Part shown: piece after piece, positions 1-64,000 of the stretch | Layout of the letters: the number at the start of each line of letters is the position of its first letter | Numbering within the stretch: the stretch's first letter is position 1 | Source: a phage | Strand: one strand, 5' to 3' | DNA length: 64,000 nucleotides | Sequence record: PZ402301.1 | Made by a program: the position numbers and the translations under genes | Notes under the pieces: generated by a model | Told to the model about the DNA's origin: nothing | The model's database searches: none | The model's input: the letters and a program-made list of their open reading frames with translations, nothing else

Positions 1-2314
<2,314 letters not shown>

Positions 2315-2342
2315 TATTAAAGCATATTAAAGAGGATTAAAA

Positions 2343-4322
2343 ATGACTTTATTATCTCCGGGCATTGAGCTCAAAGAAACTACGGTTCAAAGCACCGTGG
2401 TTAATAACTCTACTGGTACAGCAGCTTTGGCCGGTAAATTCCAGTGGGGTCCTGCTTTTCAGATCAAACAGGTTACAAATGAAGTAGATTTAGTTAATAC
2501 TTTTGGTCAACCTACAGCTGAAACTGCTGACTATTTTATGTCTGCAATGAATTTCTTACAATATGGAAATGATTTGCGAGTTGTGCGTGCTGTCGATAGA
2601 GATACCGCTAAAAACTCATCTCCGATTGCTGGTAATATTGAATACACTATTTCTACCCCAGGTAGTAACTACGCGGTTGGAGATAAAATCACAGTTAAGT
2701 ATGTTTCAGAAGACATTGAAACGGAAGGTAAAATTACCGAAGTAGATGCTGATGGAAAAATTAAGAAAATTAATATTCCTACTGCAAAAATTATCGCTAA
2801 AGCGAAAGAAGTCGGTGAATATCCAGCATTAGGTTCTAACTGGACCGCGGAAATTTCTTCGTCTTCCTCTGGTTTAGCTGCAGTAATAACTCTTGGAAAA
2901 ATTATTACTGATTCCGGTATTTTATTAGCTGAAATTGAAAATGCTGAAGCTGCTATGACAGCTGTTGACTTTCAGACAAATCTCGAAAAATATGGAATTC
3001 CAGGAGTAGTAGCTCTTTATCCAGGCGAGTTGGGCGATAAAATCGAAATTGAAATCGTATCTAAAGCTGACTACGCAAAAGGTGCTTCTGCATTACTCCC
3101 AATTTATCCAGGTGGCGGAACACGCGCATCTACTGCTAAGGCAGTGTTTGGATATGGACCACAAACTGATTCACAATACGCTATTATAGTTCGCCGTAAT
3201 GATGCTATTGTTCAAAGTATTGTTCTTTCAACAAAGCGTGGTGAAAAAGACATTTATGACAGTAACATCTATATTGATGACTTTTTCGCAAAAGGCGGTT
3301 CAGAATATATTTTCGCAACTGCACAAAACTGGCCAGAAGGATTCTCCGGAATTTTAACTCTGTCTGGTGGATTATCGTCAAATGCTGAAGTAACAGCAGG
3401 AGATTTGATGGAAGCCTGGGACTTCTTTGCTGACCGTGAATCTGTTGACGTTCAGTTGTTTATTGCGGGTTCTTGTGCCGGTGAATCTTTAGAAACAGCA
3501 TCTACTGTCCAAAAACACGTCGTTTCAATTGGGGATGCTCGTCAAGATTGCTTAGTATTATGCTCACCACCGCGTGAAACTGTAGTTGGAATTCCTGTAA
3601 CTCGCGCTGTTGATAACTTAGTCAATTGGAGAACTGCAACAGGTTCATACACTGATAATAACTTTAATATCAGTTCAACCTACGCAGCAATTGATGGTAA
3701 CTACAAGTATCAGTATGACAAATATAATGATGTGAATCGTTGGGTTCCATTAGCAGCTGATATTGCTGGTTTATGTGCAAGAACCGATAACGTTTCTCAG
3801 ACTTGGATGTCTCCAGCTGGTTATAATCGTGGTCAGATTCTTAACGTTATTAAACTTGCTATTGAAACTCGCCAAGCTCAGCGTGACCGTTTATATCAAG
3901 AAGCTATCAACCCGGTAACCGGTACAGGTGGTGATGGTTACGTATTGTATGGTGATAAAACAGCTACTTCTGTTCCTTCTCCATTTGATCGTATTAATGT
4001 TCGTCGTCTGTTTAATATGTTGAAAACGAATATCGGACGTAGTTCAAAATATCGTTTGTTCGAATTAAACAACGCGTTTACTCGTTCATCATTCCGCACA
4101 GAAACTGCCCAATACTTACAGGGAATTAAAGCTCTCGGTGGAATTTATGAATATCGTGTAGTTTGCGATACAACAAATAACACTCCGTCAGTAATTGATA
4201 GAAATGAGTTTGTTGCAACATTCTACATCCAACCGGCTAGAAGCATTAACTACATTACCTTGAACTTCGTAGCAACTGCTACAGGTGCAGATTTCGATGA
4301 GTTAACTGGTCTTGCAGGTTAA
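2343..4322 (+). CDS. 18: tail sheath protein gp18
   Basis: 659 aa, same as T4 gp18; gene order 17-18-19. Confidence 0.93.
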   Translation: MTLLSPGIELKETTVQSTVVNNSTGTAALAGKFQWGPAFQIKQVTNEVDLVNTFGQPTAETADYFMSAMNFLQYGNDLRVVRAVDRDTAKNSSPIAGNIEYTISTPGSNYAVGDKITVKYVSEDIETEGKITEVDADGKIKKINIPTAKIIAKAKEVGEYPALGSNWTAEISSSSSGLAAVITLGKIITDSGILLAEIENAEAAMTAVDFQTNLEKYGIPGVVALYPGELGDKIEIEIVSKADYAKGASALLPIYPGGGTRASTAKAVFGYGPQTDSQYAIIVRRNDAIVQSIVLSTKRGEKDIYDSNIYIDDFFAKGGSEYIFATAQNWPEGFSGILTLSGGLSSNAEVTAGDLMEAWDFFADRESVDVQLFIAGSCAGESLETASTVQKHVVSIGDARQDCLVLCSPPRETVVGIPVTRAVDNLVNWRTATGSYTDNNFNISSTYAAIDGNYKYQYDKYNDVNRWVPLAADIAGLCARTDNVSQTWMSPAGYNRGQILNVIKLAIETRQAQRDRLYQEAINPVTGTGGDGYVLYGDKTATSVPSPFDRINVRRLFNMLKTNIGRSSKYRLFELNNAFTRSSFRTETAQYLQGIKALGGIYEYRVVCDTTNNTPSVIDRNEFVATFYIQPARSINYITLNFVATATGADFDELTGLAG

Positions 4323-4338
4323 TACGGTGCATTCTAAA

Positions 4339-4356
4339 GGCCTGTTTCGGCAGGCC
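4339..4356 (+). terminator. intercistronic GC stem-loop after gene 18 (GGCCUG..CAGGCC)
   Basis: 6-bp GC-rich inverted repeat 17 nt after gene 18 stop; no U-run, so more likely attenuator or processing structure than strong terminator. Confidence 0.35.
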
Positions 4357-4357
4357 A

Positions 4358-4365
4358 TATAAATA
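4358..4365 (+). promoter_or_regulatory. late promoter box TATAAATA (distal, gene 19)
   Basis: Exact TATAAATA immediately 3' of the hairpin. Confidence 0.4.
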
Positions 4366-4416
4366 CACTATATCCTTAATTCTTTAATTCTATATGCCCT
4401 AGGTTAAACATAGGGA

Positions 4417-4424
4417 TATAAATA
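4417..4424 (+). promoter_or_regulatory. late promoter box TATAAATA (proximal, gene 19)
   Basis: Exact TATAAATA 15 nt upstream of gene 19 ATG. Confidence 0.5.
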
Positions 4425-4438
4425 CTACAGAGGCTAAT

Positions 4439-4930
4439 ATGTTTGTAGATGATGTAACACGAGCGTTTGAATCTGGTGATTTTGCTCGACCTAACTTATT
4501 CCAAGTAGAAATTTCTTATCTTGGACAAAATTTTACGTTTCAATGTAAAGCCACTGCTTTACCAGCTGGTATTGTAGAAAAAATTCCAGTCGGATTTATG
4601 AACCGTAAAATTAACGTAGCAGGCGATCGTACATTCGATGACTGGACTATTACAGTAATGAATGATGAGGCGCATGATGCACGCCAGAAGTTTGTTGACT
4701 GGCAAAGCATTGCTGCTGGGCAAGGAAACGAAATTACTGGTGGAAAACCAGCAGAGTATAAAAAGAGTGCTATTGTACGCCAATATGCTCGTGACGCTAA
4801 AACTGTAACAAAAGAAGTCGAAATTAAAGGCCTGTGGCCTACTAACGTGGGTGAACTTCAGTTAGATTGGGATTCAAACAATGAAATCCAAACCTTTGAA
4901 GTAACTCTCGCTCTCGATTATTGGGAATAA
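4439..4930 (+). CDS. 19: tail tube protein gp19
   Basis: 163 aa as in T4 gp19; follows sheath gene. Confidence 0.93.
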   Translation: MFVDDVTRAFESGDFARPNLFQVEISYLGQNFTFQCKATALPAGIVEKIPVGFMNRKINVAGDRTFDDWTITVMNDEAHDARQKFVDWQSIAAGQGNEITGGKPAEYKKSAIVRQYARDAKTVTKEVEIKGLWPTNVGELQLDWDSNNEIQTFEVTLALDYWE

Positions 4931-4937
4931 AATGAAT

Positions 4938-4951
4938 GGGGAGAAATCCCC
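4938..4951 (+). other. stem-loop GGGGA-GAAA-UCCCC (GNRA tetraloop) just after gene 19 stop
   Basis: 5-bp GC stem with GAAA loop, 8 nt downstream of gene 19 stop. Confidence 0.4.
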
Positions 4952-4962
4952 ATCCTGCTTAA

Positions 4963-6587
<1,625 letters not shown>

Positions 6588-6588
<1 letters not shown>

Positions 6589-6830
6589 TGGAAGGTTTAA
6601 TTGAAGCTATTAAATCAAACGACCTCGTAGCCGCTCGTAAATTATTTGCTGAAGCCATGGCTGCAAGAACGATTGATTTAATTAAAGAAGAAAAAATCGC
6701 TATCGCTCGTAATTTCTTAATCGAAGGTGAAGAACCTGAAGACGAAGATGATGACGAAGATGGTGATGATAAAGACGACAAAAAAGACAAAGACTCTGAC
6801 GAAGATGACGAAGACGAGGATGATGAATAA
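6588..6830 (+). CDS. 67: prohead core protein gp67 with poly-acidic C-terminal tail
   Basis: 80 aa; C-terminal 33 residues almost entirely D/E/K; start overlaps gene 20 stop (TAATG). Confidence 0.85.
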
Positions 6831-7255
6831 TGCTTCTGATCCCTGAAACTCATGAATTAGTTCTCGAGAATGTCGAAGCACTTATTCCTGAAGCACAGGG
6901 TCGCTTTGACGAATTGTCTTCTGCTTTAAATAAAGACGATATAAATACAATTGTCGAGAATATGCTTGATGATGAAACTGATTTAGCAGTTGCATTAGCT
7001 TCTATTAATGAAAACATGCCGTTAAATGAATTCATTGTTAAGCACGTTTCAGCTCGTGGTGAAATTACACGTACTAAAGATCGCAAAACACGCGAACGTA
7101 ATGCATTTCAAACCACTGGGCTGTCTAAAGCAAAACGTAGACAAATTGCTCGCAAAGCTACCAAAACGAAGATTGCCAATCCAGCAGGTCAATCTCGTGC
7201 TCAGCGTAAGCGTAAAAAAGCTCTTAAACGCCGTAAAGCATTAGGATTAAGCTAA
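6830..7255 (+). CDS. 68: prohead core protein gp68
   Basis: 141 aa, basic C-terminus; position between 67 and 21. Confidence 0.85.
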
Positions 7256-7893
7256 TGAATGAACCCCAATTACTAATTGAAACTTGGGGTCAACCTGGCG
7301 AAATTATTGATGGTGTGCCAATGCTCGAATCCCACGATGGAAAAGACTTAGGTTTAAAACCGGGTTTATACATCGAAGGAATATTCATGCAAGCAGAAGT
7401 CGTCAATAGAAATAAACGTCTTTATCCAAAACGCATATTAGAAAAAGCGGTAAAAGACTATATTAATGAGCAAGTTTTAACTAAACAAGCTCTCGGAGAA
7501 TTAAATCATCCTCCACGCGCTAATGTTGACCCGATGCAAGCCGCTATCATTATAGAAGATATGTGGTGGAAAGGAAATGACGTATACGGACGAGCTCGTG
7601 TTATTGAAGGTGACCACGGTCCTGGAGATAAATTAGCAGCTAATATTCGTGCCGGATGGATTCCAGGAGTTTCTTCTCGTGGATTAGGTTCATTGACTGA
7701 CACAAATAAAGGTTATCGTATCGTAAACGAAGGATTCAAATTAACTGTAGGTGTTGATGCAGTATGGGGTCCAAGTGCTCCAGATGCATGGGTAACTCCT
7801 AAGGAAATTACCGAATCACAGACGGCGGAAGCCGATACAAGTGCCGATGACGCCTATATGGCTCTCGCAGAGGCCATGAAAAAAGCGTTATAA
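7255..7893 (+). CDS. 21: prohead core scaffold and protease gp21
   Basis: 212 aa as T4 gp21; start overlaps gene 68 stop. Confidence 0.92.
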   Translation: MNEPQLLIETWGQPGEIIDGVPMLESHDGKDLGLKPGLYIEGIFMQAEVVNRNKRLYPKRILEKAVKDYINEQVLTKQALGELNHPPRANVDPMQAAIIIEDMWWKGNDVYGRARVIEGDHGPGDKLAANIRAGWIPGVSSRGLGSLTDTNKGYRIVNEGFKLTVGVDAVWGPSAPDAWVTPKEITESQTAEADTSADDAYMALAEAMKKAL

Positions 7894-7896
7894 ATA
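7889..7896 (+). promoter_or_regulatory. late promoter box TATAAATA upstream of gene 22
   Basis: Exact TATAAATA overlapping gene 21 stop codon, 28 nt before gene 22 ATG. Confidence 0.5.
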
Positions 7897-7923
7897 TTAT
7901 TATCTAAACAACAGGACTACAAA

Positions 7924-8733
7924 ATGCTTAAAGAACAACTGATTGCTGAAGCGCAAAAAATTGATGCTTCCGTTGCTCTTGATAGTATTTTCGAATCAGT
8001 TAATATTTCTCCGGAAGCAAAAGAAACTTTCGGCACTGTATTCGAAGCTACCGTCAAGCAGCACGCCGTTAAATTAGCTGAATCTCATATCGCTAAAATT
8101 GCTGAAAAAGCAGAAGAAGAAGTAGAAAAAAATAAAGAAGAAGCCGAAGAAAAAGCTGAGAAGAAAATCGCTGAGCAAGCTTCTAAATTCATCGACCATC
8201 TTGCGAAAGAATGGCTCGCTGAAAATAAATTAGCAGTTGATAAAGGCATCAAAGCCGAACTGTTTGAATCCATGCTTGGTGGATTAAAAGAGCTCTTTGT
8301 TGAACACAACGTTGTTGTTCCAGAAGAATCAGTTGATGTTGTGGCTGAAATGGAAGAAGAGCTGCAAGAACATAAAGAAGAATCAGCTCGTCTGTTCGAA
8401 GAACTCAATAAGCGTGACGCATATATCAATTATGTGCAGCGTGAAGTGGCATTGAGCGAAAGTACTAAAGATCTGACTGAGTCTCAAAAAGAAAAAGTCT
8501 CTGCTCTGGTCGAAGGTATGGATTATTCAGATGAATTCTCAAATAAATTGAGTGCCATCGTAGAAATGGTGAAGAAGTCTAATAAAGATGAAAGCACTAT
8601 TACTGAGGGTATAAATACTCCTGATACTGAAGCAGCCGGACTGAATTTCGTCACTGAAGCTGTAGAAGATAAAGCTGCACCTGGTGCAGAAGATATTGTA
8701 AGTGTATATGCGAAAGTCGCATCTCGTTTCTAA
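7924..8733 (+). CDS. 22: major prohead scaffolding core protein gp22
   Basis: 269 aa, highly acidic and helical composition; T4 gp22 length. Confidence 0.92.
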   Translation: MLKEQLIAEAQKIDASVALDSIFESVNISPEAKETFGTVFEATVKQHAVKLAESHIAKIAEKAEEEVEKNKEEAEEKAEKKIAEQASKFIDHLAKEWLAENKLAVDKGIKAELFESMLGGLKELFVEHNVVVPEESVDVVAEMEEELQEHKEESARLFEELNKRDAYINYVQREVALSESTKDLTESQKEKVSALVEGMDYSDEFSNKLSAIVEMVKKSNKDESTITEGINTPDTEAAGLNFVTEAVEDKAAPGAEDIVSVYAKVASRF

Positions 8734-8751
8734 TTTTAAAGGTTAACACAA

Positions 8752-10317
8752 ATGACTATCAAAACTAAAGCTGAACTTTTGAACAAATGGAAGCCATTAC
8801 TGGAAGGTGAAGGTTTACCGGAAATTGCTAATAGCAAACAAGCGATTATCGCTAAAATCTTTGAAAACCAGGAAAAAGATTTCCAGACAGCTCCAGAGTA
8901 CAAAGACGAAAAAATCGCCCAGGCGTTCGGTTCTTTCTTAACAGAAGCTGAAATCGGTGGTGACCATGGTTACAATGCTACTAACATCGCTGCTGGTCAG
9001 ACTTCTGGCGCAGTAACTCAGATTGGCCCAGCTGTTATGGGTATGGTACGTCGTGCTATTCCTAACCTGATTGCTTTCGATATTTGCGGCGTTCAGCCGA
9101 TGAACAGCCCGACTGGTCAGGTATTCGCACTGCGCGCAGTATATGGTAAAGACCCAATCGCTGCCGGTGCTAAAGAAGCATTCCACCCAATGTATGGTCC
9201 AGATGCAATGTTCTCTGGTCAGGGTGCTGCTAAGAAATTCGCAGCTTTGAAAGCAAGTGATACTCTTGAAGTTGGAACTATTTACACCCACTTCTTCCAG
9301 GACACTGGTACTGTGTATCTGCAAGCTACAGAAGCTAAACAAATTGATTCCACTGCATCTGACGCAGCTAAATTAGATGCTGAAATTAAGAAACAAATGG
9401 AAGCTGGCGTACTGGTAGAAATCGCTGAAGGTATGGCTACTTCTATCGCTGAACTTCAGGAAAGTTTCAATGGTTCTACCGATAATCCATGGAATGAAAT
9501 GGGCTTCCGTATCGATAAACAAGTTATCGAAGCTAAATCTCGTCAGCTGAAAGCTGCTTACTCTATCGAATTAGCACAAGACCTCCGCGCTGTTCACGGT
9601 ATGGATGCTGATGCTGAACTGTCTGGTATTCTGGCTACCGAAATCATGCTGGAAATCAACCGTGAAGTTGTTGATTGGATTAACTACTCAGCTCAGGTTG
9701 GTAAATCTGGTATGACCCTGACTCCGGGTTCTAAAGCTGGTGTATTTGACTTCCAGGATCCGATTGATATTCGTGGTGCTCGCTGGGCGGGTGAATCCTT
9801 TAAAGCTCTGTTGTTCCAGATTGACAAAGAAGCAGTTGAAATTGCTCGTCAGACCGGTCGTGGTGAAGGTAACTTCATTATCGCTTCCCGTAACGTAGTT
9901 AACGTTCTGGCTTCAGTTGATACTGGCATTTCTTATGCTGCACAGGGTCTGGCTACCGGCTTTAACACTGATACTACCAAGTCAGTATTTGCTGGTGTTC
10001 TGGGTGGTAAATACCGTGTATATATCGACCAGTATGCTAAACAGGATTATTTCACTGTAGGTTATAAAGGTCCGAACGAAATGGATGCTGGTATTTACTA
10101 TGCTCCATATGTAGCTCTGACTCCGCTGCGTGGTTCCGATCCGAAGAACTTCCAACCAGTAATGGGATTCAAAACTCGTTACGGTATCGGTATCAACCCA
10201 TTTGCAGAATCCGCTGCTCAGGCTCCGGCTTCTCGCATCCAGAGCGGTATGCCTTCTATTCTGAATAGCCTTGGTAAAAACGCTTACTTCCGCCGTGTAT
10301 ATGTTAAAGGTATCTAA
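8752..10317 (+). CDS. 23: major capsid protein gp23
   Basis: 521 aa as T4 gp23; strongly biased codon usage typical of a highly expressed gene. Confidence 0.95.
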   Translation: MTIKTKAELLNKWKPLLEGEGLPEIANSKQAIIAKIFENQEKDFQTAPEYKDEKIAQAFGSFLTEAEIGGDHGYNATNIAAGQTSGAVTQIGPAVMGMVRRAIPNLIAFDICGVQPMNSPTGQVFALRAVYGKDPIAAGAKEAFHPMYGPDAMFSGQGAAKKFAALKASDTLEVGTIYTHFFQDTGTVYLQATEAKQIDSTASDAAKLDAEIKKQMEAGVLVEIAEGMATSIAELQESFNGSTDNPWNEMGFRIDKQVIEAKSRQLKAAYSIELAQDLRAVHGMDADAELSGILATEIMLEINREVVDWINYSAQVGKSGMTLTPGSKAGVFDFQDPIDIRGARWAGESFKALLFQIDKEAVEIARQTGRGEGNFIIASRNVVNVLASVDTGISYAAQGLATGFNTDTTKSVFAGVLGGKYRVYIDQYAKQDYFTVGYKGPNEMDAGIYYAPYVALTPLRGSDPKNFQPVMGFKTRYGIGINPFAESAAQAPASRIQSGMPSILNSLGKNAYFRRVYVKGI

Positions 10318-10332
10318 TCTTTGACGATTTAA

Positions 10333-10361
10333 GGGACCTTCGGGTCCCTTTAGTTGTTTTT
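10333..10361 (+). terminator. rho-independent terminator after gene 23: GGGACC-UUCG-GGUCCC followed by U-rich tract
   Basis: 6-bp GC stem closing a C(UUCG)G tetraloop 16 nt after gene 23 stop, followed by TTTAGTTGTTTTT. Confidence 0.7.
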
Positions 10362-10365
10362 ATGG

Positions 10366-10373
10366 TATAAATA
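10366..10373 (+). promoter_or_regulatory. late promoter box TATAAATA upstream of gene 24
   Basis: Exact TATAAATA 28 nt upstream of gene 24 ATG. Confidence 0.5.
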
Positions 10374-10400
10374 AATCATATAAACCAAAAGGAAAGCGCA

Positions 10401-11684
10401 ATGGCTAAAATCAACGAACTTCTGCGCGAATCAACCACAACGAATAGCAACTCAATCGGTCGCCCAAATCTCGTTGCTTTGACTCGCGCTACCACTAAAT
10501 TAATATATTCTGACATTGTAGCAACGCAAAGAACTAATCAACCTGTTGCTGCTTTTTATGGTATCAAATACCTTAACCCAGATAACGAATTTACATTTAA
10601 AACTGGTGCTACTTACGCTGGCGAAGCTGGGTACGTAGACCGAGAACAAATCACAGAATTAACAGAAGAGTCTAAATTAACTCTCAATAAAGGCGATTTA
10701 TTCAAATATAATAATATCGTTTATAAAGTATTAGAAGATACACCATTTGCTACCATTGAAGAAAGTGATTTAGAATTAGCTCTTCAGATTGCAATTGTTC
10801 TTTTAAAGGTTCGTCTATTTTCTGATGCTGCAGTAACAAGCAAATTTGAAAGCTCTGATAGCGAAATTGCGGATGCTAGATTCCAGATTAATAAATGGCA
10901 AACCGCTGTTAAATCTCGTAAACTTAAAACTGGCATCACAGTTGAATTAGCACAAGATTTAGAAGCAAATGGATTCGATGCTCCTAATTTCTTGGAAGAT
11001 TTGCTTGCAACTGAAATGGCGGATGAAATCAATAAAGATATTCTACAGTCTTTGATCACAGTATCAAAACGCTATAAAGTTACAGGAATTACTGATACCG
11101 GATTCATTGATTTGAGTTATGCATCTGCACCTGAAGCTGGTCGTTCATTATACCGAATGGTATGTGAAATGGTTTCGCATATCCAAAAAGAATCAACTTA
11201 TACAGCAACGTTCTGTGTTGCTTCAGCTCGTGCTGCCGCGATTCTTGCTGCATCAGGTTGGTTAAAACATAAACCAGAAGATGATAAATATCTTTCACAA
11301 AATGCCTACGGGTTCTTAGCTAATGGTTTACCGCTTTATTGCGATACCAACAGCCCATTAGATTATGTAATCGTCGGCGTAGTAGAAAATATTGGTGAAA
11401 AAGAAATTGTTGGATCAATTTTCTATGCTCCGTATACAGAAGGTCTTGACTTAGATGACCCTGAACATGTAGGTGCATTTAAAGTTGTAGTCGATCCAGA
11501 AAGTTTGCAGCCATCTATCGGTTTATTGGTTAGATATGCTTTATCTGCAAATCCTTACACTGTAGCAAAAGATGAAAAAGAAGCAAGAATAATTGATGGT
11601 GGAGACATGGATAAAATGGCGGGTCGTTCAGATTTGTCTGTTTTATTAGGTGTTAAGCTACCAAAAATTATCGTTGATGAATAA
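10401..11684 (+). CDS. 24: capsid vertex protein gp24
   Basis: 427 aa as T4 gp24; paralog-like relation to gp23 expected. Confidence 0.92.
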   Translation: MAKINELLRESTTTNSNSIGRPNLVALTRATTKLIYSDIVATQRTNQPVAAFYGIKYLNPDNEFTFKTGATYAGEAGYVDREQITELTEESKLTLNKGDLFKYNNIVYKVLEDTPFATIEESDLELALQIAIVLLKVRLFSDAAVTSKFESSDSEIADARFQINKWQTAVKSRKLKTGITVELAQDLEANGFDAPNFLEDLLATEMADEINKDILQSLITVSKRYKVTGITDTGFIDLSYASAPEAGRSLYRMVCEMVSHIQKESTYTATFCVASARAAAILAASGWLKHKPEDDKYLSQNAYGFLANGLPLYCDTNSPLDYVIVGVVENIGEKEIVGSIFYAPYTEGLDLDDPEHVGAFKVVVDPESLQPSIGLLVRYALSANPYTVAKDEKEARIIDGGDMDKMAGRSDLSVLLGVKLPKIIVDE

Positions 11685-11690
11685 AACAAA

Positions 11691-11706
11691 GGGACCTTTC
11701 GGTCCC
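11691..11706. terminator. bidirectional terminator hairpin between convergent genes 24 and rnlB
   Basis: GGGACC-TTTC-GGTCCC lies exactly between the two stop codons (11682-11684 and 11714-11716), with A-run 5' and T-run 3'; reads as GAAA tetraloop on the minus transcript. Confidence 0.65.
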
Positions 11707-11713
11707 TTTTTAT

Positions 11714-12718
11714 TTAACTCACTAATTCAATCCAAGCCGGACGAAGTACATCTTGTACCATTTTAACTAATTCCTTTTTAATCAAAGAAGGATTATCCGC
11801 TTGAGTTAAAGTAATACCTTCACGAGAAGTTTCTTCCAAAATATCTTGAACAGTTAGTCCCATCACCTTTCCAAAATCTTTTGGACCAATTTCGCCAATT
11901 TTAGAAATAACGTTATTTACCCGGTTCAGTGTAACGTAGCAAGCTAAAATTCCCAGCAATTTATTATCAGCTTCTGACAGCTCAACTTTAGCTTTAATAG
12001 GCTTATCAGACTTTTTCTTTTCACTAAATTTAGAGTTCTTGCATTTAATAGCTACACGATTTCCGTTAGGCATCCAAGAAGGATAACAAGGTTTCAATAC
12101 ATAACCTTCAGCGGTAAATACTTCACCTTTTGCTTCGGCATTCCAAACGCATTTATTTGCATCAACTAATCCAGCGTGATCTACCGTAAAATTATAATCC
12201 TGGACGACAGAATCTAAATCATTTGGCAATTTAATAAGTTCTTCAAATTTACCACGACCCAAAAGTGGAGCCATTTTAAATTTGAATGTATTACAGAATG
12301 ATTCCATCATATAATCATCGACATAAGTCACATCACCACTTTCGGTAGTAACAATAATGTCAAATACATAAAAATCTTTATCGCCATAATCGACATTCTT
12401 CTGAATACCAGGCCCAGCGAATTCACCGAAGACTTGATAAGATACAACTGCTGAAGTTTCCATAATATCTTGCACTGCTTTAATGGAATCAGCATAATTC
12501 TTTAAAATAATTTCATACCCAAAGAAATCTTCAGCAGGAAGAATCGGTCCAGTACGTTTAGCACAAGTTGCTTTATCGCGCTCAATAATTAATGAGAAAT
12601 TTGTACCATGAATCTTTTCACGAGCTACCCATTCGCCGCCAGTCAATCCTAAACTATAAAGTTTTTCAATGAATTTAGAATTGTAATGATTTTCAAGACT
12701 GCTATACTTTTTAAACAT
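11714..12718 (-). CDS. rnlB: RNA ligase 2 (Rnl2)
   Basis: 334 aa as T4 Rnl2 (gene 24.1); [17 protein letters not shown]-terminus recalled. Confidence 0.9.
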
Positions 12719-12727
12719 AATTAATCC

Positions 12728-13006
12728 TCAAAATGTAATTTCTAACCAATCACCATCACGCTGATCACTATTGACTTTAAAGCTAAATCCTTCTTTTCTC
12801 AGCCAATCACCAATTTCTTCAGTAATCAATTTATCGCGAGCAGTACAATAATAACTAAAATATGTTTTACCTTGTTCAGCTGCTTTATTAGCAAGTTCCG
12901 AAAAATCTTTAATAAAACACTCTAGTTTAAACTGTTTACTTTTAAGTGCTTTTTCGCGTAATTGATTAGCGAAAGATTCATTTTCATAAAGATCATACTG
13001 TTCCAT
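12728..13006 (-). CDS. 24.2: hypothetical protein (positional 24.2)
   Basis: 92-aa ORF with ATG start, tight spacing to neighbours. Confidence 0.6.
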   Translation of the reverse strand: MEQYDLYENESFANQLREKALKSKQFKLECFIKDFSELANKAAEQGKTYFSYYCTARDKLITEEIGDWLRKEGFSFKVNSDQRDGDWLEITF

Positions 13007-13208
13007 TTTTCACCTTTTTATTAATATGTCTTTTTCTATAGACAACTTTTTCTCGAGTCTCAAATTTATTCTTAGCAGTCATAGCTCGAGCCCATAATAC
13101 AGCCACTTCTTTTGCCTGTAAGTTCAATTCACGAGCAATTTCAATGAATGACTTTCCAGACTCATGGAGCGTAAACACCACAACCTCAGTTCTCATAATC
13201 AATCTCAT
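12993..13208 (-). CDS. 24.3: hypothetical small protein with helix-turn-helix-like segment (positional 24.3)
   Basis: 71-aa ORF, ATG verified; segment SGKSFIEIARELNLQAKEV resembles an HTH; overlaps 24.2 by 14 nt. Confidence 0.55.
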   Translation of the reverse strand: MRLIMRTEVVVFTLHESGKSFIEIARELNLQAKEVAVLWARAMTAKNKFETREKVVYRKRHINKKVKNGTV

Positions 13209-13277
13209 GTTATCGAGTTGGTGCCATTATATACATCGTTTTCTGATTGTGTTTTGTGTGCTTTCAAAATGAAGAAA

Positions 13278-13291
13278 GGGGCCGAAGCCCC
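13278..13291 (-). terminator. GGGGC-UUCG-GCCCC hairpin downstream of hoc on the minus transcript
   Basis: On minus strand reads GGGGCUUCGGCCCC followed by UUUCUUCAUUUU; 6 nt after hoc stop. Confidence 0.55.
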
Positions 13292-13296
13292 TGATA

Positions 13297-14427
13297 TTAT
13301 GGATAGGTATAGATGATACCAGTTTCTAAAGCAGTTTTATGAATGATGTATCCATTACGCGATTCTTGAACATCAACTTCTGGATAGTCTTTCATCATCT
13401 TCTGAAGAGTGTAACGATGCAAGTAGTACTTACTATCTGGGTCGTCAGTTTTCCAGTCTTTACCTTCTTCAGTCATTTTTTGGATTTCATCCATAACCCA
13501 CCAACCGCACCAGATATAAGCTGAAGTACGATGTGGAAGAGGATGAACATAAGGTAATTCACCTTCTGGTTCCGGAGCAACTTTATCAGTCACTTGAACT
13601 TGACCTGTTGTTTTAACTGTTTTACTATCATAGTCAGTTGCTGTAACGACAGCAGTAACTTCAATAGTTTGACTTCCAATAGATGAGGTGTCAACGGTGT
13701 ATACGTTAGTTGACCCTTCTACAGGAGAAGAATCTTTCTTCCACGAGTAAGTAATTTGTGCTGCCTCAGGTGCGCCAGTAACATTAGCAGTAAATGTAGC
13801 CGAAGCATCTTGCTGAACATTAATAGAAGGAGGAGTCAATGTAACCTGTGGATTCATTGTCTTCTTATTAACAGTCAGTGATACTTCATTAGAAGTAACG
13901 CTCAGTGCATCATAATCTGCCGCGGTTACTTGAGCTACACACTTAATTTTTTTAACTCCGCTTGTAGTAGGAGTGTAATTGAATGTAGCACTAGTTGCTT
14001 CGCTCACAGGAGAATCATCTACATGCCACTGATACGTAGCAGATGCACCTGATGGTTGAGAAGCTAAGGCAGCAGTAAATTGAACTGGGGTTCCAATTAC
14101 TCCAGCAGCAGGACTAGCAGGAGTTACAGCTAAGGTAGTTGTCTGTGTCTTATTTTGAACTGTGATAGTTGTAGTAGCTTCTGCTGTTTCAGGTTCAGAT
14201 TCTGCAACTTGATTGGTTGCAACTACTTTAATAGTCTTTTGACCGGCAGGTCCTTTTAGTACATAACTAAAAGTTGCTTCAGCTCCATCTTGTGGAACAT
14301 CATCTACAGTCCAAGCATATGTAATAGGTCCATCTCCAGTTTGACCACTGGGTGTAGCAGTAAACTGCTGAGTCTGATCTATAACTCCAGTAGGTGTTTT
14401 AGGAGTTATATCAACTGTAAAAGCCAT
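13297..14427 (-). CDS. hoc: head outer capsid protein Hoc (Ig-like repeats)
   Basis: 376 aa as T4 Hoc; T/S/V-rich repetitive beta-rich sequence consistent with tandem Ig-like domains. Confidence 0.9.
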   Translation of the reverse strand: MAFTVDITPKTPTGVIDQTQQFTATPSGQTGDGPITYAWTVDDVPQDGAEATFSYVLKGPAGQKTIKVVATNQVAESEPETAEATTTITVQNKTQTTTLAVTPASPAAGVIGTPVQFTAALASQPSGASATYQWHVDDSPVSEATSATFNYTPTTSGVKKIKCVAQVTAADYDALSVTSNEVSLTVNKKTMNPQVTLTPPSINVQQDASATFTANVTGAPEAAQITYSWKKDSSPVEGSTNVYTVDTSSIGSQTIEVTAVVTATDYDSKTVKTTGQVQVTDKVAPEPEGELPYVHPLPHRTSAYIWCGWWVMDEIQKMTEEGKDWKTDDPDSKYYLHRYTLQKMMKDYPEVDVQESRNGYIIHKTALETGIIYTYP

Positions 14428-14436
14428 AAGTTATCC

Positions 14437-15117
14437 TTATTTTAATGTTACGAAAGAAGAGTTGCGTGTTTCACGAATTAGAACTGATCCGTCACGGTTA
14501 ATGTAGTAAATTAAGCTAAATAAAGTTTGGTGTGCCGACGCGTGTTCAAAACTAGTTGGGTGAGATTTCCAATCCGGAGTTTCAGCAATCCACTGGTAAA
14601 TCCACCAAGGAACAGTGCAGAATCCTGGATTTTTTCCAATCAGCTGAAGATTCGGACTAAAGTTTTCCGGAAGAGTAAATACAGACGGCTTTTCAGATTC
14701 AATAATCTCAGCTACGGCCTGCTCGAATTTTTCTTCAACAAAAGGAGTATCTTCAATTAAAACATCGGTATTTTCAGGAATTTTATCCGTTTCTACTACT
14801 TCAATTTTAATGTCAGATTTAACCGGAGAATCAATCAGAAGTGCTGCCTCTGGATTGACTTCTTCATCGTCATATTTTAATCCCTCTGCAGCATCAGCAG
14901 CATTGATTAAGTCTTTAATAGATAACCCATCAGTCTCTGGCATAGGTTCACTAGCGAGCTTCTGGAGGGCTTCTTCAATATCAATAACGATATTATCAAA
15001 AGATTTATTCTTTTTGACCTTTATACCAAACTGTTCAGCATATTCAGCTAATTTAGCCTTAGCTTCTTTATTATCATCAAGAGCCTTCAGCTCTGCAATA
15101 TAATCTTTATCTATCAT
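14437..15117 (-). CDS. inh: Inh, inhibitor of prohead protease
   Basis: 226 aa as T4 Inh; position between hoc and uvsW. Confidence 0.85.
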   Translation of the reverse strand: MIDKDYIAELKALDDNKEAKAKLAEYAEQFGIKVKKNKSFDNIVIDIEEALQKLASEPMPETDGLSIKDLINAADAAEGLKYDDEEVNPEAALLIDSPVKSDIKIEVVETDKIPENTDVLIEDTPFVEEKFEQAVAEIIESEKPSVFTLPENFSPNLQLIGKNPGFCTVPWWIYQWIAETPDWKSHPTSFEHASAHQTLFSLIYYINRDGSVLIRETRNSSFVTLK

Positions 15118-15130
15118 AATATTTCCTCAG

Positions 15131-15138
15131 TATAAATA
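15131..15138 (+). promoter_or_regulatory. late promoter box TATAAATA upstream of uvsW
   Basis: Exact TATAAATA 30 nt upstream of uvsW ATG. Confidence 0.5.
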
Positions 15139-15167
15139 TAGATATATTTATTACATGGTATTTAGAC

Positions 15168-16679
15168 ATGACTGACATTAAAGTACATTTTTATGATTTT
15201 AGTCACGTGAGAATTGATTGTGAAGAAAGTACATTTCATGAACTCCGTGATTTCTTTAGCTTTGAAGCTGATGGGTATCGTTTTAATCCGAAGTACAAAT
15301 ATGGTCACTGGGATGGACGAATCCGTCTTTTAGATTATAATCGCCTTCTTCCGTTTGGCTTAGTCGGGCAAATTAAAAAGTTCTGCGATAACTTTGGCTA
15401 TAAAGCCTGGATTGACCCGCAGATTAACGAAAAAGAAGAATTATCAAGAAAAGATTTTGATGAATGGCTTTCTAAATTAGAAATTTATTCAGGAAATAAA
15501 AGAATTGAACCGCACTGGTATCAAAAAGATGCAGTGTTCGAAGGATTAGTTAATCGTCGTAGAATTCTTAATCTTCCAACATCCGCAGGTAAATCTTTAA
15601 TTCAAGCTTTGCTCGCACGTTATTATTTGGAAAATTATGAAGGTAAAATTCTTATCATTGTTCCAACAACTGCTCTGACAACTCAGATGGCTGATGACTT
15701 TGTTGACTATCGTTTATTCAGTCATGCAATGATAAAGAAAATCGGTGGTGGAGCATCAAAAGATGATAAATATAAAAATGATGCGCCAGTCGTTGTTGGT
15801 ACATGGCAAACTGTAGTAAAACAGCCGAAAGAATGGTTCTCACAGTTTGGAATGATGATGAATGATGAATGCCATCTTGCTACAGGAAAAAGTATTTCAT
15901 CTATCATATCAGGTTTAAATAACTGCATGTTCAAATTCGGTTTGTCTGGTTCATTACGCGATGGCAAAGCCAATATCATGCAGTATGTTGGAATGTTCGG
16001 TGAAATATTTAAGCCAGTAACGACTTCTAAATTAATGGAAGATGGACAAGTAACTGAGTTAAAAATTAATAGTATTTTTCTTCGCTATCCTGATGAGTTC
16101 ACTACTAAATTAAAGGGAAAAACTTACCAAGAAGAAATAAAAATTATTACTGGGCTCAGTAAAAGAAATAAATGGATCGCTAAATTAGCTATTAAACTTG
16201 CACAAAAAGATGAAAACGCTTTTGTCATGTTTAAACACGTATCGCACGGTAAAGCTATTTTCGATTTAATTAAAAATGAATACGATAAAGTTTATTACGT
16301 ATCAGGGGAAGTTGATACCGAAACACGCAACGTAATGAAAACCTTAGCTGAAAACGGTAAAGGAATAATTATAGTAGCTAGTTATGGTGTATTTTCTACT
16401 GGTATTTCAGTTAAAAATCTGCATCACGTTATTTTAGCACACGGTGTTAAATCTAAAATTATTGTATTGCAAACAATAGGTCGCGTATTACGTAAGCATG
16501 GTTCTAAAACAATCGCAACGGTCTGGGACCTCATTGATGATTGCGGTGTTAAGCCAAAATCTGCTAATACGAAAAAGAAATACGTTCATTTGAACTATCT
16601 TTTAAAACACGGCATTGATCGTATTCAGCGCTACGCAGATGAAAAATTTAATTACGTAATGAAAACAGTTAATTTATAA
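15168..16679 (+). CDS. uvsW: UvsW DNA/RNA helicase (SF2)
   Basis: 503 aa; helicase motifs LPTSAGKS (Walker A) and DECH (Walker B); T4 UvsW size. Confidence 0.92.
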   Translation: MTDIKVHFYDFSHVRIDCEESTFHELRDFFSFEADGYRFNPKYKYGHWDGRIRLLDYNRLLPFGLVGQIKKFCDNFGYKAWIDPQINEKEELSRKDFDEWLSKLEIYSGNKRIEPHWYQKDAVFEGLVNRRRILNLPTSAGKSLIQALLARYYLENYEGKILIIVPTTALTTQMADDFVDYRLFSHAMIKKIGGGASKDDKYKNDAPVVVGTWQTVVKQPKEWFSQFGMMMNDECHLATGKSISSIISGLNNCMFKFGLSGSLRDGKANIMQYVGMFGEIFKPVTTSKLMEDGQVTELKINSIFLRYPDEFTTKLKGKTYQEEIKIITGLSKRNKWIAKLAIKLAQKDENAFVMFKHVSHGKAIFDLIKNEYDKVYYVSGEVDTETRNVMKTLAENGKGIIIVASYGVFSTGISVKNLHHVILAHGVKSKIIVLQTIGRVLRKHGSKTIATVWDLIDDCGVKPKSANTKKKYVHLNYLLKHGIDRIQRYADEKFNYVMKTVNL

Positions 16680-16692
16680 GGGCTTCGGCCCT
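16679..16692 (+). other. small C(UUCG)G hairpin overlapping uvsW stop
   Basis: AGGGC-TTCG-GCCCT between uvsW and uvsW.1. Confidence 0.4.
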
Positions 16693-16704
16693 TTGGAGAA
16701 AAAG

Positions 16705-16935
16705 ATGTTACTAGAATTTAAACAATTTCTTTATGAAGCTTCTATTGATGAATTTATGGGTAAAATTGCCTCTTGTCAAACATTAGAAGGTCTAGAAGAA
16801 CTTGAAGCTTATTACAAGAAAAGAGTTAAAGAAACTGAATTAAAAGATACTGATGACATCTCTGTGAGAGATGCTTTGGCAGGAAAAAGAGCTGAATTAG
16901 AAGATTCAGACGATGAAGTAGAAGAAAGCTTTTAA
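16705..16935 (+). CDS. uvsW.1: UvsW.1 small acidic protein
   Basis: ORF-track start 16693 is TTG; ATG at 16705 with GGAG upstream gives 76 aa. Confidence 0.8.
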   Translation: MLLEFKQFLYEASIDEFMGKIASCQTLEGLEELEAYYKKRVKETELKDTDDISVRDALAGKRAELEDSDDEVEESF

Positions 16936-16990
16936 ATTAAAAAAGGCCCAACCAAAAAGGAAGGGCCAAAACTATAGACTAAAGGTCACA

Positions 16991-17158
16991 CTATAGCAAA
17001 AGTTGTGTTTCATTTAATTGTTCTTCCGAACTTTCTGAAACTGGTAGTTCTTTAATGTAATTATAGCAAGGCCCAGGATGTACAGGACCTTTGTCTGTTT
17101 CAACAACCAATGCAGAATCGATTGGAGTTTTACAGACAACACAAATCTTATCTGACAT
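16991..17158 (-). CDS. small 55-aa Cys-containing ORF (possible uvsY.-1 equivalent), below ORF-track cutoff
   Basis: Hand-translated minus-strand ORF MSDKICVVCKTPIDSALVVETDKGPVHPGPCYNYIKELPVSESSEEQLNETQLLL with ATG start, in otherwise uncovered gap between uvsW.1 and uvsY.-2. Confidence 0.4.
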   Translation of the reverse strand: MSDKICVVCKTPIDSALVVETDKGPVHPGPCYNYIKELPVSESSEEQLNETQLLL

Positions 17159-17186
17159 GATTGTCTCCTCTAAATTATATATCTAT

Positions 17187-17411
17187 TTATATAACTCTCA
17201 TATGCATATCAATGCCCATATCTTTAGAATAAAAATATTCATCAAGATATCCGGCAAATTTTCCTTTAATATAAAGTACATCTTCACCGCATGGATGGTC
17301 GGCCAGGATACGAATATCCTGACGCTTGAGATTATACTTTTTCATTAAGAATTGAATTTCCGTTTCAAATTCTTCTTCATAATTAAAAGCATCATCAATG
17401 CTATATTTCAT
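17187..17411 (-). CDS. uvsY.-2: hypothetical protein (positional uvsY.-2)
   Basis: 74-aa ORF ending at uvsY stop-start junction. Confidence 0.6.
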   Translation of the reverse strand: MKYSIDDAFNYEEEFETEIQFLMKKYNLKRQDIRILADHPCGEDVLYIKGKFAGYLDEYFYSKDMGIDMHMRVI

Positions 17412-17824
17412 TATTTTCCAGCCTCAAATGCTCGCATGTCTTGAATATGCTTAATAGCAAATCCGCGTGATTTAATAGCATCAAGAGCTCCGCTACAGAA
17501 ATCTAATAAAATTCCCCAATATTGTAATGAAGTATCAACTTTTAAAACATCCTTATCAGCTGATAGAACTGTCTTCATTTCTGATTTCTCATAACGATCC
17601 ATACTAAATTCATCACCATCTCCTCGTCCCGAGTAGTAGTCTAATTTAGCTTTAAGAGCAACTTTTTTCTGCGCGTCAATTCTAAGCATTTCCTTTTTAA
17701 TACTTGAATGCTTATTGAGCCATTTACTATATAACATTACGTTATTAGCTGCTTCATACTGTAATTTAGTCGAATCTATAAACACATCTTTCTTCAATTC
17801 TTCTTGAAGATCTTCTAATTTCAT
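17411..17824 (-). CDS. uvsY: UvsY recombination mediator
   Basis: 137 aa as T4 UvsY. Confidence 0.9.
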   Translation of the reverse strand: MKLEDLQEELKKDVFIDSTKLQYEAANNVMLYSKWLNKHSSIKKEMLRIDAQKKVALKAKLDYYSGRGDGDEFSMDRYEKSEMKTVLSADKDVLKVDTSLQYWGILLDFCSGALDAIKSRGFAIKHIQDMRAFEAGK

Positions 17825-17890
17825 ATTGTTCTCTATTCAATTGTTATTGGATGGACTTAGATTCATTATACCACGTTTATACGTGAAGCA

Positions 17891-18289
17891 TTATACTCTG
17901 TTACTGGAAGCCAGTTGTAGTTTTATCTGCTCAATATCATCAGGGTTATCGATGACTGAAAAGCGTATTTCTACTATCAGAGTATAATCATCATAAACTG
18001 GTATTACATTAACTGCTAATTTATCAATACGTGGCTCGTAGTTTCTTACTGCGCTTTCAATGTTACGCTCAACAGTATCAGCAGTAAGAGGAGTCATATT
18101 CTCAAAAAGCTGATCAGATAAATCGCATCCAAATTCTGGGTCAAATGGCCTTGACCCTTTCCTGGTTGTAATAATTCCTAAAAGACTATTTTTAATTGAC
18201 CTTAATCCAAGAGATCTGGAAACGTCTTTGTCCCAATCCATTTTCATTTCTGGGTCAATGTCAGAATAAAGCTTATTAATATTTGCCAT
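17891..18289 (-). CDS. 25: baseplate wedge protein gp25
   Basis: 132 aa as T4 gp25; gene order 25-26-51. Confidence 0.9.
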   Translation of the reverse strand: MANINKLYSDIDPEMKMDWDKDVSRSLGLRSIKNSLLGIITTRKGSRPFDPEFGCDLSDQLFENMTPLTADTVERNIESAVRNYEPRIDKLAVNVIPVYDDYTLIVEIRFSVIDNPDDIEQIKLQLASSNRV

Positions 18290-18915
18290 TACAATAGCTC
18301 AAAGAATTCTTTGAGTCCTCTTATTACATGAGCGTGAGATTTTCCACACTCTGGACACTTAATTGGAACAGCCAAATAAACAGTAGGCTTTAAAAGCATA
18401 TCTTTTATAGCTACAATATCTGACTCTGTGATGATAGAATATAAATCTTCCAACTCTTTTTCATTTAAGTCTTCAACTGGAATGCTTTCACCGTTAGCAT
18501 GAATCGTTTCTATACATGATACTATCATGTGGGCTATATTTTTATCATCAAAAATTTTAGGGTAATGGAACTTAATTTTAATGTCACCCAGTGTATACCA
18601 GAGGTCTTCTGGTGCATCTATTTGTGTATGTAATAGATTTATATGGGTTGGTATTTCAGTTCCACAGGTGCACTTCCAGGAGTTTTCGTGATTAACTTCT
18701 CCAAGAGAATGTGCCCATAAATGAATCAATAGTAGTTCTGATTCTTGGCGGTTTAAATCTTTTGCATTTGTGCATTCTTTGATTAGCTTTTTAACGATCT
18801 CTTCTACTGAACCGTTCTTTTTAGCAGTAATAAGTTCTAGATATTCTTTAAGAGTAAATGCGCGACAGTTGATTATTTTAGAACCAACTCTCACATCAAA
18901 TTTGTATTCATACAT
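18289..18915 (-). CDS. 26: baseplate hub assembly protein gp26
   Basis: 208 aa; start overlaps... stop of 26 coincides with start of 25 (1-nt overlap). Confidence 0.88.
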
Positions 18916-18936
18916 ATTTAGCTCCTTTATTTATCA

Positions 18937-18948
18937 TATTTATAAATA
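18937..18948. promoter_or_regulatory. overlapping divergent late promoter boxes for gene 26 (minus) and gene 51 (plus)
   Basis: TATTTATAAATA: minus-strand TATAAATA at 18937-18944 and plus-strand TATAAATA at 18941-18948, in the 50-nt gap between divergent genes. Confidence 0.5.
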
Positions 18949-18965
18949 GAATAAAAGGAGCATCT

Positions 18966-19715
18966 ATGGCAAACATTATTCGTTGTAAATTACCAGATGG
19001 TGTTCATCGTTTTAAACCATTTACGGTAGAAGATTATCGAGATTTTTTGTTAGTTCGAAACGATATAGAACATCGGTCACCACAAGAACAAAAAGAAATA
19101 ATTGCTGATTTAATTGCTGATTATTTTGGAGACTATCCGAAGACTTGGCAACCATTTATATTTTTGCAGGTATTTGTAGGGTCAATAGGTAAAACTAAAG
19201 TACCGGTCACATTTGTATGTCCAAAATGTAAAAAAGAAAAGACAGTTCCATTTGAAATATATCAAAAAGAATTAAAGGAACCTGTTTTTGATGTAGCTAA
19301 TGTTAAAATTAAATTAAAGTTTCCTTCTGAGTTTTATGAAAATAAAGCAAAGATGATTACTGAAAATATTCATTCTGTTCAAGTAGATGAAATGTGGTAT
19401 GATTGGAATGAAATTAGCGAATCAAGTCAAATAGAACTTGTTGATGCCATCGAGATAGAAACATTAGAAAAAATTCTCGATGCAATGAATCCTATTAATT
19501 TAACATTGCATATGTCATGCTGTAATAAGTATGTAAAAAAATACACTGATATAGTAGATGTGTTTAAGCTATTAGTTAACCCAGATGAAATATTTACTTT
19601 TTATCAAATCAATCACACGCTCGTAAAAAGTAATTATAGCTTAAATTCAATAATGAAAATGATTCCTGCTGAGCGCGGATTCGTATTAAAACTGATTGAG
19701 AAGGATAAACAATAA
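18966..19715 (+). CDS. 51: baseplate hub assembly catalyst gp51
   Basis: 249 aa as T4 gp51. Confidence 0.88.
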
Positions 19716-20890
19716 TGAGTATGTTGCAACGCCCAGGATATCCAAATCTCAGCGTTAAATTATTTGATAGCTACGACGCTTGGAGTAATAATAGATTTGT
19801 TGAATTAGCTGCTACTATTACCACATTAACTATGCGGGATTCTCTTTATGGCCGAAATGAAGGAATGCTGCAGTTTTATGATTCTAAAAATATCCATACA
19901 AAAATGGATGGAAATGAAATAATTCAGATTTCTGTAGCTAATGCAAACGATATTAATAATGTTAAAACAAGAATTTATGGATGTAAGCATTTTTCAGTGT
20001 CAGTAGATTCAAAGGGTGATAACATCATTGCTATTGAATTGGGAACTATTCATTCTATAGAAAATCTTAAATTTGGCAGACCGTTTTTCCCTGATGCAGG
20101 TGAATCTATAAAGGAAATGCTTGGCGTCATTTATCAAGACCGCACATTATTAACTCCAGCAATAAATGCTATAAATGCTTATGTTCCTGATATTCCGTGG
20201 ACTAGCACATTTGAAAACTATTTGTCATATGTCAGAGAAGTTGCTCTAGCTGTAGGAAGTGACAAATTTGTATTTGTGTGGCAAGACATCATGGGAGTTA
20301 ACATGATGGACTATGATATGATGATAAATCAAGAACCGTATGCAATGATTGTTGGTGAGCCGTCTTTAATAGGTCAATTCATCCAAGAATTAAAATATCC
20401 ATTAGCATATGATTTCATTTGGTTGACTAAATCGAATCCTCACAAACGTGATCCAATGAAAAACGCTACTATCTATGCGCATTCATTTTTAGATTCTTCA
20501 TTGCCAATGATTACTACAGGAAAGGGCGAAAACTCTATTGTAGTGTCAAGGTCAGGTGCTTATTCTGAAATGACTTATAGGAATGGATATGAAGAAGCTA
20601 TTCGTCTTCAAACTATGGCACAATATGACGGCTATGCTAAATGTTCTACTGTCGGTAATTTTAACTTGACACCTGGTGTTAAAATTATTTTTAATGATAG
20701 TAAAAACCAATTTAAAACAGAATTTTACGTTGATGAAGTTATTCATGAATTATCAAATAATAATTCAGTAACTCATCTATATATGTTCACCAATGCAACG
20801 AAACTGGAAACAATAGACCCAGTTAAGGTTAAAAATGAATTTAAATCTGATACTACCACTGAAGAAAGTAGTTCTTCCAATAAGCAATAA
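19715..20890 (+). CDS. 27: baseplate hub protein gp27
   Basis: 391 aa as T4 gp27. Confidence 0.9.
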
Positions 20891-21368
20891 AGAAGTTTCT
20901 ATTCCTAAAATGGGTCTTAAACATTATAACATTTTAAAAGATGTTAAAGGTCCTGATGAAAATTTAAAACTTCTTATTGATTCTATTTGTCCGAATTTAT
21001 CACCAGCAGAAGTTGATTTCGTTTCTATTCATTTATTGGAATTTAATGGAAAGATTAAATCTCGTAAAGAAATAGATGGTTATACTTATGACATTAATGA
21101 TGTTTATGTATGCCAAAGATTAGAATTTCAATACCAAGGAAATACATTTTATTTTAGACCTCCTGGAAAATTTGAACAATTTTTAACTGTGAGCGATATG
21201 TTATCCAAATGCTTGCTTAAGGTCAATGATGAAGTTAAAGAAATTAATTTTCTTGAGATGCCAGCATTCGTTTTAAAATGGGCAAATGATATTTTTACAA
21301 CTTTAGCAATTCCTGGCCCTAATGGTCCAATAACCGGAATTGGCAATATTATTGGATTATTTGAATGA
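20835..21368 (+). CDS. 28: baseplate hub distal subunit gp28
   Basis: 177 aa; overlaps 3' end of gene 27 by 56 nt in another frame. Confidence 0.85.
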
Positions 21369-23137
21369 AAAAGCCACAAGAAATGCAAACGATGCGTAGA
21401 AAAGTTATTTCAGATAATAAACCAACACAGGAAGCGGCTAAATCCGCTTCTAACACTTTATCTGGACTTAACGATATATCTACGAAATTGGATGATGCTC
21501 AAGCTGCTTCTGAATTAATTGCTCAAACTGTCGAAGAAAAATCGAATGAAATAATTGGAGCAATTGACAATGTAGAAAGCGCAGTGAGTGATACTACTGC
21601 TGGTTCTGAGTTAATTGCTGAAACTGTTGAAATTGGCAATAATATTAATAAAGAAATCGGTGAATCACTCGGGAGCAAATTAGATAAATTAACAAGTTTA
21701 CTAGAGCAAAAAATTCAGACAGCCGGAATTCAACAAACAGGAACTAGTTTAGCCACAGTTGAAAGCGCTATTCCTGTTAAAGTTGTTGAGGACGATACAG
21801 CTGAATCTGTGGGTCCTTTATTACCAGCTCCTGAAGCAGTTAATAATGATCCTGATGCTGATTTTTTCCCTACCCCTCAGCCAGTTGAACCCAAACAAGA
21901 ATCACCAGAAGAAAAACAGAAAAAAGACGCATTTAACTTAAAATTATCTCAAGCTTTAGATAAATTAACAAAGACTGTTGATTTCGGATTTAAGAAATCC
22001 ATTTCAATTACTGATAAAATATCAAGCATGCTATTTAAGTATACCGTCAGTGCTGCTATTGAAGCTGCTAAAATGACTGCAATGATATTGGCTGTTGTTG
22101 TTGGAATAGACCTGTTGATGGTTCATTTCAAATATTGGTCAGATAAATTTTCACAGGCTTGGGATTTGTTTAGTACAGACTTTACTAAATTCTCTAGCGA
22201 AACCGGAACATGGGGTCCTTTATTACAGAGCATCTTTAGTTCTATTGATGAAATTAAAAAATTCTGGGAAGAGGGAGATTGGGGCGGTTTGACGGTAGCT
22301 ATTGTAGAAGGGCTTGGAAAGGTTCTTTATAATTTAGGAGAACTTATTCAGCTTGGAATGGCTAAATTATCTGCGGCAATTCTTCGAGTCATTCCTGGTA
22401 TGAAGGATACTGCTGATGAAGTAGAAGGAAGAGCACTAGAAAATTTCCAAAATTCTACTGGAGCATCTCTCAATAAAGAAGACCAGGAAAAAGTTGCAAA
22501 TTATCAAGATAAACGAATGAACGGAGACCTTGGTCCGATAGCAAAAGGATTAGATAAAATTGCTAATTGGAAAACTCGTGCATCTAACTGGATTCGCGGC
22601 GTTGATAATAAAGAAGCACTAACTACCGACGAAGAACGCACAGCAGAAGAAGAAAAATTAAAGCAACTTTCACCAGAAGAAAGAAAAAATGCTTTAATGA
22701 AGGCTAATGAAGCCCGTGCCGCGATGATTCGTTTTGAAAAATACGCTGATTCGGCTGATATGAGTAAAGACTCAACGGTTAAATCAGTTGAAGCTGCCTA
22801 TGAAGACCTTAAAAAACGGATGGATGACCCGGATTTAAATAATTCACCGGCAGTTAAAAAAGAACTTGCTGCTAGATTTTCTAAAATTGATGCTACTTAT
22901 CAAGAGCTCAAGAAAAATCAGCCTAATGCCAAACCTGAAACTTCTGCTAAATCGCCAGAAGCAAAACAAGTCCAGGTAATAGAAAAGAACAAAGCACAGC
23001 AAGCTCCTGTTCAACAAGCATCTCCTTCGATCAATAATACTAATAATGTTGTTAAGAAAAATACTGTCGTTCATAATATGACACCCGTAACGAGCACGAC
23101 TGCTCCTGGTGTATTTGATGCGACTGGAGTTAATTAA
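21365..23137 (+). CDS. 29: tail length tape-measure protein gp29
   Basis: 590 aa as T4 gp29; long helical/low-complexity regions. Confidence 0.9.
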   Translation: MKKPQEMQTMRRKVISDNKPTQEAAKSASNTLSGLNDISTKLDDAQAASELIAQTVEEKSNEIIGAIDNVESAVSDTTAGSELIAETVEIGNNINKEIGESLGSKLDKLTSLLEQKIQTAGIQQTGTSLATVESAIPVKVVEDDTAESVGPLLPAPEAVNNDPDADFFPTPQPVEPKQESPEEKQKKDAFNLKLSQALDKLTKTVDFGFKKSISITDKISSMLFKYTVSAAIEAAKMTAMILAVVVGIDLLMVHFKYWSDKFSQAWDLFSTDFTKFSSETGTWGPLLQSIFSSIDEIKKFWEEGDWGGLTVAIVEGLGKVLYNLGELIQLGMAKLSAAILRVIPGMKDTADEVEGRALENFQNSTGASLNKEDQEKVANYQDKRMNGDLGPIAKGLDKIANWKTRASNWIRGVDNKEALTTDEERTAEEEKLKQLSPEERKNALMKANEARAAMIRFEKYADSADMSKDSTVKSVEAAYEDLKKRMDDPDLNNSPAVKKELAARFSKIDATYQELKKNQPNAKPETSAKSPEAKQVQVIEKNKAQQAPVQQASPSINNTNNVVKKNTVVHNMTPVTSTTAPGVFDATGVN

Positions 23138-23145
23138 GGAATAAT

Positions 23146-24240
23146 ATGGCAATTGTTAAAGAAATAACTGCTGATTTAATTAAAAAGTCCGGTGAGAAAA
23201 TTTCAGCCGGACAGAGTACTAAATCAGAAGTAACAACTAAAACATACACTGCCCAGTTTCCAACTGGGCGTGCTAGTGGTAATGACACTACAGGGGACTT
23301 CCAGGTAACAGATCTATATAAGAATGGATTATTATTTACTGCATACAATATGTCATCTAGGGATTCTGGAAGTCTTAGATCGATGAGATCTAACTACTCT
23401 TCTTCATCTTCGAGTATTTTACGTACAGCCAGAAACACTATCAGTAATACAGTATCAAAACTGTCAAATGGATTAATATCAGATAATAATTCAGGAACAA
23501 TAAGTAAAGCCCCTGTTGCAAATATTCTTTTACCAAGATCTAAATCCGATGTTGATACATCATCACATAGATTTAATGATGTTCAAGAAAGTCTTATCAG
23601 CAGAGGCGGAGGTACTGCTACTGGTGTGCTAAGTAATATTGCTTCAACTGCAGTATTTGGGGCACTAGAAAGTATAACACAAGGTATAATGGCTGATAAT
23701 AATGAACAGATTTATACGACAGCTAGAAGTATGTATGGCGGTGCTGAGAATAGAACTAAAGTGTTTACATGGGATTTGACTCCACGTTCCACAGAAGATT
23801 TAATGGCTATTATTAATATCTATCAATATTTTAACTATTTTTCTTATGGTGAAACGGGTAAATCTCAATATGCTGCTGAAATAAAGGGGTATTTAGATGA
23901 TTGGTATCGTTCTACGTTAATTGAACCTTTATCTCCGGAAGACGCAGCTAAAAATAAAACACTATTTGAGAAAATGACATCGAGTTTAACTAACGTCCTA
24001 GTAGTTTCAAACCCGACAATTTGGATGGTGAAAAACTTTGGTGCAACATCTAAGTTTGATGGAAAAACGGAAATATTTGGCCCATGCCAAATACAAAGCA
24101 TCAGATTTGATAAAACACCTAATGGTAACTTTAACGGATTAGCTATTGCTCCAAACCTCCCTAGTACATTTACTCTCGAGATTACTATGAGAGAAATTAT
24201 CACGTTAAACCGTGCTTCTTTATATGCGGGGACTTTTTAA
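23146..24240 (+). CDS. 48: baseplate-tail tube initiator gp48
   Basis: 364 aa as T4 gp48. Confidence 0.9.
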   Translation: MAIVKEITADLIKKSGEKISAGQSTKSEVTTKTYTAQFPTGRASGNDTTGDFQVTDLYKNGLLFTAYNMSSRDSGSLRSMRSNYSSSSSSILRTARNTISNTVSKLSNGLISDNNSGTISKAPVANILLPRSKSDVDTSSHRFNDVQESLISRGGGTATGVLSNIASTAVFGALESITQGIMADNNEQIYTTARSMYGGAENRTKVFTWDLTPRSTEDLMAIINIYQYFNYFSYGETGKSQYAAEIKGYLDDWYRSTLIEPLSPEDAAKNKTLFEKMTSSLTNVLVVSNPTIWMVKNFGATSKFDGKTEIFGPCQIQSIRFDKTPNGNFNGLAIAPNLPSTFTLEITMREIITLNRASLYAGTF

Positions 24241-25205
24241 TGTATTCTTTAGAGGAATTTAATAATCAAGCAATAAACGCAGATTTCCAACGTAATAATA
24301 TGTTTAGCTGCGTTTTTGCGACAACTCCATCAACTAAAAGCTCTTCGTTGATAAGTTCAATTAGCAACTTTTCTTATAATAACTTGGGTCTAAATTCAGA
24401 TTGGTTAGGATTGACTCAAGGCGATATTAATCAGGGAATTACCACGCTAATTACTGCTGGCACACAAAAACTGATAAGAAAATCAGGAGTTAGTAAATAT
24501 CTTATTGGTGCCATGAGTCAACGTACAGTTCAAAGTTTATTGGGCTCATTTACAGTTGGTACATATTTAATTGACTTCTTTAATATGGCATATAACTCAT
24601 CTGGATTGATGATATATTCTGTAAAAATGCCAGAGAATAGATTATCCTATGAAACTGACTGGAACTATAATTCTCCTAATATTCGTATAACTGGGAGAGA
24701 ATTAGACCCTTTGGTTATTTCATTTAGAATGGATTCAGAAGCATGTAATTATCGTGCAATGCAAGACTGGGTTAACGCTGTTCAAGACCCAGTAACTGGA
24801 CTGCGCGCTTTGCCACAAGATGTCGAGGCAGACATCCAGGTTAATCTTCATGCTCGTAATGGATTACCTCATACTGCTGTGATGTTCACCGGATGCATTC
24901 CAGTGTCAGTGAGCGCTCCTGAGTTATCATATGATGGAGATAACCAAATAACTACATTTGATGTTACTTTTGCATATAGAGTCATGCAGGCTGGGTCGGT
25001 TGATAGACAAGCTGCGCTTGAGTGGCTTGAATCTGCTGCTATAAATGGCATCCAAAGCGTTCTCGGAAATAGTGGAGGTGTTACTGGACTATCTAATTCG
25101 CTTTCACGACTTAGTAGATTAGGAGGAACTGCGGGAAGCATTTCAAACATTAATACTATGACGGGAATTGTCAACTCGCAAAGTAAAATATTAGGAGCAA
25201 TATAA
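24240..25205 (+). CDS. 54: baseplate-tail tube initiator gp54
   Basis: 321 aa; start overlaps gene 48 stop. Confidence 0.9.
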   Translation: MYSLEEFNNQAINADFQRNNMFSCVFATTPSTKSSSLISSISNFSYNNLGLNSDWLGLTQGDINQGITTLITAGTQKLIRKSGVSKYLIGAMSQRTVQSLLGSFTVGTYLIDFFNMAYNSSGLMIYSVKMPENRLSYETDWNYNSPNIRITGRELDPLVISFRMDSEACNYRAMQDWVNAVQDPVTGLRALPQDVEADIQVNLHARNGLPHTAVMFTGCIPVSVSAPELSYDGDNQITTFDVTFAYRVMQAGSVDRQAALEWLESAAINGIQSVLGNSGGVTGLSNSLSRLSRLGGTAGSISNINTMTGIVNSQSKILGAI

Positions 25206-25209
25206 CAAT

Positions 25210-25227
25210 GGGGACCGAAAGGTCCCC
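25210..25227. terminator. GGGGACC-GAAA-GGUCCCC hairpin between convergent genes 54 and alt.-3
   Basis: 7-bp GC stem with GNRA loop 5 nt after gene 54 stop, followed on plus strand by TATTTTTATTTA. Confidence 0.6.
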
Positions 25228-25233
25228 ATATTT

Positions 25234-25524
25234 TTATTTACGGAATGAAATAAAAGCAGAAACTGAAGCAACTAAACTGTCTTCAATATAAACTTCAATT
25301 TTTACTGGAGCTTCTGACTCAAATTTACCTGTTACTACACCTTGGAAAATACTTTCAGTCTGTTCTGGCTTTGAAAAATTTTCAGAAGGAAAAATTCCGA
25401 ACTTTTTATCTGTTCCAAAAATTTTGATAAATTCATCATAAACTGCTTCATTAAAAGCATTATCAGCAGGAATAACGCCTTCAACTACAAGTTCTTGACC
25501 TAAAAAGCGTAAAGAAGATTTCAT
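25234..25524 (-). CDS. alt.-3: hypothetical protein (positional alt.-3)
   Basis: 96-aa ORF with ATG and GAGGA Shine-Dalgarno; directly downstream of predicted early promoter. Confidence 0.7.
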   Translation of the reverse strand: MKSSLRFLGQELVVEGVIPADNAFNEAVYDEFIKIFGTDKKFGIFPSENFSKPEQTESIFQGVVTGKFESEAPVKIEVYIEDSLVASVSAFISFRK

Positions 25525-25531
25525 TTTGTGT

Positions 25532-25585
25532 TCCTCATGTTATGTCAGTAAGATTATTATAACACAATACGAGGGACTTGTAAAC
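25532..25585 (-). promoter_or_regulatory. early promoter cassette (copy A of 54-bp repeat): GTTTAC -35, 18-nt spacer, TATAAT -10, leader with GAGGA
   Basis: Minus strand reads GTTTACaagtccctcgtattgtgtTATAATaatcttactgacataacatGAGGaacacaaaATG; 51/54 identical to 41303-41356. Confidence 0.6.
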
Positions 25586-27642
25586 TACATCTTGAACTTT
25601 TTAGACATTCCGTTGATGTTAACCAAAGAAGCTAAGATTTGAGAAACTTCGTTTTCCTCTTCTTTTGATTCTTCTACAAGGAATTGATTAAACCCAGCCA
25701 TTGGACGAACTTCACCAGTTTCCATCAGATGATCGCCATCATATACCGATTCTTCTAATTGTTCAGAAGGAGGAACGATTGTACCTTCGATTAAATACTT
25801 GTTATAAGCAGTTTCTTTCATCATGTACGTGCTCACTTTATTAATCTTCAGCAAAATTCCACGTGGTAAAATAACTTCAGCTTCTGACGGAAATCCTGAT
25901 AAATGACCCGGAACGATAACTTTGATTCGCTCAGCTCCTTTAATTACCATACCTACGCTAGTTTCAGCATCTTCATTCGCATAAGCAGAATGACTGCCCA
26001 TATGCATCAAATCTTCTGCGTCAACTGAACCTTCTCCTTCACCAGAAAATACTGCACTGGAATCATCTAGAGCCATATAGTTTTTACCATACTCACCGAA
26101 GATATTTGGTTTAAGCGATGTGGATACGAAGTTCTTAAAATAGAACATTTTATTTTCAATATTATGACGTAAAGTTTTAAAGGTAACTTCTTGGCCACGG
26201 TAAAGCGTAGTTCCTGGAGGAAGAACTGATCCTTTGGCAAAAGCAGAATCCATCGTCTCGATGTGTTTAATAGCTCGTTCCATATATTCTTCACGAGTAG
26301 AATCTGGTTTACCCAAGAGGAACGAGTTCATTTCAACATATGAATCTGCACAATAATCTTCAATTACATCAGACTCAGCTTGAGTTAATCCTTTTGGAGT
26401 TACTTCAGTACTTGCATATTCATACGCTTGAGAAGCAGACTCATTAATCAATTTATAAACGCCATTCATGACAAATTGAACAATAGCTACCTTTTCATCT
26501 GGTGTGGCTTTAGAACCTTTAACTAAATCATTGACAATTTTCTTAATAACATCAAAGCTATTAGAAATATTAATGTCAGCAAGATCGCTTAAAATTTTAT
26601 CAGTTTTATAATCAAAAAATTCTTTATTCTTTAAATATTCTTGAGAACCTTGATATGTTATATCGCTCTGTAATTTAATAGATGGATCACGTAAACGCGC
26701 ATGGGCCAATGCAATATGATTTCGGAAGCTTTCTAGTTCATAATCACTAGATTTAAAACGAGAAGCACTCCTCATACCACCGATAGCTCCTTTGCTGAAG
26801 TTTGAACCAACCTGAATAACGCCGGAGTTCATTGGTCCTTCTGCTTTATATACCGGAACTTTAGATTCAAACTCTTGATATTTCTTAGCAGCGAAGCTAT
26901 CACCCTGAAGTGAAGCATCGACAGTAGAGTATTGAGCTTGTGCTGCTAATCGACGACTAATTTTAGTTTTCTGAATAACAGCTTGATCCGTACGCTTATC
27001 ATTTTCTAGAGCAATAGAAGCGGCAACAGCAACAGCTTTAGGAACAGCATTGCCTGTTTTAACATCTACATAAACATCACCAACCTTTGATTCAACCTTT
27101 GTGAATAACTCAGTTGAAATAGGAGGTACACCTGGAATGTCTTCTAAATTGGCATTTTTACGGTAAACCATAATATATGCATACTTTTTATCATAGTCCC
27201 AGATTTCCTTTAAAAGAACATATCGACCTGCTCCTTTAGTACGTACTAAACGGTCAGCAATAACTTGCATTTGACGAGTTGCACCGTTTGTTTTACTCTT
27301 TAGTACGCGGAATAGGCATGCGTCAATTTTATACTGTTTCATTGTTTGAAGAGCAGTATCAAAAACCGCATTAATGACACCAATTGGATTTCCACCCAAG
27401 TTTTTAAGTTTAACTAATGATAGTTTCTCATTAACACCTATCATTACAATATGCATCATTTTATCGCCTGGCTTAACGTTTTTATTTGTATCACCGCCAG
27501 AGGTGTATGTACAAAATCTAAATCCAGGAAGCACACTTTCTTCACCGGCTTGAATAGCAAAAATTTGAGGGATTTTATGCTTAGGATTTAAATTAACAAC
27601 CGGCGCCGAAGCGCCGTCAAATAATTCTGTAATAAGTTCCAT
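25585..27642 (-). CDS. Alt-like ADP-ribosyltransferase paralog (685 aa)
   Basis: Starts MELITELFD like Alt; N-terminal half closely similar to the adjacent 698-aa gene; C-terminal half has ART-like motifs (LYRGQ, FVSTSL, EAEVILPRG) but diverges. Confidence 0.85.
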   Translation of the reverse strand: MELITELFDGASAPVVNLNPKHKIPQIFAIQAGEESVLPGFRFCTYTSGGDTNKNVKPGDKMMHIVMIGVNEKLSLVKLKNLGGNPIGVINAVFDTALQTMKQYKIDACLFRVLKSKTNGATRQMQVIADRLVRTKGAGRYVLLKEIWDYDKKYAYIMVYRKNANLEDIPGVPPISTELFTKVESKVGDVYVDVKTGNAVPKAVAVAASIALENDKRTDQAVIQKTKISRRLAAQAQYSTVDASLQGDSFAAKKYQEFESKVPVYKAEGPMNSGVIQVGSNFSKGAIGGMRSASRFKSSDYELESFRNHIALAHARLRDPSIKLQSDITYQGSQEYLKNKEFFDYKTDKILSDLADINISNSFDVIKKIVNDLVKGSKATPDEKVAIVQFVMNGVYKLINESASQAYEYASTEVTPKGLTQAESDVIEDYCADSYVEMNSFLLGKPDSTREEYMERAIKHIETMDSAFAKGSVLPPGTTLYRGQEVTFKTLRHNIENKMFYFKNFVSTSLKPNIFGEYGKNYMALDDSSAVFSGEGEGSVDAEDLMHMGSHSAYANEDAETSVGMVIKGAERIKVIVPGHLSGFPSEAEVILPRGILLKINKVSTYMMKETAYNKYLIEGTIVPPSEQLEESVYDGDHLMETGEVRPMAGFNQFLVEESKEEENEVSQILASLVNINGMSKKFKM

Positions 27643-27645
27643 GAT

Positions 27646-29742
27646 TTATCCTTGAACGAACTTGTAAGGCATGTTTGTAATATCTATGCAAGACGCAATA
27701 ATTCCAAGAGATGATTCTACTTTCTGTTTAACATTTGATGAAACAAATGATGCAAAGTCAACTCTGTCTTCTATTTCAATATCACCTGTCATTGCAACTA
27801 CTTCACCAGTTTCCATTAGACGGTCACCGTCATAAATGACTGATTCGGTGAGTTCTTCCGTGGTCATAACTTCAGCTTGAATGAGTTTTGTATTATTAGA
27901 TGTTGTTCCGTCATTATTAGAAGCATCAGTTATTTTATTAACTTTGACCATCAATCCGCGTGGTAGAATAACTTCAGCTTCTGTTGCTATTCCGAGATTT
28001 CCTGGATATACAACATTAACTTTATGAGCTCCATCAATTGCCCATCCTATTTGAACTTTAACGTATTCAGGATTTTCTTTATACGCTCTTATTTCGTTTG
28101 GATTAATAGTTATTCCTTCTTCATTTTTATCAACTGTCAATTCATTACGAGCTTCTGGTTCTAAAAGACCAATACCAGCATGTGTAATTCCAAAACGTCC
28201 AAAAATGATAGGAGTTAAAGAAGTAGATACAAAATTTCTGAAATAGAACACTTTATTTTTAACTAGCGCTTCGTATATAGGAGCAGTCATACTTTGAGCA
28301 CGATAAACTGTAATGCCTTCTGGTATACGGTCACCGTTTTCAAAAGCTGAATCTAAGTTATTTATAGCAGATTCAATTTCTTTTTCACTCATTACATCAT
28401 ATCGTTCTGGATTGTAGCGTCCTAAAAGAAGATTATTGATGTCAGTATATCCTGAACCACAATATTCTCTAATGCCGCGCTTTTGCGATGGAGTATATTT
28501 AGAACCATCACGTGCAATGGTAATATCAATCATTGGACCTGCACCAATTCCAGAAAAGCTATAAATCATTCGTTTGAGGAATTTAGTTTTTGCTGCGTTC
28601 CAGGAATTTTTAGTTATTTCTTCCCAGACTTCATCTGGCTGTCCTTTACGGGTTTTATTATGTTTATCAAGCCAAGTATCTTTATATTCTTCAAAGAATT
28701 TATTAATAGCTGCTGCATACTTCTCTAAACATTTTATTGAAGTAGTTGGTTCATTTTTGATCGCATTAAGAATTACATCTTTAATTTTTTCAGAAACTTC
28801 ATTAACCTCACTTTTTGAAAAGAATTTATAGTCATAGTGAAGTTCATCTGCAGTCCCTTCAGCAATAATTTTTGCTGCCTTAGTTTTAGAAGCTAATGAA
28901 TTAATTCCAAGCTTCATTTCTTCTGCTTCGGGAATTAAAGGAGCTGTAGCAGGTTTATTGAAATTAGCTGCGGTAGATTCATATTTCTGGAATAATTCAC
29001 TTTCAAATCTAGAAGATTCCAATGACTGACTTTGTGCAATTGCTCTACGGGAAATTTTAACTTTAACGATTACAGCTTGGTCAGTGCGTTTATCATTTTC
29101 TTGTGCAATAGATGCTGCAATTGCCTCATTTTTAGTTACTTGAGCTCCAGTATCTTTATTGATATAAACATCGCCGACTTTCGATTCAACTTTAGTAAAG
29201 AGCTCGGTACTAATTTCCGGAACTCCTGGAATGTCTTCTAGTGATACATTTTTGCGATGTATAAGAATATATGCGTACTTTTTATCGTAATCCCAGAGTT
29301 CCTTAAGAAGGACGTATCTGCCACCTGAACGACTGCGGATAAGTCTATCAGCAATAAGTTGAATTTGTCGAGCTTGGCCAGCAGTTTTAGACTTAAGAAT
29401 ACGGAGCATACAGGCATCAATTTTATACTGACGCATCGTCTGCATTGCAACAGTAAAAACTGAATTGATATAATTAATTGGGCTTGGACCGAGACCTTTT
29501 AATTTAGCAATTGAACCTTTAGCAGTTAATGTAAAAGGAACAATATGCATCATTTTATCGCCCATCTTTAAATCGCGATTAGTATCACCTCCAGATGTAT
29601 AGGTACATAAACGAAAGCCTGGTTGTTCAATTGCGTCATCAACATGAACTGAAAAAATTTGCGGTATTTTCTTCTTTGGATTTAAGTTTGTAATCGGAAG
29701 AGTAGTATCTTCGTCAAATAATTCTGTAATGAGTTCCATCAT
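27646..29742 (-). CDS. alt: Alt ADP-ribosyltransferase, packaged internal head protein
   Basis: 698 aa; N-terminus MMELITELFDEDTTLPITNL matches my recall of T4 Alt (true start may be the second ATG at 29739); ART motifs VYRAQ, FVSTSL, EAEVILPRG. Confidence 0.88.
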   Translation of the reverse strand: MMELITELFDEDTTLPITNLNPKKKIPQIFSVHVDDAIEQPGFRLCTYTSGGDTNRDLKMGDKMMHIVPFTLTAKGSIAKLKGLGPSPINYINSVFTVAMQTMRQYKIDACMLRILKSKTAGQARQIQLIADRLIRSRSGGRYVLLKELWDYDKKYAYILIHRKNVSLEDIPGVPEISTELFTKVESKVGDVYINKDTGAQVTKNEAIAASIAQENDKRTDQAVIVKVKISRRAIAQSQSLESSRFESELFQKYESTAANFNKPATAPLIPEAEEMKLGINSLASKTKAAKIIAEGTADELHYDYKFFSKSEVNEVSEKIKDVILNAIKNEPTTSIKCLEKYAAAINKFFEEYKDTWLDKHNKTRKGQPDEVWEEITKNSWNAAKTKFLKRMIYSFSGIGAGPMIDITIARDGSKYTPSQKRGIREYCGSGYTDINNLLLGRYNPERYDVMSEKEIESAINNLDSAFENGDRIPEGITVYRAQSMTAPIYEALVKNKVFYFRNFVSTSLTPIIFGRFGITHAGIGLLEPEARNELTVDKNEEGITINPNEIRAYKENPEYVKVQIGWAIDGAHKVNVVYPGNLGIATEAEVILPRGLMVKVNKITDASNNDGTTSNNTKLIQAEVMTTEELTESVIYDGDRLMETGEVVAMTGDIEIEDRVDFASFVSSNVKQKVESSLGIIASCIDITNMPYKFVQG

Positions 29743-29762
29743 ATCCTCTCTAGTGTTTATTC

Positions 29763-29770
29763 TATTTATA
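29763..29770 (-). promoter_or_regulatory. late promoter box TATAAATA (minus strand) upstream of alt
   Basis: Plus-strand TATTTATA = minus TATAAATA, 21 nt upstream of alt ATG; consistent with Alt being a late virion protein. Confidence 0.5.
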
Positions 29771-29777
29771 AAATTAA

Positions 29778-29791
29778 AGGCCCGAAGGCCT
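29778..29791 (-). other. AGGCC-UUCG-GGCCU hairpin at 3' end of small ORF upstream of alt
   Basis: 5-bp stem, C(UUCG)G tetraloop on the minus transcript, overlaps stop of 29792-29980 ORF. Confidence 0.4.
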
Positions 29792-29980
29792 TTAGTAATC
29801 TAGTGGTAAGAGAGTACGATATATTTCAAACTTTGGTCCTTTTTCATAGGCATCAAATGTTTCTGTAAATTTATTATAAGCATATGCATCTACAAATTCG
29901 AGAATGACTTGTGATACAGAAGTAGAAACATCTCCACCTTCTTTTTGAGCAATGACAATTGTTTCTAAGTAAGCTTTCAT
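29792..29980 (-). CDS. hypothetical small protein between gene 30 and alt
   Basis: 62-aa ORF whose ATG overlaps the gene 30 stop (ATGA), suggesting translational coupling. Confidence 0.6.
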   Translation of the reverse strand: MKAYLETIVIAQKEGGDVSTSVSQVILEFVDAYAYNKFTETFDAYEKGPKFEIYRTLLPLDY

Positions 29981-31440
29981 AGACCAGTTACCTCATGAAA
30001 ATCACCAAATACATCCTCGAATGTATTAGCTTTAGTTTTATCTTCACGTAAACGAATCGCAATTGGAAGAAATAATTTAACGTAATCAGTGCGGCCATCA
30101 GATTTTAACCAACCGTTGCATTCGCACTCTAGAATTTTTCCAATATAATAATTTTGGTTTTCCATAATGCGAGTACGGTCAAGTTCATGCGATTTTACAC
30201 CGGCTTTATCTTTTAAGCCTGAACCAGCATTTACTTTAATTTTTCCACACTCTGATTCAAGAATAAATCCACCCGCTTTAGTAGGGTCTTTACGGTGAGG
30301 ATAAATTCCTACAATTTTTAAATCAACATCAATTACTTCTTTAAATTTATAGAGATTTTTTGAACGAGCATTTTCCCACAATCCATCGGTATTTTTGAGA
30401 ATAATACCTTCAAGACCTTGGTCAATATACTTTTTATAAATTACCTTAGCTTCATCTAGGTTATTTACTACTTGGTTTTCAATTAAAATTACTTTATCAT
30501 ATCCTGATGTCATTTGTTCTAGTTTAGAAAAACGTACATCATATTTTAAACGAAACGCCGGAAGACCGTATATTTCTACCAACGGGACATAATCCCAGAC
30601 CTGAAACTTCATGCATTTGGCTTCTTTTTCTGAAATAGTTCCCTTTAAAGATTTATTAGCGATTCCATTAGAAGCAGTACGAGATTCAGCTACTTCGGCG
30701 AATTCTTTAGCTTTACTAATTTCAGGATAAGCATCAAAAAGAAAATCTAGGCCTTCTGGCTCCTTTTCAACTTGCTCATGGTATACCAATTCGCCATCAA
30801 TTAACACACCTTCTGGATGAATCTGGCGGGCTTCAGCAGTCATTTTGATTAACTCTTCCTTAAGAAGATCTAATCCTAGATATTCATTACCAGCTCGTGA
30901 TAAAAGACGAACATCATCTAATTCATCGCCTCGGACTTCAGCAAAACACCGAGCTCCATCAGCTTTTAACTGCGCAAAGGCTGGAAACTTGATATTCTTA
31001 CTAATGCCTTTTTCATCATAAGAACTTGCCAGCATTTGAGGTTGTTCAGGAATTAAACCTGGCCAAACTTTGTTTGCAATAGATACTGAAGCACCGCATT
31101 CAAGGTCTCGCATCATAACTCGACGCAAAACTTCAACATCATCCTTTTTACCATCGGTGATATATCCAGTTAATTCCTCAATTGCTGCATTGCCAGTTAA
31201 TTTCCGAGTAGCTAACGTGAATTCAATGAAGTCAAGCATATCGGTAATAGTCAACATTCCAAAACTCTGGGTAGCAATACCAGGTTTAGGCCATTTCTTG
31301 ATATAATACTGTAACCCACGAGAATAAGTCAGACGATATACTCGTTTAAGCAATTCATTATCTTTATTCTTTTCAAGAATTGCTTGCTTCTGCTTAGTTG
31401 AACCAATAGATGCTATTTCATTCAGAATTTTAAGAATCAT
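29977..31440 (-). CDS. 30: ATP-dependent DNA ligase gp30
   Basis: 487 aa; near-identical to T4 DNA ligase as I recall it (MILKILNEIASIGSTKQKQAILEKNKDNELLKRVYRLTY...; adenylation lysine motif KADGAR). Confidence 0.97.
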   Translation of the reverse strand: MILKILNEIASIGSTKQKQAILEKNKDNELLKRVYRLTYSRGLQYYIKKWPKPGIATQSFGMLTITDMLDFIEFTLATRKLTGNAAIEELTGYITDGKKDDVEVLRRVMMRDLECGASVSIANKVWPGLIPEQPQMLASSYDEKGISKNIKFPAFAQLKADGARCFAEVRGDELDDVRLLSRAGNEYLGLDLLKEELIKMTAEARQIHPEGVLIDGELVYHEQVEKEPEGLDFLFDAYPEISKAKEFAEVAESRTASNGIANKSLKGTISEKEAKCMKFQVWDYVPLVEIYGLPAFRLKYDVRFSKLEQMTSGYDKVILIENQVVNNLDEAKVIYKKYIDQGLEGIILKNTDGLWENARSKNLYKFKEVIDVDLKIVGIYPHRKDPTKAGGFILESECGKIKVNAGSGLKDKAGVKSHELDRTRIMENQNYYIGKILECECNGWLKSDGRTDYVKLFLPIAIRLREDKTKANTFEDVFGDFHEVTGL

Positions 31441-31706
31441 TACTCATCCTTCAAGGTTTGGTTTACAGCTCTATTATAAATCAATTCATCATTAAGCTCA
31501 GGCAAAGACTTATGATATGTAGTTCTAACTTTATTTCCTTGCATCCAGTGCTTGACGTAAATGAAACCTTGCTCTACACATTTTTTAAAAATTCGTTCGT
31601 CTTTTTGAGCTCGGAATTCTGGATTGCATCTAAAAAATTGATTTACGTGACCGTAATCACGTGTAGTATTACCTTCATTTTCATAAATAGTGTGAACAAC
31701 AAACAT
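31440..31706 (-). CDS. 30.1: hypothetical protein (positional 30.1)
   Basis: 88-aa ORF, ATG verified, abuts gene 30. Confidence 0.65.
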   Translation of the reverse strand: MFVVHTIYENEGNTTRDYGHVNQFFRCNPEFRAQKDERIFKKCVEQGFIYVKHWMQGNKVRTTYHKSLPELNDELIYNRAVNQTLKDE

Positions 31707-32545
31707 TAGAATGCTCCTTGGAAAATATTATCACCACAAGTAGGTCTATTATACAAATACTCTATGCCACCAGGTTTAATATAGTTCCATGTCTGAAACG
31801 GATGTGTCTGATATGGATGATATAGATGATTATAAGGATTAAATCCAGGCGTTCTCCAGGTAGTGTTCCAAGGAAAAGAATCGTTTTTAACCATCTTCTC
31901 AATTAAATCTTTTATAGCTTTTTCACTATCAAAACTTTCTTTATTTTCCTTCGGCGAAAAAAGCTTATTTTCTACATCATTCCATGTATAAACTCGCTGA
32001 GCGGTTTTTGGAATATTGTCACGCTCTCCTCGCGCCATCCAATAAACAGGAACATTTAATATTTCACTCGCATGATCGCAATGGTGAGCGAGATCGTCAA
32101 TGTAACAAATTACGTTATATTTCTCTTTTGCCTTTTTGAACAACTCTTCTTTTGAAGAATCATGACCACACATCATTACTTCTGAGAAGGCACCAGGAAA
32201 AAGAGCATTCAAATTAAATTGACGATTCAACAGAGCGTCAATAGAATCACCTAATGCTGTAACAGCTACAAAATTATAATCTTCTTTTAATTTGTTAATT
32301 ACACACAGGGCATCTTTATACGGAGACAAATAACGAATAAAATCTGAACGATTGTATTTTTCAATTAACTTGACGCCAAGTTCTTCGTCACAATTAAAGA
32401 GTTTACCCGGAGAAATAAATTTCTCATCTTGGATCATTTTTAAAATATGTTCTAATGGAAGATTATATTTCTGAGCAAAATAAGGAAGGCCTGATTGCCA
32501 GCTTAAACATACACCATCAATATCAGTCAAAATAGTTGGCTTCAT
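31706..32545 (-). CDS. 30.2: HAD-like phosphatase/nucleotidase-type protein (positional 30.2)
   Basis: 279 aa; N-terminal ILTDIDGV resembles HAD motif I (DxDG); functional call is inference. Confidence 0.6.
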   Translation of the reverse strand: MKPTILTDIDGVCLSWQSGLPYFAQKYNLPLEHILKMIQDEKFISPGKLFNCDEELGVKLIEKYNRSDFIRYLSPYKDALCVINKLKEDYNFVAVTALGDSIDALLNRQFNLNALFPGAFSEVMMCGHDSSKEELFKKAKEKYNVICYIDDLAHHCDHASEILNVPVYWMARGERDNIPKTAQRVYTWNDVENKLFSPKENKESFDSEKAIKDLIEKMVKNDSFPWNTTWRTPGFNPYNHLYHPYQTHPFQTWNYIKPGGIEYLYNRPTCGDNIFQGAF

Positions 32546-33006
32546 AGAGAGTCTCTTAATAGGTTTAACACATCAATAAATTCAGCTTCGGTTAGTATTG
32601 TATCATCTTTTGTTAGACCACTAGCCATGCTGTGCTTCAAAACTTTTCCTTTCGAGGCTTGTAATGCATCACGAAAGCCCTTGTTTTGGATCGCTGCTTC
32701 AAAATATGCATTTGTGTATAAATCTTTCCACGCTGAGGAGTATCTTGAAAATGGAACTCCGAGCCAGAAGAGGGTCCCACGGTCCTGAGCTCTTGCATAA
32801 GACCTTCCAGCTTGTTGGGCGGCAAGCCCGGATAACCCAAATATACGTCTTTGTTGTTCAACATTTTTCACCTTACACCCTTGGAGGAATCCTTCGAGAC
32901 CTCCAAATTGAATACCATCCATAACGAAAGGCCATTGGGCGAAATTACTTAATGCACATGATGGCCATCTAAAATTGCTTCTTATCTCTAGCTCAGACAT
33001 TTTCAA
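32542..33006 (-). CDS. 30.3: NADAR/YbiA-like (DUF1768) domain protein (positional 30.3)
   Basis: 154 aa; segment ALSNFAQWPFVMDGIQFGGLEGFLQ parallels the YbiA/NADAR core FSNFAAWP..DG....E.YFQ as I recall it. Confidence 0.6.
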   Translation of the reverse strand: MKMSELEIRSNFRWPSCALSNFAQWPFVMDGIQFGGLEGFLQGCKVKNVEQQRRIFGLSGLAAQQAGRSYARAQDRGTLFWLGVPFSRYSSAWKDLYTNAYFEAAIQNKGFRDALQASKGKVLKHSMASGLTKDDTILTEAEFIDVLNLLRDSL

Positions 33007-33199
33007 TACTTATAATTTCAACATCAGCCCAATGACCATAGCAAGGAAGACGAAATTCAACTGGCCAGTTAGGGTCCTTTTCTAATATAATAGACTTAAC
33101 TTGTGGTTCTTCATGTTCATCGGTATACGGACCTTTATACGTTACTTTATATGTGACCTTAATGTACTGAATTCCAAAAATCTTATTAATTATATTCAT
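32993..33199 (-). CDS. 30.3': hypothetical small protein (positional 30.3')
   Basis: 68-aa ORF overlapping 30.3 start by 14 nt. Confidence 0.55.
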   Translation of the reverse strand: MNIINKIFGIQYIKVTYKVTYKGPYTDEHEEPQVKSIILEKDPNWPVEFRLPCYGHWADVEIISIENV

Positions 33200-33393
33200 A
33201 CTAATTCCTTTAATCCATAGATAGGAGATAATTCATCACCCATACGAAGGTCTTCATTTCCATCTACCCAGGAAACAATATAAGCCTCTTTTATTTGAAT
33301 ACCACTCCATTTAAATGGAGGTAGAACCTTAGAAATTAATCCAGGTATACCGACTCCCTTTAATTCAACAGTTTGACCCAAAAAGAATTTCAT
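33196..33393 (-). CDS. 30.4: hypothetical small protein (positional 30.4)
   Basis: 65-aa ORF, 4-nt overlap junctions on both sides. Confidence 0.55.
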   Translation of the reverse strand: MKFFLGQTVELKGVGIPGLISKVLPPFKWSGIQIKEAYIVSWVDGNEDLRMGDELSPIYGLKELV

Positions 33394-33680
33394 TAGAACC
33401 TCATCTGAAAACCATGCGATTTAACATTACCGCCGTCAATATCAGAAATGTTAATTTCACGCGCAATTGAAGGGTCAATGTCAATTTCACGATTGAGTTT
33501 AGCGATAGCTAGAGTATCACGCCCATTTACAGTACGGAACTCTAAAGGGCAGACTGCATTAACATAGTTTTTAATCGATTCACTGGTAGGCTGCAAATGA
33601 GCAGGAAGGTCTTTAGGCGCCTTAGAGAAAACTACTTCGCAAAAATTTTTACGAGTATCAAAATAAGTAGTCATAAACAT
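33393..33680 (-). CDS. 30.5: hypothetical protein (positional 30.5)
   Basis: 95-aa ORF. Confidence 0.55.
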   Translation of the reverse strand: MFMTTYFDTRKNFCEVVFSKAPKDLPAHLQPTSESIKNYVNAVCPLEFRTVNGRDTLAIAKLNREIDIDPSIAREINISDIDGGNVKSHGFQMRF

Positions 33681-33697
33681 AGTATTTTCCTCAGTAA

Positions 33698-33711
33698 GGG
33701 GCCGAAGCCCC
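33698..33711 (-). other. GGGGC-UUCG-GCCCC hairpin between 30.6 and 30.5
   Basis: Same 14-nt hairpin sequence as at 13278-13291; C(UUCG)G loop on the minus transcript. Confidence 0.45.
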
Positions 33712-33720
33712 TATTTTATT

Positions 33721-34098
33721 TTAAATATCAAATTCATTAAGAACTACATCAAAGATCGCTTCAAGATGCTCAGGTTTAGCTCTGTTACTCAGAATATGAC
33801 GAATCCAAGTTTTAACCAGAAGCTTACGATTGACGCCATTCCAGCAAGGATGAGTACCTAAATCGCGTTGACGGAAATCATCATCTAATGCGATTTTAAA
33901 AGAAGAATCTTCTTTCGTGATTGAAACCGTGATGCCATTTTCAAATCGCATATAAACGTAGTTAGGAGTCATATACTGTTCAATTTCGCATACTGATCCA
34001 TTTTGATGTTTCCAAAGGCAGATAGTATCAATAGAACCTGCAATACCGTTAGAAACATATTTACGTTCAAAGTTGATGTAGTTCATTTTATTCTCCAA
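33721..34098 (-). CDS. 30.6: hypothetical protein (positional 30.6)
   Basis: 125-aa ORF. Confidence 0.6.
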   Translation of the reverse strand: MENKMNYINFERKYVSNGIAGSIDTICLWKHQNGSVCEIEQYMTPNYVYMRFENGITVSITKEDSSFKIALDDDFRQRDLGTHPCWNGVNRKLLVKTWIRHILSNRAKPEHLEAIFDVVLNEFDI

Positions 34099-34111
34099 GA
34101 TGTTTAATTGC

Positions 34112-34151
34112 GGTACAGGTATATAATATCATATCCTGTACCAAAGTAAAC
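34112..34151 (-). promoter_or_regulatory. predicted early promoter (GTTTAC -35, 17-nt spacer, TATTAT -10) overlapping an 8-bp inverted repeat GGTACAGG/CCTGTACC
   Basis: Minus strand: tGTTTACtttggtacaggatatgaTATTATatacctgtacc, upstream of 30.6 RBS. Confidence 0.5.
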
Positions 34152-34153
34152 AA

Positions 34154-34486
34154 TTATTTTACTACTTTCCAGTGCTGCATGTCAAGTTTACCAACTTTTT
34201 TCATCTTCTCAATTAAGCGTTCTGCACGTTGGCGAGCTGTAACATAATACCATTCGCCTAATTCATTTTGTTCAATTTTTCCAACGATTACTGTATTCAA
34301 TTCATAAATCCAACCAGTAAAGAAATTATGAACTTGAATTGTAAAGGTGAAATCTGTTCCCATACCTTCTGTTGTTTCTACTTCAATAATATCACCTTCA
34401 ACTGCCATTAAGAACCACATAGTTTCGTTATATTCACCATTGAAACATTTAGCTTTAACCGCAGCGTTCAGATTAATCGTTTTCAT
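34154..34486 (-). CDS. 30.7: hypothetical protein (positional 30.7)
   Basis: 110-aa ORF. Confidence 0.6.
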   Translation of the reverse strand: MKTINLNAAVKAKCFNGEYNETMWFLMAVEGDIIEVETTEGMGTDFTFTIQVHNFFTGWIYELNTVIVGKIEQNELGEWYYVTARQRAERLIEKMKKVGKLDMQHWKVVK

Positions 34487-34564
34487 TTTATTCTCCTTTG
34501 TTTGTGTAAGATAATACTATCACAAAGGAACCATACTGTAAACAACTTTGTGCAATCTTTGGAA

Positions 34565-34591
34565 AATAAAAAAGGACTCCCGAAGGAGTCC
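34565..34591 (-). terminator. rho-independent terminator (minus strand): GGACUCC-UUCG-GGAGUCC followed by U-run
   Basis: 7-bp stem, UUCG loop, then UUUUUUAUUUU on the minus transcript; 6 nt after stop of the small basic ORF. Confidence 0.65.
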
Positions 34592-34596
34592 TCAAC

Positions 34597-34773
34597 TTAT
34601 GCTTTCTGCTTACCAAAACGAGAAGCATCATCTCGAAGAACCGCACGTGCTCGGCGCATGATCTTCTCAACAGTTTGATTGATACGAGAGTTCGACCCAC
34701 GCTTGTAACCAGCGCGTTTAGAATCACCAACTTTCTTTTCAACTGCTTTCTTTGCTTTAGCTTGTTTTGCCAT
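34597..34773 (-). CDS. very basic small protein (58 aa from the internal ATG; ORF-track version is 72 aa to 34815)
   Basis: MAKQAKAKKAVEKKVGDSKRAGYKRGSNSRINQTVEKIMRRARAVLRDDASRFGKQKA, Lys/Arg-rich; start choice uncertain; overlapping 84-aa ORF in another frame judged spurious. Confidence 0.45.
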   Translation of the reverse strand: MAKQAKAKKAVEKKVGDSKRAGYKRGSNSRINQTVEKIMRRARAVLRDDASRFGKQKA

Positions 34774-34967
34774 TATAAATTCTCTTTTAAATGAAAATGC
34801 AGGACTTATTGGCATTGCCTGCGAAAGCCCTCAAGGGGTACTTAGGTTTTGAATATTTACCGACAGGATAACCATAAACCTCGTCAACATTCAAGAGGTA
34901 CACCGTAAAACAAAGTTCGACGGCTCCTCGATTTTAGCTCACACTAAGGCAGTGAATCTCCAATAAA

Positions 34968-35216
34968 TTACTTCAGTGTTACCACAAAGTGACGAACTGC
35001 TTTTCGTGCAGCAGAAGCCAGAGGCTTAGCATATTTAAGTTCATCTTTTTCCTGGAGCTCAGCAGCTAATGCAGTTTGAGCAGGATTCAGATGTTTGAAA
35101 TAACGCAGGATTTCAAGGGCTTCGGCTTCAACATCAATAGATGCGCCATAGTTTTCGTGACCATTATTCCATGCGTTTCGTTGCAGTTCAAGAGCGTGTT
35201 GTAATTGTTTAATCAT
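34968..35216 (-). CDS. rIII: rIII lysis inhibition accessory protein
   Basis: 82 aa as T4 rIII; position next to gene 31. Confidence 0.85.
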   Translation of the reverse strand: MIKQLQHALELQRNAWNNGHENYGASIDVEAEALEILRYFKHLNPAQTALAAELQEKDELKYAKPLASAARKAVRHFVVTLK

Positions 35217-35355
35217 TTAAAAATTCTCGTTAGAGATTAAAACTCGGTAGTCACGTTCTTCTGAATTTCATCTTCTTTCGACAGATCTCTCAGTTGTAGA
35301 CTACCACGTAGAATTGTTCGGTTAACTTATTATTCCGACACCCAATTCATATTAT

Positions 35356-35363
35356 TATTTATA
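35356..35363 (-). promoter_or_regulatory. late promoter box TATAAATA (minus strand) upstream of rIII
   Basis: Plus-strand TATTTATA at 35356-35363, just 3' of gene 31 stop on the minus strand. Confidence 0.4.
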
Positions 35364-35699
35364 TCACTTATAAAGACACGGAATAGCTTTATAGTGACAA
35401 GTAACGAATTTTTGTTTAATTTCTTTTGGCTGCTTAAGACCCAGAGCTACAAAAGGATGTGGAACGTTTCGAATTTGACCAACTGGAAGAGAAGTCAAAT
35501 CACCAACTTCACAGAAACCTTCAGGAACATCAGGACCAACAGAGTGAACTACACACAGTTCAGGAACTTCACCTTGAACACGTTTACCGATAATAAGTCC
35601 TGATTCTGTAACTTCTTCATCACCGGCTTGTGCAGGTTCAGAAACTAAAATAACGTATTCACCGACAGCACGAATTGGTAGCTGTTGTACTTCAGACAT
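35364..35699 (-). CDS. 31: gp31 co-chaperonin (GroES analogue for capsid folding)
   Basis: 111 aa as T4 gp31; [18 protein letters not shown]... GroES-like fold motifs. Confidence 0.9.
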
Positions 35700-35755
35700 C
35701 GTTTTTCCTTTTTGTTAACAGATGAATTAATAATAACAAATAATTCTTAAAGCAT

Positions 35756-36064
35756 TTATTTACCAATAAATTGAAGTAAATGCTCAACTTTCATGCCATT
35801 AACGGAAATCAATTTGTCAATAGAAAAACCTCGCCATGCACCGAGCTCAACATCAAATACCGGAATCATATCAGTAGATTCTTTCCGAGTAGATTCAGTC
35901 AATTTACCGGTTTGCATAGTTGGCATAAAGTCAGCATCACGAGTGCCTTTCATAGTACGAATAGTACCATCAGACTTTTCAAAAACCACGTTTGAAATAC
36001 CCATGGACAATTTAGTTTTCAAAATTTCACGAATTGCTACTTTCTGTTCAGTTGTCAGTTTCAT
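35756..36064 (-). CDS. 31.1: hypothetical protein (positional 31.1)
   Basis: 102-aa ORF. Confidence 0.6.
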   Translation of the reverse strand: MKLTTEQKVAIREILKTKLSMGISNVVFEKSDGTIRTMKGTRDADFMPTMQTGKLTESTRKESTDMIPVFDVELGAWRGFSIDKLISVNGMKVEHLLQFIGK

Positions 36065-36301
36065 TTATTTACCTATTACAGTTTTAATATGAGTTGTTCC
36101 ACGTTCTTTAAGAGTGGAAAGCAATTTTTGGCATTTTTCTAAATCAGATTTCCAACTATACGGTCTATCAATACAAACCCATTCTGACTTATAATACTGC
36201 TTCCATTTAGAGAAAAAATATTTCTTATACTCTACAGCAAATGAAATGTTCTCATTAGAATAAGAACTAATTGCTGTGAGCTGTACCAAACGAAATTTCA
36301 T
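36065..36301 (-). CDS. 31.2: hypothetical protein (positional 31.2)
   Basis: 78-aa ORF. Confidence 0.55.
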   Translation of the reverse strand: MKFRLVQLTAISSYSNENISFAVEYKKYFFSKWKQYYKSEWVCIDRPYSWKSDLEKCQKLLSTLKERGTTHIKTVIGK

Positions 36302-36882
36302 TATTCACCACAGAATTCGTTGATATTTTCCCAATTTAACTTATTCAAGTTTTTCTTAGGAACATTAAACACTTCAATACCCGCATTTCGCAGAATATCA
36401 TCCCAGCCAGGTTTATTTTTATCGTATGTTTCGCAATAAACCAACTTTTTAATTCCAGATTGAGCTATCGCTTTTGCACAATCTGGGCAAGGAGAAAGTG
36501 TTACATACATAGTAGCACCTTCAATTGAAGAACCATTTCGCGCAGCAAACAAAATCGCATTTAGTTCAGCATGAATTTCATTTTTAGACGACCATTCAGA
36601 GTGAGCACTACGGTGTTCTTTCGCCAAAACAAAACGATCAGTTGAACCAAACGATACACATTCGGGCTTATGTCCTTGAATGATAGTATGTTTAGGTTTA
36701 TTCAACAACCAACCTTGCTCAGCAGCATAATCACAACAGTTCACACCACCTGCCGGAGAACCGTTATATCCGGTAGAAATAATACGTCCATTCTTTTCAA
36801 TTACTGCTCCTACCTTCCAGGAGCAACATTTTGATTCTTGTGATACTAAATATGCAATTTGAAGTACTGTACTCGCTTTCAT
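36301..36882 (-). CDS. cd: dCMP deaminase
   Basis: 193 aa as T4 Cd; zinc-binding cytidine/dCMP deaminase motifs HAE...PCPDC present. Confidence 0.93.
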   Translation of the reverse strand: MKASTVLQIAYLVSQESKCCSWKVGAVIEKNGRIISTGYNGSPAGGVNCCDYAAEQGWLLNKPKHTIIQGHKPECVSFGSTDRFVLAKEHRSAHSEWSSKNEIHAELNAILFAARNGSSIEGATMYVTLSPCPDCAKAIAQSGIKKLVYCETYDKNKPGWDDILRNAGIEVFNVPKKNLNKLNWENINEFCGE

Positions 36883-37217
36883 TTCATAATCACCAGATAA
36901 GCAGATTTAGCAGTTTCAACACGATAAATTTCGTGACGAAGTTTAGTTATACTTTTAATAACAGAACTAATTATATTCTGCCCATCTTTAAAGCGGTTTT
37001 TCTTATCAATAAAAATTGCACCAGCCATCTTTTTGTGAAGCTCAACTGGATACTTCGTCACAATAATAGCATCATACACAGAAGGATGAATACTATTCAC
37101 TAGAGTATCGTTCATCAAAGTTATTCTAATGAACTGTGCTGTTTCAGAATCAAGCGCTCTATGATCGCCAGTATCATTTTCAAGACAATTATCAATTATA
37201 TCAGTTAAATTCATCAT
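36879..37217 (-). CDS. cd.1: hypothetical protein (positional cd.1)
   Basis: 112-aa ORF with 4-nt overlap to cd. Confidence 0.55.
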   Translation of the reverse strand: MMNLTDIIDNCLENDTGDHRALDSETAQFIRITLMNDTLVNSIHPSVYDAIIVTKYPVELHKKMAGAIFIDKKNRFKDGQNIISSVIKSITKLRHEIYRVETAKSAYLVIMK

Positions 37218-37450
37218 AGTACGCCATACACCCTTTGTGCTTCAACTAATCCATCAAAATCCAGTTTAAGATGTGTTATTTGGTCACCATCACCTGGATT
37301 CACAATTACTAATACTGAACGAGGAGTTTCGGTAATAACACGAACCGATGTTTCTGGAAATCGTTCAGAAACCTTATTTACCAATTCCTGAGCAAATAGT
37401 TTAACTTTTTCTTGGAATTCTTTAACAGTAATTGGTTTTTCACTTAGCAT
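37214..37450 (-). CDS. cd.2: hypothetical protein (positional cd.2)
   Basis: 78-aa ORF. Confidence 0.55.
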   Translation of the reverse strand: MLSEKPITVKEFQEKVKLFAQELVNKVSERFPETSVRVITETPRSVLVIVNPGDGDQITHLKLDFDGLVEAQRVYGVL

Positions 37451-37971
37451 GTTGATCCTAGCTCCTTACTTTCAACGTTTTTAACTAATTTGACAGAAAC
37501 TAATTCAGCATCTCGGGTAATCATTACCGGACCTTCTTCATACTCTTCAAGATATTCTAGAGCTTTCTTTTTAGCTTCTTCCTTCGTATCAGTTTGAGCA
37601 TAGATATAGAACATACAACCAGTAATACCTACTACTTTCCACTTAATTTCTTTATCAGCTTTAATTTCAAATTTACTTGTAGAATCATCTTTTTGAACTT
37701 CTTCGAAAAAAGAATATTCTAACATATAAGCAATTGAAAATAACGGGCTAACTTTATAGGATTCACCCATTACATCAACAGCTTTATACCAACAATCATC
37801 AATTTCACGTTTAATGCTAATAACATTTTTCGCAGGATCTATTTTTACTTTAAATGAATTTTCCCCAATAAACTGGGCAATTCGTTTATTAGCCCCGCAA
37901 GTTTCATTAAAAATATCTTTATATCCAGCTTTAAAGCGATAAACCTTATCTTCTTCAAACCATTCGCTCAT
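37444..37971 (-). CDS. cd.3: hypothetical protein (positional cd.3)
   Basis: 175-aa ORF. Confidence 0.6.
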   Translation of the reverse strand: MSEWFEEDKVYRFKAGYKDIFNETCGANKRIAQFIGENSFKVKIDPAKNVISIKREIDDCWYKAVDVMGESYKVSPLFSIAYMLEYSFFEEVQKDDSTSKFEIKADKEIKWKVVGITGCMFYIYAQTDTKEEAKKKALEYLEEYEEGPVMITRDAELVSVKLVKNVESKELGSTC

Positions 37972-37991
37972 TTCAATTTCCTCATTTGTTT

Positions 37992-38021
37992 TGGTAGAGC
38001 TATAATATCACAACTCTACCG
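37992..38021 (-). promoter_or_regulatory. predicted early promoter (GTTTAC -35, 18-nt spacer, TATTAT -10) overlapping inverted repeat GGTAGAG/CTCTACC
   Basis: Minus strand: aGTTTACtttacggtagagttgtgaTATTATagctctacc upstream of cd.3. Confidence 0.45.
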
Positions 38022-38033
38022 TAAAGTAAACTA

Positions 38034-38309
38034 TTAAATTGCTTTGAATTCTGATGTCTGTGATTCAAAGCGAATATCGCCTTTTATGACTAGCTCAGCG
38101 TCAAGACCGAATACGACAATAATATGAGCAGAACCTGGATACAGAGTAATTGCAATAGAATCCACCTGGTCTGGAAGCAAAGTATTCAATACATGAGTCA
38201 CTTGAGCATGAATTCGAAGCTCAGCTGCATTATCAAGCTTTTCAAACATATTATTAGCGATAATTTGGCTAAACACTACTTCTACGATTTTAGAATAAGT
38301 CGGAAACAT
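38034..38309 (-). CDS. cd.4: hypothetical protein (positional cd.4)
   Basis: 91-aa ORF. Confidence 0.55.
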   Translation of the reverse strand: MFPTYSKIVEVVFSQIIANNMFEKLDNAAELRIHAQVTHVLNTLLPDQVDSIAITLYPGSAHIIVVFGLDAELVIKGDIRFESQTSEFKAI

Positions 38310-38311
38310 AT

Positions 38312-38512
38312 TTACCTCACATAATTTTCTTCAAGCCAATCAATAACATCCAACGCATTATCAAAAGTTGAACCATCTACTATGTCTTCTGTTTCATAAT
38401 CAAGAATATCTAAGTCTATTCTTCCATCAACAATAGGCCATAAACAAAATAGATATTTCTTTTCTTTTTCAATTTTATCACAAAGTTGATAAATCTTTTC
38501 TATGTTATTCAT
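38312..38512 (-). CDS. cd.5: hypothetical protein (positional cd.5)
   Basis: 66-aa ORF. Confidence 0.5.
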   Translation of the reverse strand: MNNIEKIYQLCDKIEKEKKYLFCLWPIVDGRIDLDILDYETEDIVDGSTFDNALDVIDWLEENYVR

Positions 38513-38701
38513 AAGTTTTCCATGGTAAAGGCAGTTTAGTTTTCTTTACTGTTAGTTCAACATCAGGATTCTTTTCCCTTAATTTAAGGCATTCCTCCCA
38601 AGCTCTGATTTCACTAGTGAATACACAAAATTGTCCATTACTAGTACCAACTAAACCACTATTTACAATAATAATAGCCCAAGTTTCATGATGTAAAGCC
38701 A

Positions 38702-38702
<1 letters not shown>
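38505..38702 (-). CDS. hypothetical small protein downstream of pseT
   Basis: 65-aa ORF; start overlaps pseT stop region. Confidence 0.5.
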
Positions 38703-39927
<1,225 letters not shown>

Positions 39928-39930
39928 TTA

Positions 39931-40161
39931 TTATTTCTCAACCAATGATTGAATATAATCATGTAGGTCTTTAGATGCTTTACCCCACTTATTTTGGTAT
40001 TCATTTTTAAGATTAGCACGTGATTGAGCTAATAAAACATCATTAGTTGGAGGTAAAGATTCTAACCGCTGAATCTGGCGTCCGTAAATCATTGCAGCCA
40101 TCTCGGATTCATAAATCAATCCTTTGAGATGTTCAAATTGATGCCATGAAATCATTTGCAT
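39931..40161 (-). CDS. hypothetical small protein
   Basis: 76-aa ORF. Confidence 0.5.
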   Translation of the reverse strand: MQMISWHQFEHLKGLIYESEMAAMIYGRQIQRLESLPPTNDVLLAQSRANLKNEYQNKWGKASKDLHDYIQSLVEK

Positions 40162-40451
40162 TTATCCTCTTTTAACTCTTGGCGATAATAACATATCATA
40201 GTTTTCTGATCATGTACATATCGTTTTACATCATTAAGCCAAATACGAAATTCCTGGGAATCTTCGAATGGCATACCGACCCAAGCTTTACCATCGATAA
40301 CTTTAACTTGCCAAGATAGTTTAGCTTCATCATATGACTTTATCTGCACAGGCCAATTAGGATGAACTGTTTCTTTCTTTACTTCTAGAGGATTTGTCGA
40401 ACAACCAACTAGAAGACCAATAGATAATATTACTGCTGATAGTTTAATCAT
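40152..40451 (-). CDS. pseT.2: outer-membrane lipoprotein, predicted o-spanin (Rz1 equivalent)
   Basis: 99 aa; N-terminal signal peptide with lipobox LLVGC; ATG overlaps stop of the upstream i-spanin-like gene (ATGA); naming from recall that T4 spanins are PseT.3/PseT.2. Confidence 0.6.
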   Translation of the reverse strand: MIKLSAVILSIGLLVGCSTNPLEVKKETVHPNWPVQIKSYDEAKLSWQVKVIDGKAWVGMPFEDSQEFRIWLNDVKRYVHDQKTMICYYRQELKEDKCK

Positions 40452-40801
40452 TTAGAAAGGTCCTGGATGTCTTCTGCGAACTTGTTGAAGGAGTTGTTGA
40501 TTTGTTTTTCAACCAATCCTGGCTTATGAGCCACCACATCCGCCTTCTTTGCATCTTTGCGCAGTTTTTCATTTTCACGCTCAATAGCAGCAATTGCCTC
40601 ACGATTTTTATTATTCATCGCATCAATATAATTATACTGAATTCGCAAATTATCTAATGCTAAAGCGTTTTCATTGGATGTTTTTGTAATTTCAGTAACC
40701 GATGTTTCTAATCTTTCTACCTTATTTTTTAAAATAATAGATGTTCCGCCAAATGCTATCACAAGTAATAGCAAGCCTGCTGTCGTATTACTTAATTGCA
40801 T
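40448..40801 (-). CDS. pseT.3: inner-membrane protein with periplasmic coiled coil, predicted i-spanin (Rz equivalent)
   Basis: 117 aa; N-terminal hydrophobic anchor AGLLLLVIAFGGTSIIL followed by heptad-like charged helix. Confidence 0.6.
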   Translation of the reverse strand: MQLSNTTAGLLLLVIAFGGTSIILKNKVERLETSVTEITKTSNENALALDNLRIQYNYIDAMNNKNREAIAAIERENEKLRKDAKKADVVAHKPGLVEKQINNSFNKFAEDIQDLSK

Positions 40802-41298
40802 AAAGTTTTAATAACCTCTACAATATCGTCTTGAGAAAGACCGTTAATTAAAATATGATGTTCAGCCGGAGATTTAGAAATTTTAAAGCATGCCTCAACA
40901 TCTTCTGCCATATCTGATGCACTACGATTTGGATTACTAATTCCAAGACGATGTTTTCCCGTCAAAGGATTAACGATGATGTAGCATTTACAGTTATTGA
41001 TATGAACATTAGGTTGAGTCTGATTAATGAACACATCACAATCATATTTCGCAAGCTGATTTTCTAAAAAGACTTTCATCTCCTCAACCGCATCAGGAAG
41101 CATATCACGGGCTTGCTCAAGACGACGATTTCGATATTCTTTAATAGTCGTTTTCCGCTTGACTTGCTTAGCTAAATCTTTCTTAAGATCGGTGATATAT
41201 CCAACTCGACGATTTCCTTTAAATACAGAAATCCCATCTGTAGTATCACCGTATGCTTCAACGACCATTTCAGTAGTAATAAGCTGTAAATCCATCAT
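40792..41298 (-). CDS. alc: Alc, inhibitor of host transcription on cytosine-containing DNA
   Basis: 168 aa (167 from second ATG) matching T4 Alc size and position between pseT cluster and rnlA. Confidence 0.8.
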   Translation of the reverse strand: MMDLQLITTEMVVEAYGDTTDGISVFKGNRRVGYITDLKKDLAKQVKRKTTIKEYRNRRLEQARDMLPDAVEEMKVFLENQLAKYDCDVFINQTQPNVHINNCKCYIIVNPLTGKHRLGISNPNRSASDMAEDVEACFKISKSPAEHHILINGLSQDDIVEVIKTLCN

Positions 41299-41302
41299 AA
41301 AG

Positions 41303-41356
41303 TCCTCATGTTATGTCAGTAAGACTACTATAACACAACACGAGGGACTTGTAAAC
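41303..41356 (-). promoter_or_regulatory. early promoter cassette (copy B of 54-bp repeat) upstream of alc
   Basis: 51/54 nt identical to 25532-25585; GTTTAC -35 at 41351-41356, -10 TATAGT, leader GAGGA. Confidence 0.55.
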
Positions 41357-41359
41357 AGC

Positions 41360-42947
<1,588 letters not shown>

Positions 42948-42955
42948 AATAAAAT

Positions 42956-42969
42956 GGGCCTTGCGGCCC
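42956..42969 (-). other. GGGCC-GCAA-GGCCC hairpin between nrdB stop and denA start
   Basis: GNRA-loop hairpin on the minus transcript sitting between a GGAG and the denA ATG; may modulate denA translation. Confidence 0.45.
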
Positions 42970-42974
42970 ACTCC

Positions 42975-44144
42975 TTAAAAATATTTTTTAAAACTCATCA
43001 TAACTTTATCATCAACATCATTATCAATCTGTGCTACAAGGTAAGATGACAGTTCTACTTCTTGCGGTGCAGATTGAACATTATCAGAATTAAGATATTC
43101 ACGAATCCAAGGATACGGATGTTTAACCGGAGCATCAGTAATTGGGCATGGAAGACCGCACTGTTTCATACGAGATACAGTTAAGTAATCAATAAAGCTC
43201 CACATGCTATTTGTATTTAATCCAGGAACATCGCCATCTTTAAATAAATGAACTGCCCAATCTTTTTCTTGGCGGTTAACTTCCATGAAAATATCAACTG
43301 CTTCTTGTTCACATTCTTGAGCAATTTTAACCCATTCATCACCATCAGTGCCAAGTTGAAGTTGACGAATAATATATTGGGTGCCTTTAAGGTGAAGCTG
43401 CTCATCACGTGCAATGAACTTCATAATCTTGGCATTACCTTCCATGATTTCCATGTTCTTATGGAAGTTAAAGGTACATGCGAAAGATACATAAAAACGA
43501 ATAGCTTCCAGTGCATTGATTACATGAAGGCAAAGATAAAGAGATTTCATTAGTGCTTGTTTAGTACATTCAACAACTTTGCCTAACTCTTCTTTGCGAA
43601 ATCCTTCTGATAAAATTCCTTCATAATCTTCAACCGCATTCTGATATTCACGAGTCTTAACTAGAACATCATCGTAATAGCGACCAATGGACTCGGCACG
43701 TTTCATAATAGCTTTATCTAATACAATCTCATCAAATACCTTTGACGGATCAGTATAAAGATTTCGCATGATATGGGTATATGAACGGCTGTGAATAGTT
43801 TCACTAAAAGTCCATGTAGCAACCCATGTATCAAGACTTGGGTCTGAAATTAACGACATAAGTACAGCAGACGGTGCACGACCCTGAATGCTATCTAGAA
43901 GTGATTGATACTTCAAGTTATTAGTAAAAATATCTTGCTGATACTGAGGAAGCTTGTTAAATTGCGCAGCATCCATCATTAAGTTTACTTCTTCAGGACG
44001 CCAGAAAAATGATAATTGCTTTTCGGTTAAATCTTCAAAAACTTTATGGCGTTGAATATCATAACGCGCAATACCAAGACCTGAACCGAAGAACATAGGT
44101 TCTTTTAAAACATCAACTGGATTTGTATTAAAAACTGTGCTCAT
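42975..44144 (-). CDS. nrdB: ribonucleotide reductase small subunit NrdB (uninterrupted)
   Basis: 389-aa continuous ORF; N-terminus ...LKEPMFFG...RYD...QLSFFWRPEEV as in class Ia R2; no intron interruption. Confidence 0.93.
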   Translation of the reverse strand: MSTVFNTNPVDVLKEPMFFGSGLGIARYDIQRHKVFEDLTEKQLSFFWRPEEVNLMMDAAQFNKLPQYQQDIFTNNLKYQSLLDSIQGRAPSAVLMSLISDPSLDTWVATWTFSETIHSRSYTHIMRNLYTDPSKVFDEIVLDKAIMKRAESIGRYYDDVLVKTREYQNAVEDYEGILSEGFRKEELGKVVECTKQALMKSLYLCLHVINALEAIRFYVSFACTFNFHKNMEIMEGNAKIMKFIARDEQLHLKGTQYIIRQLQLGTDGDEWVKIAQECEQEAVDIFMEVNRQEKDWAVHLFKDGDVPGLNTNSMWSFIDYLTVSRMKQCGLPCPITDAPVKHPYPWIREYLNSDNVQSAPQEVELSSYLVAQIDNDVDDKVMMSFKKYF

Positions 44145-44195
44145 AAATTTTCCGCTTAGTTAATAGATAGTGACTCGTCCGTGAGTCAAATTATA

Positions 44196-46460
44196 TCATA
44201 ATTTACAGGATGAACAATCTTCAGCTTTTGGAGTTTCTATTTCATAATCATCAGTACCAGAACCGTCACGGGTATTATGATAATAGAAATTTTTTCCGCC
44301 AAAATACCAAAAATACAAAAGGTCATCAATCATTACAGACATTGGAACCTTTCCTTTTGGAAAAATCTGCGGGTCATAATATGTATTCGCTGAAGCTGAT
44401 TGACATACCCATTTCAGCATAATAGCTACCTGCGTAAGATAAGGTTTATTTCCTTTCTTAGCTAATTTCCATGTATAATCATATAGGTCTATGTTATGCT
44501 CAATATTGGGCACGACTTGATTAAAGGAACCCTCTTTTGATTCTTTAACAGAGACTGGTCCACGTGGAGGCTCGATACCGTTTGTACTGTTAGAAACTTG
44601 GGAAGATGACTCACATGGCATAAGTGCTGATAATGTGCTATTACGGATGCCAAAGAGCTTAAGGTCTTCCCGCAGCGACGACCAGTCACAAACGTATTTT
44701 GGAGCTGCGATTTGGTCAATCTTTTTATTGTACCAGTCGATAGGTAATTCGCCTCGAGACCAACGAGTGTCTGAATAATATTCGCAAGGTCCTTTTTCTT
44801 TTGCGAGCTTAATGGATGCTTTAATGAGTCCATACTGTAATCTCTCAAATAGTTCATGTGTTAAATCGTTAGCATCTTCATAAGAAGCAAAATTACTTGC
44901 CAGCCAAGCTGCATAGTTAGTAACACCGACGCCAAGGTTTCGACGCTTTTTAGCTTTTTCTGCTTCAGGAACTGGATATCCTTGGTAATCCAAAAGATTA
45001 TCAAGAGCGCGTACTTGAACTTCTGCTAATTCATTAATTTTATCTTGGTCTTGCCAATCGAAGTTATCCAACACAAATGCAGATAACGTACACAATCCAA
45101 TTTCAGCATCAGGACCATTCACGTCATTTGTTGGAATAGCAATTTCACAACACAAGTTGCTCTGACGAATAGGTGCCTTTTCACGAATAAATGGAGTATA
45201 GTTATTCGTATTATCAATGAACTGTACATAAATCCTTGCTGTTCCTGATCGTTCAGTCATGAGCAATTCAAACAGTTCACGGGCTTTAATACGCTTTTTG
45301 CGAATATTAGGGTCTTTTTCTGCGGCTTCGTACAATTCACGGAAACGGTCTTGGTCTTTAAAATAAGAATAATAAAGCTCGCCACCCATTTCGTGTGGAC
45401 TGAACAAAGTAATGTAGTCGTTCTTTCCAAAACGTTCCATCATCAAATCATTCAGTTGAACGCCATAATCCATATGACGGATACGGTTTTCTTCTACACC
45501 TTTGTTATTTTTCAAAACGAGAAGATTTTCAACTTCCAAATGCCAAATAGGATAATAAGCAGTAGCAGCGCCGCCACGAATTCCACCCTGTGAACATGAT
45601 TTAACAGCAGTCTGAAAATGTTTCCAAAAAGGAATAACACCAGTATGACGCACTTCACCTGTGCCAATCTTAGAACCTTCGGCACGAATCATACCAACGT
45701 TAATACCAATTCCAGCGCGTTTGGAGATATATTCAACAATTGAAGCGGAAGCTTTGTTAATAGACTTCAGCGAATCACCTGCTTCAATAACAACACATGA
45801 ACTAAACTGTCGAGTTGGAGTACGGCAACCAGCCATAATAGGAGTTGGTAATGAAATCTGTCGAGTAGATACTGCTTCATAAAAACGAATAACATGTTTT
45901 AATCTATCAACAGGTTCATCTTGATGCAATGCCATTCCAATAGTCATAAATGCAAACTGCGGAGTTTCATAAATTTGACCAGTGGTTTTATCTTTAACGA
46001 GATATTTTTCTTTTAATTGCATCGCCCCGGAATAAGTAAATTCCATATCCCGCTCGTGCTTAATTTTTGATTCTAAAAATGTAATTTCTTCTGCAGAATA
46101 TTTTGACAACAATTCAGGGTCGTATTTACCTTCATTTACACAGTAAGAAATATGGTCAATAAATGAACGTGGTTCATACTGACCGTAAACATGCTTACGA
46201 AGAGCAAACATTAAACAGCGTGCAGCTACGTATTGATAATCAGGCTCTTCAACTGAAATAGAATTCGCAGCAGCCTTAATTACAATAGTCTGAATGTCAT
46301 CAGTTGTCATTCCATCACGGAGATATGATTTAATATTTTCATATAATTCATAAGGATCTACAGATGTTCCTTCAGCTGCCCAAGATAAAACTTTAATAAT
46401 TTTTTGTGGGTCAAAGCTCTGAGAAACACCACTACTTTTGATAACATTAATTAATTGCAT
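44196..46460 (-). CDS. nrdA: ribonucleotide reductase large subunit NrdA
   Basis: 754 aa as T4 NrdA; ATP-cone at N-terminus and C-terminal CxxC tail. Confidence 0.95.
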   Translation of the reverse strand: MQLINVIKSSGVSQSFDPQKIIKVLSWAAEGTSVDPYELYENIKSYLRDGMTTDDIQTIVIKAAANSISVEEPDYQYVAARCLMFALRKHVYGQYEPRSFIDHISYCVNEGKYDPELLSKYSAEEITFLESKIKHERDMEFTYSGAMQLKEKYLVKDKTTGQIYETPQFAFMTIGMALHQDEPVDRLKHVIRFYEAVSTRQISLPTPIMAGCRTPTRQFSSCVVIEAGDSLKSINKASASIVEYISKRAGIGINVGMIRAEGSKIGTGEVRHTGVIPFWKHFQTAVKSCSQGGIRGGAATAYYPIWHLEVENLLVLKNNKGVEENRIRHMDYGVQLNDLMMERFGKNDYITLFSPHEMGGELYYSYFKDQDRFRELYEAAEKDPNIRKKRIKARELFELLMTERSGTARIYVQFIDNTNNYTPFIREKAPIRQSNLCCEIAIPTNDVNGPDAEIGLCTLSAFVLDNFDWQDQDKINELAEVQVRALDNLLDYQGYPVPEAEKAKKRRNLGVGVTNYAAWLASNFASYEDANDLTHELFERLQYGLIKASIKLAKEKGPCEYYSDTRWSRGELPIDWYNKKIDQIAAPKYVCDWSSLREDLKLFGIRNSTLSALMPCESSSQVSNSTNGIEPPRGPVSVKESKEGSFNQVVPNIEHNIDLYDYTWKLAKKGNKPYLTQVAIMLKWVCQSASANTYYDPQIFPKGKVPMSVMIDDLLYFWYFGGKNFYYHNTRDGSGTDDYEIETPKAEDCSSCKL

Positions 46461-46777
46461 AAGTCCTCAACTTGAAAATCGTCTTTAAACAATCGGTTAA
46501 CTATATGAGCTATTATATCACCATGACACGGCTTTGGTTTACATGTGCATCCTAGCCTCATTCCACGTAAAGGCTCTAAATGTGCTTTAGTTATTTCTCC
46601 GGATTTAATTCGACGTATAAAATCTTTTTTGAATAATTCAATGGCAGCCTCCCGGCTGCCAGCATCTTTACCGACGTAATTTCCCCAAAATGTACCACGG
46701 TGAATATTAACATCAAAGTCGGATTTATATTTATTCACTACCCGGCATAGACGGCCCGCGTGGTAATAATTCGTCAT
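46451..46777 (-). CDS. nrdA.1: hypothetical protein (positional nrdA.1)
   Basis: 108-aa ORF with ATG; overlaps nrdA start by 10 nt. Confidence 0.6.
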
Positions 46778-47006
46778 ATTGTTTTTCCGTTAAAACAGTA
46801 ATATCATAATAACAATCAGAAGAAGTTTTAACTGTAGAAATTTTATTATCAAAATACTCACGAGTCATTTTATGAGTATAATATTTTTTGCCATAAATGA
46901 TAATAGGCTGTTCTGGTCCTGGAACTTCTAACTCGCTTGGATTAGGAAGTGTAAAAAGAACGACACCAGAAGTATCCTTAAATCGTAAAATCATATATCC
47001 TCTCAA
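46731..47006 (-). CDS. nrdA.2: hypothetical protein (positional nrdA.2)
   Basis: 91-aa ORF overlapping nrdA.1 by 47 nt in another frame. Confidence 0.55.
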
Positions 47007-47017
47007 TTAAATTAAAA

Positions 47018-47878
47018 TTACACCGCCATCTTTCCTTTCAAGACACCGTGGGACTGATAATCTTTGAGAACGAAATCCCGTGCTGTCATATATTCAGTTA
47101 ACCAATACATTTGAGTTTCAGTATCGCATTGACTGAATCCATTAGGCCAATTAATACTGAGTTTGCATAGATCCATAGGAGTTCTATTTAATATCTCTTT
47201 GCATTGCTCAATATGGTTAGAATAAATGTGTGTATTACCACCCGAGAATACCAAATCGCCCGGAACTAGTTCACACATGTCAGCAACAATATGCAAAAGA
47301 GCAGCATAACTCGCGATGTTAAATGGAAGACCGAGGAAAACATCTACCGAACGTTGATACCATTGGAGGTCAAGGTATCCGTTACGCACATTAAACTGAT
47401 AGAACATATGACAAGGAGGTAATGCCATCTGCTTGAGTTCAGCTGGATTCCATGCCGACACAATTTGACGCCTATCGTTGGGAAATGTTTTAATACGATT
47501 AACAACTTCTACAATTTGATCTACACCACCAAAATCACGCCACTGTTTTCCGTAAATTGGACCAAGTTCACCGCTATGATAACCTAAGTCTTTGGCCTGG
47601 TTTTCGTAGTTTTCATCCCAAATTGTTTTTCCTGCAATTAAAGATCCATGAGTACGTTGACGTAAATCATTTACGTTAGTACTTCCTGATAAGAACCACA
47701 ATAACTCAGAAATACATGCATTCCAGGCGAGCTTCTTAGTCGTTACTGCAGGAAAACCTTTAGTTAAATCCCAGCGTAATTTAGTACCGAACAAAGCAAT
47801 TGTTCCTGTGCCTGTTCGGTCATCAGTTTCATAGCCATTTTCAAAAATGTCTTTAATTAAATCTTGGTATTGTTTCAT
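47018..47878 (-). CDS. td: thymidylate synthase (uninterrupted)
   Basis: 286-aa continuous ORF with ThyA active-site region ...ALPPCHMFYQF...; no intron. Confidence 0.95.
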   Translation of the reverse strand: MKQYQDLIKDIFENGYETDDRTGTGTIALFGTKLRWDLTKGFPAVTTKKLAWNACISELLWFLSGSTNVNDLRQRTHGSLIAGKTIWDENYENQAKDLGYHSGELGPIYGKQWRDFGGVDQIVEVVNRIKTFPNDRRQIVSAWNPAELKQMALPPCHMFYQFNVRNGYLDLQWYQRSVDVFLGLPFNIASYAALLHIVADMCELVPGDLVFSGGNTHIYSNHIEQCKEILNRTPMDLCKLSINWPNGFSQCDTETQMYWLTEYMTARDFVLKDYQSHGVLKGKMAV

Positions 47879-47922
47879 TTAGTACCTTATATAAATTATA
47901 ATACATTTTATGAAGCTAATAA

Positions 47923-48282
47923 TCAATACGGTTTAGCATCAAATTTTCTTTCGATTTCAGGAGTGAAATATAATTCTTTACCACGTTTGGAAAAACGACC
48001 AATAATATGATAATTATTCTCATCAAACGTGATATTACCAATATCCATAGCTTTCAACCAAATATCGATATTTCTATCTAGTTTTATATCAAAATTCCAA
48101 TACGGAGAACTATTACCAAAAATACTACAAGCGGATTCAGTGAAACAACTGCTATAAATCTTGCCTTTAGGAACTACTAATTGATAGACGCCTTTAATAA
48201 ACTGAGGACCCTGCCATTTTGGTTGTTTCGCGTCTTTTTCTAATAGAATAGGGTAATAATTAAAATTCATATTTTCCGCCAC
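47923..48282 (-). CDS. hypothetical protein inserted between frd and td
   Basis: 119-aa ORF with no recognisable motif, filling a 412-bp gap between frd stop and td start. Confidence 0.55.
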   Translation of the reverse strand: MAENMNFNYYPILLEKDAKQPKWQGPQFIKGVYQLVVPKGKIYSSCFTESACSIFGNSSPYWNFDIKLDRNIDIWLKAMDIGNITFDENNYHIIGRFSKRGKELYFTPEIERKFDAKPY

Positions 48283-48290
48283 GTGTTATT

Positions 48291-49117
<827 letters not shown>

Positions 49118-49125
49118 ATTATCTC

Positions 49126-49461
49126 CTAATATAAAGGATCGGGAACATATCCACTGGCTTTAATCATTTTGATTAACGTTAGCAGTCCTTTATTAACTGC
49201 TTGTGAGATTTCATTAAAAACTTCATCACTAAAAAGTTCTAACACTCCCTTCTGAACTTTTAATTTACAACCAACAATTTCGTCATCGCCTATAGTAAAT
49301 TCGTTTCCGCCAATTCCACCGAAAAACTTAATTACACCAGTTAACTGTGTTCCACGAGAATATGGGTCGTGTGATAAAGTAATATGAGTCACCCCAGGTA
49401 CAGTTTTAAATTGGCAGCGAATGTTTACTTGTGAAATTCCAGTTACGTGAATGTCAGACAT
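49126..49461 (-). CDS. frd.2: hypothetical protein (positional frd.2)
   Basis: 111-aa ORF. Confidence 0.55.
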   Translation of the reverse strand: MSDIHVTGISQVNIRCQFKTVPGVTHITLSHDPYSRGTQLTGVIKFFGGIGGNEFTIGDDEIVGCKLKVQKGVLELFSDEVFNEISQAVNKGLLTLIKMIKASGYVPDPLY

Positions 49462-49471
49462 AATATTTTCC

Positions 49472-49714
49472 TCAAACAGACTTTTTCACAATTTTCCAAT
49501 CAGCTTTAAACTGTTCAACGTCAGAATGGTAAATCCAGAATCCTGCGCTTTCTCCATCCTCATAAAGAGGGCATCCATCACATTCATCTTCCCATCCCAT
49601 ATCACGTAAAAGATGTTCAGCTTTTTCAACGAGTTCAGAATCTTTACCGATGATATTAAAATACCATTTACCTTTAACTTCTGAATCTTTGATGCTCTGA
49701 CGTTGTAATCTCAT
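49472..49714 (-). CDS. frd.3: hypothetical protein (positional frd.3)
   Basis: 80-aa ORF. Confidence 0.55.
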   Translation of the reverse strand: MRLQRQSIKDSEVKGKWYFNIIGKDSELVEKAEHLLRDMGWEDECDGCPLYEDGESAGFWIYHSDVEQFKADWKIVKKSV

Positions 49715-49768
49715 TTTATTCTCCTTAGTTGATAGGGTAATAGTATCATACTACTACCCTTCTGTAAA

Positions 49769-50134
49769 CTACTTTTTGAAAGTTTTTCGCAAAAGTTCAA
49801 TGATTTCATCTACATTGTTTTCGTCTACAATGCAGTGAATTTTTGTTACGCCAGAAACCTTGTCTTTGACTTCATCTTCTTCAGAAGTCGATTCTTTATA
49901 CTCGCGAAAACAATGAAATTCGTCTTCACAGACGTTGAAGTAAAAATGCTTTCCATTTGCGCATTCAATGTGTTTTATTACTCTAAATCCATCAGCAAAG
50001 AAAGCTTCTTTAACTTCAAACCATCCGCCATTATCTCGAATAGCTTTAACTATTGATGAATTAGAACGCGGGCGATAATTAATAAATGTATCAATAAGTC
50101 TTGGAACAAGTTCATATTTTCTACCAATATACAT
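49769..50134 (-). CDS. hypothetical protein
   Basis: 121-aa ORF with several Cys/His (HIECANGKHFYFNVCEDEFHCF). Confidence 0.5.
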   Translation of the reverse strand: MYIGRKYELVPRLIDTFINYRPRSNSSIVKAIRDNGGWFEVKEAFFADGFRVIKHIECANGKHFYFNVCEDEFHCFREYKESTSEEDEVKDKVSGVTKIHCIVDENNVDEIIELLRKTFKK

Positions 50135-50178
50135 TGTGTTTTCCTCATTTTAATAGGGGCTTGATAGCCCCTTAATAA

Positions 50179-50406
50179 TTACTGCTCAATAAATCCTGTG
50201 TAAAATTCTACATCTTCAGCATCCATACCGTCACAATATTCATTAACCATAAATTGTTTAAGACGATTTAAAGGACCTTCAATAACAACTGAAACATTGC
50301 AATTGGGGTCATTTAGTGCGCTTGTAATACGGAGTTCAGGATAACGATTACGAATAATTTCTTCAATATATTCAAAATCAACAACATCAATATCAATTTT
50401 AGCCAT
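50179..50406 (-). CDS. hypothetical small protein
   Basis: ORF-track 118-aa version would read through the gene 32 terminator; internal ATG at 50406 with AAGAGGA SD gives 75 aa. Confidence 0.5.
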
Positions 50407-50514
50407 GTTATTTTCCTCTTTAATCATCATCAGCAGTATTGCCGATAGTTGTATAGTACCACAGTATGCTTTGGTTGTAAACCGTTTTGTGAAAAAATTT
50501 TTGAAATAAAAAAA

Positions 50515-50533
50515 GGGGACCTCTAGGGTCCCC
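50515..50533 (-). terminator. rho-independent terminator after gene 32 (minus strand)
   Basis: GGGGACC..GGUCCCC stem followed by UUUUUUAUUUCAAAAAUUUUUU on the minus transcript, 22 nt after gene 32 stop. Confidence 0.65.
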
Positions 50534-50555
50534 AATTAATTAGTAATATAATCTA

Positions 50556-51464
50556 TTAAAGGTCATTCAAAAGGTCATCCAGGTCCGTGTCATCAGCACT
50601 AGATGAACTGCCAGAGCTTGAGCTCATAAAATCATCTTCAGTTTTTGTTTTGAAGTCATCAACATTAAATGCATCCAAATCATCAGCAACTTTATCGGCT
50701 TTCTTAGCAGCAGTCGCTGCGGCACCACCCATAGCAGCAGTTCCCATAACTTGACTGAACTTAGTGCTCAGTTCTTCAAACGATTTGAATTTATCTTTAG
50801 AAGTCATTTCAGAAAGGTCAACCATTTGTTCGAACAGTTCTTTCTGGAAAGATTCATCATCAATGTTTGGAATCGCAGATTGATTCAGGAATTTAGATTC
50901 GTCGTAGTTACTAAAACCAGAAACTTGTTTAACTTTCAGTACAAAGTTAGTACCTTCCCACGGACAAGTTACATCAACCGGAGTTTCACCCATTTCAACA
51001 TCAACTGCAATCATTGCATTGATTTTATCCCAGATTTTCTTACCGAAACGGTATTTAAATACTTTACCTTCATTTTCTGGAGCGGCTGGGTCTTTTACTA
51101 CAAGAATGTTAGCCCAGTAAGAAGTTTTACGTTTAACAAGACCGTATTCTTTATTGTCAGTGTTGTACAAATCATTTTTACTGATGTACTGACATACTGG
51201 GCAAGAATCGTAATCACCGTGGGTAGATGAACAGTTTTCAATATACCATTTACCATTTTTCTTGAAACCGTGATTTACAAGAATTGCGAATGGTGCTTGT
51301 TCATCATTTTTAGACGGAAGAAAACGAATTACTGCTTGACCGTTACCCGCATTGTCGAGTTTCAGTTTCCACTCGCCTTTATCTTCAGAAGAAAAACCAC
51401 CTTTATTTCCAGCCAGTTTAGCCATTTGTGCAGCGAGTTCAGCAGTAGATTTACGTTTAAACAT
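50556..51464 (-). CDS. 32: single-stranded DNA-binding protein gp32
   Basis: 302 aa; N-terminal [17 protein letters not shown] and acidic C-terminal tail ...[22 protein letters not shown] as T4 gp32. Confidence 0.96.
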
Positions 51465-51547
51465 TTTTATTTCCTTTTTAATTTAATTAACAGTTGGTGC
51501 TATGACGATGTATGACCTCATAGCTGGTCAGTGAGATAATTATAATC
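51465..51547 (-). promoter_or_regulatory. gene 32 leader: autoregulatory translational operator (structured region plus unstructured A/U-rich tract)
   Basis: Minus-strand leader ends ...UUAAAUUAAAAAGGAAAUAAAAAUG, preceded by GC-containing region CUAUGAGGUCAUACAUCGUCAUAGCAC capable of hairpin/pseudoknot, matching the known architecture of the T4 gene 32 operator. Confidence 0.55.
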
Positions 51548-51555
51548 TATTTATA
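51548..51555 (-). promoter_or_regulatory. late promoter box TATAAATA (minus strand) upstream of gene 32
   Basis: Plus-strand TATTTATA at 51548-51555. Confidence 0.45.
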
Positions 51556-51563
51556 ATAAGCAA

Positions 51564-52217
51564 TTAGTACTTACAAGATTTCACAGTTTCAATAAAAACA
51601 CTTTTAGCTTTCTGCGAATCAATATTTAAAATTTTTCTATAAGCCTTTAACTTTATAGAATAATTATTCCAGACTAAATTATCAGTCTGTTCATCATGTT
51701 TATCGATTATATTTAAAAACGAATCAAGCAAGATAAACGTCTCAAACGAAATTATATTCGATTGAAGTAGTTTAAAAATATAACTTGATTGAACTTTTGG
51801 ATTATACTCAAAGATTTCTTTAAAAGCAGAAACTTCAACTTTTTTACTAAAATAATAAATGTTGCGAATATCTTCTTCAAACTTAAATTTAATTTGCTTT
51901 AAGCGTCCGATATATTCACGATAAAACACAAGTGCATCAGCGTCAGAGATGTCACCAATCCAAGCATCTTGGTTAGCAACAAGATTGCTTATAAAGATTA
52001 AAGCAAGTTCCTTTAATTTATATTTTTCTGATAACTTCTGGAAAAAATACTTATCCCTTCGCTTTTGATAAGCGGCATCAGACACCCGCATGCACCAATT
52101 ATACTTAATTACATCATACTTTCCATTCATATGTTGTTTTATCATTAAGTATAATTTATAAACTGATTTACCATCAATGTATCTTTCACCACCAGCAGGC
52201 ATGCGGAGTTTAATCAT
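51564..52217 (-). CDS. 59: helicase loader gp59
   Basis: 217 aa as T4 gp59. Confidence 0.9.
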   Translation of the reverse strand: MIKLRMPAGGERYIDGKSVYKLYLMIKQHMNGKYDVIKYNWCMRVSDAAYQKRRDKYFFQKLSEKYKLKELALIFISNLVANQDAWIGDISDADALVFYREYIGRLKQIKFKFEEDIRNIYYFSKKVEVSAFKEIFEYNPKVQSSYIFKLLQSNIISFETFILLDSFLNIIDKHDEQTDNLVWNNYSIKLKAYRKILNIDSQKAKSVFIETVKSCKY

Positions 52218-52552
52218 AATAGAAAATCTAATGTATTAGTTTTTTCACAACGAACAACAGAAGGACGTAAAAGATTTTCGTCAATAGCTTCTGACTGAAT
52301 TTTTTCAATTATACCCGAAGGAATAAATTTAGCAAATTGAGTTTCAGGAATAGAATTTTCTTCCAAGAATGCTGTTGTAGCTTCAAGATAACTCATTCCA
52401 AACTCTTCTACCATTTTTTCAATAATAAATCCATTTTCTTGGCGGTCAAGAAGCTTTGCAATTTCATCCTTTTCTTTCTTAATTGAAAGTTCTTTTTCTG
52501 AAAGACCGGTCTCATCGACCGGACGAATATCATTTAGAGAAAACTGTGTCAT
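52214..52552 (-). CDS. 33: late transcription co-activator gp33
   Basis: ORF-track start 52561 is TTG; ATG at 52552 gives 112 aa (MTQFSLNDIRP...) as T4 gp33. Confidence 0.85.
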   Translation of the reverse strand: MTQFSLNDIRPVDETGLSEKELSIKKEKDEIAKLLDRQENGFIIEKMVEEFGMSYLEATTAFLEENSIPETQFAKFIPSGIIEKIQSEAIDENLLRPSVVRCEKTNTLDFLL

Positions 52553-52799
52553 AAAGTTCAACTACCTCTTCAGTTTCAGCTTCAAACACATCACGGTTAT
52601 CTTTATGATACAAAGCTAACAGACGATTAAACATCTTGCCATCAACGCCAAGTTCATCTTTGGCACGAATTCGAATGTCTTTAATCAATTCATTATAACC
52701 GGAAATTTTCAGTTTATGATCAGATGCTTCTTTGATAAATTTAGCTAAGTCTTCGCCATGGATAGCTTCATCAAATTCAACCATTTCTTTTTTAGCCAT
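52530..52799 (-). CDS. dsbA: double-stranded DNA-binding protein DsbA (late transcription enhancer)
   Basis: 89 aa as T4 DsbA; overlaps gene 33 start by 23 nt. Confidence 0.8.
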   Translation of the reverse strand: MAKKEMVEFDEAIHGEDLAKFIKEASDHKLKISGYNELIKDIRIRAKDELGVDGKMFNRLLALYHKDNRDVFEAETEEVVELYDTVFSK

Positions 52800-52807
52800 T
52801 ATTCACC

Positions 52808-53725
52808 TCAAAATTCATTAATGCTATTAGTTAATTTAGAAAGACCCGCTTTTACAAAATATGAATAAATTTTGCCACGCGGTGGTAATTTATATGAATT
52901 ATAGTAATTCACAATGTTTGAAGCAATATTATCAGGAATATAATCAAAATCAATTAGAACTAAATTTTCTTTATACCGATTATATTCAGATTCAGTGAGA
53001 AGCACCTTAGCTTGCTCACGGTCATTAGCAATAGCTTCAACAATAGAAGTTTTCATTGAAGGAGTTCGTTCACCTTCAACTCTGGTAAACCAAAAGTCAG
53101 ATCGTACTTTAACTGAAGCGACGTTATCCTTTTTATCACCCTTAAGAATTTTAGTCATGCAGTCAATTTCAGCAGAACCGCTTTTAATTTTAACCCATTT
53201 CTTGTGCATCGGTGACCATTGCTTAACATTTGGATACTTATGAAGTTGGGTAAAGTCACCATCCGATGAAATGATTAAAATCTTATGTCCTTCTAAAGAA
53301 AACTTTTTAACAAGAACAGCAATGTGATCATCTGCTTCATACTTATCAATATCCATAACAATGTATGGCATATAAGCTTTCAATTCATCTATAACTTTAT
53401 GACTGGATTCAAAATAACCTTCCCAGTCCCAAGTAGATTCTTCTCGTGCTTTTCCGCGGTTTTTCTTATAATAATAAGCGAAATCACGACGCCAGTATCC
53501 AGATTTCGCGTTATCAATACACAATACAATTTTAGTGTATCCAAGAGTTTTTGCTTTTTTGACATTAAACTTAATTGAGTTCAATATCAAATGACGAACC
53601 ATTGATAAATTAATTTTTTCTTTATCTGGGAAGTTTACCAAAGCAGTTGAAAGCGCAATTTGACTAAAGTCAATTAAGCAAATTCCTTCTTTGTAATCTT
53701 CATCCAGCATCATTTCTAAATCCAT
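52808..53725 (-). CDS. rnh: RNase H / 5'-3' exonuclease (FEN family)
   Basis: ORF-track start 53740 is TTG; ATG at 53725 gives 305 aa (MDLEMMLDEDYKEG...) as T4 RNase H. Confidence 0.92.
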   Translation of the reverse strand: MDLEMMLDEDYKEGICLIDFSQIALSTALVNFPDKEKINLSMVRHLILNSIKFNVKKAKTLGYTKIVLCIDNAKSGYWRRDFAYYYKKNRGKAREESTWDWEGYFESSHKVIDELKAYMPYIVMDIDKYEADDHIAVLVKKFSLEGHKILIISSDGDFTQLHKYPNVKQWSPMHKKWVKIKSGSAEIDCMTKILKGDKKDNVASVKVRSDFWFTRVEGERTPSMKTSIVEAIANDREQAKVLLTESEYNRYKENLVLIDFDYIPDNIASNIVNYYNSYKLPPRGKIYSYFVKAGLSKLTNSINEF

Positions 53726-53754
53726 ATGAACCTCGTTCAATTAGTGAGATTTCT

Positions 53755-53784
53755 ATTATATACCATCCGAATCTTAAAGTAAAC
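53755..53784 (-). promoter_or_regulatory. predicted early promoter for rnh (GTTTAC -35, TATAAT -10)
   Basis: Minus strand GTTTACtttaagattcggatggtaTATAATagaa ending about 30 nt upstream of rnh ATG. Confidence 0.5.
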
Positions 53785-53787
53785 AAG

Positions 53788-53795
53788 TATAAATA
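53788..53795 (+). promoter_or_regulatory. late promoter box TATAAATA upstream of gene 34
   Basis: Exact TATAAATA 35 nt upstream of gene 34 ATG; divergent from rnh promoter. Confidence 0.5.
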
Positions 53796-53829
53796 CTTAT
53801 TATTGAAAACACAATAGGAGCCCGGGAGA

Positions 53830-56800
53830 ATGGCCGAGATTAAAAGAAAGTTCAGAGCAGAAGACGGTCTGGACGCAGGTGGCGATAAAATAATCAACGT
53901 AGCTTTAGCTGATCGTACCGTAGGAACTGACGGTGTCAACGTTGATTACTTAATTCAAGAAAACACAGTTCAACAATACGATCCAACTCGTGGATATTTA
54001 AAAGATTTTGTAATCATTTATGATAACCGCTTTTGGGCTGCTATAAATGATATTCCAAAACCAGCAGGAGCTTTTAATAGCGTACGCTGGAGAGCATTAC
54101 GTACTGATGCTAATTGGACAACTGTTTCATCAGGACCTTATCAATTAAAGTCAGGCGAATCAATTTCAGTTGATACTGCAGCTGGTAATGACATTACATT
54201 TACTTTACCATCTTCCCCAATTGATGGAGATACTATCGTTCTCCAAGACATTGGAGGAAAACCTGGTGTTAACCAAGTTTTAATTACCGCTCCGGTGCAA
54301 AGCATTGTAAATTTTAGAGGTCAGCAAGTACGATCAGTACTAATGACTCATCCAAAATCGCAGATAGTTTTAATTTTTAGTAATCGTCTGTGGCAAATGT
54401 ATGTTGCTGATTATAGCAGAGAAGCTGCAGTTGTAACACCGGCAAGTCTTTATCAGGCGCAATCTAACGATTTTATTGTACGCAGATTTACTTCCGCTGC
54501 GCCGATTAATATTAAACTTCCGAGATTCGCTAATCATGGCGATATTATTAATTTCGTCGATTTAGATAAACTAAATCCACTTTATCATACAATTGTTACT
54601 ACATACGATGAAACTACTTCAATACAAGAAGATGGAACTCATTCCATTGAAGGTCGTACATCGATTGATGGTTTCTTGATGTATGATGATAATGAAAAAT
54701 TGTGGAGATTGTTTGACGGGGATAGTAAAGCACGTTTACGTATTATAACAACTAATTCTAGTATTCGTCCAAATGAAGAAGTTATGGTATTTGGAGCGAA
54801 TAACGGAACAACCCAAACAATTGAACTTCAGCTTCCAACTGATATTTCTATTGGTGATACTGTTAAAATTTCCATGAATTACATGAGAAAAGGCCAAACA
54901 GTTAAAATCAAAGCTGCTGGTGAAGATAAAATTGCTTCTTCAGTTCAATTGCTGCAATTCCCAAAACGTTCAGAGTATCCGCCTGAAACTAAATGGGTGA
55001 CTGTTCAAGAATTAGTTTTTAACGGCGAAACTAATTATGTTCCAGTTTTACAGCTTGCTTATATAGAAGATTCTGATGGAAAATACTGGGTTGTACAACA
55101 AAACGTTCCAACTGTAGAAAGAGTTGATTCTTTAAATAATTCTACTAGAGCAAGATTAGGCGTAATTGCTTTAGCTACACAAGCTCAAGCTAATGTCGAT
55201 TTAGAAAATTCTCCGCAAAAAGAATTAGCAATTACCCCAGAAACATTAGCTAACCGTACTGCTACAGAAACTCGTAGAGGTATCGCAAGAATAGCAACTA
55301 CTGCCCAAGTGAACCAGGATACTACATTCTCTTTTGCTGATGATATTATCATCACTCCTAAAAAGCTGAATGAAAGAACTGCTACAGAAACTCGCAGAGG
55401 TGTTGCTGAAATTGCGACGCAGCAAGAAACTAACGCAGGTACTGATGATACTACAATCATCACTCCTAAAAAGCTTCAAGCTCGTCAAGGTTCTGAATCA
55501 TTATCTGGTATTGTAACCTTTGTATCTACTGCAGGAGCTACTCCAGCTTCTAGTCGTGAATTAAATGGTACAAACGTTTATAATAAAAACACTAATAATT
55601 TAGTTGTTTCGCCTAAAGCTTTGGATCAGTATAAAGCTACTCCAACGCAACAAGGTGCAGTAATTTTAGCAGTTGAAAGTGAAGTAATTGCTGGACAAAG
55701 CCAAGAAGGATGGGCAAATGCGGTTGTAACGCCAGAAACGTTACATAAAAAGACATCGACTGATGCAAGAATTGGTTTAATTGAAATTGCTACGCAAAGT
55801 GAAGTTAATACAGGAACTGATTATACTCGTGCAGTCACTCCTAAAACTTTAAATGACCGTAAAGCAACTGAAAGTTTAAGTGGTATAGCTGAAATTGCTA
55901 CGCAAGTTGAATTCGACGCAGGCGTCGACGATACTCGTATCTCTACACCATTAAAAATTAAAACCAGATTTAATAGTACTGATCGTACTTCTGTTGTTGC
56001 TCTATCTGGATTAGTTGAATCAGGAACTCTCTGGGACCATTATACCCTTAATATTCTTGAAGCAAATGAGACACAACGTGGTACACTTCGTGTGGCTACG
56101 CAAGTTGAAGCTGCTACAGGAACATTAGATAATGTTTTAATAACTCCTAAAAAGCTTTTAGGTACTAAATCTACTGAAGCACAGGAAGGCGTTATTAAAG
56201 TTGCAACTCAGTCTGAAACTGTAGCTGGAACGTCAGCAAATACTGCTGTATCTCCAAAAAATTTAAAATGGATTGTGCAGAGTGAACCTACTTGGGCAGC
56301 TACTACTCTGGTAAGAGGTTTTGTTAAAACTTCATCTGGTTCAATTACATTCGTTGGTAATGATACGGTTGGTTCAACGCAGTCATTAGACTTGTACGAG
56401 AAAAATAGCTATGCGGTATCACCATATGAATTAAACCGTGTATTAGCAAATTATTTGCCGTTAAAAGCAAAAGCTGTAGATAGTAATTTACTGGATGGTC
56501 TAGATTCATCTCAGTTCATTCGTAGGGATATTGCGCAGACGGTTAATGGTTCACTAACCTTAACACAACAAACGAATCTGAGTGCCCCTCTTGTATCATC
56601 TAGTACTGCTACGTTCGGTGGATCAGTTTCAGCAAATAGTACACTAACTATTTCTAATACTGGAACAGCGACTCGTCTGATTTTTGAGAAAGGACCTCAA
56701 ACTGGAACGAACCCAGCGCAGACGATGACTGTCAAAGTGTGGGGGAATCAATTTAGCGGGGAATCAGATACAACACGTTCTACTGTATTTGAAGTTAGTG

Positions 56801-57699
56801 ATGAAACGTCTAGTCACTTTTATTCTCAGCGCAATAAAGCTGGTAATATAACATTTAATATCAATGGCACAGTAACACCGATAAATGTGAATGCTTCAGG
56901 AACATTGAATGCGAATGGCGTTGCAACATTCGGTAGTTCAGTTACTGCTAATGGCGAATTTATCAGTAAATCGTCGAATGCTTTTAGGGCAATAAACGGT
57001 GATTACGGATTCTTTATTCGTAATGATGGTGCTAACACCTATTTTATGCTTACTGCATCTGGTGATCAGACTGGTGGGTTTAATGGATTACGTCCATTAT
57101 CAATTAATAATCAATCTGGTCAGGTTACAATTGGTGAAAGCTTAATTATTGCCAAAGGTGCTACTATAACTTCAGGTGGTTTAACTGTCAACTCGAGAAT
57201 TCGTTCTCAGGGTACTAAAACCTCTGATTTATATACCCGTGCGCCAACATCTGATACTGTAGGATTCTGGTCAATCGATATTAATGATTCAGCCACTTAT
57301 AACCAGTTCCCGGGTTATTTTGAAATGGTTGAAAAAACTAATGAAGTGACTGGGCTTCCATACTTAGAACGTGGTGAAGAGGTTAAATCTCCTGGTACGC
57401 TGACTCAATTTGGTAACACACTCGATTCGCTTTACCAAGATTGGATTACTTATCCAACGACCCCAGAAGCGCGCACCACTCGCTGGACGCGTACATGGCA
57501 GAAAACCAAAAACTCTTGGTCAAGTTTTGTTCAGGTATTTGATGGGGGTAACCCTCCTCAGCCATCTGATATTGGTGCTTTACCATCTGATAATGCTATA
57601 ATGGGGAATCTTACTATTCGTGATTTCTTACGAATTGGTAATGTTCGTATTATTCCTGACCCAGTGAATAAAACGGTTAAATTTGAATGGGTTGAATAA
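53830..57699 (+). CDS. 34: long tail fibre proximal subunit gp34
   Basis: 1289 aa as T4 gp34; internal repeated motifs (TETRRG.A.IAT). Confidence 0.95.
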   Translation: MAEIKRKFRAEDGLDAGGDKIINVALADRTVGTDGVNVDYLIQENTVQQYDPTRGYLKDFVIIYDNRFWAAINDIPKPAGAFNSVRWRALRTDANWTTVSSGPYQLKSGESISVDTAAGNDITFTLPSSPIDGDTIVLQDIGGKPGVNQVLITAPVQSIVNFRGQQVRSVLMTHPKSQIVLIFSNRLWQMYVADYSREAAVVTPASLYQAQSNDFIVRRFTSAAPINIKLPRFANHGDIINFVDLDKLNPLYHTIVTTYDETTSIQEDGTHSIEGRTSIDGFLMYDDNEKLWRLFDGDSKARLRIITTNSSIRPNEEVMVFGANNGTTQTIELQLPTDISIGDTVKISMNYMRKGQTVKIKAAGEDKIASSVQLLQFPKRSEYPPETKWVTVQELVFNGETNYVPVLQLAYIEDSDGKYWVVQQNVPTVERVDSLNNSTRARLGVIALATQAQANVDLENSPQKELAITPETLANRTATETRRGIARIATTAQVNQDTTFSFADDIIITPKKLNERTATETRRGVAEIATQQETNAGTDDTTIITPKKLQARQGSESLSGIVTFVSTAGATPASSRELNGTNVYNKNTNNLVVSPKALDQYKATPTQQGAVILAVESEVIAGQSQEGWANAVVTPETLHKKTSTDARIGLIEIATQSEVNTGTDYTRAVTPKTLNDRKATESLSGIAEIATQVEFDAGVDDTRISTPLKIKTRFNSTDRTSVVALSGLVESGTLWDHYTLNILEANETQRGTLRVATQVEAATGTLDNVLITPKKLLGTKSTEAQEGVIKVATQSETVAGTSANTAVSPKNLKWIVQSEPTWAATTLVRGFVKTSSGSITFVGNDTVGSTQSLDLYEKNSYAVSPYELNRVLANYLPLKAKAVDSNLLDGLDSSQFIRRDIAQTVNGSLTLTQQTNLSAPLVSSSTATFGGSVSANSTLTISNTGTATRLIFEKGPQTGTNPAQTMTVKVWGNQFSGESDTTRSTVFEVSDETSSHFYSQRNKAGNITFNINGTVTPINVNASGTLNANGVATFGSSVTANGEFISKSSNAFRAINGDYGFFIRNDGANTYFMLTASGDQTGGFNGLRPLSINNQSGQVTIGESLIIAKGATITSGGLTVNSRIRSQGTKTSDLYTRAPTSDTVGFWSIDINDSATYNQFPGYFEMVEKTNEVTGLPYLERGEEVKSPGTLTQFGNTLDSLYQDWITYPTTPEARTTRWTRTWQKTKNSWSSFVQVFDGGNPPQPSDIGALPSDNAIMGNLTIRDFLRIGNVRIIPDPVNKTVKFEWVE
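55231..55480 (+). repeat. imperfect tandem repeat (about 120 bp period) inside gene 34
   Basis: ACTGCTACAGAAACTCG(T/C)AGAGG at 55258 and 55378; ATCACTCCTAAAAAGCT at 55351 and 55459; encodes repeated ...TPKKL.ERTATETRRG.A.IAT... motif. Confidence 0.7.
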
Positions 57700-57707
57700 G
57701 AGGTATT

Positions 57708-58823
57708 ATGGAAAAATTTATGGCAGAGTTTGGACAAGGATATGTCCAAACGCCATTTTTATCGGAAAGCAATTCAGTAAGATATAAAATAAGCATAGCG
57801 GGTTCTTGCCCGCTTTCTACAGCAGGACCATATGTCAAATTTCAGGATAATCCTATCGGAAGCCAAGCATTTAATACAGGTCTTCATTTAAGAGTTTTTG
57901 ACCCTTCTACAGGAGCATTAGTTGATAGTAAGTCATATGCTTTTTCGACTTCAAATGATACTACATCAGCTGCTTTTGTTGGTTTCATGAACTCTTTGAC
58001 GAATAATAGACTTGTTGCTATATTAACTAGTGGAAAGGTTAATTTTCCTCCTGAGGTAGTATCTTGGCTAAGAGCCACAGGAACGTCTGCTTTTCCATCT
58101 GATTCTATATTGTCAAGATTTGACGTATCATATGCTGCTTTTTACACTTCTTCTAAAAGAGCTATTGCATTAGAACATGTTAAATTAAGCAATAGAAAAA
58201 GCACAGATGATTATCAAACTATTTTAGATGTTGTATTTGATAGTTTAGAAGACGTTGGAGCTACAGGATTTCCTAAAAGAACATATGAAAGCGTTGAGCA
58301 ATTTATGTCAGCGGTTGGTGGAACTAATAACGAAATTGCACGTTTACCAACTTCATCCGCGATAAGTAAATTATCTGATTATAATTTAATTCCTGGCGAT
58401 GTTCTTTATCTTAAAGCACAGTTATATGCTGATGCCGATTTACTTGCGCTTGGAACTACAAATATATCTATCCGTTTTTATGATGAATCGAATGGATATA
58501 TTTCTTCAACACATGCTGAGTTTACTGGACAAGCTGGGTCATGGGAATTAAAGGAAGATTATGTAGTTATTCCAGAAAACGCAGTAGGATTTACAATATA
58601 TGCACAAAGAACTGCTCAAGCTGGTCAAGGCGGCATGAGAAATTTAAGCTTTTCTGAAGTATCAAGAAATGGCGGAATTTCAAAACCTGCTGAATTTGGC
58701 GTCAATGGTATTCGAGTTAATTATGTCTGTGAATCTGCTTCACCTCCGGATATAATGGTACTTCCTACGCAAGCATCGTCTAAAACTGGTAAAGTGTTTG
58801 GGCAAGAATTTAGAGAAGTTTAA
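57708..58823 (+). CDS. 35: long tail fibre hinge connector gp35
   Basis: 371 aa; position between 34 and 36. Confidence 0.9.
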   Translation: MEKFMAEFGQGYVQTPFLSESNSVRYKISIAGSCPLSTAGPYVKFQDNPIGSQAFNTGLHLRVFDPSTGALVDSKSYAFSTSNDTTSAAFVGFMNSLTNNRLVAILTSGKVNFPPEVVSWLRATGTSAFPSDSILSRFDVSYAAFYTSSKRAIALEHVKLSNRKSTDDYQTILDVVFDSLEDVGATGFPKRTYESVEQFMSAVGGTNNEIARLPTSSAISKLSDYNLIPGDVLYLKAQLYADADLLALGTTNISIRFYDESNGYISSTHAEFTGQAGSWELKEDYVVIPENAVGFTIYAQRTAQAGQGGMRNLSFSEVSRNGGISKPAEFGVNGIRVNYVCESASPPDIMVLPTQASSKTGKVFGQEFREV

Positions 58824-58828
58824 ATTGA

Positions 58829-58855
58829 GGGAGCCTTCGGGTTCCCTTTTTCTTT
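58829..58855 (+). terminator. rho-independent terminator after gene 35: GGGAGCC-UUCG-GGUUCCC plus U-run
   Basis: 7-bp stem (one G-U pair), UUCG loop, followed by TTTTTCTTT, 6 nt after gene 35 stop. Confidence 0.65.
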
Positions 58856-58862
58856 ATAAATA
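58855..58862 (+). promoter_or_regulatory. late promoter box TATAAATA upstream of gene 36
   Basis: Exact TATAAATA 24 nt upstream of gene 36 ATG. Confidence 0.5.
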
Positions 58863-58885
58863 CTATTAAAATAAAGGGGCATATA

Positions 58886-59542
58886 ATGGCTGATTTAAAA
58901 GTAGGTTCAACAACTGGAGGCTCTGTCATTTGGCATCAAGGAAATTTTCCATTGAATCCAGCCGGTGACGATGTACTCTATAAATCATTTAAAATATATT
59001 CAGAATATAATAAACCACAAGCTACTGATAACGATTTCGTTTCTAAAGCTAATGGTGGTACGTATTTAAATAAAGTAATTTTTAATAAAGGAATGACTGT
59101 TCCTGGTGCAGGGTCAGGTGACAATGGTATTTTTGCTGGTCCTGGTGATAATGCCACGTATGATACTACAAATATGGATATTGTTTCGTGGTATGGTATT
59201 GGTTTTAAATCATCACAAGGAACAGCAGGTAGAACTGTAGTAATTAACACGCGAAATGGAGATATTAGCTCAAAGGGTGTAATTGAAGCATCACAAATAC
59301 GCGCAGCTTCATTATCTCCAGTAAATAATTATGACCTTACACGGAAAGATTATGTTGATGGAGCAATAAATATTGTTACAGCAAACGCAAACTCTAGGGT
59401 ATTACGCTCTGGAGATACTATGACAGGAAATTTAACTGCGCCAAACCTTTTTTCACAGAATCCTGCATCTCAACCCTCACATGTTCCACGATTTGATCAA
59501 ATTGTTATTAAGGATTCTGTTCAAGATTTCGGCTATTATTAA
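58886..59542 (+). CDS. 36: long tail fibre distal connector gp36
   Basis: 218 aa; position between 35 and 37. Confidence 0.9.
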   Translation: MADLKVGSTTGGSVIWHQGNFPLNPAGDDVLYKSFKIYSEYNKPQATDNDFVSKANGGTYLNKVIFNKGMTVPGAGSGDNGIFAGPGDNATYDTTNMDIVSWYGIGFKSSQGTAGRTVVINTRNGDISSKGVIEASQIRAASLSPVNNYDLTRKDYVDGAINIVTANANSRVLRSGDTMTGNLTAPNLFSQNPASQPSHVPRFDQIVIKDSVQDFGYY

Positions 59543-59550
59543 GAGGACTT

Positions 59551-62500
59551 ATGGCTACTTTAAAACAAATACAATTTAAAAGAAGCAAAACTGCAGGAGC
59601 ACGTCCTGCCGCTTCAGTATTAGCCGAAGGTGAATTGGCTATAAACTTAAAAGACCGCGTACTTTTTACTAAAGATGACCAAGGAAATATCATTGATCTT
59701 GGTTTTGCTAAAGGCGGTAGCATTGACGGGAATGTTATTCATATAGGAAACTATAATCAAACTGGTGATTATACTTTAAATGGTACCTTCACTCAAACCG
59801 GTGATTTCAATTTAACTGGTATTGCTCGAGTAACTCGCGATATTATTGCCGCCGGGCAGATTATGACTGAGGGTGGAGAACTTATTACAAAAAGTTCAGG
59901 TACATCGCATGTTCGTTTTTTCGATGGCAATAGCCGCGAACGTGGAATCATTTATGCCCCGGCTAATGATGGATTAACTACGCAAGTAGTTAATATCCGC
60001 GTTCAAGACTACGCCGCTGGTGATGAAAGCACCTATGCATTTTCAGGCAGTGGCCTATTTACTTCACCTGAAGTATCAGCATGGAAATCTATTTCATCTC
60101 CACAAATTCTGACCGATAAAGTTATTACAAATGGGAAGAAGACAGGCGATTATGATATCTATTCATTAGCAAATAACACTCCGTTGGCAGAAAGCGAAAC
60201 GGCTATTAACCACCTCCGTGTTATGCGAAATGCCGTAGGATCTGGTATATTCCATGAAGTTAAAGATAACGACGGGATAACCTGGTACGCCGGTGACGGG
60301 TTAGATGCCTATCTTTGGTCGTTTACCTGGTCCGGTGGATTGAAAGCAGGCCATTCTATTTCTATAGGTCTTCCGGGCGGCTCTAAAGGATATTCTGAAT
60401 TAGGGACTGCTTCAATTGCTCTTGGTGATAATGATACCGGATTTAAATGGCATCAGGACGGATATTTTCATACAGTAAACAACGGAACAAGAACTTTCAT
60501 TTACGGTCCTGCGGAAACACAAAGCCTTAGAAAAATGGTTATGGGTTATTCTCCGGATGGGATTCTTATGACAACGCCACCGACAGAAAACTATGCATTA
60601 GCCACTGTTGTTACTTATCATGATAATAACGCGTATGGCGACGGTCAGACTCTTTTAGGTTATTATCAAGGCGGTAATTATCATCACTATTTCCGTGGTA
60701 AAGGTACTACAAACATTAATACTCACGGCGGTTTGTTAGTTACTCCCGGTAATATTGACGTTATTGGTGGTTCTGTTAATATTGATGGTAGTAATAATGC
60801 TTCTACGCTGATGTTTAGAGGTAACACAACTGGTAGCAGTTCAGTTGATAATATGACAATTTCTGTATGGGGTAATACGTTTACTAATCCTAGTGTAGGT
60901 AATCGTAAAAATGTCATGGAAATTTCTGACGCAACTAGCTGGATGAGTTATATTCAAAGACTTACTACCGGTGAAGTAGAAATGAACGTCAATGGTTCAT
61001 TTGAATCATCCGGTGTTACTGCTGGAAATAGAGGAGTTCACACAACAGGCGAAATTTCATCTGGAGCAGTGAATGCGCTTCGCATTTGGAATGCAGATTA
61101 TGGAGCCATTTTTAGACGTTCAGAAGGCAGTCTTCATATTATTCCAACTGCTTACGGTGAAGGTAAACATGGCGATATCGGTCCACTTCGCCCGTTTAGT
61201 ATGGCTTTAGATACTGGTAAAGTTACTATTCCAGATTTACAATCAAGTTACAATACGTTCGCAGCAAACGGCTATATTAAATTTACTGGTCACGGTGCAG
61301 GCGCTGGTGGTTATGATATTCAGTATGTTCAAGCAGCTCCTATTTTCCAGGAAATTGATGATGATGCTATAAGCAAATATTATCCTATTGTTAAACAGAA
61401 GTTTTTAAACAGTAAAGCGGTTTGGTCTTTAGGTACTGAAATTAATTCGGGTACATTTGTTTTACACCATATCAAAGAAGATGGATCACAAGGCCATACG
61501 TCTCGTTTTAATCAAGACGGTACTGTTAACTTCCCGGATAACGTTCAGGTCGGTGGTGGTGAAGCTACTATTGCTCGAAATGGTAATATCTGGTCTGATA
61601 TTTGGAAACCGTTTACTTCTGCCGGTGATACTACAAATATTCGCGATGCTATTGCGACTCGTGTTTCGAAAGAAGGCGACACGATGACCGGTAAATTGAC
61701 TTTATCGGCAGGCAATGATGCTCTTGTTTTAACTGCAGGCGTGGGTGCTTCATCGCACATCCGTAGTGATGTAGGTGGTACAGGTAACTGGTATATAGGC
61801 AAAGGCGGCGGCGATAATGGTCTAGGTTTTTACAGTTACATTACACAAGGCGGTGTATACATAACAAATAACGGCGAAATATCGCTTTCTCCTCAAGGTC
61901 AAGGAACATTTAATTTTAATAGAGACCGCCTTCATATAAACGGTACACAGTGGACTGCGCACCAAGCTGGCGATTGGGCAAACCAATGGCGACAAGAAGC
62001 GCCGATATTTGTAGATTTTGGCTACGTCGGCAATGACTGCTATTATCCTATTATTAAAGGAAAATCTGTTATTACGAATGAAGGATACGTATCTGGTGTT
62101 GATTTCGGTATGCGCCGTATCACTAACCAATGGGCTCAGGCTATTATCCGTGTTGGTAACCAGGAAAATGCTAGCGATCCGCAAGCTATCTTCGAATTCC
62201 ACCATAATGGAAACATGTACGTTCCTGACATGGTTAAAGCTGGAGTAAGAATATCAGCTGGTGGAGGTGACCCTGCATGGACAGGCGCATGTGTTGTTAT
62301 TGGTGATAATGACACTGGGTTAGTTCATGGCGGTGACGGTCGTATTAACATGGTTGCAAATGGAATGCATATTGCTTCATGGTCGTCCGCTTACCATCTC
62401 CATGAAGGTCTTTGGGATACCACTGGTGCTTTGTGGACTGAACAAGGAAGAGCTATTATTTCTTTTGGTCATTTAGTCCAACAAAGCGATGCCTATTCCA

Positions 62501-62862
62501 CATTTGTCCGCGATGTTTATGTCCGTTCTGATATTCGTGTTAAAAAAGACCTTGTTAAATTTGAAAATGCTTCTGAGAAGCTTTCTAAAATTAACGGTTA
62601 CACTTATATGCAGAAGCGAGGCCTAGATGAAGAAGGAAATCAGAAATGGGAACCTAACGCCGGTTTGATAGCTCAAGAAGTTCAAGCTATTTTACCTGAA
62701 TTAGTTGAAGGTGACCCTGATGGTGAAGCTTTACTTCGTTTGAACTATAACGGTGTAATTGGTTTAAATACAGCTGCAATCAATGAGCATACTGCAGAAA
62801 TTGCAGAACTTAAATCAGAAATCGAAGAACTTAAAGCATTAGTTAAATCATTGTTAAAATAA
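59551..62862 (+). CDS. 37: long tail fibre distal subunit gp37 with C-terminal intramolecular chaperone/autoprotease module
   Basis: 1103 aa; N-terminal region as in T4 gp37; C-terminal about 110 aa (SDIRVKKD...[15 protein letters not shown]...coiled coil) resemble self-cleaving chaperone domains of phage fibres. Confidence 0.92.
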
Positions 62863-62866
62863 TAAG

Positions 62867-62882
62867 AGGGGCTTCGGCCCCT
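62867..62882 (+). other. AGGGGC-UUCG-GCCCCU hairpin between gene 37 stop and gene 38 RBS
   Basis: 6-bp GC stem with UUCG tetraloop 5 nt after gene 37 stop; no strong U-run, overlaps the region immediately 5' of the gene 38 start. Confidence 0.45.
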
Positions 62883-62893
62883 TGGGGGTTTAT

Positions 62894-63670
62894 ATGGCAG
62901 TAACAGGACCGTGGGTAGGATCGTCTGCAGTAGTTAATACAGGACAAAATTGGATGGGTGGCGCGGCCCAACGATTAAGAATGGGCATTCCGTTTTGGAT
63001 GAGTAATATGATAGGTCGATCTGTTGAAATAATTCACACGCTTGGAGCAGACCATAACTTCAATGGTCAATGGTTCCGAGATAGATGTTTTGAGGCAGGT
63101 AGTGCACCTATAGTGTTTAATATCACCGGAGATTTAGTATCATATTCTAAAGATGTTCCTTTATTCTTCATGTACGGAGATACACCAAATGAATATGTTC
63201 AACTGAATATACACGGTGTAACGATGTATGGCCGTGGCGGGAATGGCGGTAGCAATAGTCCTGGCTCAGCTGGAGGTCATTGTATTCAAAATGATATTGG
63301 TGGGAGACTAAGAATTAATAATGGCGGAGCTATTGCTGGCGGCGGTGGCGGCGGCGGTGGCGGATATTATTCTCCTTTTTCACAAATGAGATTGACATTT
63401 GGCGGTGGTGGCGGTCGTCCGTTTGGCGCGCCGGGCGGATCTATTGATATGCAATCAGGAGCAACTGCCGGTACTATTTCTGCGCCTGGCGCAGGGTCTG
63501 TGAACGGTATCTATAGCGGCGGGTCTGGTGGTGAAGTTGGCTCCGCAGGAGGTAGATGTAATATTCGTGGTCAAGGATATGAATACGATGGCGGAGCTGC
63601 TGGTTATGCCGTCATAGGGTCTACGCCAACGTGGCAAAACGTTGGAGCAATATATGGTCCAAGAGTATAA
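62894..63670 (+). CDS. 38: gp38 receptor-recognising adhesin (T2-type, glycine-rich motifs)
   Basis: ORF-track start 62882 is TTG; ATG at 62894 gives 258 aa with multiple glycine-rich motifs ([52 protein letters not shown]) separated by variable segments. Confidence 0.85.
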
Positions 63671-63700
63671 TTTGAATAAATATCCTTAAAAGGAGGGTCT

Positions 63701-64000
63701 ATGGCAGCACCTAGAATATCATTTTCGCCCTCTGATATTCTGTTGGGTGTTCTAGATCGCTTGTTCAAAGATAACGCTACCGGGAAAGTTCTTGCTTCCC
63801 GGGTAGCTGTCGTAATTCTTTTGTTTATAATGGCGATTGTTTGGTATAGGGGAGATAGTTTCTTTGAGTACTATAAGCAATCAAAGTATGAAACATACAG
63901 TGAAATTATTGAAAAGGAAAGAAATGCACGCTTTGAATCTGTCGCCCTGGAACAACTCCAGATAGTTCATATATCATCTGAGGCAGACTTTAGTGCGGTA
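63701..64000 (+). CDS. t: holin t (5' partial, continues beyond window)
   Basis: ATG at 63701 preceded by AGGAGGG; translation MAAPRISFSPSDILLGVLDRLFKDNATGKVLASRVAVVILLFIMAIVWYRGDSFFEYY... matches T4 holin N-terminus including the single TMD. Confidence 0.9.
   Translation, partial: MAAPRISFSPSDILLGVLDRLFKDNATGKVLASRVAVVILLFIMAIVWYRGDSFFEYYKQSKYETYSEIIEKERNARFESVALEQLQIVHISSEADFSAV

Follow-up and report, generated by a model that had tools for sequence, protein, structure and literature searches.

Predicted exchangeable RNA modules in the non-coding gap between rIII and 30.9 of a T4-type phage

Gene order and coding content of the rIII-30.9 region

The window, by which we mean the whole 64-kb stretch of phage DNA analyzed, encodes on its minus strand the gene 31-rIII-30.9-30.8-30.7 block of a T4-type phage (Tequatrovirus). 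Over 1 kb this locus shares 99.8% identity with Escherichia phage WL-3 and about 97% with T4, and the same 1 kb matches 798 phage records. The cistron 5′ of the gap ends at a stop codon at 34968-34970. The gap that follows carries, in this order, modules D, A (truncated), B, C and T and then the initiation region of 30.9 (Table 1). In T4 the homologous gap is 244 nt long (130541-130784), and the T4 RefSeq record has no annotated feature there.

Table 1. Features of the rIII-30.9 region, in window coordinates.
Feature	Position	Strand	Basis
Intrinsic terminator, GAGGACUCC-UUCG-GGAGUCCUU then a U-run	34572..34593	-	Terminator scan; annotated terminator in phage G4507
Gene 30.9, Lys/Arg-rich protein, 58 aa	34597..34773	-	ORF list, protein alignment
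Putative A/U-rich translation initiation region of 30.9	34774..34798	-	Inference only
Non-coding rIII-30.9 gap, 194 nt	34774..34967	-	ORF list and comparison
Hairpin T, stem GCAGG/CCUGC	34799..34822	-	Abuts 30.9 ribosome site; compensatory stem in relatives
Module C, short hairpin GUA-CCC-CUUGA-GGG-CUUUCG	34822..34841	-	Seen in sequence
Module B, H-type pseudoknot	34841..34892	-	Covariation in both helices
Domain A, truncated stump	34887..34933	-	Covariance model R1, 48.8 bits, E = 4e-10
Module D, UUUAUUGGAGAUU, then hairpin CAC-U-GC/CUUA/GU-GUG (34940-34954), then AGCUA	34935..34967	-	Alignment
rIII gene, 82 aa, cistron 5′ of the gap	34968..35216	-	ORF list; homologous place annotated rIII in T4, T2 and RB69
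Module R, hairpin GGUAGUC...GACUACC around CUACAAC...CUGUCGAAAGAAG...GAAGAACGUG, in the gene 31-rIII gap	35243..35307	-	Sequence similarity and compensatory stem changes

A first-pass annotation made from the sequence had placed a Lys/Arg-rich ORF of 58-72 aa between rIII and the ORF at the 30.7 position. Such an ORF is present, with a listed length of 72 aa (34597-34815); starting from its internal ATG (34773-34771) yields the 58-aa protein, and a form of 58-59 aa is annotated in the T4, T2 and RB69 records. The ATG of the 72-aa reading sits inside the loop of hairpin T and is missing from RB69 and IME08 (CAACGCC there). A 1-nt indel shifts this upstream start to another frame in mogra, RB69 and SSE1, and the Gp30.9 alignment is conserved only from the MAKQ start on. 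The 58-aa ATG is most probably the true start of 30.9, and the 72-aa reading, which is not conserved, appears spurious, leaving only the lower end of the earlier range. Mis-annotation of 30.9 is widespread, either as a 72- to 102-aa protein or as ‘glucan branching enzyme’, and the comparison corrects these forms.

The only ORFs within the gap are 38 aa (minus strand) and 26 aa (plus strand), and both are disrupted by several 1-base and 5-base indels between the window and T4. The two gaps differ by indels of 1, 1, 5 and 44 nt, and GRNsp7 carries an extra 153-nt insertion. No reading frame survives these indels and the upstream ATG lacks conservation, so the 194 nt at 34774-34967 are non-coding. 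The earlier description of about 150 nt of non-coding DNA (34816-34967) was right about coding status and too short in extent. Long ORFs are annotated in some records and in UniRef, and the gap might on that account be read as partly coding for an N-terminal extension of Gp30.9 (72 aa here; a 97-aa ‘11.1 kDa protein’ in old T4 entries). We consider this close to untenable, given the unconserved frame and start codon, the indels of 1, 5, 44 and 153 nt, the 58-59 aa form used by RefSeq for T4, T2 and RB69, and the onset of protein conservation at MAKQ.

Gp30.9 matches 1007 phage records and falls into 68 protein clusters; all those with an organism name are phages of enteric bacteria. It has an invariant core, SKRAGYKRGSN.R...RARAV...FG, within a longer and near-invariant one, SKRAGYKRGSN.RINQ...RRARAVLRDD.SRFGKP. 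The protein corresponds to PHROG 1427, a family without assigned function, and has no Pfam family; a profile search against sequences of solved structures gave only chance matches to SlmA (E ≥ 0.1). A low-confidence AlphaFold model (pLDDT 69, pTM 0.37) consists of a disordered, basic, Lys-rich N-terminal tail and two helices. Nucleic-acid binding by Gp30.9 is plausible from its composition.

Transcription signals

The first-pass annotation had the ORF ending at a strong terminator, and one with a 9-bp G+C-rich stem and a T-run lies immediately 3′ of 30.9; it is the sole terminator called in the terminator scan. A promoter scan of the minus strand found no sigma-70-like promoter within the gap (34774-34967). 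Early-type promoters start only downstream of the 30.9 terminator, before 30.8 and 30.7, and upstream of rIII, at about 35355-35362, lies TATAAATA, which we take to be the T4 late-promoter consensus. Because there is no promoter inside the gap and the only terminator follows 30.9, the gap is predicted to lie in a single rIII-30.9 transcript that ends at the 30.9 terminator.

Module composition of the gap

We compared the gaps of Tequatrovirus, Mosigvirus, Dhakavirus, Gaprivervirus and Gelderlandvirus phages together with 25 IMG/VR loci recovered with the Gp30.9 protein. The 36 distinct gaps range from 111 to 470 nt, and their modules are optional and re-ordered (D-A-B-C-T, A-Y-B-C-T, B-D-X-C-T, Z-B-D-X-C-R, C-X-B-hairpin and others); the only universal module is B. 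The patterns used for this module map are approximate: they miss B in three loci (L034, L047, L053) and some domain A and X variants, and they make one false call of C in the window. Every module present in the 64-kb window occurs there once. Folding of single sequences was unremarkable (z = −1.3 for the window, z = −2.35 for T4). The minimum-free-energy folds contain a long closing helix of AUUUAUUGG with CCAAUAAGU, which we rejected as a functional fold because RB69, SSE1 and dhaeg do not have the 5′ arm but keep the loop, and because the 3′ partner folds locally in STML-198, into a hairpin whose stem is fully compensated. The comparison instead points to a chain of independently folding RNA modules.

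Module B is predicted to form an H-type pseudoknot. Helix S1 pairs GAC-G-AGG (34879-85) with CCUGUC (34862-67), and helix S2 pairs loop bases 34870-78 with AACCUAAG (34841-48); in the window only GGUU/AACC and two outer pairs of S2 form. Loop 3 is conserved and A-rich (GGUAAAUAUUCAAA in the window; GUUAAAUAUCCAAA as the conserved sequence across the alignment). Among 17 distinct sequences the covariation score is 0.359 versus 0.171 for shuffles, a value reached by 0 of 500 shuffles, and slid controls are at most 48% paired. Compensatory pairs occur at 9-30 (UA/AU), 10-29 (CG/GC) and 20-48 (GC/AU). Every one of the 35 complete rIII-30.9 gaps examined contains B. The pattern scan detected it in 32 of the 36 distinct gaps, it was also seen in the three loci that the patterns miss, and the remaining locus (L040) is cut by the end of its contig.

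The stem of module D covaries over six distinct forms (pair 1 CG/UA, pair 2 AU/GC, pair 4 GU/AU/GC). D is optional, being missing from RB69, SSE1 and dhaeg, and in other T4-type phages it is located after B. Module C has conserved flanks (GUA and CUU(G/U)) and stem variants CCUC/GAGG (L042) and GCU/AGC (L044), and it is shifted to a position directly after the rIII stop in four loci (L041, L049, L050, L053); its covariation support is thin. The complementary GC-rich segments picked out in the first-pass annotation are real, CCC (34836-38) with GGG (34828-30) forming hairpin C and GCAGG (34818-22) with CCUGC (34799-34803) forming hairpin T. These two hairpins are the least informative part of the gap; B and the stump of domain A had gone unnoticed.

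Hairpin T has a conserved 14-nt loop, CAAUGCCAAUAAGU (34804-17). STML-198 and L052 carry a fully compensatory AACUGG/CCAGUU stem with the loop unchanged, and other clades hold a different hairpin at the T position (for example module R); a stable hairpin, variable in identity, always adjoins the 30.9 initiation region. Constant presence of a G+C-rich hairpin of variable sequence is typical of terminators, and in T4-type sequences the T stem is followed by AUUUUCAUUU. Hairpin T and the U-rich tract might then be an attenuator or terminator, with the structured region serving as a rIII 3′ UTR that resists exonucleases and 30.9 expressed by read-through. This is very unlikely in our judgment, as the terminator scan does not call T (stem 5 bp, loop 14 nt), the tails in other clades (AAUUAUUACCCUCC, AAAGAUUACUCC) are not U-rich, and the loop sequence is conserved, which a terminator does not need. 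Between T and the start codon, UUUUC (34793-97) is able to pair with the Shine-Dalgarno sequence GAGAA (34780-84), a small hairpin that appears in minimum-free-energy folds, and other clades have an analogous CUCC...GGAAGA arrangement. Judging from the folds, this weak hairpin may mask the 30.9 Shine-Dalgarno sequence.

Module R lies in the window on the other side of rIII and is 85% identical (E = 3e-6) to a hairpin found at the T position before 30.9 in L037, L042 and L051. Its outer and inner stems change in a compensatory manner (GGGAGC/GCUCCC, CCGA/UCGG, AACU/AGUU), and R belongs to the same class of exchangeable module as those in the rIII-30.9 gap. Module X, about 135 nt long, is in neither the window nor T4 and occurs in 408 T4-type records. 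It is 91-95% identical across genera where the rIII DNA is only about 76% identical (e.g., Citrobacter phage Moon), and 16 of its 38 predicted pairs show compensatory changes. It also has a GNRA hairpin. A T-arm-like string on the reverse strand of X proved a dead end.

Domain A

The full domain A of T4 is a multi-helix structure of about 90 nt, with P1 (GAGG/CCUC), P2 (GCCGU/ACGGU), P3, a junction and hairpin P4. Its alignment comprises 13 distinct sequences from four phage families. Of the cells in the alignment 98.7% are paired, both sides have changed in 12 of 26 pairs, none of 500 shuffles matches the observed value, and slid controls are 25-62% paired. Across the four families the helices covary and the unpaired bases GUCGAA, CUGAU, UAGUUUUA and GUGUACC do not change. 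One G-U pair that never varies, together with several U-G pairs, would turn into C-A mismatches on the opposite strand, and this strand specificity indicates an RNA of the sense given here.

The window form is 44 nt shorter than that of T4. Model R1, which was built from this same alignment, has its sole match in the 64-kb window at the stump. P1 (34926-29 with 34895-98) and P2 (34920-24 with 34902-06) survive in the stump along with the base of P3; just 3 nt take the place of the distal 47 model positions, among them the conserved junction and hairpin P4. Salmonella phage STML-198 is truncated in like manner, and several isolates retain the truncated allele of the window phage. The CUGAU and CGAA of domain A recall the hammerhead core, a likeness that we rejected, since these elements come in an order that does not suit it and Rfam gives no match.

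Taken together, compensatory changes preserve the helices in hundreds of T4-type genomes and reading frames are not preserved, which bears out the earlier suggestion of a structured leader or small RNA. Structure prediction and covariation across related phages, proposed in the first-pass annotation as one check, find conserved structure, the opposite of one of the results named there as refuting.

Spread beyond T4-type phages

In phi92-like phages (Justusliebigvirus) the T4 form of the element, 97-98% identical, lies between tRNA-Gly and tRNA-Gln. The layout is circularly permuted: TTTATTGGAGATT is followed by the element through AUAAUG, the last 28 rIII codons with TAA, a second TTTATTGGAGATT and then the 5′ end of tRNA-Gln. 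The insert is found in 17 records and the site is empty in at least 2, among them phage cardinal, which has the 13-mer once. That single 13-mer suggests that a 331-nt T4-derived circle or tandem duplication recombined into phi92-like phages at the 13-nt microhomology.

The rV5-like phages W70, A73 and A5-4 have only domain A, placed a short way upstream of tRNA genes; it is about 80% identical and shows many compensatory changes. SU10-type Kuraviruses carry domain A as an exact insertion of about 92 nt, which is upstream of the terminase gene and is flanked by a hypothetical gene on one side and a terminator on the other. The corresponding site is empty in phiEco32 (GGAAA|GAAGGGG) and holds a different hairpin in phage Paul; no terminal repeats or target duplication were found there. 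Two metagenomic Kuravirus-like contigs supply more compensated variants of domain A. No new context emerged from IMG/VR (5 loci, all T4-type) or from a metagenome scan (2 loci, both Kuravirus-like). In all four independent contexts the orientation of domain A is the sense of the surrounding genes.

Presence/absence polymorphism at exact sites, as in phiEco32, SU10 and Paul and among the filled and empty phi92-like records, is what one would see if the modules were selfish or neutral palindromic DNA passengers, spread by illegitimate or microhomology recombination in mixed infections, with hairpins kept merely for the insertion or recombination machinery or for transcript tolerance. The phi92-like capture also took 85 nt of rIII coding sequence through the 13-nt microhomology and so did not move a precise element, and the window phage has had the distal part of its domain A deleted with no obvious harm. 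Even so, passengers of this kind are an unlikely explanation. There is one copy per genome, always in sense orientation in the four independent contexts; the Kuravirus site is free of terminal repeats and target duplications; and the G-U pairs are strand-specific. The invariant junction bases combined with covarying helices indicate selection on a folded RNA and not on a palindrome alone. A MITE- or REP-like element was rejected on similar grounds (each single-copy in 64 kb, one orientation, no terminal repeats or target duplication).

The same contexts bear on the main rival to the reading that we favor below, namely that the modules are stable non-coding RNAs, cut from the rIII-30.9 transcript or elsewhere from tRNA precursors, that act in trans, possibly as decoys or sponges for a host factor or defense system and released in a manner akin to RNAC and RNAD from the tRNA cluster. 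We hold this to be possible but doubtful. Domain A sits beside tRNA genes in the rV5-like phages, within the tRNA cluster of the phi92-like phages and in a 3′ untranslated region before a terminator in the SU10-type Kuraviruses, in sense everywhere; the order of modules is free; X combines high identity across genera with 16 covarying pairs and a GNRA hairpin typical of tertiary-structured RNAs; and T4 is known to make stable RNAs of unexplained role (PMC3014915). On the other hand, B, C and T are confined to the rIII-30.9 gap save for the block copied into phi92-like phages, and a search around the gap modules found no flanking processing signals, CCA ends or promoter/terminator pairs. The window domain A has lost its conserved junction and its allele still persists in several isolates, and the covariance model shows no relation to RNAD.

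Searches for known RNA families

A search of Rfam 15, which includes riboswitches, small ribozymes, tRNA-like RNAs, Y RNA, 6S and GOLLD/ROOL among its families, gave at permissive E-values no match in the gap of the window, T4, GRNsp7, five module-rich loci or SU10; the nearest match, Atu_C8 (31 bits versus a threshold of 50), falls on the 30.9 terminator. ARAGORN called no tRNA or tmRNA in the 64-kb window or in the gaps of L004, L006, L007 and L010. Sensitive blastn searches of 5,426 complete E. coli genomes with the T4 element and modules X and R yielded no match. An exact-string search with three signature sequences found no paper in the text library, and a catalogue of 10,006 viral candidate RNAs (PMC10690425) may contain some of the motifs; the literature on T4, rIII, 30.9, small RNAs and structured-RNA catalogues held nothing specific. 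Structured phage leaders and phage small RNAs are already known. The RNA families described here, their cassette-like shuffling and their spread across phage families appear to be undescribed.

Discussion

The reading that we tentatively favor is that a structured intercistronic leader controls translation or stability of the 30.9 mRNA. Gp30.9 may bind this leader, and A and D would be additions to it that can be exchanged. The gap would be a transcribed, non-coding, structured spacer within one rIII-30.9 mRNA. Its core, comprising B, C and the stable hairpin T beside the ribosome site, would serve as a 5′ leader or operator of 30.9 that sets the stability and translation of 30.9 independently of rIII by binding a protein. 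Gp30.9, itself very basic, would be the most plausible ligand, closing an autogenous circuit of the kind known from the gene 32 pseudoknot of T4, and D and domain A would be accessory modules that are gained, lost and exchanged horizontally. Action in cis on 30.9 and the identity of the ligand are both inferred.

Domain A is a mere stump in the window and the remaining D, B, C and T are T4-type-specific and syntenic, which tips the balance toward action in cis. Several observations count against it. Domain A persists in contexts unrelated to 30.9, and the whole T4 element is kept in phi92-like tRNA clusters without 30.9. Anywhere between about 60 and about 380 nt separate B from the 30.9 AUG, and the modules occur in different orders (B-C-T, B-D-X-C-T, C-X-B-hairpin), a pattern unusual for a translational operator. 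S2 of the pseudoknot is weak in both the window phage and T4, with 4 contiguous pairs. Since 30.9 and B are confined to the same clade, their co-occurrence is not separable from common descent, and B may just as well belong to rIII as a 3′ element.

A broader proposal, rather unlikely in our estimate, is that the intergenic regions of the 31-rIII-30.9 block form an ‘RNA island’ in which cassettes A, B, C, D, R, X, Y and Z are gained, lost and re-ordered, domain A moves between unrelated coliphage families, and the cassettes work in trans as stable RNAs, such as decoys against host defenses that target or sense RNA, or sponges for host RNA-binding proteins. If this were true, the region would be an RNA counterpart of the exchangeable accessory-gene regions of phage genomes and its products the first functional non-tRNA small RNAs of T4. 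No phage has been studied more closely than T4. A 2010 review of T4 lists no riboswitch or trans-acting small RNA as characterized in that phage (PMC3014915).

The comparison gives base-pair-level support to several undescribed RNA families, namely domain A, pseudoknot B and, in relatives, the X module of about 135 nt. The first two are located in a gap of the T4 reference that is unannotated (130541-130784). The modules occur in hundreds of sequenced therapeutic and laboratory coliphages, where they are shuffled like cassettes, and domain A is common to T4-type, rV5-like, phi92-like and Kuravirus phages. As small and testable RNAs they offer a way to ask what non-coding RNAs do in virulent phages and why they lie beside tRNA genes.

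Comparison with known systems

T4 gene 32 is autoregulated through a leader pseudoknot (PMC3014915), which is intact in the window at about 51499-51531. Like B, it has the H-type pseudoknot fold and occupies the 5′ leader of a T4-type gene, and the gene 32 product binds nucleic acid; the gene 32 pseudoknot lies tens of nucleotides upstream of an A/U-rich initiation region (PMC3014915). The two leaders share no sequence similarity. In B, unlike the gene 32 leader, loop 3 is long (13-14 nt), conserved and A-rich and loop 2 measures 2 nt; B is followed by two hairpins (C and T), not by an unstructured A/U-rich tract of UUAA(A) repeats serving cooperative binding, before the ribosome site; its distance from the AUG is not fixed (60-380 nt); and the gap holds only one UAAAU motif, inside loop 3 of B. 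The leader of rpsO (ribosomal protein S15) offers another parallel as a pseudoknot operator for a small basic RNA-binding protein (PMC3014915). A related locus gave it a chance-level Rfam score (20.5 bits versus a threshold of 39.5, E = 0.49), and there is no sequence relation.

RNAC and RNAD of T4 (species 1 and 2), stable RNAs of unexplained role (PMC3014915), are like the gap modules in being phage-encoded, structured, non-tRNA RNAs that are co-transcribed with other genes. W70 and A73 have both domain A and an RNAD homologue in one tRNA cluster, domain A being about 210 nt upstream, and by eye domain A and RNAD show a local likeness, G(U/C)CGUCG(G/A)A ... ACGG(C/U)G(C/U)ACC. Homology is nevertheless not supported: the best hit of R1, run unfiltered on the T4 tRNA region, scores 7.1 bits (E = 1.5) and is not on RNAD, and the predicted helices are in a different register. 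Neither the window nor T4 has the element in a tRNA cluster, whereas domain A lies in one in W70, A73 and the phi92-like phages.

GOLLD and ROOL RNAs span several hundred nucleotides and have one fixed architecture. They are likewise phage-borne structured RNAs with many helices, often beside tRNA genes (see bioRxiv 10.1101/2024.12.08.627333). The gap modules differ in being short (20-150 nt), optional and re-ordered, with no Rfam match.

The PeSLs of Arbiol and colleagues (2010) are reportedly short intergenic stem-loop cassettes that shuffle between T4-type genomes and are said to recombine into small circles. They are described, by report, as defined by an early promoter plus a stem-loop, with many copies per genome. 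Unlike them, the gap modules have no promoter in the promoter scan and are single-copy, and domain A crosses phage families. Small circles of the PeSL kind would fit the circularly permuted capture of the element in phi92-like phages.

Modular RNA elements between rIII and gene 30.9

Many T4-type phages carry an additional structured RNA, module X (~135 nt), as an insert separating domain A from module B; the window and T4 both lack it. The 408 records with this module come from phages of Klebsiella, Enterobacter, Edwardsiella, Citrobacter and Escherichia, across which its sequence is 91-95% identical. Of its 38 predicted pairs 16 covary, and its fold includes a GNRA hairpin. An Rfam search returned no match for module X. 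Two small hairpins also recur in the same gap: module Y (CUAUCACGCGUCAGAAAAAGGUUAUCUGUCUAAGUCG..), which in L050 is enclosed by the hairpin adjoining the 30.9 start, and module Z (GUACGCCCACCAUGUGUACGCAUGGGUAACGUA).

Module R has the layout GGUAGUC...CUACAAC...CUGUCGAAAGAAG...GAAGAACGUG...GACUACC. In four T4-type loci (L037, L042, L046, L051) it lies directly 5′ of 30.9, with compensated stems, instead of in the gene 31-rIII gap. The TATAAATA just upstream of module R in the window is the T4 late-promoter consensus.

Features located in the window and in related phage loci (L handles)
Feature	Location	Strand	Context
Module X	L004 ~1058-1212 (Salmonella phage GRNsp7); also L015, L034-L047, L051, L053		Between domain A and module B
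Module Y	L006 520-565, L007, L008, L036, L050		Recurrent small hairpin, rIII-30.9 gap
Module Z	L037-L039, L045		Recurrent small hairpin, rIII-30.9 gap
IME08-specific hairpin	L010 330-400		rIII-30.9 gap
Module R hairpin	window 35243-35307	-	Gene 31-rIII gap; conserved
TATAAATA	window ~35355-35362		Just upstream of module R
GGAG motifs	window 34955-34961 and 34925-34928	-	
Gene 32 autoregulatory leader pseudoknot CUGACCAGCUAUGAGGUCAUACAUCGUCAUAGC	window ~51499-51531	-	
Kuravirus site	L013 1895-1995, L023 ~395-405, L024 ~350-400		Intergenic, 5′ of terminase large-subunit gene
T4-derived insert	L001 2903-3250, and L002 (phi92-like phages)		
Empty site without T4-derived insert	L054 ~340-365		
T4 RNAD (species 2 RNA) homologue	L012 2805-2879 (W70); L025 1803-1877 (A73)		3′ of tRNA-Met

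The 30.9 start and its annotation

The final ~35 nt 5′ of the 30.9 ATG hold a leader, AUGUAUUUCUCC(A/G)AAAUGGAAGA, common to the non-T4 clades (L034-L052). In some phages this leader is an in-frame extension of 30.9, giving annotated 68-aa forms (MYFSKMEDDKMAKQ...); in others, such as L042 and STML-198, it forms an 8-codon upstream ORF with its UGA a few bases 5′ of the 30.9 AUG, and the L047 copy is not in frame with 30.9. The leader could be conserved at the RNA level or serve as a coupling mini-ORF. Gp30.9 is also annotated at 72-102 aa in GenBank, the extra length coming from reading into non-coding RNA. GenBank records often mis-name it "1,4-alpha-glucan (glycogen) branching enzyme, GH-13-type", and one calls it "baseplate wedge component and tail pin".

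GGAG motifs and the gene 32 leader

GGAG is the cleavage motif of the RegB endoribonuclease. The first of the two GGAG motifs in the window is unpaired, 6 nt past the rIII stop and 5′ of hairpin D; the second falls within P1 of domain A. RIII reportedly inhibits the activation of RegB via ribosomal protein S1 (PMC9409239). Upstream of gene 32 (start 51464), the pseudoknot and the UUAAAUUAAA tract are both intact in the window.

Related elements outside the T4-type phages

The Kuravirus intergenic site is a hotspot: nothing is inserted there in phiEco32, SU10-type phages (28 records) carry a ~92-nt domain A, and phage Paul carries an unrelated hairpin of ~50 nt. In the phi92-like phages, 331 nt of T4-type genome, comprising the rIII-30.9 gap and the last 28 rIII codons, have been inserted in circularly permuted form at the 5′ end of tRNA-Gln via a 13-nt microhomology, TTTATTGGAGATT; this insertion gives rise to the small ORF annotated as Phi92_gp113.

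In W70 and A73 (Vequintavirinae), domain A is followed ~210 nt on by a further element, annotated in neither record, which is a clear homologue of T4 RNAD.

Follow-up and report, generated by a model that had tools for sequence, protein, structure and literature searches.

The window analysed here, a 64,000-nucleotide stretch of phage DNA (sequence record PZ402301.1), is a T4-like (Tequatrovirus) genome segment, in which two short adjacent genes for an i-spanin and an o-spanin lie on the minus strand between alc and an ortholog of pseT.1. The features of the pair and its surroundings are the following.

38702..39610, flanking gene pseT, polynucleotide kinase
39931..40161, minus strand, pseT.1 ortholog, the neighbour downstream of the o-spanin gene
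40152..40451, minus strand, o-spanin gene (ORF, PHROG 812), ortholog of T4 pseT.2, encoding a 99-aa precursor and an 83-aa mature lipoprotein
40158..40160, minus strand, codon of o-spanin Cys98, invariant across nine relatives
40191..40193, minus strand, codon of o-spanin Cys87, invariant across nine relatives
40401..40451, minus strand, predicted lipoprotein signal peptide of the o-spanin (codons 1-17, from sequence patterns), with the lipobox LVGC at codons 14-17 (40401-40412)
40448..40451, minus strand, ATGA overlap of the i-spanin stop TGA and the o-spanin start ATG, read directly from the sequence
40448..40801, minus strand, i-spanin gene (ORF list, PHROG 739, identity with T4), ortholog of T4 pseT.3, 117 aa
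40466..40537, minus strand, conserved i-spanin motif VVAhKPGLVEKQINnSFNKFAEDi (codons 89-112, from the alignment), the putative o-spanin-binding end
40730..40780, minus strand, predicted transmembrane anchor of the i-spanin, AGLLLLVIAFGGTSIIL (codons 8-24, best 17-aa Kyte-Doolittle window)
40792..41298, minus strand, alc (Pfam ALC, E 1.4e-91)
41327..41355, minus strand, sigma-70 or T4-early-type promoter-like site by consensus match (TTTACA, 17-nt spacer, TG-extended TATAGT)
41360..42520, ORF of the size of rnlA (RNA ligase 1), in the position of rnlA in T4 and GEP001
63702..64000, plus strand, 5' portion of holin gene t, truncated by the window end and read from the sequence, beginning MAAPRISFSPSDILLGVLDRLFK

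Read on the minus strand, the i-spanin gene is the first of the pair and the o-spanin gene follows downstream, and the ATGA at 40448-40451 makes the TGA of the former and the ATG of the latter overlap, with 4 nt in common. Furthermore, the i-spanin gene shares 10 nt with the end of alc, which lies upstream, and the o-spanin gene another 10 nt with the pseT.1 ortholog. The initial annotation had described the ATGA overlap, which is indeed present, and had placed both ORFs correctly, although it left unmentioned that they are on the minus strand. The encoded proteins are MQLSNTTAGLLLLVIAFGGTSIILKNKVERLE...DLSK (117 aa, 40801..40448) and MIKLSAVILSIGLLVGCSTNPLEV...EDKCK (99 aa, 40451..40152). Plus-strand ORFs over the spanin region are of 31-51 aa, all TTG-initiated and without support, and an Rfam search of the whole window at gathering thresholds gave no RNA family match.

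The i-spanin is made up of an N-terminal transmembrane segment (TMD), a long helix α1, a break at K93-P94 and a C-terminal helix α2. Residues 8-24 are its top 17-residue hydrophobic stretch, with a mean Kyte-Doolittle value of 2.38, and a hydrophobic N-terminal segment is found in all nine i-spanin relatives compared. The protein is free of cysteine, and after position 25 charged residues make up 35% of it. A single-sequence AlphaFold (AF2) model with a mean pLDDT of 87.2 consists of helices 3-91 (TMD and α1) and 94-116, and its helix break at residues 92-93 coincides with the invariant K93-P94; since the model is essentially one long helix, structural fold matches to it are without meaning. 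By simple arithmetic, with a rise of 1.5 Å for each residue, the roughly 65 residues of the long helix that lie in the periplasm would reach about 10 nm. All of this is in agreement with the membrane-anchored 117-aa protein with a charged helical region that had been described initially. The N-terminal tail MQLSNTT holds no basic residue and K25, K27 and R30 come only after the TMD, so the positive-inside rule alone does not predict an N-in/C-out topology, and the N-in orientation that we infer is taken from the known function of the T4 ortholog.

The o-spanin begins MIKLSAVILSIGLLVGC, in which LVGC fits both the pattern [LVI][ASTVI][GAS]C and a PROSITE-like lipoprotein pattern, with Cys17 as the predicted site of lipidation; the proposed lipobox-bearing 99-aa lipoprotein and its signal peptidase II site are thus borne out at the level of consensus prediction. 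The residue at +2 is Ser18, and as this is not Asp the protein appears to be without an inner-membrane retention signal. The six reading frames of the whole window contain 453 ORFs that start with Met and reach 60 aa or more, and of these the o-spanin alone has the lipoprotein pattern. Its signal peptide is its only strongly hydrophobic stretch, the C-terminus being charged (...RQELKEDKCK), and its Cys87 and Cys98 are the periplasmic cysteines that the pair has available for homotypic disulfides. A C-terminal proline-rich region, which the initial annotation had named as something to look for in the lipoprotein, is absent, since the mature 83-aa protein has just 4 prolines and none of them after residue 61. 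The single-sequence AlphaFold model of the mature o-spanin has a mean pLDDT of 41.7 and is unusable, and its strand-strand-helix-strand pattern was given no weight; this low-confidence pattern agrees with the published β-α-β prediction. Unimolecular spanins (u-spanins) carry a C-terminal TMD as well as a lipobox, and a u-spanin was considered for the 99-aa protein and rejected, as it has no C-terminal hydrophobic segment.

Both proteins are near-identical to a known pair of T4. The i-spanin matches T4 PseT.3 in 111 of 117 residues (95%) and the o-spanin matches T4 PseT.2 in 97 of 99 (98%), and the T4 RefSeq record lists pseT.3 at 135428-135781 (117 aa) and pseT.2 at 135132-135431 (99 aa), each as 'Rz-like spanin'. 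Over their full lengths the two proteins furthermore match PHROG 739 (i-spanin, E 3.6e-37, residues 1-117) and PHROG 812 (o-spanin, E 7.2e-43, residues 1-99), which are both called 'Rz-like spanin' and filed under the lysis category, and other Rz-like PHROGs are matched only weakly (phrog_214, E 3.5e-5; phrog_89, E 6e-3). Pfam and NCBIfam scans of both spanins returned sub-threshold noise only, the Rz and Rz1 families of Pfam did not match the pair at E up to 0.1, and no protein of solved structure related to either one turned up in a PDB sequence search. Below threshold, the i-spanin resembled coiled-coil families and the o-spanin an Lpp-type signal peptide. With neither a curated Pfam or NCBIfam model nor a solved structure at hand, the family assignment rests on the PHROGs, on pairwise identity and on annotation. 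Judged by sequence, the pair belongs to the T4 PseT.3/PseT.2 spanin families, already known and named in RefSeq, and the separated i-spanin/o-spanin identity proposed initially holds. The T4 pair was reportedly identified as the equivalent of Rz/Rz1 earlier, by Summer et al. in 2007.

The locus is widely conserved. A search with 1.4 kb of DNA spanning the pair gave matches in 501 phage records, of which 497 cover 80% or more of the query, at 90-99% DNA identity and nearly always at 95-99%; the records are overwhelmingly T4-like phages of Escherichia, Shigella and Yersinia, and in many of them the first gene goes by the name of spanin Rz or i-spanin and the second by that of outer membrane lipoprotein Rz1 or o-spanin. 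With tblastn, a relative of the o-spanin was found in 1232 phage records and one of the i-spanin in 921. The gene order rnlA-(alc)-i-spanin-o-spanin-...-pseT recurs in the representatives of seven genera, namely Tequatrovirus (T4, GEP001), Mosigvirus (PNJ-9), Moonvirus (Merlin), Jiaodavirus (KEN39), Krischvirus (JEP8), Slopekvirus (KLB13) and Karamvirus (PS49), as does the 4-nt stop/start overlap, which was present in nine of nine Straboviridae pairs checked from these genera, the start of the JEP8 i-spanin having been corrected before the comparison. Across the seven genera the i-spanin is free of cysteine and the o-spanin has a lipobox and two C-terminal cysteines, which are spaced by 11 positions except in Slopekvirus (8). 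Alignment of nine relatives shows M1, L14, C17, P34, D53, D74, R77, C87 and C98 to be invariant in the o-spanin and K93, P94 and L96 in the i-spanin, of which the C-terminal motif VVAxKPGLVEKQINxSFNKFAED is the only conserved part; in Klebsiella and Serratia phages, i-spanin matches are confined to residues 92/93-117, at 73-80% identity. As this C-terminal helix is the only part of the i-spanin conserved across genera, it would seem to be the part in contact with the better-conserved domain of the o-spanin.

Both spanin ORFs are under purifying selection. The dN/dS values of the i-spanin and the o-spanin are 0.30 and 0.03 for the window against T4, 0.32 and 0.04 against GEP001, and 0.26 and 0.08 against Mosigvirus, and purifying selection is hence some 4- to 10-fold stronger on the o-spanin. 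It could be argued that AT-rich sequence yields many short ORFs and that the two reading frames are open by chance and not genes at all. This notion is however refuted by the conservation data, in that both ORFs have strong PHROG matches and hundreds of orthologs with conserved overlap and synteny, besides the selection on them and the fact that the T4 proteins have been seen by western blot by Kongari et al. 2018 (PMC6139136), and the probability we would give it is practically nil.

The window's proteins differ from those of T4 by the substitutions Q2H, L3V, T6F, N26H, S42A and D50N in the i-spanin, located in the N-terminal tail, directly behind the TMD and in variable parts of helix α1, and by N20K in the variable linker of the o-spanin. 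These changes would be the grounds for supposing that the genes are indeed spanin orthologs but have been impaired in this phage, with the outer membrane being disrupted by something else. However, no invariant alignment position is hit by any window-versus-T4 substitution, other phages that have been isolated and form plaques carry an o-spanin without any difference and an i-spanin of 98.3% identity, and the dN/dS values are well below 1, all of which renders such an impairment highly improbable.

Experimental work on the T4 pair by Kongari et al. agrees with a role in lysis. On a plasmid, T4 pseT.3/pseT.2 were as effective as Rz/Rz1 in restoring lysis to a lambda Rz-am/Rz1-am lysogen, and PseT.2 carrying C87S, C98S or both was lysis-defective (PMC6139136). 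With this complementation by the near-identical T4 alleles and the predicted signal peptidase II site, neither of the refuting conditions named in the initial annotation applies. The same study reports no covalent dimer of PseT.3 and a disulfide-linked dimer of PseT.2 only when PseT.3 is present, and it gives secondary-structure predictions of α1 and α2 with a very short linker between them for PseT.3 and of a variable linker followed by β-α-β for PseT.2 (PMC6139136). The antibodies employed there were directed against residues 74-87 of PseT.3 (ERENEKLRKDAKKA) and 71-84 of PseT.2 (WLNDVKRYVHDQKT) (PMC6139136), and both epitopes are unchanged in the window's proteins.

With respect to expression, the early-type promoter match lies within the 61 nt that separate rnlA from alc, upstream of the spanin pair, and is likely, going by its sequence, the start of an alc-pseT.3-pseT.2-pseT.1 transcript. 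On the minus strand from about 35.7 kb to 51.5 kb, there was no exact match to the late-promoter sequence TATAAATA and none to the MotA-box pattern of middle promoters. The initial placement of the pair in the early pseT-alc region agrees with these pattern matches, and its distance of about 23 kb from holin t at the window end is confirmed, since t starts at 63702, which is 22.9 kb away. In T4, pseT.3 ends at 135781 and t lies at 160221-160877, with 24.4 kb between them, and because T4 shares this layout the arrangement is the standard published one and no peculiarity of the window; Kongari et al. class the T4 pair as being of 'separated' architecture, away from t and e (PMC6139136).

The early location might nonetheless be taken to mean that the pair serves an envelope function early in infection, such as superinfection exclusion or receptor masking (cf. 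Llp of T5), and that its acting as a spanin in the lambda assay is only a by-product. The early-type promoter match, the lack of an exact late-promoter or MotA-box match on the strand of the pair for more than 10 kb upstream, and the distance to t all fit such a role. The full replacement of lambda Rz/Rz1 by the T4 alleles and the loss of lysis upon point mutation of the conserved cysteines, both published for the T4 pair (PMC6139136), are however in poor agreement with it. Furthermore, a complex that spans the periplasm would require just such a pair of genes, with a conserved i-spanin C-terminus and a conserved o-spanin domain, and no other lipoprotein ORF in the window could act as a spanin; we therefore regard an early envelope function as very unlikely. 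Early-type expression is in itself compatible with a spanin, as the protein would be harmless until the wall is gone.

Comparison with other spanin systems places the pair firmly with T4 PseT.3/PseT.2, with which it shares the lengths of 117 and 99 aa, the TMD, the lipobox LVGC, Cys87 and Cys98, the ATGA overlap, alc upstream, pseT.1 downstream and a distance of some 23-24 kb to t. Apart from the few substitutions, which are conservative or at variable positions, T4 differs in being without the window's extra 106-aa ORF between pseT.1 and pseT. Lambda Rz/Rz1 follows the same design, a type II inner-membrane helical protein with a small outer-membrane lipoprotein, but there the o-spanin gene is embedded in the +1 frame of the i-spanin gene, whereas the genes of the window stand side by side with 4 nt in common; moreover, in contrast to the lambda proteins, the window's i-spanin is cysteine-free and its o-spanin has twice the length, is predicted to fold as β-α-β and has no proline-rich region. 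Membership of the lambda Rz/Rz1 sequence family was accordingly rejected, there being no Pfam match, no embedding of the genes and no proline-rich region, the last of which means that the o-spanin is no sequence relative of lambda Rz1. The published account of the T4 pair adds that both o-spanin cysteines are essential in T4, unlike in lambda, and already remarks on the structural differences (PMC6139136). A more distant relative is found in gp079/gp080 of the T5-like Proteus phage PM135 (Demerecviridae). Its o-spanin is 28% identical to PseT.2 (E 5e-5) and keeps the lipobox cysteine, the two C-terminal cysteines, P34, D53, D74 and R77, but the two genes have 37 nt in common, an overlapped architecture, and the i-spanin, at 16% identity, is barely alignable and has two C-terminal cysteines. 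The unimolecular spanin gp11 of T1, as described in the same study, likewise bears a lipoprotein signal for the outer membrane and plays the same part in lysis (PMC6139136); it is however a single protein, while in the window the anchor and the lipoprotein come from two separate genes.

Taken together, we are highly confident that the pair is a T4-type two-component spanin that disrupts the outer membrane of the host in the last step of lysis. Both genes would be translated from one mRNA by way of the ATGA, probably transcribed from the early-type promoter upstream of alc. The single N-terminal helix of the i-spanin would anchor it in the inner membrane, from where the periplasmic helix of about 65 residues would extend, followed by the short conserved C-terminal helix. 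The o-spanin, as predicted from its sequence, would be exported, lipidated at Cys17 and cleaved by signal peptidase II, and sorting would then place it in the inner leaflet of the outer membrane. There its folded periplasmic domain may be bound by the C-terminal helix of the i-spanin, for which the cross-genus conservation of that helix and the dependence of PseT.2 dimers on PseT.3 are indirect evidence, and by virtue of this binding the complex would bridge the periplasm through the peptidoglycan mesh, with disulfides of Cys87 and Cys98 finally linking o-spanin dimers. The lambda spanin is restrained by peptidoglycan and acts through a membrane fusion step, and both notions are carried over here by analogy. 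Once holin T and endolysin E have destroyed the cell wall, the spanin complexes would be freed, and their collapse would probably fuse, or otherwise disrupt, the two membranes and so complete lysis.

A further suggestion is that T4-type spanins use a fusion mechanism distinct from that of lambda, or that the position of the pair in the early alc/rnlA-pseT block is purposeful. The folded β-α-β domain of the o-spanin, the cysteine-free i-spanin and the obligatory double disulfide isomerisation point to the former, and the strictly conserved 4-nt coupling in the RNA-repair block of seven genera to the latter. We consider this suggestion rather unlikely, and neither part of it is new as a question; if true, an early stockpiling of spanin complexes could suit lysis inhibition.

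There is nothing new in the spanin pair as such. It is the standard, textbook 'separated' spanin of T4, with a name in RefSeq and genetic tests behind it, and therefore of little weight as a discovery. It does serve as a positive control, in that a spanin was recognised from raw sequence by its TMD, its lipobox and its stop/start overlap, and this far from the holin. For work on T4-type spanins, what matters is that the i-spanin is conserved only in its last 25 or so residues, after the invariant Lys-Pro break, and that the o-spanin is, by the four- to tenfold difference in selection, the more strongly constrained of the two proteins.

The cytoplasmic tail of the i-spanin, formed by residues 1-7 (MQLSNTT; 40781-40801, minus strand), contains no basic residues at all, and K25, K27 and R30 follow the transmembrane domain on the side that is required to be periplasmic. 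The T4 i-spanin shows the same pattern, with the tail MHVSNFT. A lysine occupies position 3 in the relatives from Mosigvirus, Moonvirus, Karamvirus and Slopekvirus, and also in the Krischvirus i-spanin once its start has been corrected. This correction concerns locus L007 of Escherichia phage JEP8 (596-1419), where the annotated i-spanin comprises 88 aa, lacks a transmembrane domain and has its start placed too late; read from the in-frame ATG at 647, the protein is 107 aa long and includes such a domain. Furthermore, the o-spanin ORF annotated in JEP8 is 150 aa long with its lipobox, LSSC, at residue 68, preceded by an N-terminal extension of about 50 aa with a second transmembrane-like segment, and an internal methionine at around nt 1087 may be the true start.

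Further ORFs of unknown function lie in the window:

39931-40161, minus strand: pseT.1, 76 aa, PHROG 2347
39607-39927, minus strand: 106-aa ORF, PHROG 2364 (E 2e-58)
37444-37971, minus strand: 175-aa ORF between cd.2 and cd.3, PHROG 3710
47923-48282, minus strand: 119-aa ORF between td and frd, PHROG 1928

The first of these, pseT.1, shares 10 nt with the stop end of the o-spanin gene. It is kept directly 3' of the spanin genes in Tequatrovirus, in Mosigvirus with 78% identity and in Jiaodavirus with 38%, while no clear conservation of it was found in Slopekvirus or Karamvirus. The 106-aa ORF is located between pseT and pseT.1, where T4 has no gene, since its pseT ends at 134907 and its pseT.1 starts at 134908; in the equivalent position, the Tequatrovirus phage GEP001 has a 100-aa ORF. 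The 175-aa and 119-aa ORFs are likewise absent from the matching T4 intervals.

Conversely, the T4 mobile elements of the region are missing from this phage (42975-44144, 44145-44195, 47018-47878, 51465-51563). Neither nrdB (389 aa) nor td (286 aa) is interrupted, so both are free of introns and of I-TevI and I-TevIII. In addition, the gap between nrdB and nrdA is just 51 nt and, unlike in T4, contains neither nrdB.1 nor mobE, and that between genes 32 and 59 is just about 100 nt and lacks the segG found in T4.

A further difference from T4 concerns the gene preceding the holin gene t:

62882-63670, plus strand: 262 aa, match at E 9e-111 to PHROG 2056 ("tail fiber protein; host specificity")

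Whereas gp38 of T4 is a 183-aa assembly factor, the 262-aa product encoded here is an adhesin of the T2/T6 gp38 type.

Follow-up and report, generated by a model that had tools for sequence, protein, structure and literature searches.

The 64,000-nucleotide stretch of phage DNA analysed here (PZ402301.1; hereafter, the window) derives from a Tequatrovirus (T4-like phage), and its nucleotide-metabolism block is in the unoccupied T2-type form, with intron-free td and nrdB genes that are not accompanied by homing endonucleases. The feature is real and already known: variable td and nrdB introns and seg and mob genes among T-even phages have been documented since the late 1980s, and T2 serves as the standard recipient, free of introns and poor in endonucleases (PMC2790892, PMC2988022, PMC2993671 Table 5). 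We consider it highly probable that this is an unoccupied T2-type block of contiguous, working genes that has kept its target sites; the genome would plausibly act as a recipient of T4-type elements.

Organization of the td-nrd block

The block runs in the order frd, small ORF, td, nrdA.2, nrdA.1, nrdA, nrdB and denA (Table 1). As the first-pass annotation had claimed, td and nrdB are each continuous, at 286 and 389 aa, according to the ORF listing, Pfam and collinearity with the spliced T4 genes, and the spacing between nrdA and nrdB is exactly 51 nt, according to the ORF listing and direct reading. Thymidylat_synt was matched full-length by the TD protein (1-266 of 266), Ribonuc_red_sm by NrdB, and Ribonuc_red_lgC/lgN/ATP-cone by NrdA. 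The elements of an unoccupied T2-type module, namely contiguous td, contiguous nrdB, a short spacer and a small ORF between frd and td, were all found when the window was compared with T2 (AP018813). The scan of the region for promoters and terminators yielded counts at chance level (24 vs. 21.5 expected and 2 vs. 3.0 expected, respectively).

Table 1. Features of the td-nrd block, with positions in the window.
Feature	Position	Strand	Description	Basis
frd	48291..48872	-	dihydrofolate reductase	
115-aa ORF	47923..48270	-	between frd and td; phrog_1928, a family of unknown function	
td	47018..47878	-	thymidylate synthase, 286 aa, 861 nt	ORF listing, Pfam
CAACG	47352..47356	-	I-TevI cleavage motif, -27 to -23 from the insertion site	read directly
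Empty td intron insertion site	47329..47330	-	td nt 549/550	blastn, exon joining
nrdA.2	46731..47006	-	DUF5496	Pfam
nrdA.1	46451..46777	-	DUF4326	Pfam
nrdA	44196..46460	-	754 aa, uninterrupted	ORF listing, Pfam
nrdA-nrdB intergenic gap	44145..44195	-	51 bp	
nrdB	42975..44144	-	389 aa, one ORF	ORF listing, Pfam
MobE nick counterpart	44019..44023	-	AAAAG, T2-type; T2 nrdB nt 122-126	alignment, direct reading
Hypervariable nrdB patch	43545..43660	-	~35 codons, just upstream of the intron site	sliding identity, protein alignment
Empty nrdB intron insertion site	43477..43478	-	nrdB nt 667/668	blastn, exon joining
denA	42537..42971	-	endonuclease II	Pfam GIY-YIG, phrog_1111

The corresponding part of T2 (133.3-139.7 kb) likewise contains denA, nrdB, the 51-bp gap, nrdA, nrdA.1, nrdA.2, td (861 nt), the 115-aa ORF and frd, without introns and without mobE. 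The nearest sequenced relative, Shigella phage Shfl2 (NC_015457), aligns collinearly and without a break over 42500-48300, at 98.3% identity, and shares the window's alleles of td and nrdB as well as its empty sites; given the ~2% divergence, the window represents a different isolate. T4 (NC_000866) has the orthologous genes in the same order and shares with the window the I-TevI motif and the greater part of each insertion site. In T4, however, unlike in the window, td is interrupted by an intron of ~1017 nt carrying I-TevI and nrdB by one of 598 nt carrying a truncated, defective I-TevIII, and mobE and nrdB.1 lie between nrdA and nrdB (the T4 record agrees with what the first-pass annotation had stated on the introns and the endonuclease gene); segG, segD and segE are found nearby, and there is no ORF between frd and td, so that these two genes overlap (ATGA).

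The 115-aa ORF had been passed over in the first-pass annotation. It has no counterpart in T4 but occurs in T2 and Shfl2 and in 363 phage records; its PHROGs match is to a family of unknown function, with only 3 homologue clusters. As a candidate novel nuclease it was rejected, with no Pfam match and only noise in a sequence search of the PDB (E > 0.2). The AlphaFold (AF2) model was of low confidence (pLDDT 56) and not good enough to support a fold search, and nothing in these predictions and comparisons would mark the ORF as a nuclease. This extra ORF, 0.55 kb upstream, was weighed against the recipient explanation.

Searches for introns and homing endonucleases

Relative to T4, blastn shows clean deletions at three places, corresponding to the td intron, the nrdB intron, and mobE together with nrdB.1, with breakpoints defined from blastn and explicit exon joining. 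The T4 td intron (T4 locus 11548-12564) has no counterpart at the td insertion site, and the window td has the length of the spliced T4 gene; the T4 nrdB intron with its I-TevIII relic would occupy the nrdB insertion site; and 700 bp comprising mobE and nrdB.1 of T4 are missing at 44145-44199. No group I intron was matched in Rfam at gathering thresholds in all 64 kb. The gap between nrdA and nrdB contains no ORF, and hence no HNH or other nuclease gene; its hairpin is weak and not significant (z -1.0), and its sequence is almost identical to that of T2.

The six homing-endonuclease genes that T4 carries in the syntenic region (segD, segE, I-TevIII, mobE, I-TevI and segG) are missing from the window, and the claim that it holds no HNH or further GIY-YIG ORF besides denA was upheld by four types of search (Pfam on the region, Pfam on other ORFs, tblastn, and HMMs in six frames). 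The Pfam scans covered the 9 genes of the region, 60 further ORFs of up to 370 aa (concatenated, in ten blocks) and 10 large ORFs; the two alt paralogues and the tail-fibre genes 34, 35 and 37 were covered by the six-frame searches only. With T4 I-TevI, I-TevIII, MobE and SegG and a relative's 243-aa MobE-like protein as tblastn queries, all matches had E > 0.3. Family HMMs were built for GIY-YIG (from I-TevI, SegD, SegE and SegG) and for HNH (from MobE-type proteins and I-TevIII); when 864 six-frame stop-to-stop segments were searched with these and with phmmer, the best match (E 0.02, 11 bits) was an antisense fragment of gene 24. The T4 I-TevI and I-TevIII queries gave no match below E 0.02 in either tblastn or phmmer, and the only Pfam domains of td and nrdB are Thymidylat_synt and Ribonuc_red_sm; neither gene holds an intron endonuclease ORF. 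The top match of the GIY-YIG HMM among the 864 segments was denA (E 0.67), which scored 27.1 bits (E 5e-6) against Pfam GIY-YIG and E 2e-65 against phrog_1111 ('endonuclease'); denA is the sole GIY-YIG-like protein of the window. As a positive control, the inserts of relatives and T4 MobE scored HNH/NUMOD in Pfam.

Empty and occupied sites among relatives

Queries spanning the junctions were contiguous in 282 of 445 matching phage records for td, in 606 of 716 for nrdB and, with a 171-bp query, in 374 of 496 for nrdA-nrdB, whereas records covering at least 80% of the T4 query numbered 197 for the td intron, 118 for the nrdB intron and 20 for T4-type mobE with nrdB.1; these counts describe a redundant public collection and no population sample. 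Empty sites are the majority, T2-like state among sequenced T4 relatives and hence ordinary, and the unequal distribution of homing-endonuclease genes among close relatives of T4 is textbook knowledge (PMC2993671, Table 5). Close relatives with flanks 95-97% identical carry an HNH + NUMOD endonuclease in the nrdA-nrdB gap or within nrdA, and such sites are therefore invaded in nature. In the intron-plus phage U5, td is T4-like beside the intron and window-like in distal exon 2, a mosaic such as would be expected of a co-conversion tract. A chimeric query joining the 3' end of the T4 intron to the window exon 2, aimed at natural invasions of this td allele, found no full-length match of high identity, although such invasions could be masked by co-conversion replacing the whole of exon 2.

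The td insertion site

I-TevI cuts 23 and 25 nt upstream of its insertion site, C1 and G5 of its motif being critical, and it tolerates sequence change (PMC5009752, PMC2988022). In the window, CAACG has the same spacing to the insertion site as in T4 and agrees with the required 5'-CNNNG-3' (PMC5009752). The surrounding site differs from T4 at -22, -19, -6, -4, +3, +6, +12, +15 and +19 to +21, where -6, -4, +3 and +6 are variable in T2 too, and the changes at -19, +12, +15 and +19-21 are not found in T2; about 7 of positions -27 to +12 differ from T4, three of them without a match in T2. The allele as a whole is divergent, with 86% nucleotide identity to both T4 and T2 in the exon 1 part and 64% in the exon 2 part, whereas between T2 and T4 td the identity is 96%, in exon 2 as well. 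Alignment of the homing sites to T4 thus bears on the first-pass annotation's claim of a natural recipient in two ways: the nrdB site is nearly identical and CAACG is intact, but the td site is mutated, a finding that the annotation itself had counted against its claim. Because of these mutations and the 64% identity of exon 2 to T4, the efficiency of cleavage and repair at td is uncertain; at that identity, compared to 96% for T2, repair homology on the exon 2 side would be poor, and homing into td may be less efficient than into T2.

The td allele might, then, be partly refractory, with inefficient cleavage and/or repair, so that the genome would be intron-free by resistance and not because it is naive. 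The substitutions in the I-TevI binding region that T2 lacks and the low identity of exon 2 fit this explanation, as does the result, which also weighs against the recipient explanation, that no phage in the database has an intron beside a window-type exon 2; homing efficiency is reportedly governed by flanking homology and by optional genes in the flanks (Sandegren and Sjoberg, 2004). We nevertheless regard it as unlikely: the motif keeps its critical C and G at the right spacing, and I-TevI is sequence-tolerant (PMC5009752, PMC2988022); T2 is a recipient despite six substitutions in its td site; U5, with a related divergent td type, did acquire the intron; and if co-conversion took in all 312 nt of exon 2, the signature that the chimeric query looks for would be lost.

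The nrdB insertion site and the MobE target

From -30 to +50 around the nrdB insertion site, the window departs from intron-deleted T4 at just two positions, -2 and -5, and T2 has the -2 change too. Sequence comparison shows the RB3-type I-TevIII homing site to be conserved in the window, including the cleavage positions, which lie 14 and 16 bp upstream (PMC1865063). The NrdB proteins of the window (389 aa), T4 (388 aa) and T2 (392 aa) are collinear, and the exon 2 part of nrdB is 96% identical to T4. In the hypervariable patch, sliding identity falls to 37-57%, vs. 90-100% in the rest of the gene, and there are three unrelated alleles, those of T4, of T2, and of the window and Shfl2, the window allele being 3 codons shorter than that of T2. 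It is quite doubtful that this patch and the divergent td are products of selection against homing-endonuclease attack; if they were, the genome would be a resistant host, not a naive one, and would illustrate how phages of the T4 type remain free of introns.

MobE-dependent nicks have been mapped to T2 nrdB nt 122-126 (PMC2790892). Around the counterpart of these positions, the window equals T2 at 78 of 81 positions, and T4, the uncut donor, differs extensively; T2 and the window are nearly identical in both the gap and the nick region. T2 has served as the experimental recipient for trans-homing of mobE and the nrdB intron, with exclusion of T2 markers (PMC2790892, PMC2988022).

Probable recipient state of the genome

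The empty sites might also go back to a once-invaded ancestor whose introns and endonuclease genes were secondarily and precisely lost, since homing endonucleases are expected to degenerate and be lost under their life-cycle model (PMC5009752) and relatives have degenerate forms (the T4 I-TevIII relic, and td introns covering 26-45% of the T4 intron), but this is very improbable, as blastn, tblastn and six-frame HMM searches found no remnants at the three sites, the exon sequence at the insertion sites is not T4-like, where past homing would leave a U5-like co-conversion tract, and the MobE target region is of the T2 type and not the immune type of T4.

The reading that we favour is that of an unoccupied, T2-type genome open to T4-type elements, and with a T2-like layout and largely preserved target sequences, the description of the genome as a natural recipient is plausible. 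Both td and nrdB are read as single exons and nrdB follows nrdA after 51 bp, as ordinary contiguous genes, and recognition sites are kept in the form of CAACG at the right distance, a near-T4 nrdB insertion site and a T2-type MobE nick position. In mixed infection with a T4-type donor, these sites would probably suffer cuts or nicks, and repair from the donor would lead to gain of the elements and loss of flanking markers, as in T2. The td step would perhaps be less efficient than in T2, because around the insertion site, and downstream of it, this td allele is far more diverged from T4.

The finding has little import beyond correct annotation. Its one practical value is to provide a second td allele without an intron, more diverged than the first, with which to gauge the tolerance of I-TevI and the limits that flanking homology sets on homing.

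Uninterrupted td and nrdB genes and missing T4 endonucleases

The window comes from a T4-like phage genome of the genus Tequatrovirus: the 5.8 kb around td and nrdB match Shigella phage Shfl2 (NC_015457) at 98.3% in a single collinear piece, and ~500 further T4 relatives match the same stretch at 90-98%. The first-pass annotation had described td and nrdB as single open reading frames with only a short gap between nrdA and nrdB, and every number agrees with the ORF list (see table). The genes of the region belong to their expected Pfam families, with nrdA.1 (DUF4326) and nrdA.2 (DUF5496) between td and nrdA, and with denA, the sole GIY-YIG-matching protein (27 bits), after nrdB.

Coordinates of features in the window and of cargo in relatives (loci L004, L005 and L006)
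Feature	Position	Strand	Size	Remark
nrdB	42975-44144	minus	389 aa	ORF list
nrdA	44196-46460		754 aa	ORF list
td	47018-47878		286 aa	ORF list; full-length thymidylate synthase match in Pfam
nrdA-nrdB spacer	44145-44195		51 nt	nrdA stop to nrdB start
Spacer at T4 segD position	10318-10400		83 bp
Spacer at T4 segE position	15118-15167		50 bp
Spacer at T4 segG position	51465-51563		99 bp
frd-td ORF	47923-48270		115 aa
ORFs without T4 counterpart at their place	37444-37971; 39607-39927; 48872-49117; 49126-49461		175; 106; 81; 111 aa
alt-like paralogues	25585-27642; 27646-29742		685; 698 aa	tandem
Intergenic repeat	25532-25585; 41303-41356		54 bp	upstream of alt.-3 and of alc
nrdA-nrdB spacer of ECO07P2 and bov9_1	L005 1681-2472; L004 1654-2385			D12-class Dam methyltransferase or 243-aa HNH + NUMOD1 MobE-like endonuclease
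nrdA of SH-2	L006 2676-3386			nrdA split in two ORFs by an HNH endonuclease gene

Aligned to the window, the T4 reference (NC_000866) was collinear with it apart from clean gaps. The window has no td intron with I-TevI between positions 47330 and 47329 and no 598-nt nrdB intron, which in T4 includes the I-TevIII relic, between 43478 and 43477; the 51-bp spacer stands for the 700 bp that hold mobE and nrdB.1 in T4. Since segG, segD and segE are likewise absent, all six T4 homing-endonuclease genes of the syntenic region are missing from the window. No group I intron is recognisable in the whole window, because an Rfam scan at gathering thresholds was empty.

The earlier claim that denA is the only HNH or GIY-YIG ORF held in four tests. 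Pfam revealed no HNH or second GIY-YIG ORF across nearly all window ORFs; tblastn, queried with the endonucleases of T4 and with the full-length MobE-like protein of a relative, gave only matches with E > 0.3 in the window; and phmmer and small family HMMs run against all 864 six-frame segments gave a best E of 0.02 (11 bits, an antisense fragment), the top GIY-YIG match of the family-HMM search being denA. The relatives' inserts and T4 MobE served as a positive control: Pfam recognises them as HNH/NUMOD, with weak scores.

The four ORFs between 37444 and 49461 without a T4 counterpart at their place fall into PHROGs of unknown function (the last is Pfam DUF7247), and none carries a nuclease signature. 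Elsewhere, the window has two full-length alt-like ADP-ribosyltransferase paralogues, whereas T4 has one alt and the fragments alt.-1 and alt.-2. Read on the minus strand, the intergenic repeat (94% identical) resembles a T4 early promoter, GTTTACA...TATAAT, with a ribosome-binding site after it.

Homing sites in nrdB and td

From -30 to +50 around the nrdB insertion site, the window departs from intron-deleted T4 at positions -2 and -5 only, and the stretch cut by I-TevIII of RB3, 14 and 16 bp upstream of where the intron inserts (PMC1865063), is identical. MobE-dependent nicks map to nt 122-126 of T2 nrdB (PMC2790892); in this region the window is T2-type (3 differences in 81 nt), and T4 is very different. 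Judged by sequence, this genome would be a T2-type target for both MobE and I-TevIII, and probably one for I-TevI too (see below). Close relatives of the window, whose flanks are 95-97% identical, have other cargo in the nrdA-nrdB spacer or in nrdA (see table), so these sites are used in nature. Within nrdB, ~35 codons (~43545-43660, codons ~165-200) form a hypervariable patch in an otherwise 97-100% conserved NrdB, with three unrelated sequences in T4, T2 (3 codons longer) and window/Shfl2.

The recognition sequence of I-TevI measures ~38 bp, and cleavage falls 23 and 25 nt upstream of the point of insertion (PMC2988022); the C and G of the CAACG motif are critical (PMC5009752). This motif is kept in the window at exactly -27 to -23 (47352-47356). 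The window differs from T4 at -22, -19, -6, -4, +3, +6, +12, +15 and +19 to +21, and T2 differs from T4 at -22, -7, -6, -4, +3, +6 and +18. Of the homing sites that the first-pass annotation had proposed to locate by alignment with T4, the td site keeps the CAACG spacing but carries substitutions, and the nrdB site is nearly identical to that of T4. The window td is a divergent allele, 86% identical to T4 before the intron site (exon 1 part) and 64% to both T4 and T2 after it (exon 2 part, 47018-47329), whereas T2 td is 96% identical to T4 in both parts; over the whole gene, the protein is 80% identical to T4 and T2. Around the insertion site, ~36 phage records share this allele at at least 90% identity.

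Homing requires homologous repair on both sides of the break. Weak td homology downstream, in combination with an additional ORF that lies 0.55 kb upstream, could make homing less efficient here. No sequenced phage has the T4 intron joined to a window-type exon 2, but co-conversion could overwrite all 312 nt of that exon and so hide such a junction. In phage U5, which carries the intron, td resembles T4 in the sequence directly flanking the intron (90-94% identity), and the distal exon 2 shares more with the window allele (68%) than with T4 (48%), the pattern that homing into a divergent allele would be expected to leave.

An additional ORF between frd and td

frd and td overlap in T4 and are separated in the window by a 401-bp segment without T4 counterpart, which encodes a 115-aa protein that T2 and Shfl2 share and that occurs in 363 phage records. 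The protein belongs to a PHROG of unknown function, has only three homologue clusters and no relatives in Pfam or PDB, and its predicted fold is of low confidence (pLDDT 56); nothing marks it as a nuclease. Near-repeats of the td start bound the segment (47882-48295): TAAATGAAATAACAC after frd, which leaves a relic Met-Lys-stop mini-ORF, and TAAATGAAACAATAC at the real td start. The arrangement suggests either that a deletion between short repeats produced the overlapping frd/td junction of T4, or that the junction was duplicated when the ORF inserted.

Empty sites among related phages

T2 (AP018813) has an identical layout, including the 51-bp spacer and the small frd-td ORF. Using short queries spanning each empty site, we measured occupancy in phage records; the counts are rough proportions, the collection being redundant. 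The nrdA-nrdB spacer is contiguous in 374 of 496 matching records, the nrdB insertion site in 606 of 716 and the td insertion site in 282 of 445, which shows that the unoccupied state is in the majority. At a coverage of at least 80%, the T4 td intron was found in 197 records, the T4 nrdB intron in 118, and T4-type mobE with nrdB.1 in 20. In several phages, td introns span only 26-45% of the T4 intron, the I-TevI ORF being deleted or missing. Homing-endonuclease genes are unevenly spread even among the closest T4 relatives (15 in T4, 1 in T2, 2 in RB14 and none in RB26), and intron-encoded ones occur in few T-even phages only (PMC2993671, Table 5).

The td and nrd sites are empty, as first observed, and the interpretation of this genome as a natural recipient appears broadly sensible; such empty sites are the ordinary, well-documented T2-like state.

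Follow-up and report, generated by a model that had tools for sequence, protein, structure and literature searches.

Genes 37 and 38 at the tail fibre locus

The stretch of DNA analysed here (the window; 64,000 nucleotides of the phage sequence record PZ402301.1) carries its tail fibre genes in the order 34-35-36-37-38-t-asiA, and the features discussed below are collected in Table 1. Over 4.1 kb the region shares 99.8% identity with the Escherichia phages vB_EcoM_P8 and vB_EcoM_BMB16, both belonging to Tequatrovirus, and its identity to many other T-even phages is 88-93%. The gp37 annotated in vB_EcoM_P8 has 99.8% identity to the product of gene 37, which matches PHROG 1699, the family named 'long tail fiber protein distal subunit'. 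The original prediction gave gp37 a length of 1103 aa, about 80 aa more than T4 gp37; the length is correct and the difference is 77 aa (T4 gp37 is 1026 aa in NC_000866). It should be noted that gp37 of P8, the nearest relative (3001-6315 of the P8 stretch compared), has 1104 aa, one codon more than the gene studied here, despite the nucleotide identity of 99.8%.

The segment of main concern is the last 111 residues of gp37 (993-1103, encoded by 62527-62859), exactly those quoted in the original prediction, which are followed by the stop codon at 62860-62862. The list of open reading frames contains none of at least 50 aa across 62527-62859 on either strand besides gp37 itself, by which an overlapping gene of that size was ruled out. 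Further upstream, residues 450-550 (window ~60898-61200) match Gp34_trimer (PF21446, E 1.1e-7); this match is also found in T4 and T2 gp37, and it thus represents a module common to the proximal and distal fibre subunits.

Table 1. Features at the end of the tail fibre gene cluster, in window coordinates.
Feature	Position	Strand	Description and basis
Gene 37, long tail fibre distal subunit precursor	59551..62862	+	1103 aa, 118.8 kDa; ORF, P8 annotation, PHROG 1699
Mature gp37 (predicted)	59551..62526	+	Residues 1-992, 106.5 kDa, ending ...FVRDVYVR; S74 boundary and homology to S16/fPS sites
Scissile bond Arg992/Ser993 (predicted)	62524..62529	+	Ser993 is the predicted nucleophile; aligned to S74 position 1, 3GUD residue 1 and the S16 Ser
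Peptidase_S74 core	62527..62706	+	Residues 993-1052, mixed alpha/beta; Pfam PF13884; AlphaFold2 pLDDT 72-83
Lys998, general base at Ser+5 (predicted)	62542..62544	+	Invariant in four-sequence alignment; T5 pb1 spacing
C-terminal long helix, predicted trimeric coiled coil	62746..62856	+	Residues ~1066-1102; AlphaFold2 and heptad pattern
Hairpin GGGGC-UUCG-GCCCC	62866..62883	+	Between gene 37 stop and gene 38 start; RNA fold
Gene 38, T2-type tail fibre adhesin	62894..63670	+	258 aa; Pfam GP38 (PF05268) E 2.5e-71, Gp38_N (PF21721) E 1.5e-21

The mechanical list of open reading frames lets gene 38 begin at TTG 62882, which gives 262 aa. Position 1 of the Gp38_N profile falls on the Met encoded at 62894 and the P8 annotation has a gene 38 of 777 nt, and for these reasons the true start is most likely ATG 62894 and not the TTG. 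The protein is 48-49% identical to the gp38 of T2 and of STP4-a, and its poly-Gly motifs align with theirs. The UUCG hairpin between the two genes is conserved in the corresponding position of T2, T4, STP4-a and P8, despite divergent flanks and despite the unrelated gp38 of T4. It presumably belongs with the stable C(UUCG)G hairpins known as a class from T4 intercistronic regions, which it resembles, and the G-rich stretch on its 3' side could serve as the Shine-Dalgarno sequence of gene 38.

The C-terminal module of gp37

A search of gp37 against Pfam gives a match to PF13884 (Peptidase_S74, 'chaperone of endosialidase') with 54.6 bits (E 1.3e-14) at a gathering cutoff of 22 bits. The match spans positions 1-57 of the 58 in the profile, and position 1 falls on Ser993. 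The resemblance to autoproteolytic chaperone domains, for which the original prediction had proposed a profile search, is thereby borne out, and the match begins at the Ser (62527) before which the cut was predicted, a site homologous to the one reported for S16. The module sits at the extreme C-terminus of gp37, as it does in S74 members on trimeric phage fibre and spike proteins. In the PHROGs, over 25 different tail fibre families match it at their very C-terminal end, and 24 of the 25 families listed match from its first residue, which marks Ser993 as the edge of a real, exchangeable module. A search of NCBIfam with gp37 and with the module alone gave no match, so that database has no model for either. 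A match of the tail to DivIC (E 0.041, below cutoff) was set aside as weak, generic coiled-coil similarity.

The best solved relative by sequence is gp37 of Salmonella phage S16 (6F45, E 1.8e-38), with an alignment that starts ahead of the cut site and reaches the C-terminus; the CASP13 paper dealing with 6F45 contains nothing on the chaperone or its cleavage. A profile made from four sequences also finds the ICA domain of MyRF (7DC3, 6e-11), the fibre 8JOV (7e-5) and the neck-appendage chaperone of GA-1 (3GUD, 1e-3), whose chain opens with SDERHK aligned to the SDIRVK of our gp37. MyRF is a eukaryotic membrane-bound transcription factor in which the ICA domain is internal, and its cleavage frees the transcription factor, not a fibre. 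The protein homologue search returned 14 proteins, mostly short fragmentary calls, and this shallow alignment is little guide to the breadth of the family.

The structure of residues 951-1103 (a query of 153 aa) was modelled with AlphaFold2. The module is predicted with a pLDDT of 72-92 as a mixed alpha/beta part followed by an end helix of about 37 residues (query 116-152, pLDDT 81-92), a fold similar to that of solved intramolecular chaperones; the model is unreliable over its first 50 residues, which in reality are part of an intertwined trimeric tip. Foldseek places 7DC3 on top (E 4e-5) with the K1F endosialidase chaperone 3GW6 next. Over its final 21 residues the terminal helix shows a clean heptad pattern with I-L-I-L-V-L in the a/d positions, in agreement with the coiled-coil tail of the original prediction.

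The predicted cut-site motif is DVYVR^SDIRVKK, in which the Ser993 codon is TCT (62527-62529). The pattern SD.R.K occurs a single time in gp37, at 993, so the S-D-x-R-x-K context that had been pointed out is present, with its Ser/Lys(+5) pair conserved. An alignment of our module with the S16-like one of STP4-a, that of T2 and that of a T5-like fibre leaves Ser1, Asp2, Ile3, Arg4 and Lys6 invariant. The same spacing is known from T5 pb1, where Ser1264 adjoins Lys1269 and the Thr1263-Ser1264 bond is cleaved only after the trimer has folded (PMC4690869). In T5 pb1 the oxyanion or folding-sensor role falls to Arg1250, at -14 from the Ser and contributed by the neighbouring chain. Our gp37, unlike T5, has no Arg at this offset: position -14 is a Ser and the nearby Arg residues are at -6 and -1 only, and either of these, Arg987 or Arg992, may fill that role.

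Proposed maturation of the fibre tip

What is observed here is the identity of the domain and where it begins, its conserved Ser/Lys pair, its predicted fold and the genes around it; that gp37 of this phage cleaves itself, that it does so in dependence on trimer folding and that gp38 caps the product we infer from S16, T2, T5 and K1F. Taken as one explanation, an S74 chaperone module at 993-1103 with trimer-dependent self-cleavage followed by gp38 capping appears to us highly probable. The explanation proposes that three gp37 chains would associate through their C-terminal modules, coiled coil included, and that the associated modules would nucleate the trimeric, beta-structured fibre tip and keep it in register as it folds. 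For the homologues S16, T5 pb1 and T2/T6 it is reported that release comes after folding and that folding needs the domain. In each chain the Arg992-Ser993 bond would be cut after the tip has reached its correct fold, by Ser993 with Lys998 activating it, and the fragments, acidic and with a computed mass of 12.3 kDa, would be let go. To the exposed tip ending ...DVYVR one gp38, the product of the next gene, would then dock with its N-terminal domain, and this gp38 would bear the receptor-binding loops.

One may instead suppose that the S74-like domain stays uncleaved as a structural C-terminal knob on the virion, with gp38 binding elsewhere or beside it. Cleavage in this phage rests on homology and gp37 lacks a T5-type sensor Arg at -14, which would suit such a knob. 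The catalytic Ser and Lys are both intact, however, and in S16 the last 113 residues of the homologous gp37 are reported to be autocleaved at DLNVS^SDRRIKK after trimerisation (Dunne et al. 2018, as summarised in PMC7917993). By the same account the cleavage exposes the very face on which gp38 docks, and T2/T6 gp37 is reported to be cut before gp38 capping; a retained knob is accordingly very unlikely. Nor do we give much credence to a removal of the segment by a host protease or another phage protease, the domain being then only a trimerisation and folding module. The original T2 work is cited as reporting proteolytic processing, which would allow for a foreign enzyme. Against it, when T5 pb1 is expressed in E. 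coli the S1264A change stops its cleavage, in which the Ser departs with the chaperone, and a Ser-to-Ala change is cited as having the same effect in the K1F endosialidase chaperone (PMC4690869); the S16 cleavage is described as autocleavage in PMC7917993. Moreover the Ser and the Lys are invariant in distant members of the family, as would be expected for catalysis and not for folding alone, and a foreign protease is therefore very improbable.

That the module is a chance resemblance or a non-coding artefact can be dismissed, given E-values of 1e-14 (Pfam) and 2e-38 (S16 gp37), the in-frame position at the end of an ORF of 1103 aa, and the 1450 phage records with a match over at least 80% of the module (tblastn). 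Self-cleavage by an S74 module and capping by gp38 thus remain the preferred reading. An extension of it, which we consider unlikely, is that the T-even modules, with their 99-113 aa and no Arg at the T5 offset, form a minimal S74 subclass with a different way of sensing the folding, or that the released acidic 12-kDa trimer may have a second role in timing or limiting the docking of gp38 to one adhesin per three gp37 chains.

Related systems and distribution

The chaperones of K1F endoNF (3GW6), GA-1 (3GUD) and T5 pb1 (4UW8) resemble our module in belonging to the MEROPS/Pfam Peptidase S74 family with its Ser/Lys(+5) pair and in lying at the end of trimeric fibres or spikes. With its 111 aa the module studied here falls short of the 133 aa of T5 pb1 and of the 129 residues of the 3GUD chain, and being 22 residues shorter than that of T5 it may have no room for the long beta-hairpin 'tentacles' found there. 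In K1F, GA-1 and T5 the release uncovers the receptor-binding or enzymatic surface itself, whereas in our phage it would uncover the place where a separate adhesin docks.

Among the T-even phages the closest system is S16. Its gp37 is likewise a distal long tail fibre subunit with a module at the same position (113 against 111 aa), the SDxRxKK cut-site motif, a coiled-coil tail and a gp38 adhesin gene next to it, and the S16-like module of STP4-a is ~63-65% identical to ours. Arg987-Asp988, at -6/-5 from the cut, are common to our gp37 and S16 and are not found in T2; among T-even modules this pair is confined to the S16 and window subtype. S16 differs in the residue before the cut, which is Ser there and Arg here, and in the fibre tip upstream of the cut, which is of another sequence type. 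In T2 the context of the cut, ..NVYIR/SDIRLKS with S74 starting at the Ser, is almost identical to our DVYVR/SDIRVKK, but the module has 99 aa, a much shorter C-terminal helix and only 34-35% identity, and T2 gp37 is 1341 aa long as against 1103. Yersinia fPS phages have a predicted cut at DVYIR^SDGRLKI (PMC7917993). With T2 and the fPS phages our phage appears to have in common the pathway, a C-terminal cleavage of gp37 and then gp38 capping. The 'T2-type' maturation of the original prediction can therefore be kept as the name of a pathway, in agreement with the T2-type gp38 gene next door, but not as a sequence subtype, in which the module sides with the S16-like ones.

T4 shares with our phage the gene order 34-35-36-37-38-t, as well as the N-terminal and middle portions of gp37, but the gp38 of T4 is unrelated and is a separate chaperone for assembly, not an adhesin. 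As controls, the gp37 of T2 and of STP4-a both gave S74 beginning at the homologous Ser, and T4 gp37 gave no S74 and carries Collar and Phage_fiber in Pfam. Neither of these two Pfam matches was found in our gp37, which is thus without the T4-type receptor-binding C-terminus.

The module is a known feature and a typical representative of a well-characterised family, and the phage itself is essentially the same as genomes already deposited. Proteolytic processing of T2/T6 gp37 followed by capping with gp38 has been reported since 1986 (for T2, Drexler, Riede and Henning). The module gives no new biology. Its main use lies in annotation and engineering. Setting the C-terminus of mature gp37 at the predicted Arg992 locates the gp38 docking face, which matters for swaps of gp37 tips and gp38 aimed at retargeting T-even phages, because the subtypes of the gp37 tip and the gp38 N-terminus must match (PMC3157838). 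T2 gp37 and PP01 gp38, for example, are likely incompatible (PMC12892980); the paper on PP01 gp38 is silent on cleavage of gp37.

The identity of the module across phage records falls into discrete classes (tblastn against the phage collection), of which the highest, 95% or more, has 179 records, the middle one (60-90%) has 62 and that below 60% has 1230. In addition, five NCBI entries named 'tail fiber domain-containing protein [Escherichia coli]' (P0001, P0002, P0005, P0006 and P0008), of 121-183 aa and on contigs of 60-167 kb, consist of the gp37 C-terminal end only, called from an internal Met. The contigs appear to be T-even genomes deposited as E. coli in which the gene 37 calls are fragmented. 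P0006, a close homologue, has a near-identical S74 core, and the end of its C-terminal helix (…FLKEENKLLHDRLAAIEAKLFG), aligned with 62800-62859 of the window, differs, a divergence which suggests that a recombination breakpoint lies within the coiled-coil tail.

Follow-up and report, generated by a model that had tools for sequence, protein, structure and literature searches.

From its sequence, the gene at 62894-63670 of the window (the whole 64-kb stretch of phage DNA that was analysed) encodes a T6/T2-type gp38 long-tail-fibre adhesin. The reading favored here, with a probability of close to nine in ten, is that this protein contains a polyglycine-II (PGII) sandwich, is a probable Tsx binder, and carries a tract of nine glycines (Gly9) that serves both as the length-fixed helix of its second glycine-rich motif (GRM2) and as a site of rare indels. 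The gene is an ordinary, previously annotated gene of a T6-like coliphage, and nothing here alters the established view that gp38 is a modular adhesin. What is added to this well-studied family is a tract that is length-constrained, indel-prone and the fastest-changing at synonymous sites, together with misalignment of GRM2 and GRM3, from which loop-B deletions and duplications probably arise in nature. A receptor prediction also has practical value since Tsx adsorption bears on forecasts of host range and resistance in therapeutic use.

The gp38 ORF begins with an ATG at 62894 on the (+) strand and ends with a TAA stop at 63670 (258 aa), which are the coordinates of the CDS annotated as 'receptor-recognizing protein gp38' in PV390659.2. 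A TTG start at 62882, given in the ORF list, was rejected as an artefact of the mechanical listing, since S16 gp38 and every relative begin MAV/MAI at the ATG. The gene lies directly 3' of g37 and 5' of holin t, the position expected in the T-even late tail-fibre operon, and the annotation of the identical record gives the gene order gp34-gp35-gp36-gp37-gp38-t. The three genes are as follows.

59551-62862, (+) strand: gp37, distal long-tail-fibre subunit of 1103 aa, forming the trimer capped by gp38 (PF13884, PF21446)
62894-63670, (+) strand: gp38 receptor-recognising adhesin CDS (Pfam, PHROG and PDB matches, nucleotide identity to vB_EcoM_P8)
63701-64000, (+) strand: 5' part of holin gene t, which extends beyond the window (Pfam Phage_holin_T, E 5e-46)

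In PV390659.2, the first of these is labelled 'long tail fiber protein Gp37' and the position of the t gene is annotated 'holin'. The C-terminal Peptidase_S74 intramolecular-chaperone domain of gp37 spans aa 993-1052.

With 100% nucleotide identity, the gp38 gene matches both the annotated gp38 of Escherichia phage vB_EcoM_P8 and BMB16. A megablast search with the gene matched 386 phage records, 21 of which are Yersinia phage records. The protein matches Pfam families GP38 (PF05268, 240.5 bits against a cut-off of 25, aa 45-258, with the profile covered end to end) and Gp38_N (PF21721, 76.6 bits against a cut-off of 25, aa 1-40), as well as PHROG 2056 (E 2e-110). Sequence matches in the PDB were PP01 gp38 (9v85, E 4.5e-81) and S16 gp38 (6f45_D, E 6.7e-52). 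Some database homologues, including those of T6, RB18, JSE and KP15, bear the T4-derived label 'distal long tail fiber assembly catalyst', according to which the product would be a non-structural chaperone and no virion adhesin. This is extremely improbable for the window protein: the T4 gp38 sequence is very unlike that of the S16-type adhesin (PMC6851490), while the window protein falls in the adhesin Pfam families and matches both solved adhesin structures, one of which is a complex with the gp37 tip. The T4-type chaperone label was therefore rejected as an annotation carry-over.

The domain layout follows the GRM/HVS scheme of Trojet 2011 (PMC3157838) and was read from alignments of 17 and 120 relatives. 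In the C-terminal half, five GRMs separate four hypervariable segments (HVSs); the Gly blocks at aa 113-118, 150-154, 170-178, 210-219 and 237-242 are invariant. All features are on the (+) strand.

62894-63025, (+) strand: N-terminal attachment domain, aa 1-44, predicted by homology to dock on the gp37 trimer (PF21721)
63026-63232, (+) strand: beta-helix core, aa 45-113 (AF2 strands, pLDDT ~87-96 over most of it)
63233-63253, (+) strand: GRM1, aa 114-120 GRGGNGG, approximate boundary (invariant G113, R114, G115, G116, G118)
63254-63337, (+) strand: HVS1 region, aa 121-148, including a conserved strand running into GRM2 (alignments)
63338-63364, (+) strand: GRM2, the Gly9 tract, aa 149-157 (S16 gp38 alignment, pLDDT ~94-95)
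63365-63400, (+) strand: HVS2, aa 158-169 (position matches the distal loop-B of PP01 gp38)
63401-63427, (+) strand: GRM3, aa 170-178 GGGGGRPFG, containing the Gly5 tract 63401-63415 (invariant in alignment A1)
63428-63514, (+) strand: HVS3, aa 179-207, approximate boundary (aa identity comparison)
63515-63553, (+) strand: GRM4, aa 208-220, approximate boundary (invariant G210, G212, G213, G219)
63554-63589, (+) strand: HVS4, aa 221-232, approximate boundary (aa identity comparison)
63590-63667, (+) strand: GRM5 and conserved C-terminal strands returning to the beta-helix, aa 233-258 (alignment, AF2 strands)

The first-pass annotation had described a T2-type receptor-recognising gp38 in which Gly-rich and non-Gly segments alternate. 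The Pfam, PHROG and PDB matches and the GRM/HVS layout agree with the former, and a protein of 24% Gly whose GRMs are separated by HVSs bears out the latter.

The AF2 model of gp38 (pLDDT = 83.7) superimposes on 9v85 with a TMt of 0.88 and an rmsd of 2.2 Å, and on 6f45_D with a TM of 0.80-0.83. When the model was searched against the PDB, the same two structures were returned (9v85, E 6e-27; 6f45_D, E 2e-20; TM 0.76-0.88) and nothing further was found under E = 6. The predicted fold is thus a beta-helix with a PGII sandwich. In the proposed arrangement, the first ~44 residues with their three conserved Trp would dock on gp37, residues 45-113 and the C-terminus would form the beta-helix, and residues ~114-240 the PGII sandwich. 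The GRMs would be tightly packed, backbone-hydrogen-bonded PGII helices and the HVSs distal loops that touch an outer-membrane beta-barrel, most probably Tsx. In alignment A1, W7 and W20 of the attachment domain are invariant, with W35 conserved to at least 90%; the insertion of the three Trp into gp37 is known from the S16 structure 6F45 (PMC6851490). The GRM5/C-terminal region contains the invariant residues G237, A239, V240, G242, P245, W247, G251, Y254 and G255. HVS2 is predicted to be a beta-hairpin (E157-162/E165-170 in the AF2 model).

Three sets of characterized adhesins serve for comparison. The gp38 proteins of T6, RB27 and RB3/RB5 (Trojet et al. 2011) share the gene position, a length of 258-261 aa, the five-GRM/four-HVS layout and Gly9 in GRM2. 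Over the whole protein, the window gp38 is 97% identical to RB27 and 86% to T6; its N-terminal domain is the 'MAVTGPW' allele of RB27, whereas T6 and RB3 have 'MAVVGVPGW'. S16 gp38 (PDB 6F45, Dunne et al. 2018) has the same three domains, attachment Trp and PGII sandwich, with its helix 151-158 corresponding to Gly9; it differs in sequence (44% identity by structural alignment), in having Gly8 and a shorter HVS2, and in targeting Salmonella OmpC. The best structural match is the receptor-binding domain of PP01 gp38 (PDB 9V85, mBio 2026; 67% identity). Its loop-B comes after the poly-Gly helix, as does HVS2 in the window protein, and loop-B (Q161-V170) is required for OmpC recognition (PMC12892980). 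Unlike the window protein, PP01 gp38 has Gly8 and other HVS sequences (HVS2 is 16% identical) and binds O157 OmpC.

The variable segments point to a receptor. Over the specificity domain (aa 114-258), amino acid identity reaches 98% with RB27 and RB3/RB5 and lies at 93-95% with T6, FL23/FL44, WilhelmHis and KarlGJung; taken together, seven Tsx-assigned adhesins show 93-98%, as opposed to 41-82% for the OmpA, OmpC and T2 types. RB27, RB3/RB5, T6, FL23/FL44, WilhelmHis and KarlGJung are reported as Tsx users (PMC3157838, PMC12032242, and PMC13353012 citing Maffei 2021). RB27 and RB3/RB5 have exactly the same HVS1, HVS2 and HVS3 (100% identity), and their HVS4 is 91% identical. The HVS2 sequence is also shared with FL23 and KarlGJung. 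By segment, the HVS1 region has 96% nt identity to Ac3-type genes versus 54-75% to the OmpA-type-1, OmpC and T2 types, HVS3 has 20-68% aa identity to the OmpA, OmpC and T2 types, and HVS4 has 83-91% to Tsx-type relatives versus 0-66% to others. In clustering at 90%, the window gp38 groups with RB27 and FL23. Since the specificity domain is 98% identical to that of the Tsx users RB27 and RB3/RB5, the receptor is most probably Tsx. The comparison of variable segments that had been recommended as a check on this gene thus indicates the T6/Tsx type.

A receptor other than Tsx, or Tsx together with another such as OmpA or a Yersinia outer-membrane protein, is quite unlikely. Small changes can matter in this family: PST, three HVS residues away from T6, additionally requires OmpA, and Mi, which has only HVS1 in common with T6, uses OmpA (PMC3157838), while a single HVS substitution in RB68 (Q206L) changes the receptor from OmpF to OmpW (bioRxiv 10.64898/2026.04.02.716166). 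The Yersinia phage records among the megablast matches would also fit a second receptor. Two substitutions separate the window protein from RB27 within the specificity domain; one lies in GRM4, and the other, in HVS4, is Y229 where RB27 has S. However, Y229 is also found in the 155-member cluster P0002 with RB3/RB5 and WilhelmHis, the first three HVSs are unchanged from Tsx users, and gp38 phylogeny consistently predicted the receptor in Lutz 2025 (PMC12032242). The main text of a 2026 receptor-screen preprint gives no direct assignment for EV151 or RB27.

The Gly9 tract consists of the codons GGC GGC GGT GGC GGC GGC GGT GGC GGA at 63338-63364, or (GGCGGCGGTGGC)x2 + GGA. TRF describes it as a 12-nt unit GGCGGCGGTGGC repeated 2.2 times with a 100% match or, alternatively, as 8.7 imperfect GGC units with an 82% match. 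An earlier placement of nine Gly codons at 63330-63365 had the count right and the limits wrong, as that interval also takes in 8 nt from the Ile-Ala codons ahead of the tract and 1 nt from the Tyr codon behind it. The same annotation had noted a GC-rich Gly tract amid AT-rich DNA, and the G+C content is indeed 89% in the tract compared to 47.5% in the gp38 gene and 36.5% in the window. The most G+C-rich 27-mers in the 64-kb window lie in the tract, and no (GGN)n run on either strand is longer. Its high G+C content stems from a marked bias towards GGC/GGT within Gly runs, where GGC makes up 54% and GGA 7% of the codons used, as opposed to 15% and 31% in the other long ORFs of the window.

A poly-Gly tract of 7-9 Gly was present in all relatives examined, down to 38% identity, and is therefore no chance feature. 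Gly9 aligns to S16 gp38 151-GGGGGGGG-158, a region that forms the long PGII 'helix 3' of the PGII sandwich (PMC6851490). By homology, the tract is thus predicted to be GRM2, the long central PGII helix, and no flexible spacer; this assignment rests on homology and not on measured geometry because PGII has no label in DSSP. If packing of the helix admits only Gly and the length of the helix sets the register of loop-B (HVS2), then the tract would be kept pure in Gly and fixed in length, as we propose.

The poly-Gly tract is both the most length-constrained and the most indel-prone element of gp38. In a survey of 250 unique gp38 proteins by adhesin class, Gly9 occurred in 97/101 T6-like, 79/80 Ac3-like and 5/5 M1-like proteins (181/186, >97%), Gly8 occurred in 35/35 of the IAYRP class, and no expansion beyond nine Gly was found among the 250. 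Nor was a net length change found in >30 full-length megablast matches at 88-100% identity. Nine codons were also kept in each of the 27 DNA-level relatives examined from the Gly9 classes, yet with 20 different third-position strings. A metagenome scan with the pattern GGAGCTATTGC-N{10,40}-TATTATTCTCC gave few matches, four of them true gp38 sequences, all with Gly9, and three due to chance. Scans of viral contigs gave 13 loci with a single-protein query and 41 with an alignment query, many of which duplicate the first set. When 201 complete proteins were each compared with their nearest neighbour, roughly half of the separate internal indel events found among close relatives involved the 27-nt tract. 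The length variants are contractions to Gly7 (three times), Gly6 and Gly4. Every variant turned up in just one or a few sequences, and among the variants L020 has an additional in-frame stop. The tract-length and HVS2-deletion variants come mostly from short-read assemblies (Logan/ENA) and could be defective minority genomes or artefacts. In T6, no viable phage was recovered when either GRM2 or HVS2 was deleted (PMC3157838). Gly9 is the principal place in the gene for rare in-frame indels, and purifying selection would clear nearly all products of indel formation and exchange.

At synonymous sites, the tract behaves differently. Third-position diversity is ~2-fold above that of the rest of gp38 in a comparison of phylogenetically non-independent sequences, and nucleotide identity is 77-88% at the tract compared to 94-97% in its flanks, so that no other part of the gene is less conserved at such sites. 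The raised diversity could come from a different codon-selection regime within Gly runs and not from a higher mutation rate. A register-shift test was weakly positive, with a Levenshtein/Hamming ratio of 0.817 against a null of 0.863 +/- 0.020.

GRM2 also has a partner, the Gly5 tract, 63 nt downstream. Deletions of HVS2, the segment between them, exist among gp38 relatives, and the deletion junctions of L014-L020 lie inside GGY repeats. Two independent tandem duplications of HVS2 were identified in Yersinia phages ZN18 and PYps47T, both of which carry hybrid Gly tracts and were isolated on Y. pseudotuberculosis. No further HVS2 duplication was found in 50,697 phage records by tblastn with the PYps47T protein. 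In a megablast search with the duplication junction, ZN18 was the sole single-piece match, the other rows at 100% coverage being joined overlapping pieces. A literature search on ZN18 found no discussion of its gp38. Microhomology-mediated unequal exchange between GRM2 and GRM3, by which HVS2 would be lost or doubled, may be the source of both kinds of variant. PYps47T lyses 52/128 Y. pseudotuberculosis strains while siblings without the duplication lyse 78-87 (PMC8762354).

The tract might instead be viewed as a hypermutable contingency repeat, in which frequent slippage or exchange makes functional variants and drives host-range change. A perfect 12-nt tandem repeat, the share of indel events that fall in the tract, the contractions, the HVS2 duplications of the two Yersinia-isolated phages, the third-position diversity and the register-shift signal would all fit such a view, and the phase-variable contingency loci of bacteria and some phages likewise have a short tandem repeat in a surface-recognition gene. 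It is nevertheless improbable given the constancy of nine Gly, the absence of expansion, the scarcity of variants, the non-viable T6 deletions and the narrower strain range of PYps47T. Unlike contingency loci, the gp38 repeat is interrupted, is limited to 2.2 x 12 nt and is fixed in length among relatives; since it is in-frame, a frameshift switch is impossible. Repeat-number polymorphism of the kind expected among close genomes was not seen, given nine Gly in 181/186 proteins, nor was a long uninterrupted repeat with reversible switching. The first-pass annotation had named the tract as a hotspot for slippage or exchange. This stands as far as about half of the indel events among close relatives, the HVS2 events and the mosaic boundaries at GRM1, GRM2 and GRM5 are concerned, and does not stand with regard to a length that is nearly invariant and never expanded. 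A reshuffling of the variable segments was further suggested; that slippage does this as a routine way of changing host range is not borne out by the length survey, the rare variants, the T6 deletions or the predicted PGII helix.

Mosaicism is another matter. Identity boundaries are found at GRM1, GRM2 and GRM5. Compared to IME340 and ST2, identity is 93-96% up to HVS1, 33-36% in HVS2 and 88-93% at the C-terminus; compared to Sfk20, it is 96-98% through the beta-helix and 71% from GRM1 onward. The attachment domain exists as separate alleles (~60% or 94-98% nt identity), and the beta-helix core is 93-96% identical in most of the Tequatrovirus relatives compared, irrespective of HVS class. An identical stretch of 28 upstream aa plus Gly9 is joined to four HVS2 classes. 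Exchange at glycine-rich motifs is already in the literature, where Tetart et al. 1996/1998 put it forward (cited in PMC3157838). In the Krisch-lab model, the GRMs are homology linkers for swaps of HVS cassettes during co-infection and Gly9 would mainly be a crossover site. The sharp segment-wise boundaries, the four HVS2 classes behind one upstream sequence and the earlier placement of exchanges in or near conserved motifs make this possible, if doubtful, as the main role of the tract. Against it, the low conservation of the tract at synonymous sites argues that it is not kept as DNA-level homology, and the Gly9 and Gly5 tracts of the window share exact words of 8 nt only. As a substrate, the long near-identical stretch upstream (aa 45-148) is far better, and it accounts equally well for the boundary on the GRM2 side. 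In addition, none of 14 selected RB5 x RB32/33 chimeras had crossed over between GRM1 and GRM5 (PMC3157838).

A stronger role may also be imagined for the two Gly tracts, in which GRM2 and GRM3 act as a low-frequency device for cassette indels of loop-B, the HVS2 duplication is adaptive on Yersinia and the synonymous excess is a footprint of slippage. Recurrent slippage in the tracts, with length changes repaired by selection, would then leave the ~2-fold excess. The origin of both duplications in Y. pseudotuberculosis phages and the weakly positive register-shift test would fit such a role. We regard it as unlikely, and if true, the HVS2 duplications would parallel events known from T4. Tetart et al. 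are said, in work of 1996 cited in PMC3157838, to have described T4 gp37 duplications that are flanked by conserved His-box motifs and extend host range. By analogy, a specificity loop would be doubled in ZN18 and PYps47T by misalignment of flanking motifs. The T4 case differs in that it concerns another protein and other flanking motifs, and the window gp38 carries no duplication. A host-range benefit, as described for the T4 gp37 duplications, would be hypothetical for those of gp38 (PMC8762354).

Rfam and tRNA scans of the window gave no matches. The space between g37 and g38 contains one further feature.

62867-62882, (+) strand: g37/g38 intercistronic hairpin AGGGGC-UUCG-GCCCCU with a C(UUCG)G tetraloop (sequence)

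RNA folding in a 46-nt context gave -14.1 kcal/mol (z = -1.3), and the equivalent position in phage G10400 is annotated 'putative transcriptional terminator'. A GGGGG Shine-Dalgarno-like run lies 3' of the hairpin, 6 nt ahead of the gp38 ATG.

The gp38 gene and the two glycine tracts within it are located as follows.

62894-63670, + strand: gp38 open reading frame, ATG to TAA, 258 aa, 24% Gly
63338-63364, + strand: Gly9 tract, nine consecutive Gly codons (GGC GGC GGT GGC GGC GGC GGT GGC GGA)
63401-63415, + strand: Gly5 tract, downstream of Gly9

A TTG start at 62882, proposed by an ORF lister, was rejected as mechanical since the proteins of all relatives, the crystallised one of S16 among them, open with MAV/MAI at the ATG. 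GenBank already carries an annotation of the gene; its architecture, like recombination linked to its glycine-rich motifs (GRMs), is textbook knowledge for T-even phages. All 777 nt are identical to the 'receptor-recognizing protein gp38' CDS of Escherichia phage vB_EcoM_P8 (PV390659.2), which is preceded by gp34, gp35, gp36 and gp37 and followed by holin t, asiA, arn and motA. Among the 386 phage records matched by megablast, phage BMB16 is likewise 100% identical; RB27 (94.7%) and FL23/FL44 (90.6%) are also among the matches. The protein occurs on 23 contigs of a public protein collection and shares a 90% cluster with RB27 and FL23.

The first-pass annotation was correct in recognizing a T2-type gp38. 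Pfam GP38 (240.5 bits) and Gp38_N (76.6 bits) and PHROG 2056 ('tail fiber protein; host specificity', E 2e-110) all match the protein, as do the sequences of the PP01 gp38 receptor-binding domain (9v85, E 4.5e-81) and S16 gp38 (6f45_D, E 6.7e-52); the downstream ORF is a Phage_holin_T by Pfam. An AlphaFold2 model calculated from an input alignment of 17 sequences (pLDDT 83.7) resembles 9v85 (TMt 0.88, rmsd 2.2 Å) and 6f45_D (TM 0.80-0.83), and a fold search of the PDB with this model returned no third match (next hit E = 6). Sequence, gene context and predicted fold uniformly place the protein in the T2/T6-type gp38 family, with a putative virion location and putative receptor use.

The alignment of variable segments suggested earlier for receptor prediction was carried out segment by segment, comparing HVS1-4 and the specificity domain (aa 114-258) with receptor-assigned adhesins, and pointed to a Tsx type. 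HVS1, HVS2 and HVS3 are 100% identical to those of RB27 and RB3/RB5, and the specificity domain is 98% identical to theirs and 93-95% identical to those of T6, FL23/FL44, WilhelmHis, KarlGJung and T4_ev151. Identity falls to 41-82% against OmpA (FL12, EV240, M1, FL08, AV119), OmpC (PP01-like) and T2-like types, with only 8-25% in HVS2. Tsx is the receptor of RB27, RB3, RB5 and T6 (PMC3157838), of FL23 and FL44 (PMC12032242) and of WilhelmHis, KarlGJung and Paracelsus (PMC13353012 citing Maffei 2021). Given this near-identity, Tsx is the most likely predicted receptor, with the caveat that receptor use can change or broaden through one to three HVS substitutions (PMC3157838; bioRxiv 10.64898/2026.04.02.716166).

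The S16 structure contains a three-layer 'polyglycine sandwich' in which the GRMs form left-handed polyglycine-II (PGII) helices, held together by a saturating network of backbone hydrogen bonds, and the HVSs serve as distal receptor-binding loops; its long PGII helix 3 is '151-GGGGGGGG-158' (PMC6851490). The Gly9 run (aa 149-157) aligns with these residues 151-158 by HMMER, and its modeled pLDDT is ~94-95. In PP01 gp38, loop-B (Q161-V170) comes immediately after the poly-Gly helix, and OmpC recognition depends on residues 158-170 (PMC12892980); similarly, HVS2 here (aa 158-169), a predicted β-hairpin, sits at the loop-B position. From this homology and the high local pLDDT, the Gly9 tract is predicted to be a structural element and not a linker.

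The run of nine Gly codons had been noted earlier at 63330-63365; the run itself is confirmed, within a slightly narrower span (63338-63364). As also noted, it is GC-rich in an AT-rich genome (89% G+C vs 36.5% for the window). The tract holds the most G+C-rich 27-mers of the 64 kb, exceeds every other (GGN)n run of both strands in length and contains a perfect 12-nt unit, GGCGGCGGTGGC, repeated 2.2 times (TRF). Gly codons within runs of at least five (the window tracts and 27 related genes) are GGC 54%, GGT 35%, GGA 7% and GGG 4%, compared to 15%, 49%, 31% and 5%, respectively, in the window's other long ORFs. G homopolymers do not exceed 2 nt anywhere in the Gly9 tract, and 63331-63420 contains no GGAGG. 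We infer that the GGY preference holds G-runs to two bases and prevents GGAGG, which would limit frameshift-prone homopolymers and Shine-Dalgarno-like sites, and that it produces the local G+C peak.

Tract length was surveyed in all unique gp38 proteins whose GRM2-GRM3 segment could be recognised; none of these 250 has a Gly run longer than nine.

Length of the Gly run by adhesin class
T6-like: 9 in 97/101; others 7, 7, 7 and 6
Ac3-like: 9 in 79/80; one Gly4
M1-like: 9 in 5/5
IAYRP (OmpA-type): 8 in 35/35

At the DNA level, nine codons are found in 27/27 relatives of the Gly9 classes, and every full-length megablast hit at 88-100% identity (more than 30) is exactly 777 nt. Indels were mapped by comparing 201 complete unique proteins, each with its nearest neighbour, in pairs at least 90% identical. 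Of ~20 distinct internal events, eight touch the Gly9 tract, which is 3.5% of the gene: four contractions, two HVS2 deletions and two tandem duplications of HVS2 with a Gly tract. In proteins P0008 and P0029, HVS2 is lost and Gly9 is fused to Gly5; the same deletion occurs in P0014 and P0115 (both N-terminally incomplete), and P0113 lacks both HVS2 and GRM3. No T6 progeny with GRM2/3/4 or HVS1/2/3 deleted were recovered among 220 screened (Trojet et al., PMC3157838). From the length conservation, indel clustering and viability data, the Gly9 tract is where mutation in the gene most readily gives indels, nearly all of which selection would then remove, so that slippage is no routine generator of diversity. 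The earlier proposal of a slippage or recombination hotspot therefore has partial support as a mutational tendency and fails as a means of functional diversification. Our confidence in the overall explanation of the gene and tract is about 0.88. Contingency-repeat status was tested for the tract and rejected.

Public short-read assemblies (loci L014:1927-1974, L015, L016/L017, L020:1298-1348 and L021) show fused Gly tracts with HVS2, or HVS2 and GRM3, deleted. The L020 variant has an in-frame stop, and L014 adjoins a gp37 of 477 aa instead of the usual ~1100; such assemblies may be defective or laboratory-derived genomes. A further repeat-bounded in-frame deletion in gp38, 15 aa between two WMSQ direct repeats of the attachment domain, is seen in protein P0160 (cluster of P0004), which also has Gly7.

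The in-frame tandem duplications of HVS2 and a Gly tract lie in T6-type gp38 genes of Yersinia phages vB_YepM_ZN18 (MN716856, L002:1951-2079; 51 nt) and PYps47T (MT515755, L091; 54 nt), both isolated on Y. pseudotuberculosis and the sole carriers among 50,697 phage records. The duplicated region reads Gly9-HVS2-Gly5/6-HVS2-Gly5. In each phage the middle tract is a G5/G9 hybrid formed across microhomology (14 and 11 nt), and since the two hybrids differ, the duplications are independent. The PYps47T paper lists just 'an insertion of 15 aa' and reports lysis of fewer Yersinia strains than by insertion-free siblings (PMC8762354).

Synonymous sites in the tracts are also unusually variable.

Mean pairwise third-position diversity in 20 unique T6-type genes
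Gly9 tract: 0.39
Gly5 tract: 0.47
Other Gly codons: 0.21
Other four-fold sites: 0.18

The excess over the other four-fold and Gly sites of aa 45-258 has a Mann-Whitney p = 5e-5, with sites and sequences non-independent. Twenty distinct third-position strings occur in 27 Gly9 genes, and the window differs from its seven nearest full-length relatives at 2-8 of the tracts' 42 nt (0.9-2.4 expected). This diversity fits recurrent slippage with length restoration: a codon-register test was weakly positive (Levenshtein/Hamming 0.817 vs 0.863 ± 0.020 for shuffles, 1.6% of which reach the observed value), and the window string turns into that of GEP001 if one GGT codon is lost and one GGC codon gained. 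Diversity would likewise be raised if codons inside Gly runs were under a selection regime of their own, and codon use indeed differs there (GGC 54% vs 15%, GGA 7% vs 31%). Possibly new, and outside the window, are the indel concentration at GRM2, the two HVS2 duplications, the raised turnover at synonymous sites and the preference for GGC within Gly runs.

Nucleotide comparisons revealed a mosaic gene. For IME340 and ST2, which carry Ac3-like HVSs, identity to the window is 93-96% over aa 45-148, 33-36% in HVS2 and 88-93% at the C-terminus; for the PP01-like Sfk20 it is 96-98% up to aa 113 and 71% from GRM1 on. Attachment-domain alleles, 53-62% or 94-98% identical, segregate independently. 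Tetart et al. 1996/1998 and Trojet et al. describe such gp38 mosaics (PMC3157838), and the pattern agrees with a CM8 x EV240 recombinant in which exchange was limited to the part 'from HVS2 onwards' (bioRxiv 10.64898/2026.04.02.716166). Because synonymous sites of the Gly9 tract show poor conservation and the words that this tract shares with the Gly5 tract are only 8 nt in the window, homology for the boundary on the GRM2 side is more plausibly provided by the long near-identical 5' half. Crossovers between GRM1 and GRM5 were found in 0/14 selected RB5 x RB32/33 chimeras (PMC3157838).

Gly9-bearing gp38-type adhesins were also seen on ~106-112-kb E. coli/Shigella and ~224-kb Salmonella contigs (loci L018, L019 and L021; clusters of P0065, P0098 and P0114). 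A 73-aa ORF, not a T-even gp37, precedes the adhesin gene in all three loci read, and the N-terminal domain is also matched by Salmonella phage SSU5. These contexts suggest that the adhesin module has spread past Straboviridae, perhaps with phage-plasmids as recipients. Some database labels look wrong: OM982647.1 (phage ST2), a 171-kb T-even-like genome, is placed under Guernseyvirinae/Kagunavirus, and PJZ22119.1 (P0002), the gp38 representing a 155-member coliphage cluster, is named Bacillus cereus, probably through contamination.

A tRNA scan of the 64-kb window found no tRNA genes, and an Rfam scan no family scoring above the gathering threshold. Upstream, gp37 carries a C-terminal Peptidase_S74 domain ('chaperone of endosialidase', Pfam; aa 993-1052, 62527-62706), which implies a putative autocleaved intramolecular chaperone just before the gp38-capped region. 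The stretch that separates the gp37 stop from the gp38 start contains a hairpin, AGGGGC-UUCG-GCCCCU (62867-62882), with a C(UUCG)G tetraloop and followed by a GGGGG ribosome-binding-like run. Since it lacks a clear U-tract, this hairpin may be mRNA-stabilising; the same intercistronic spot in phage G10400 is annotated as a putative terminator.
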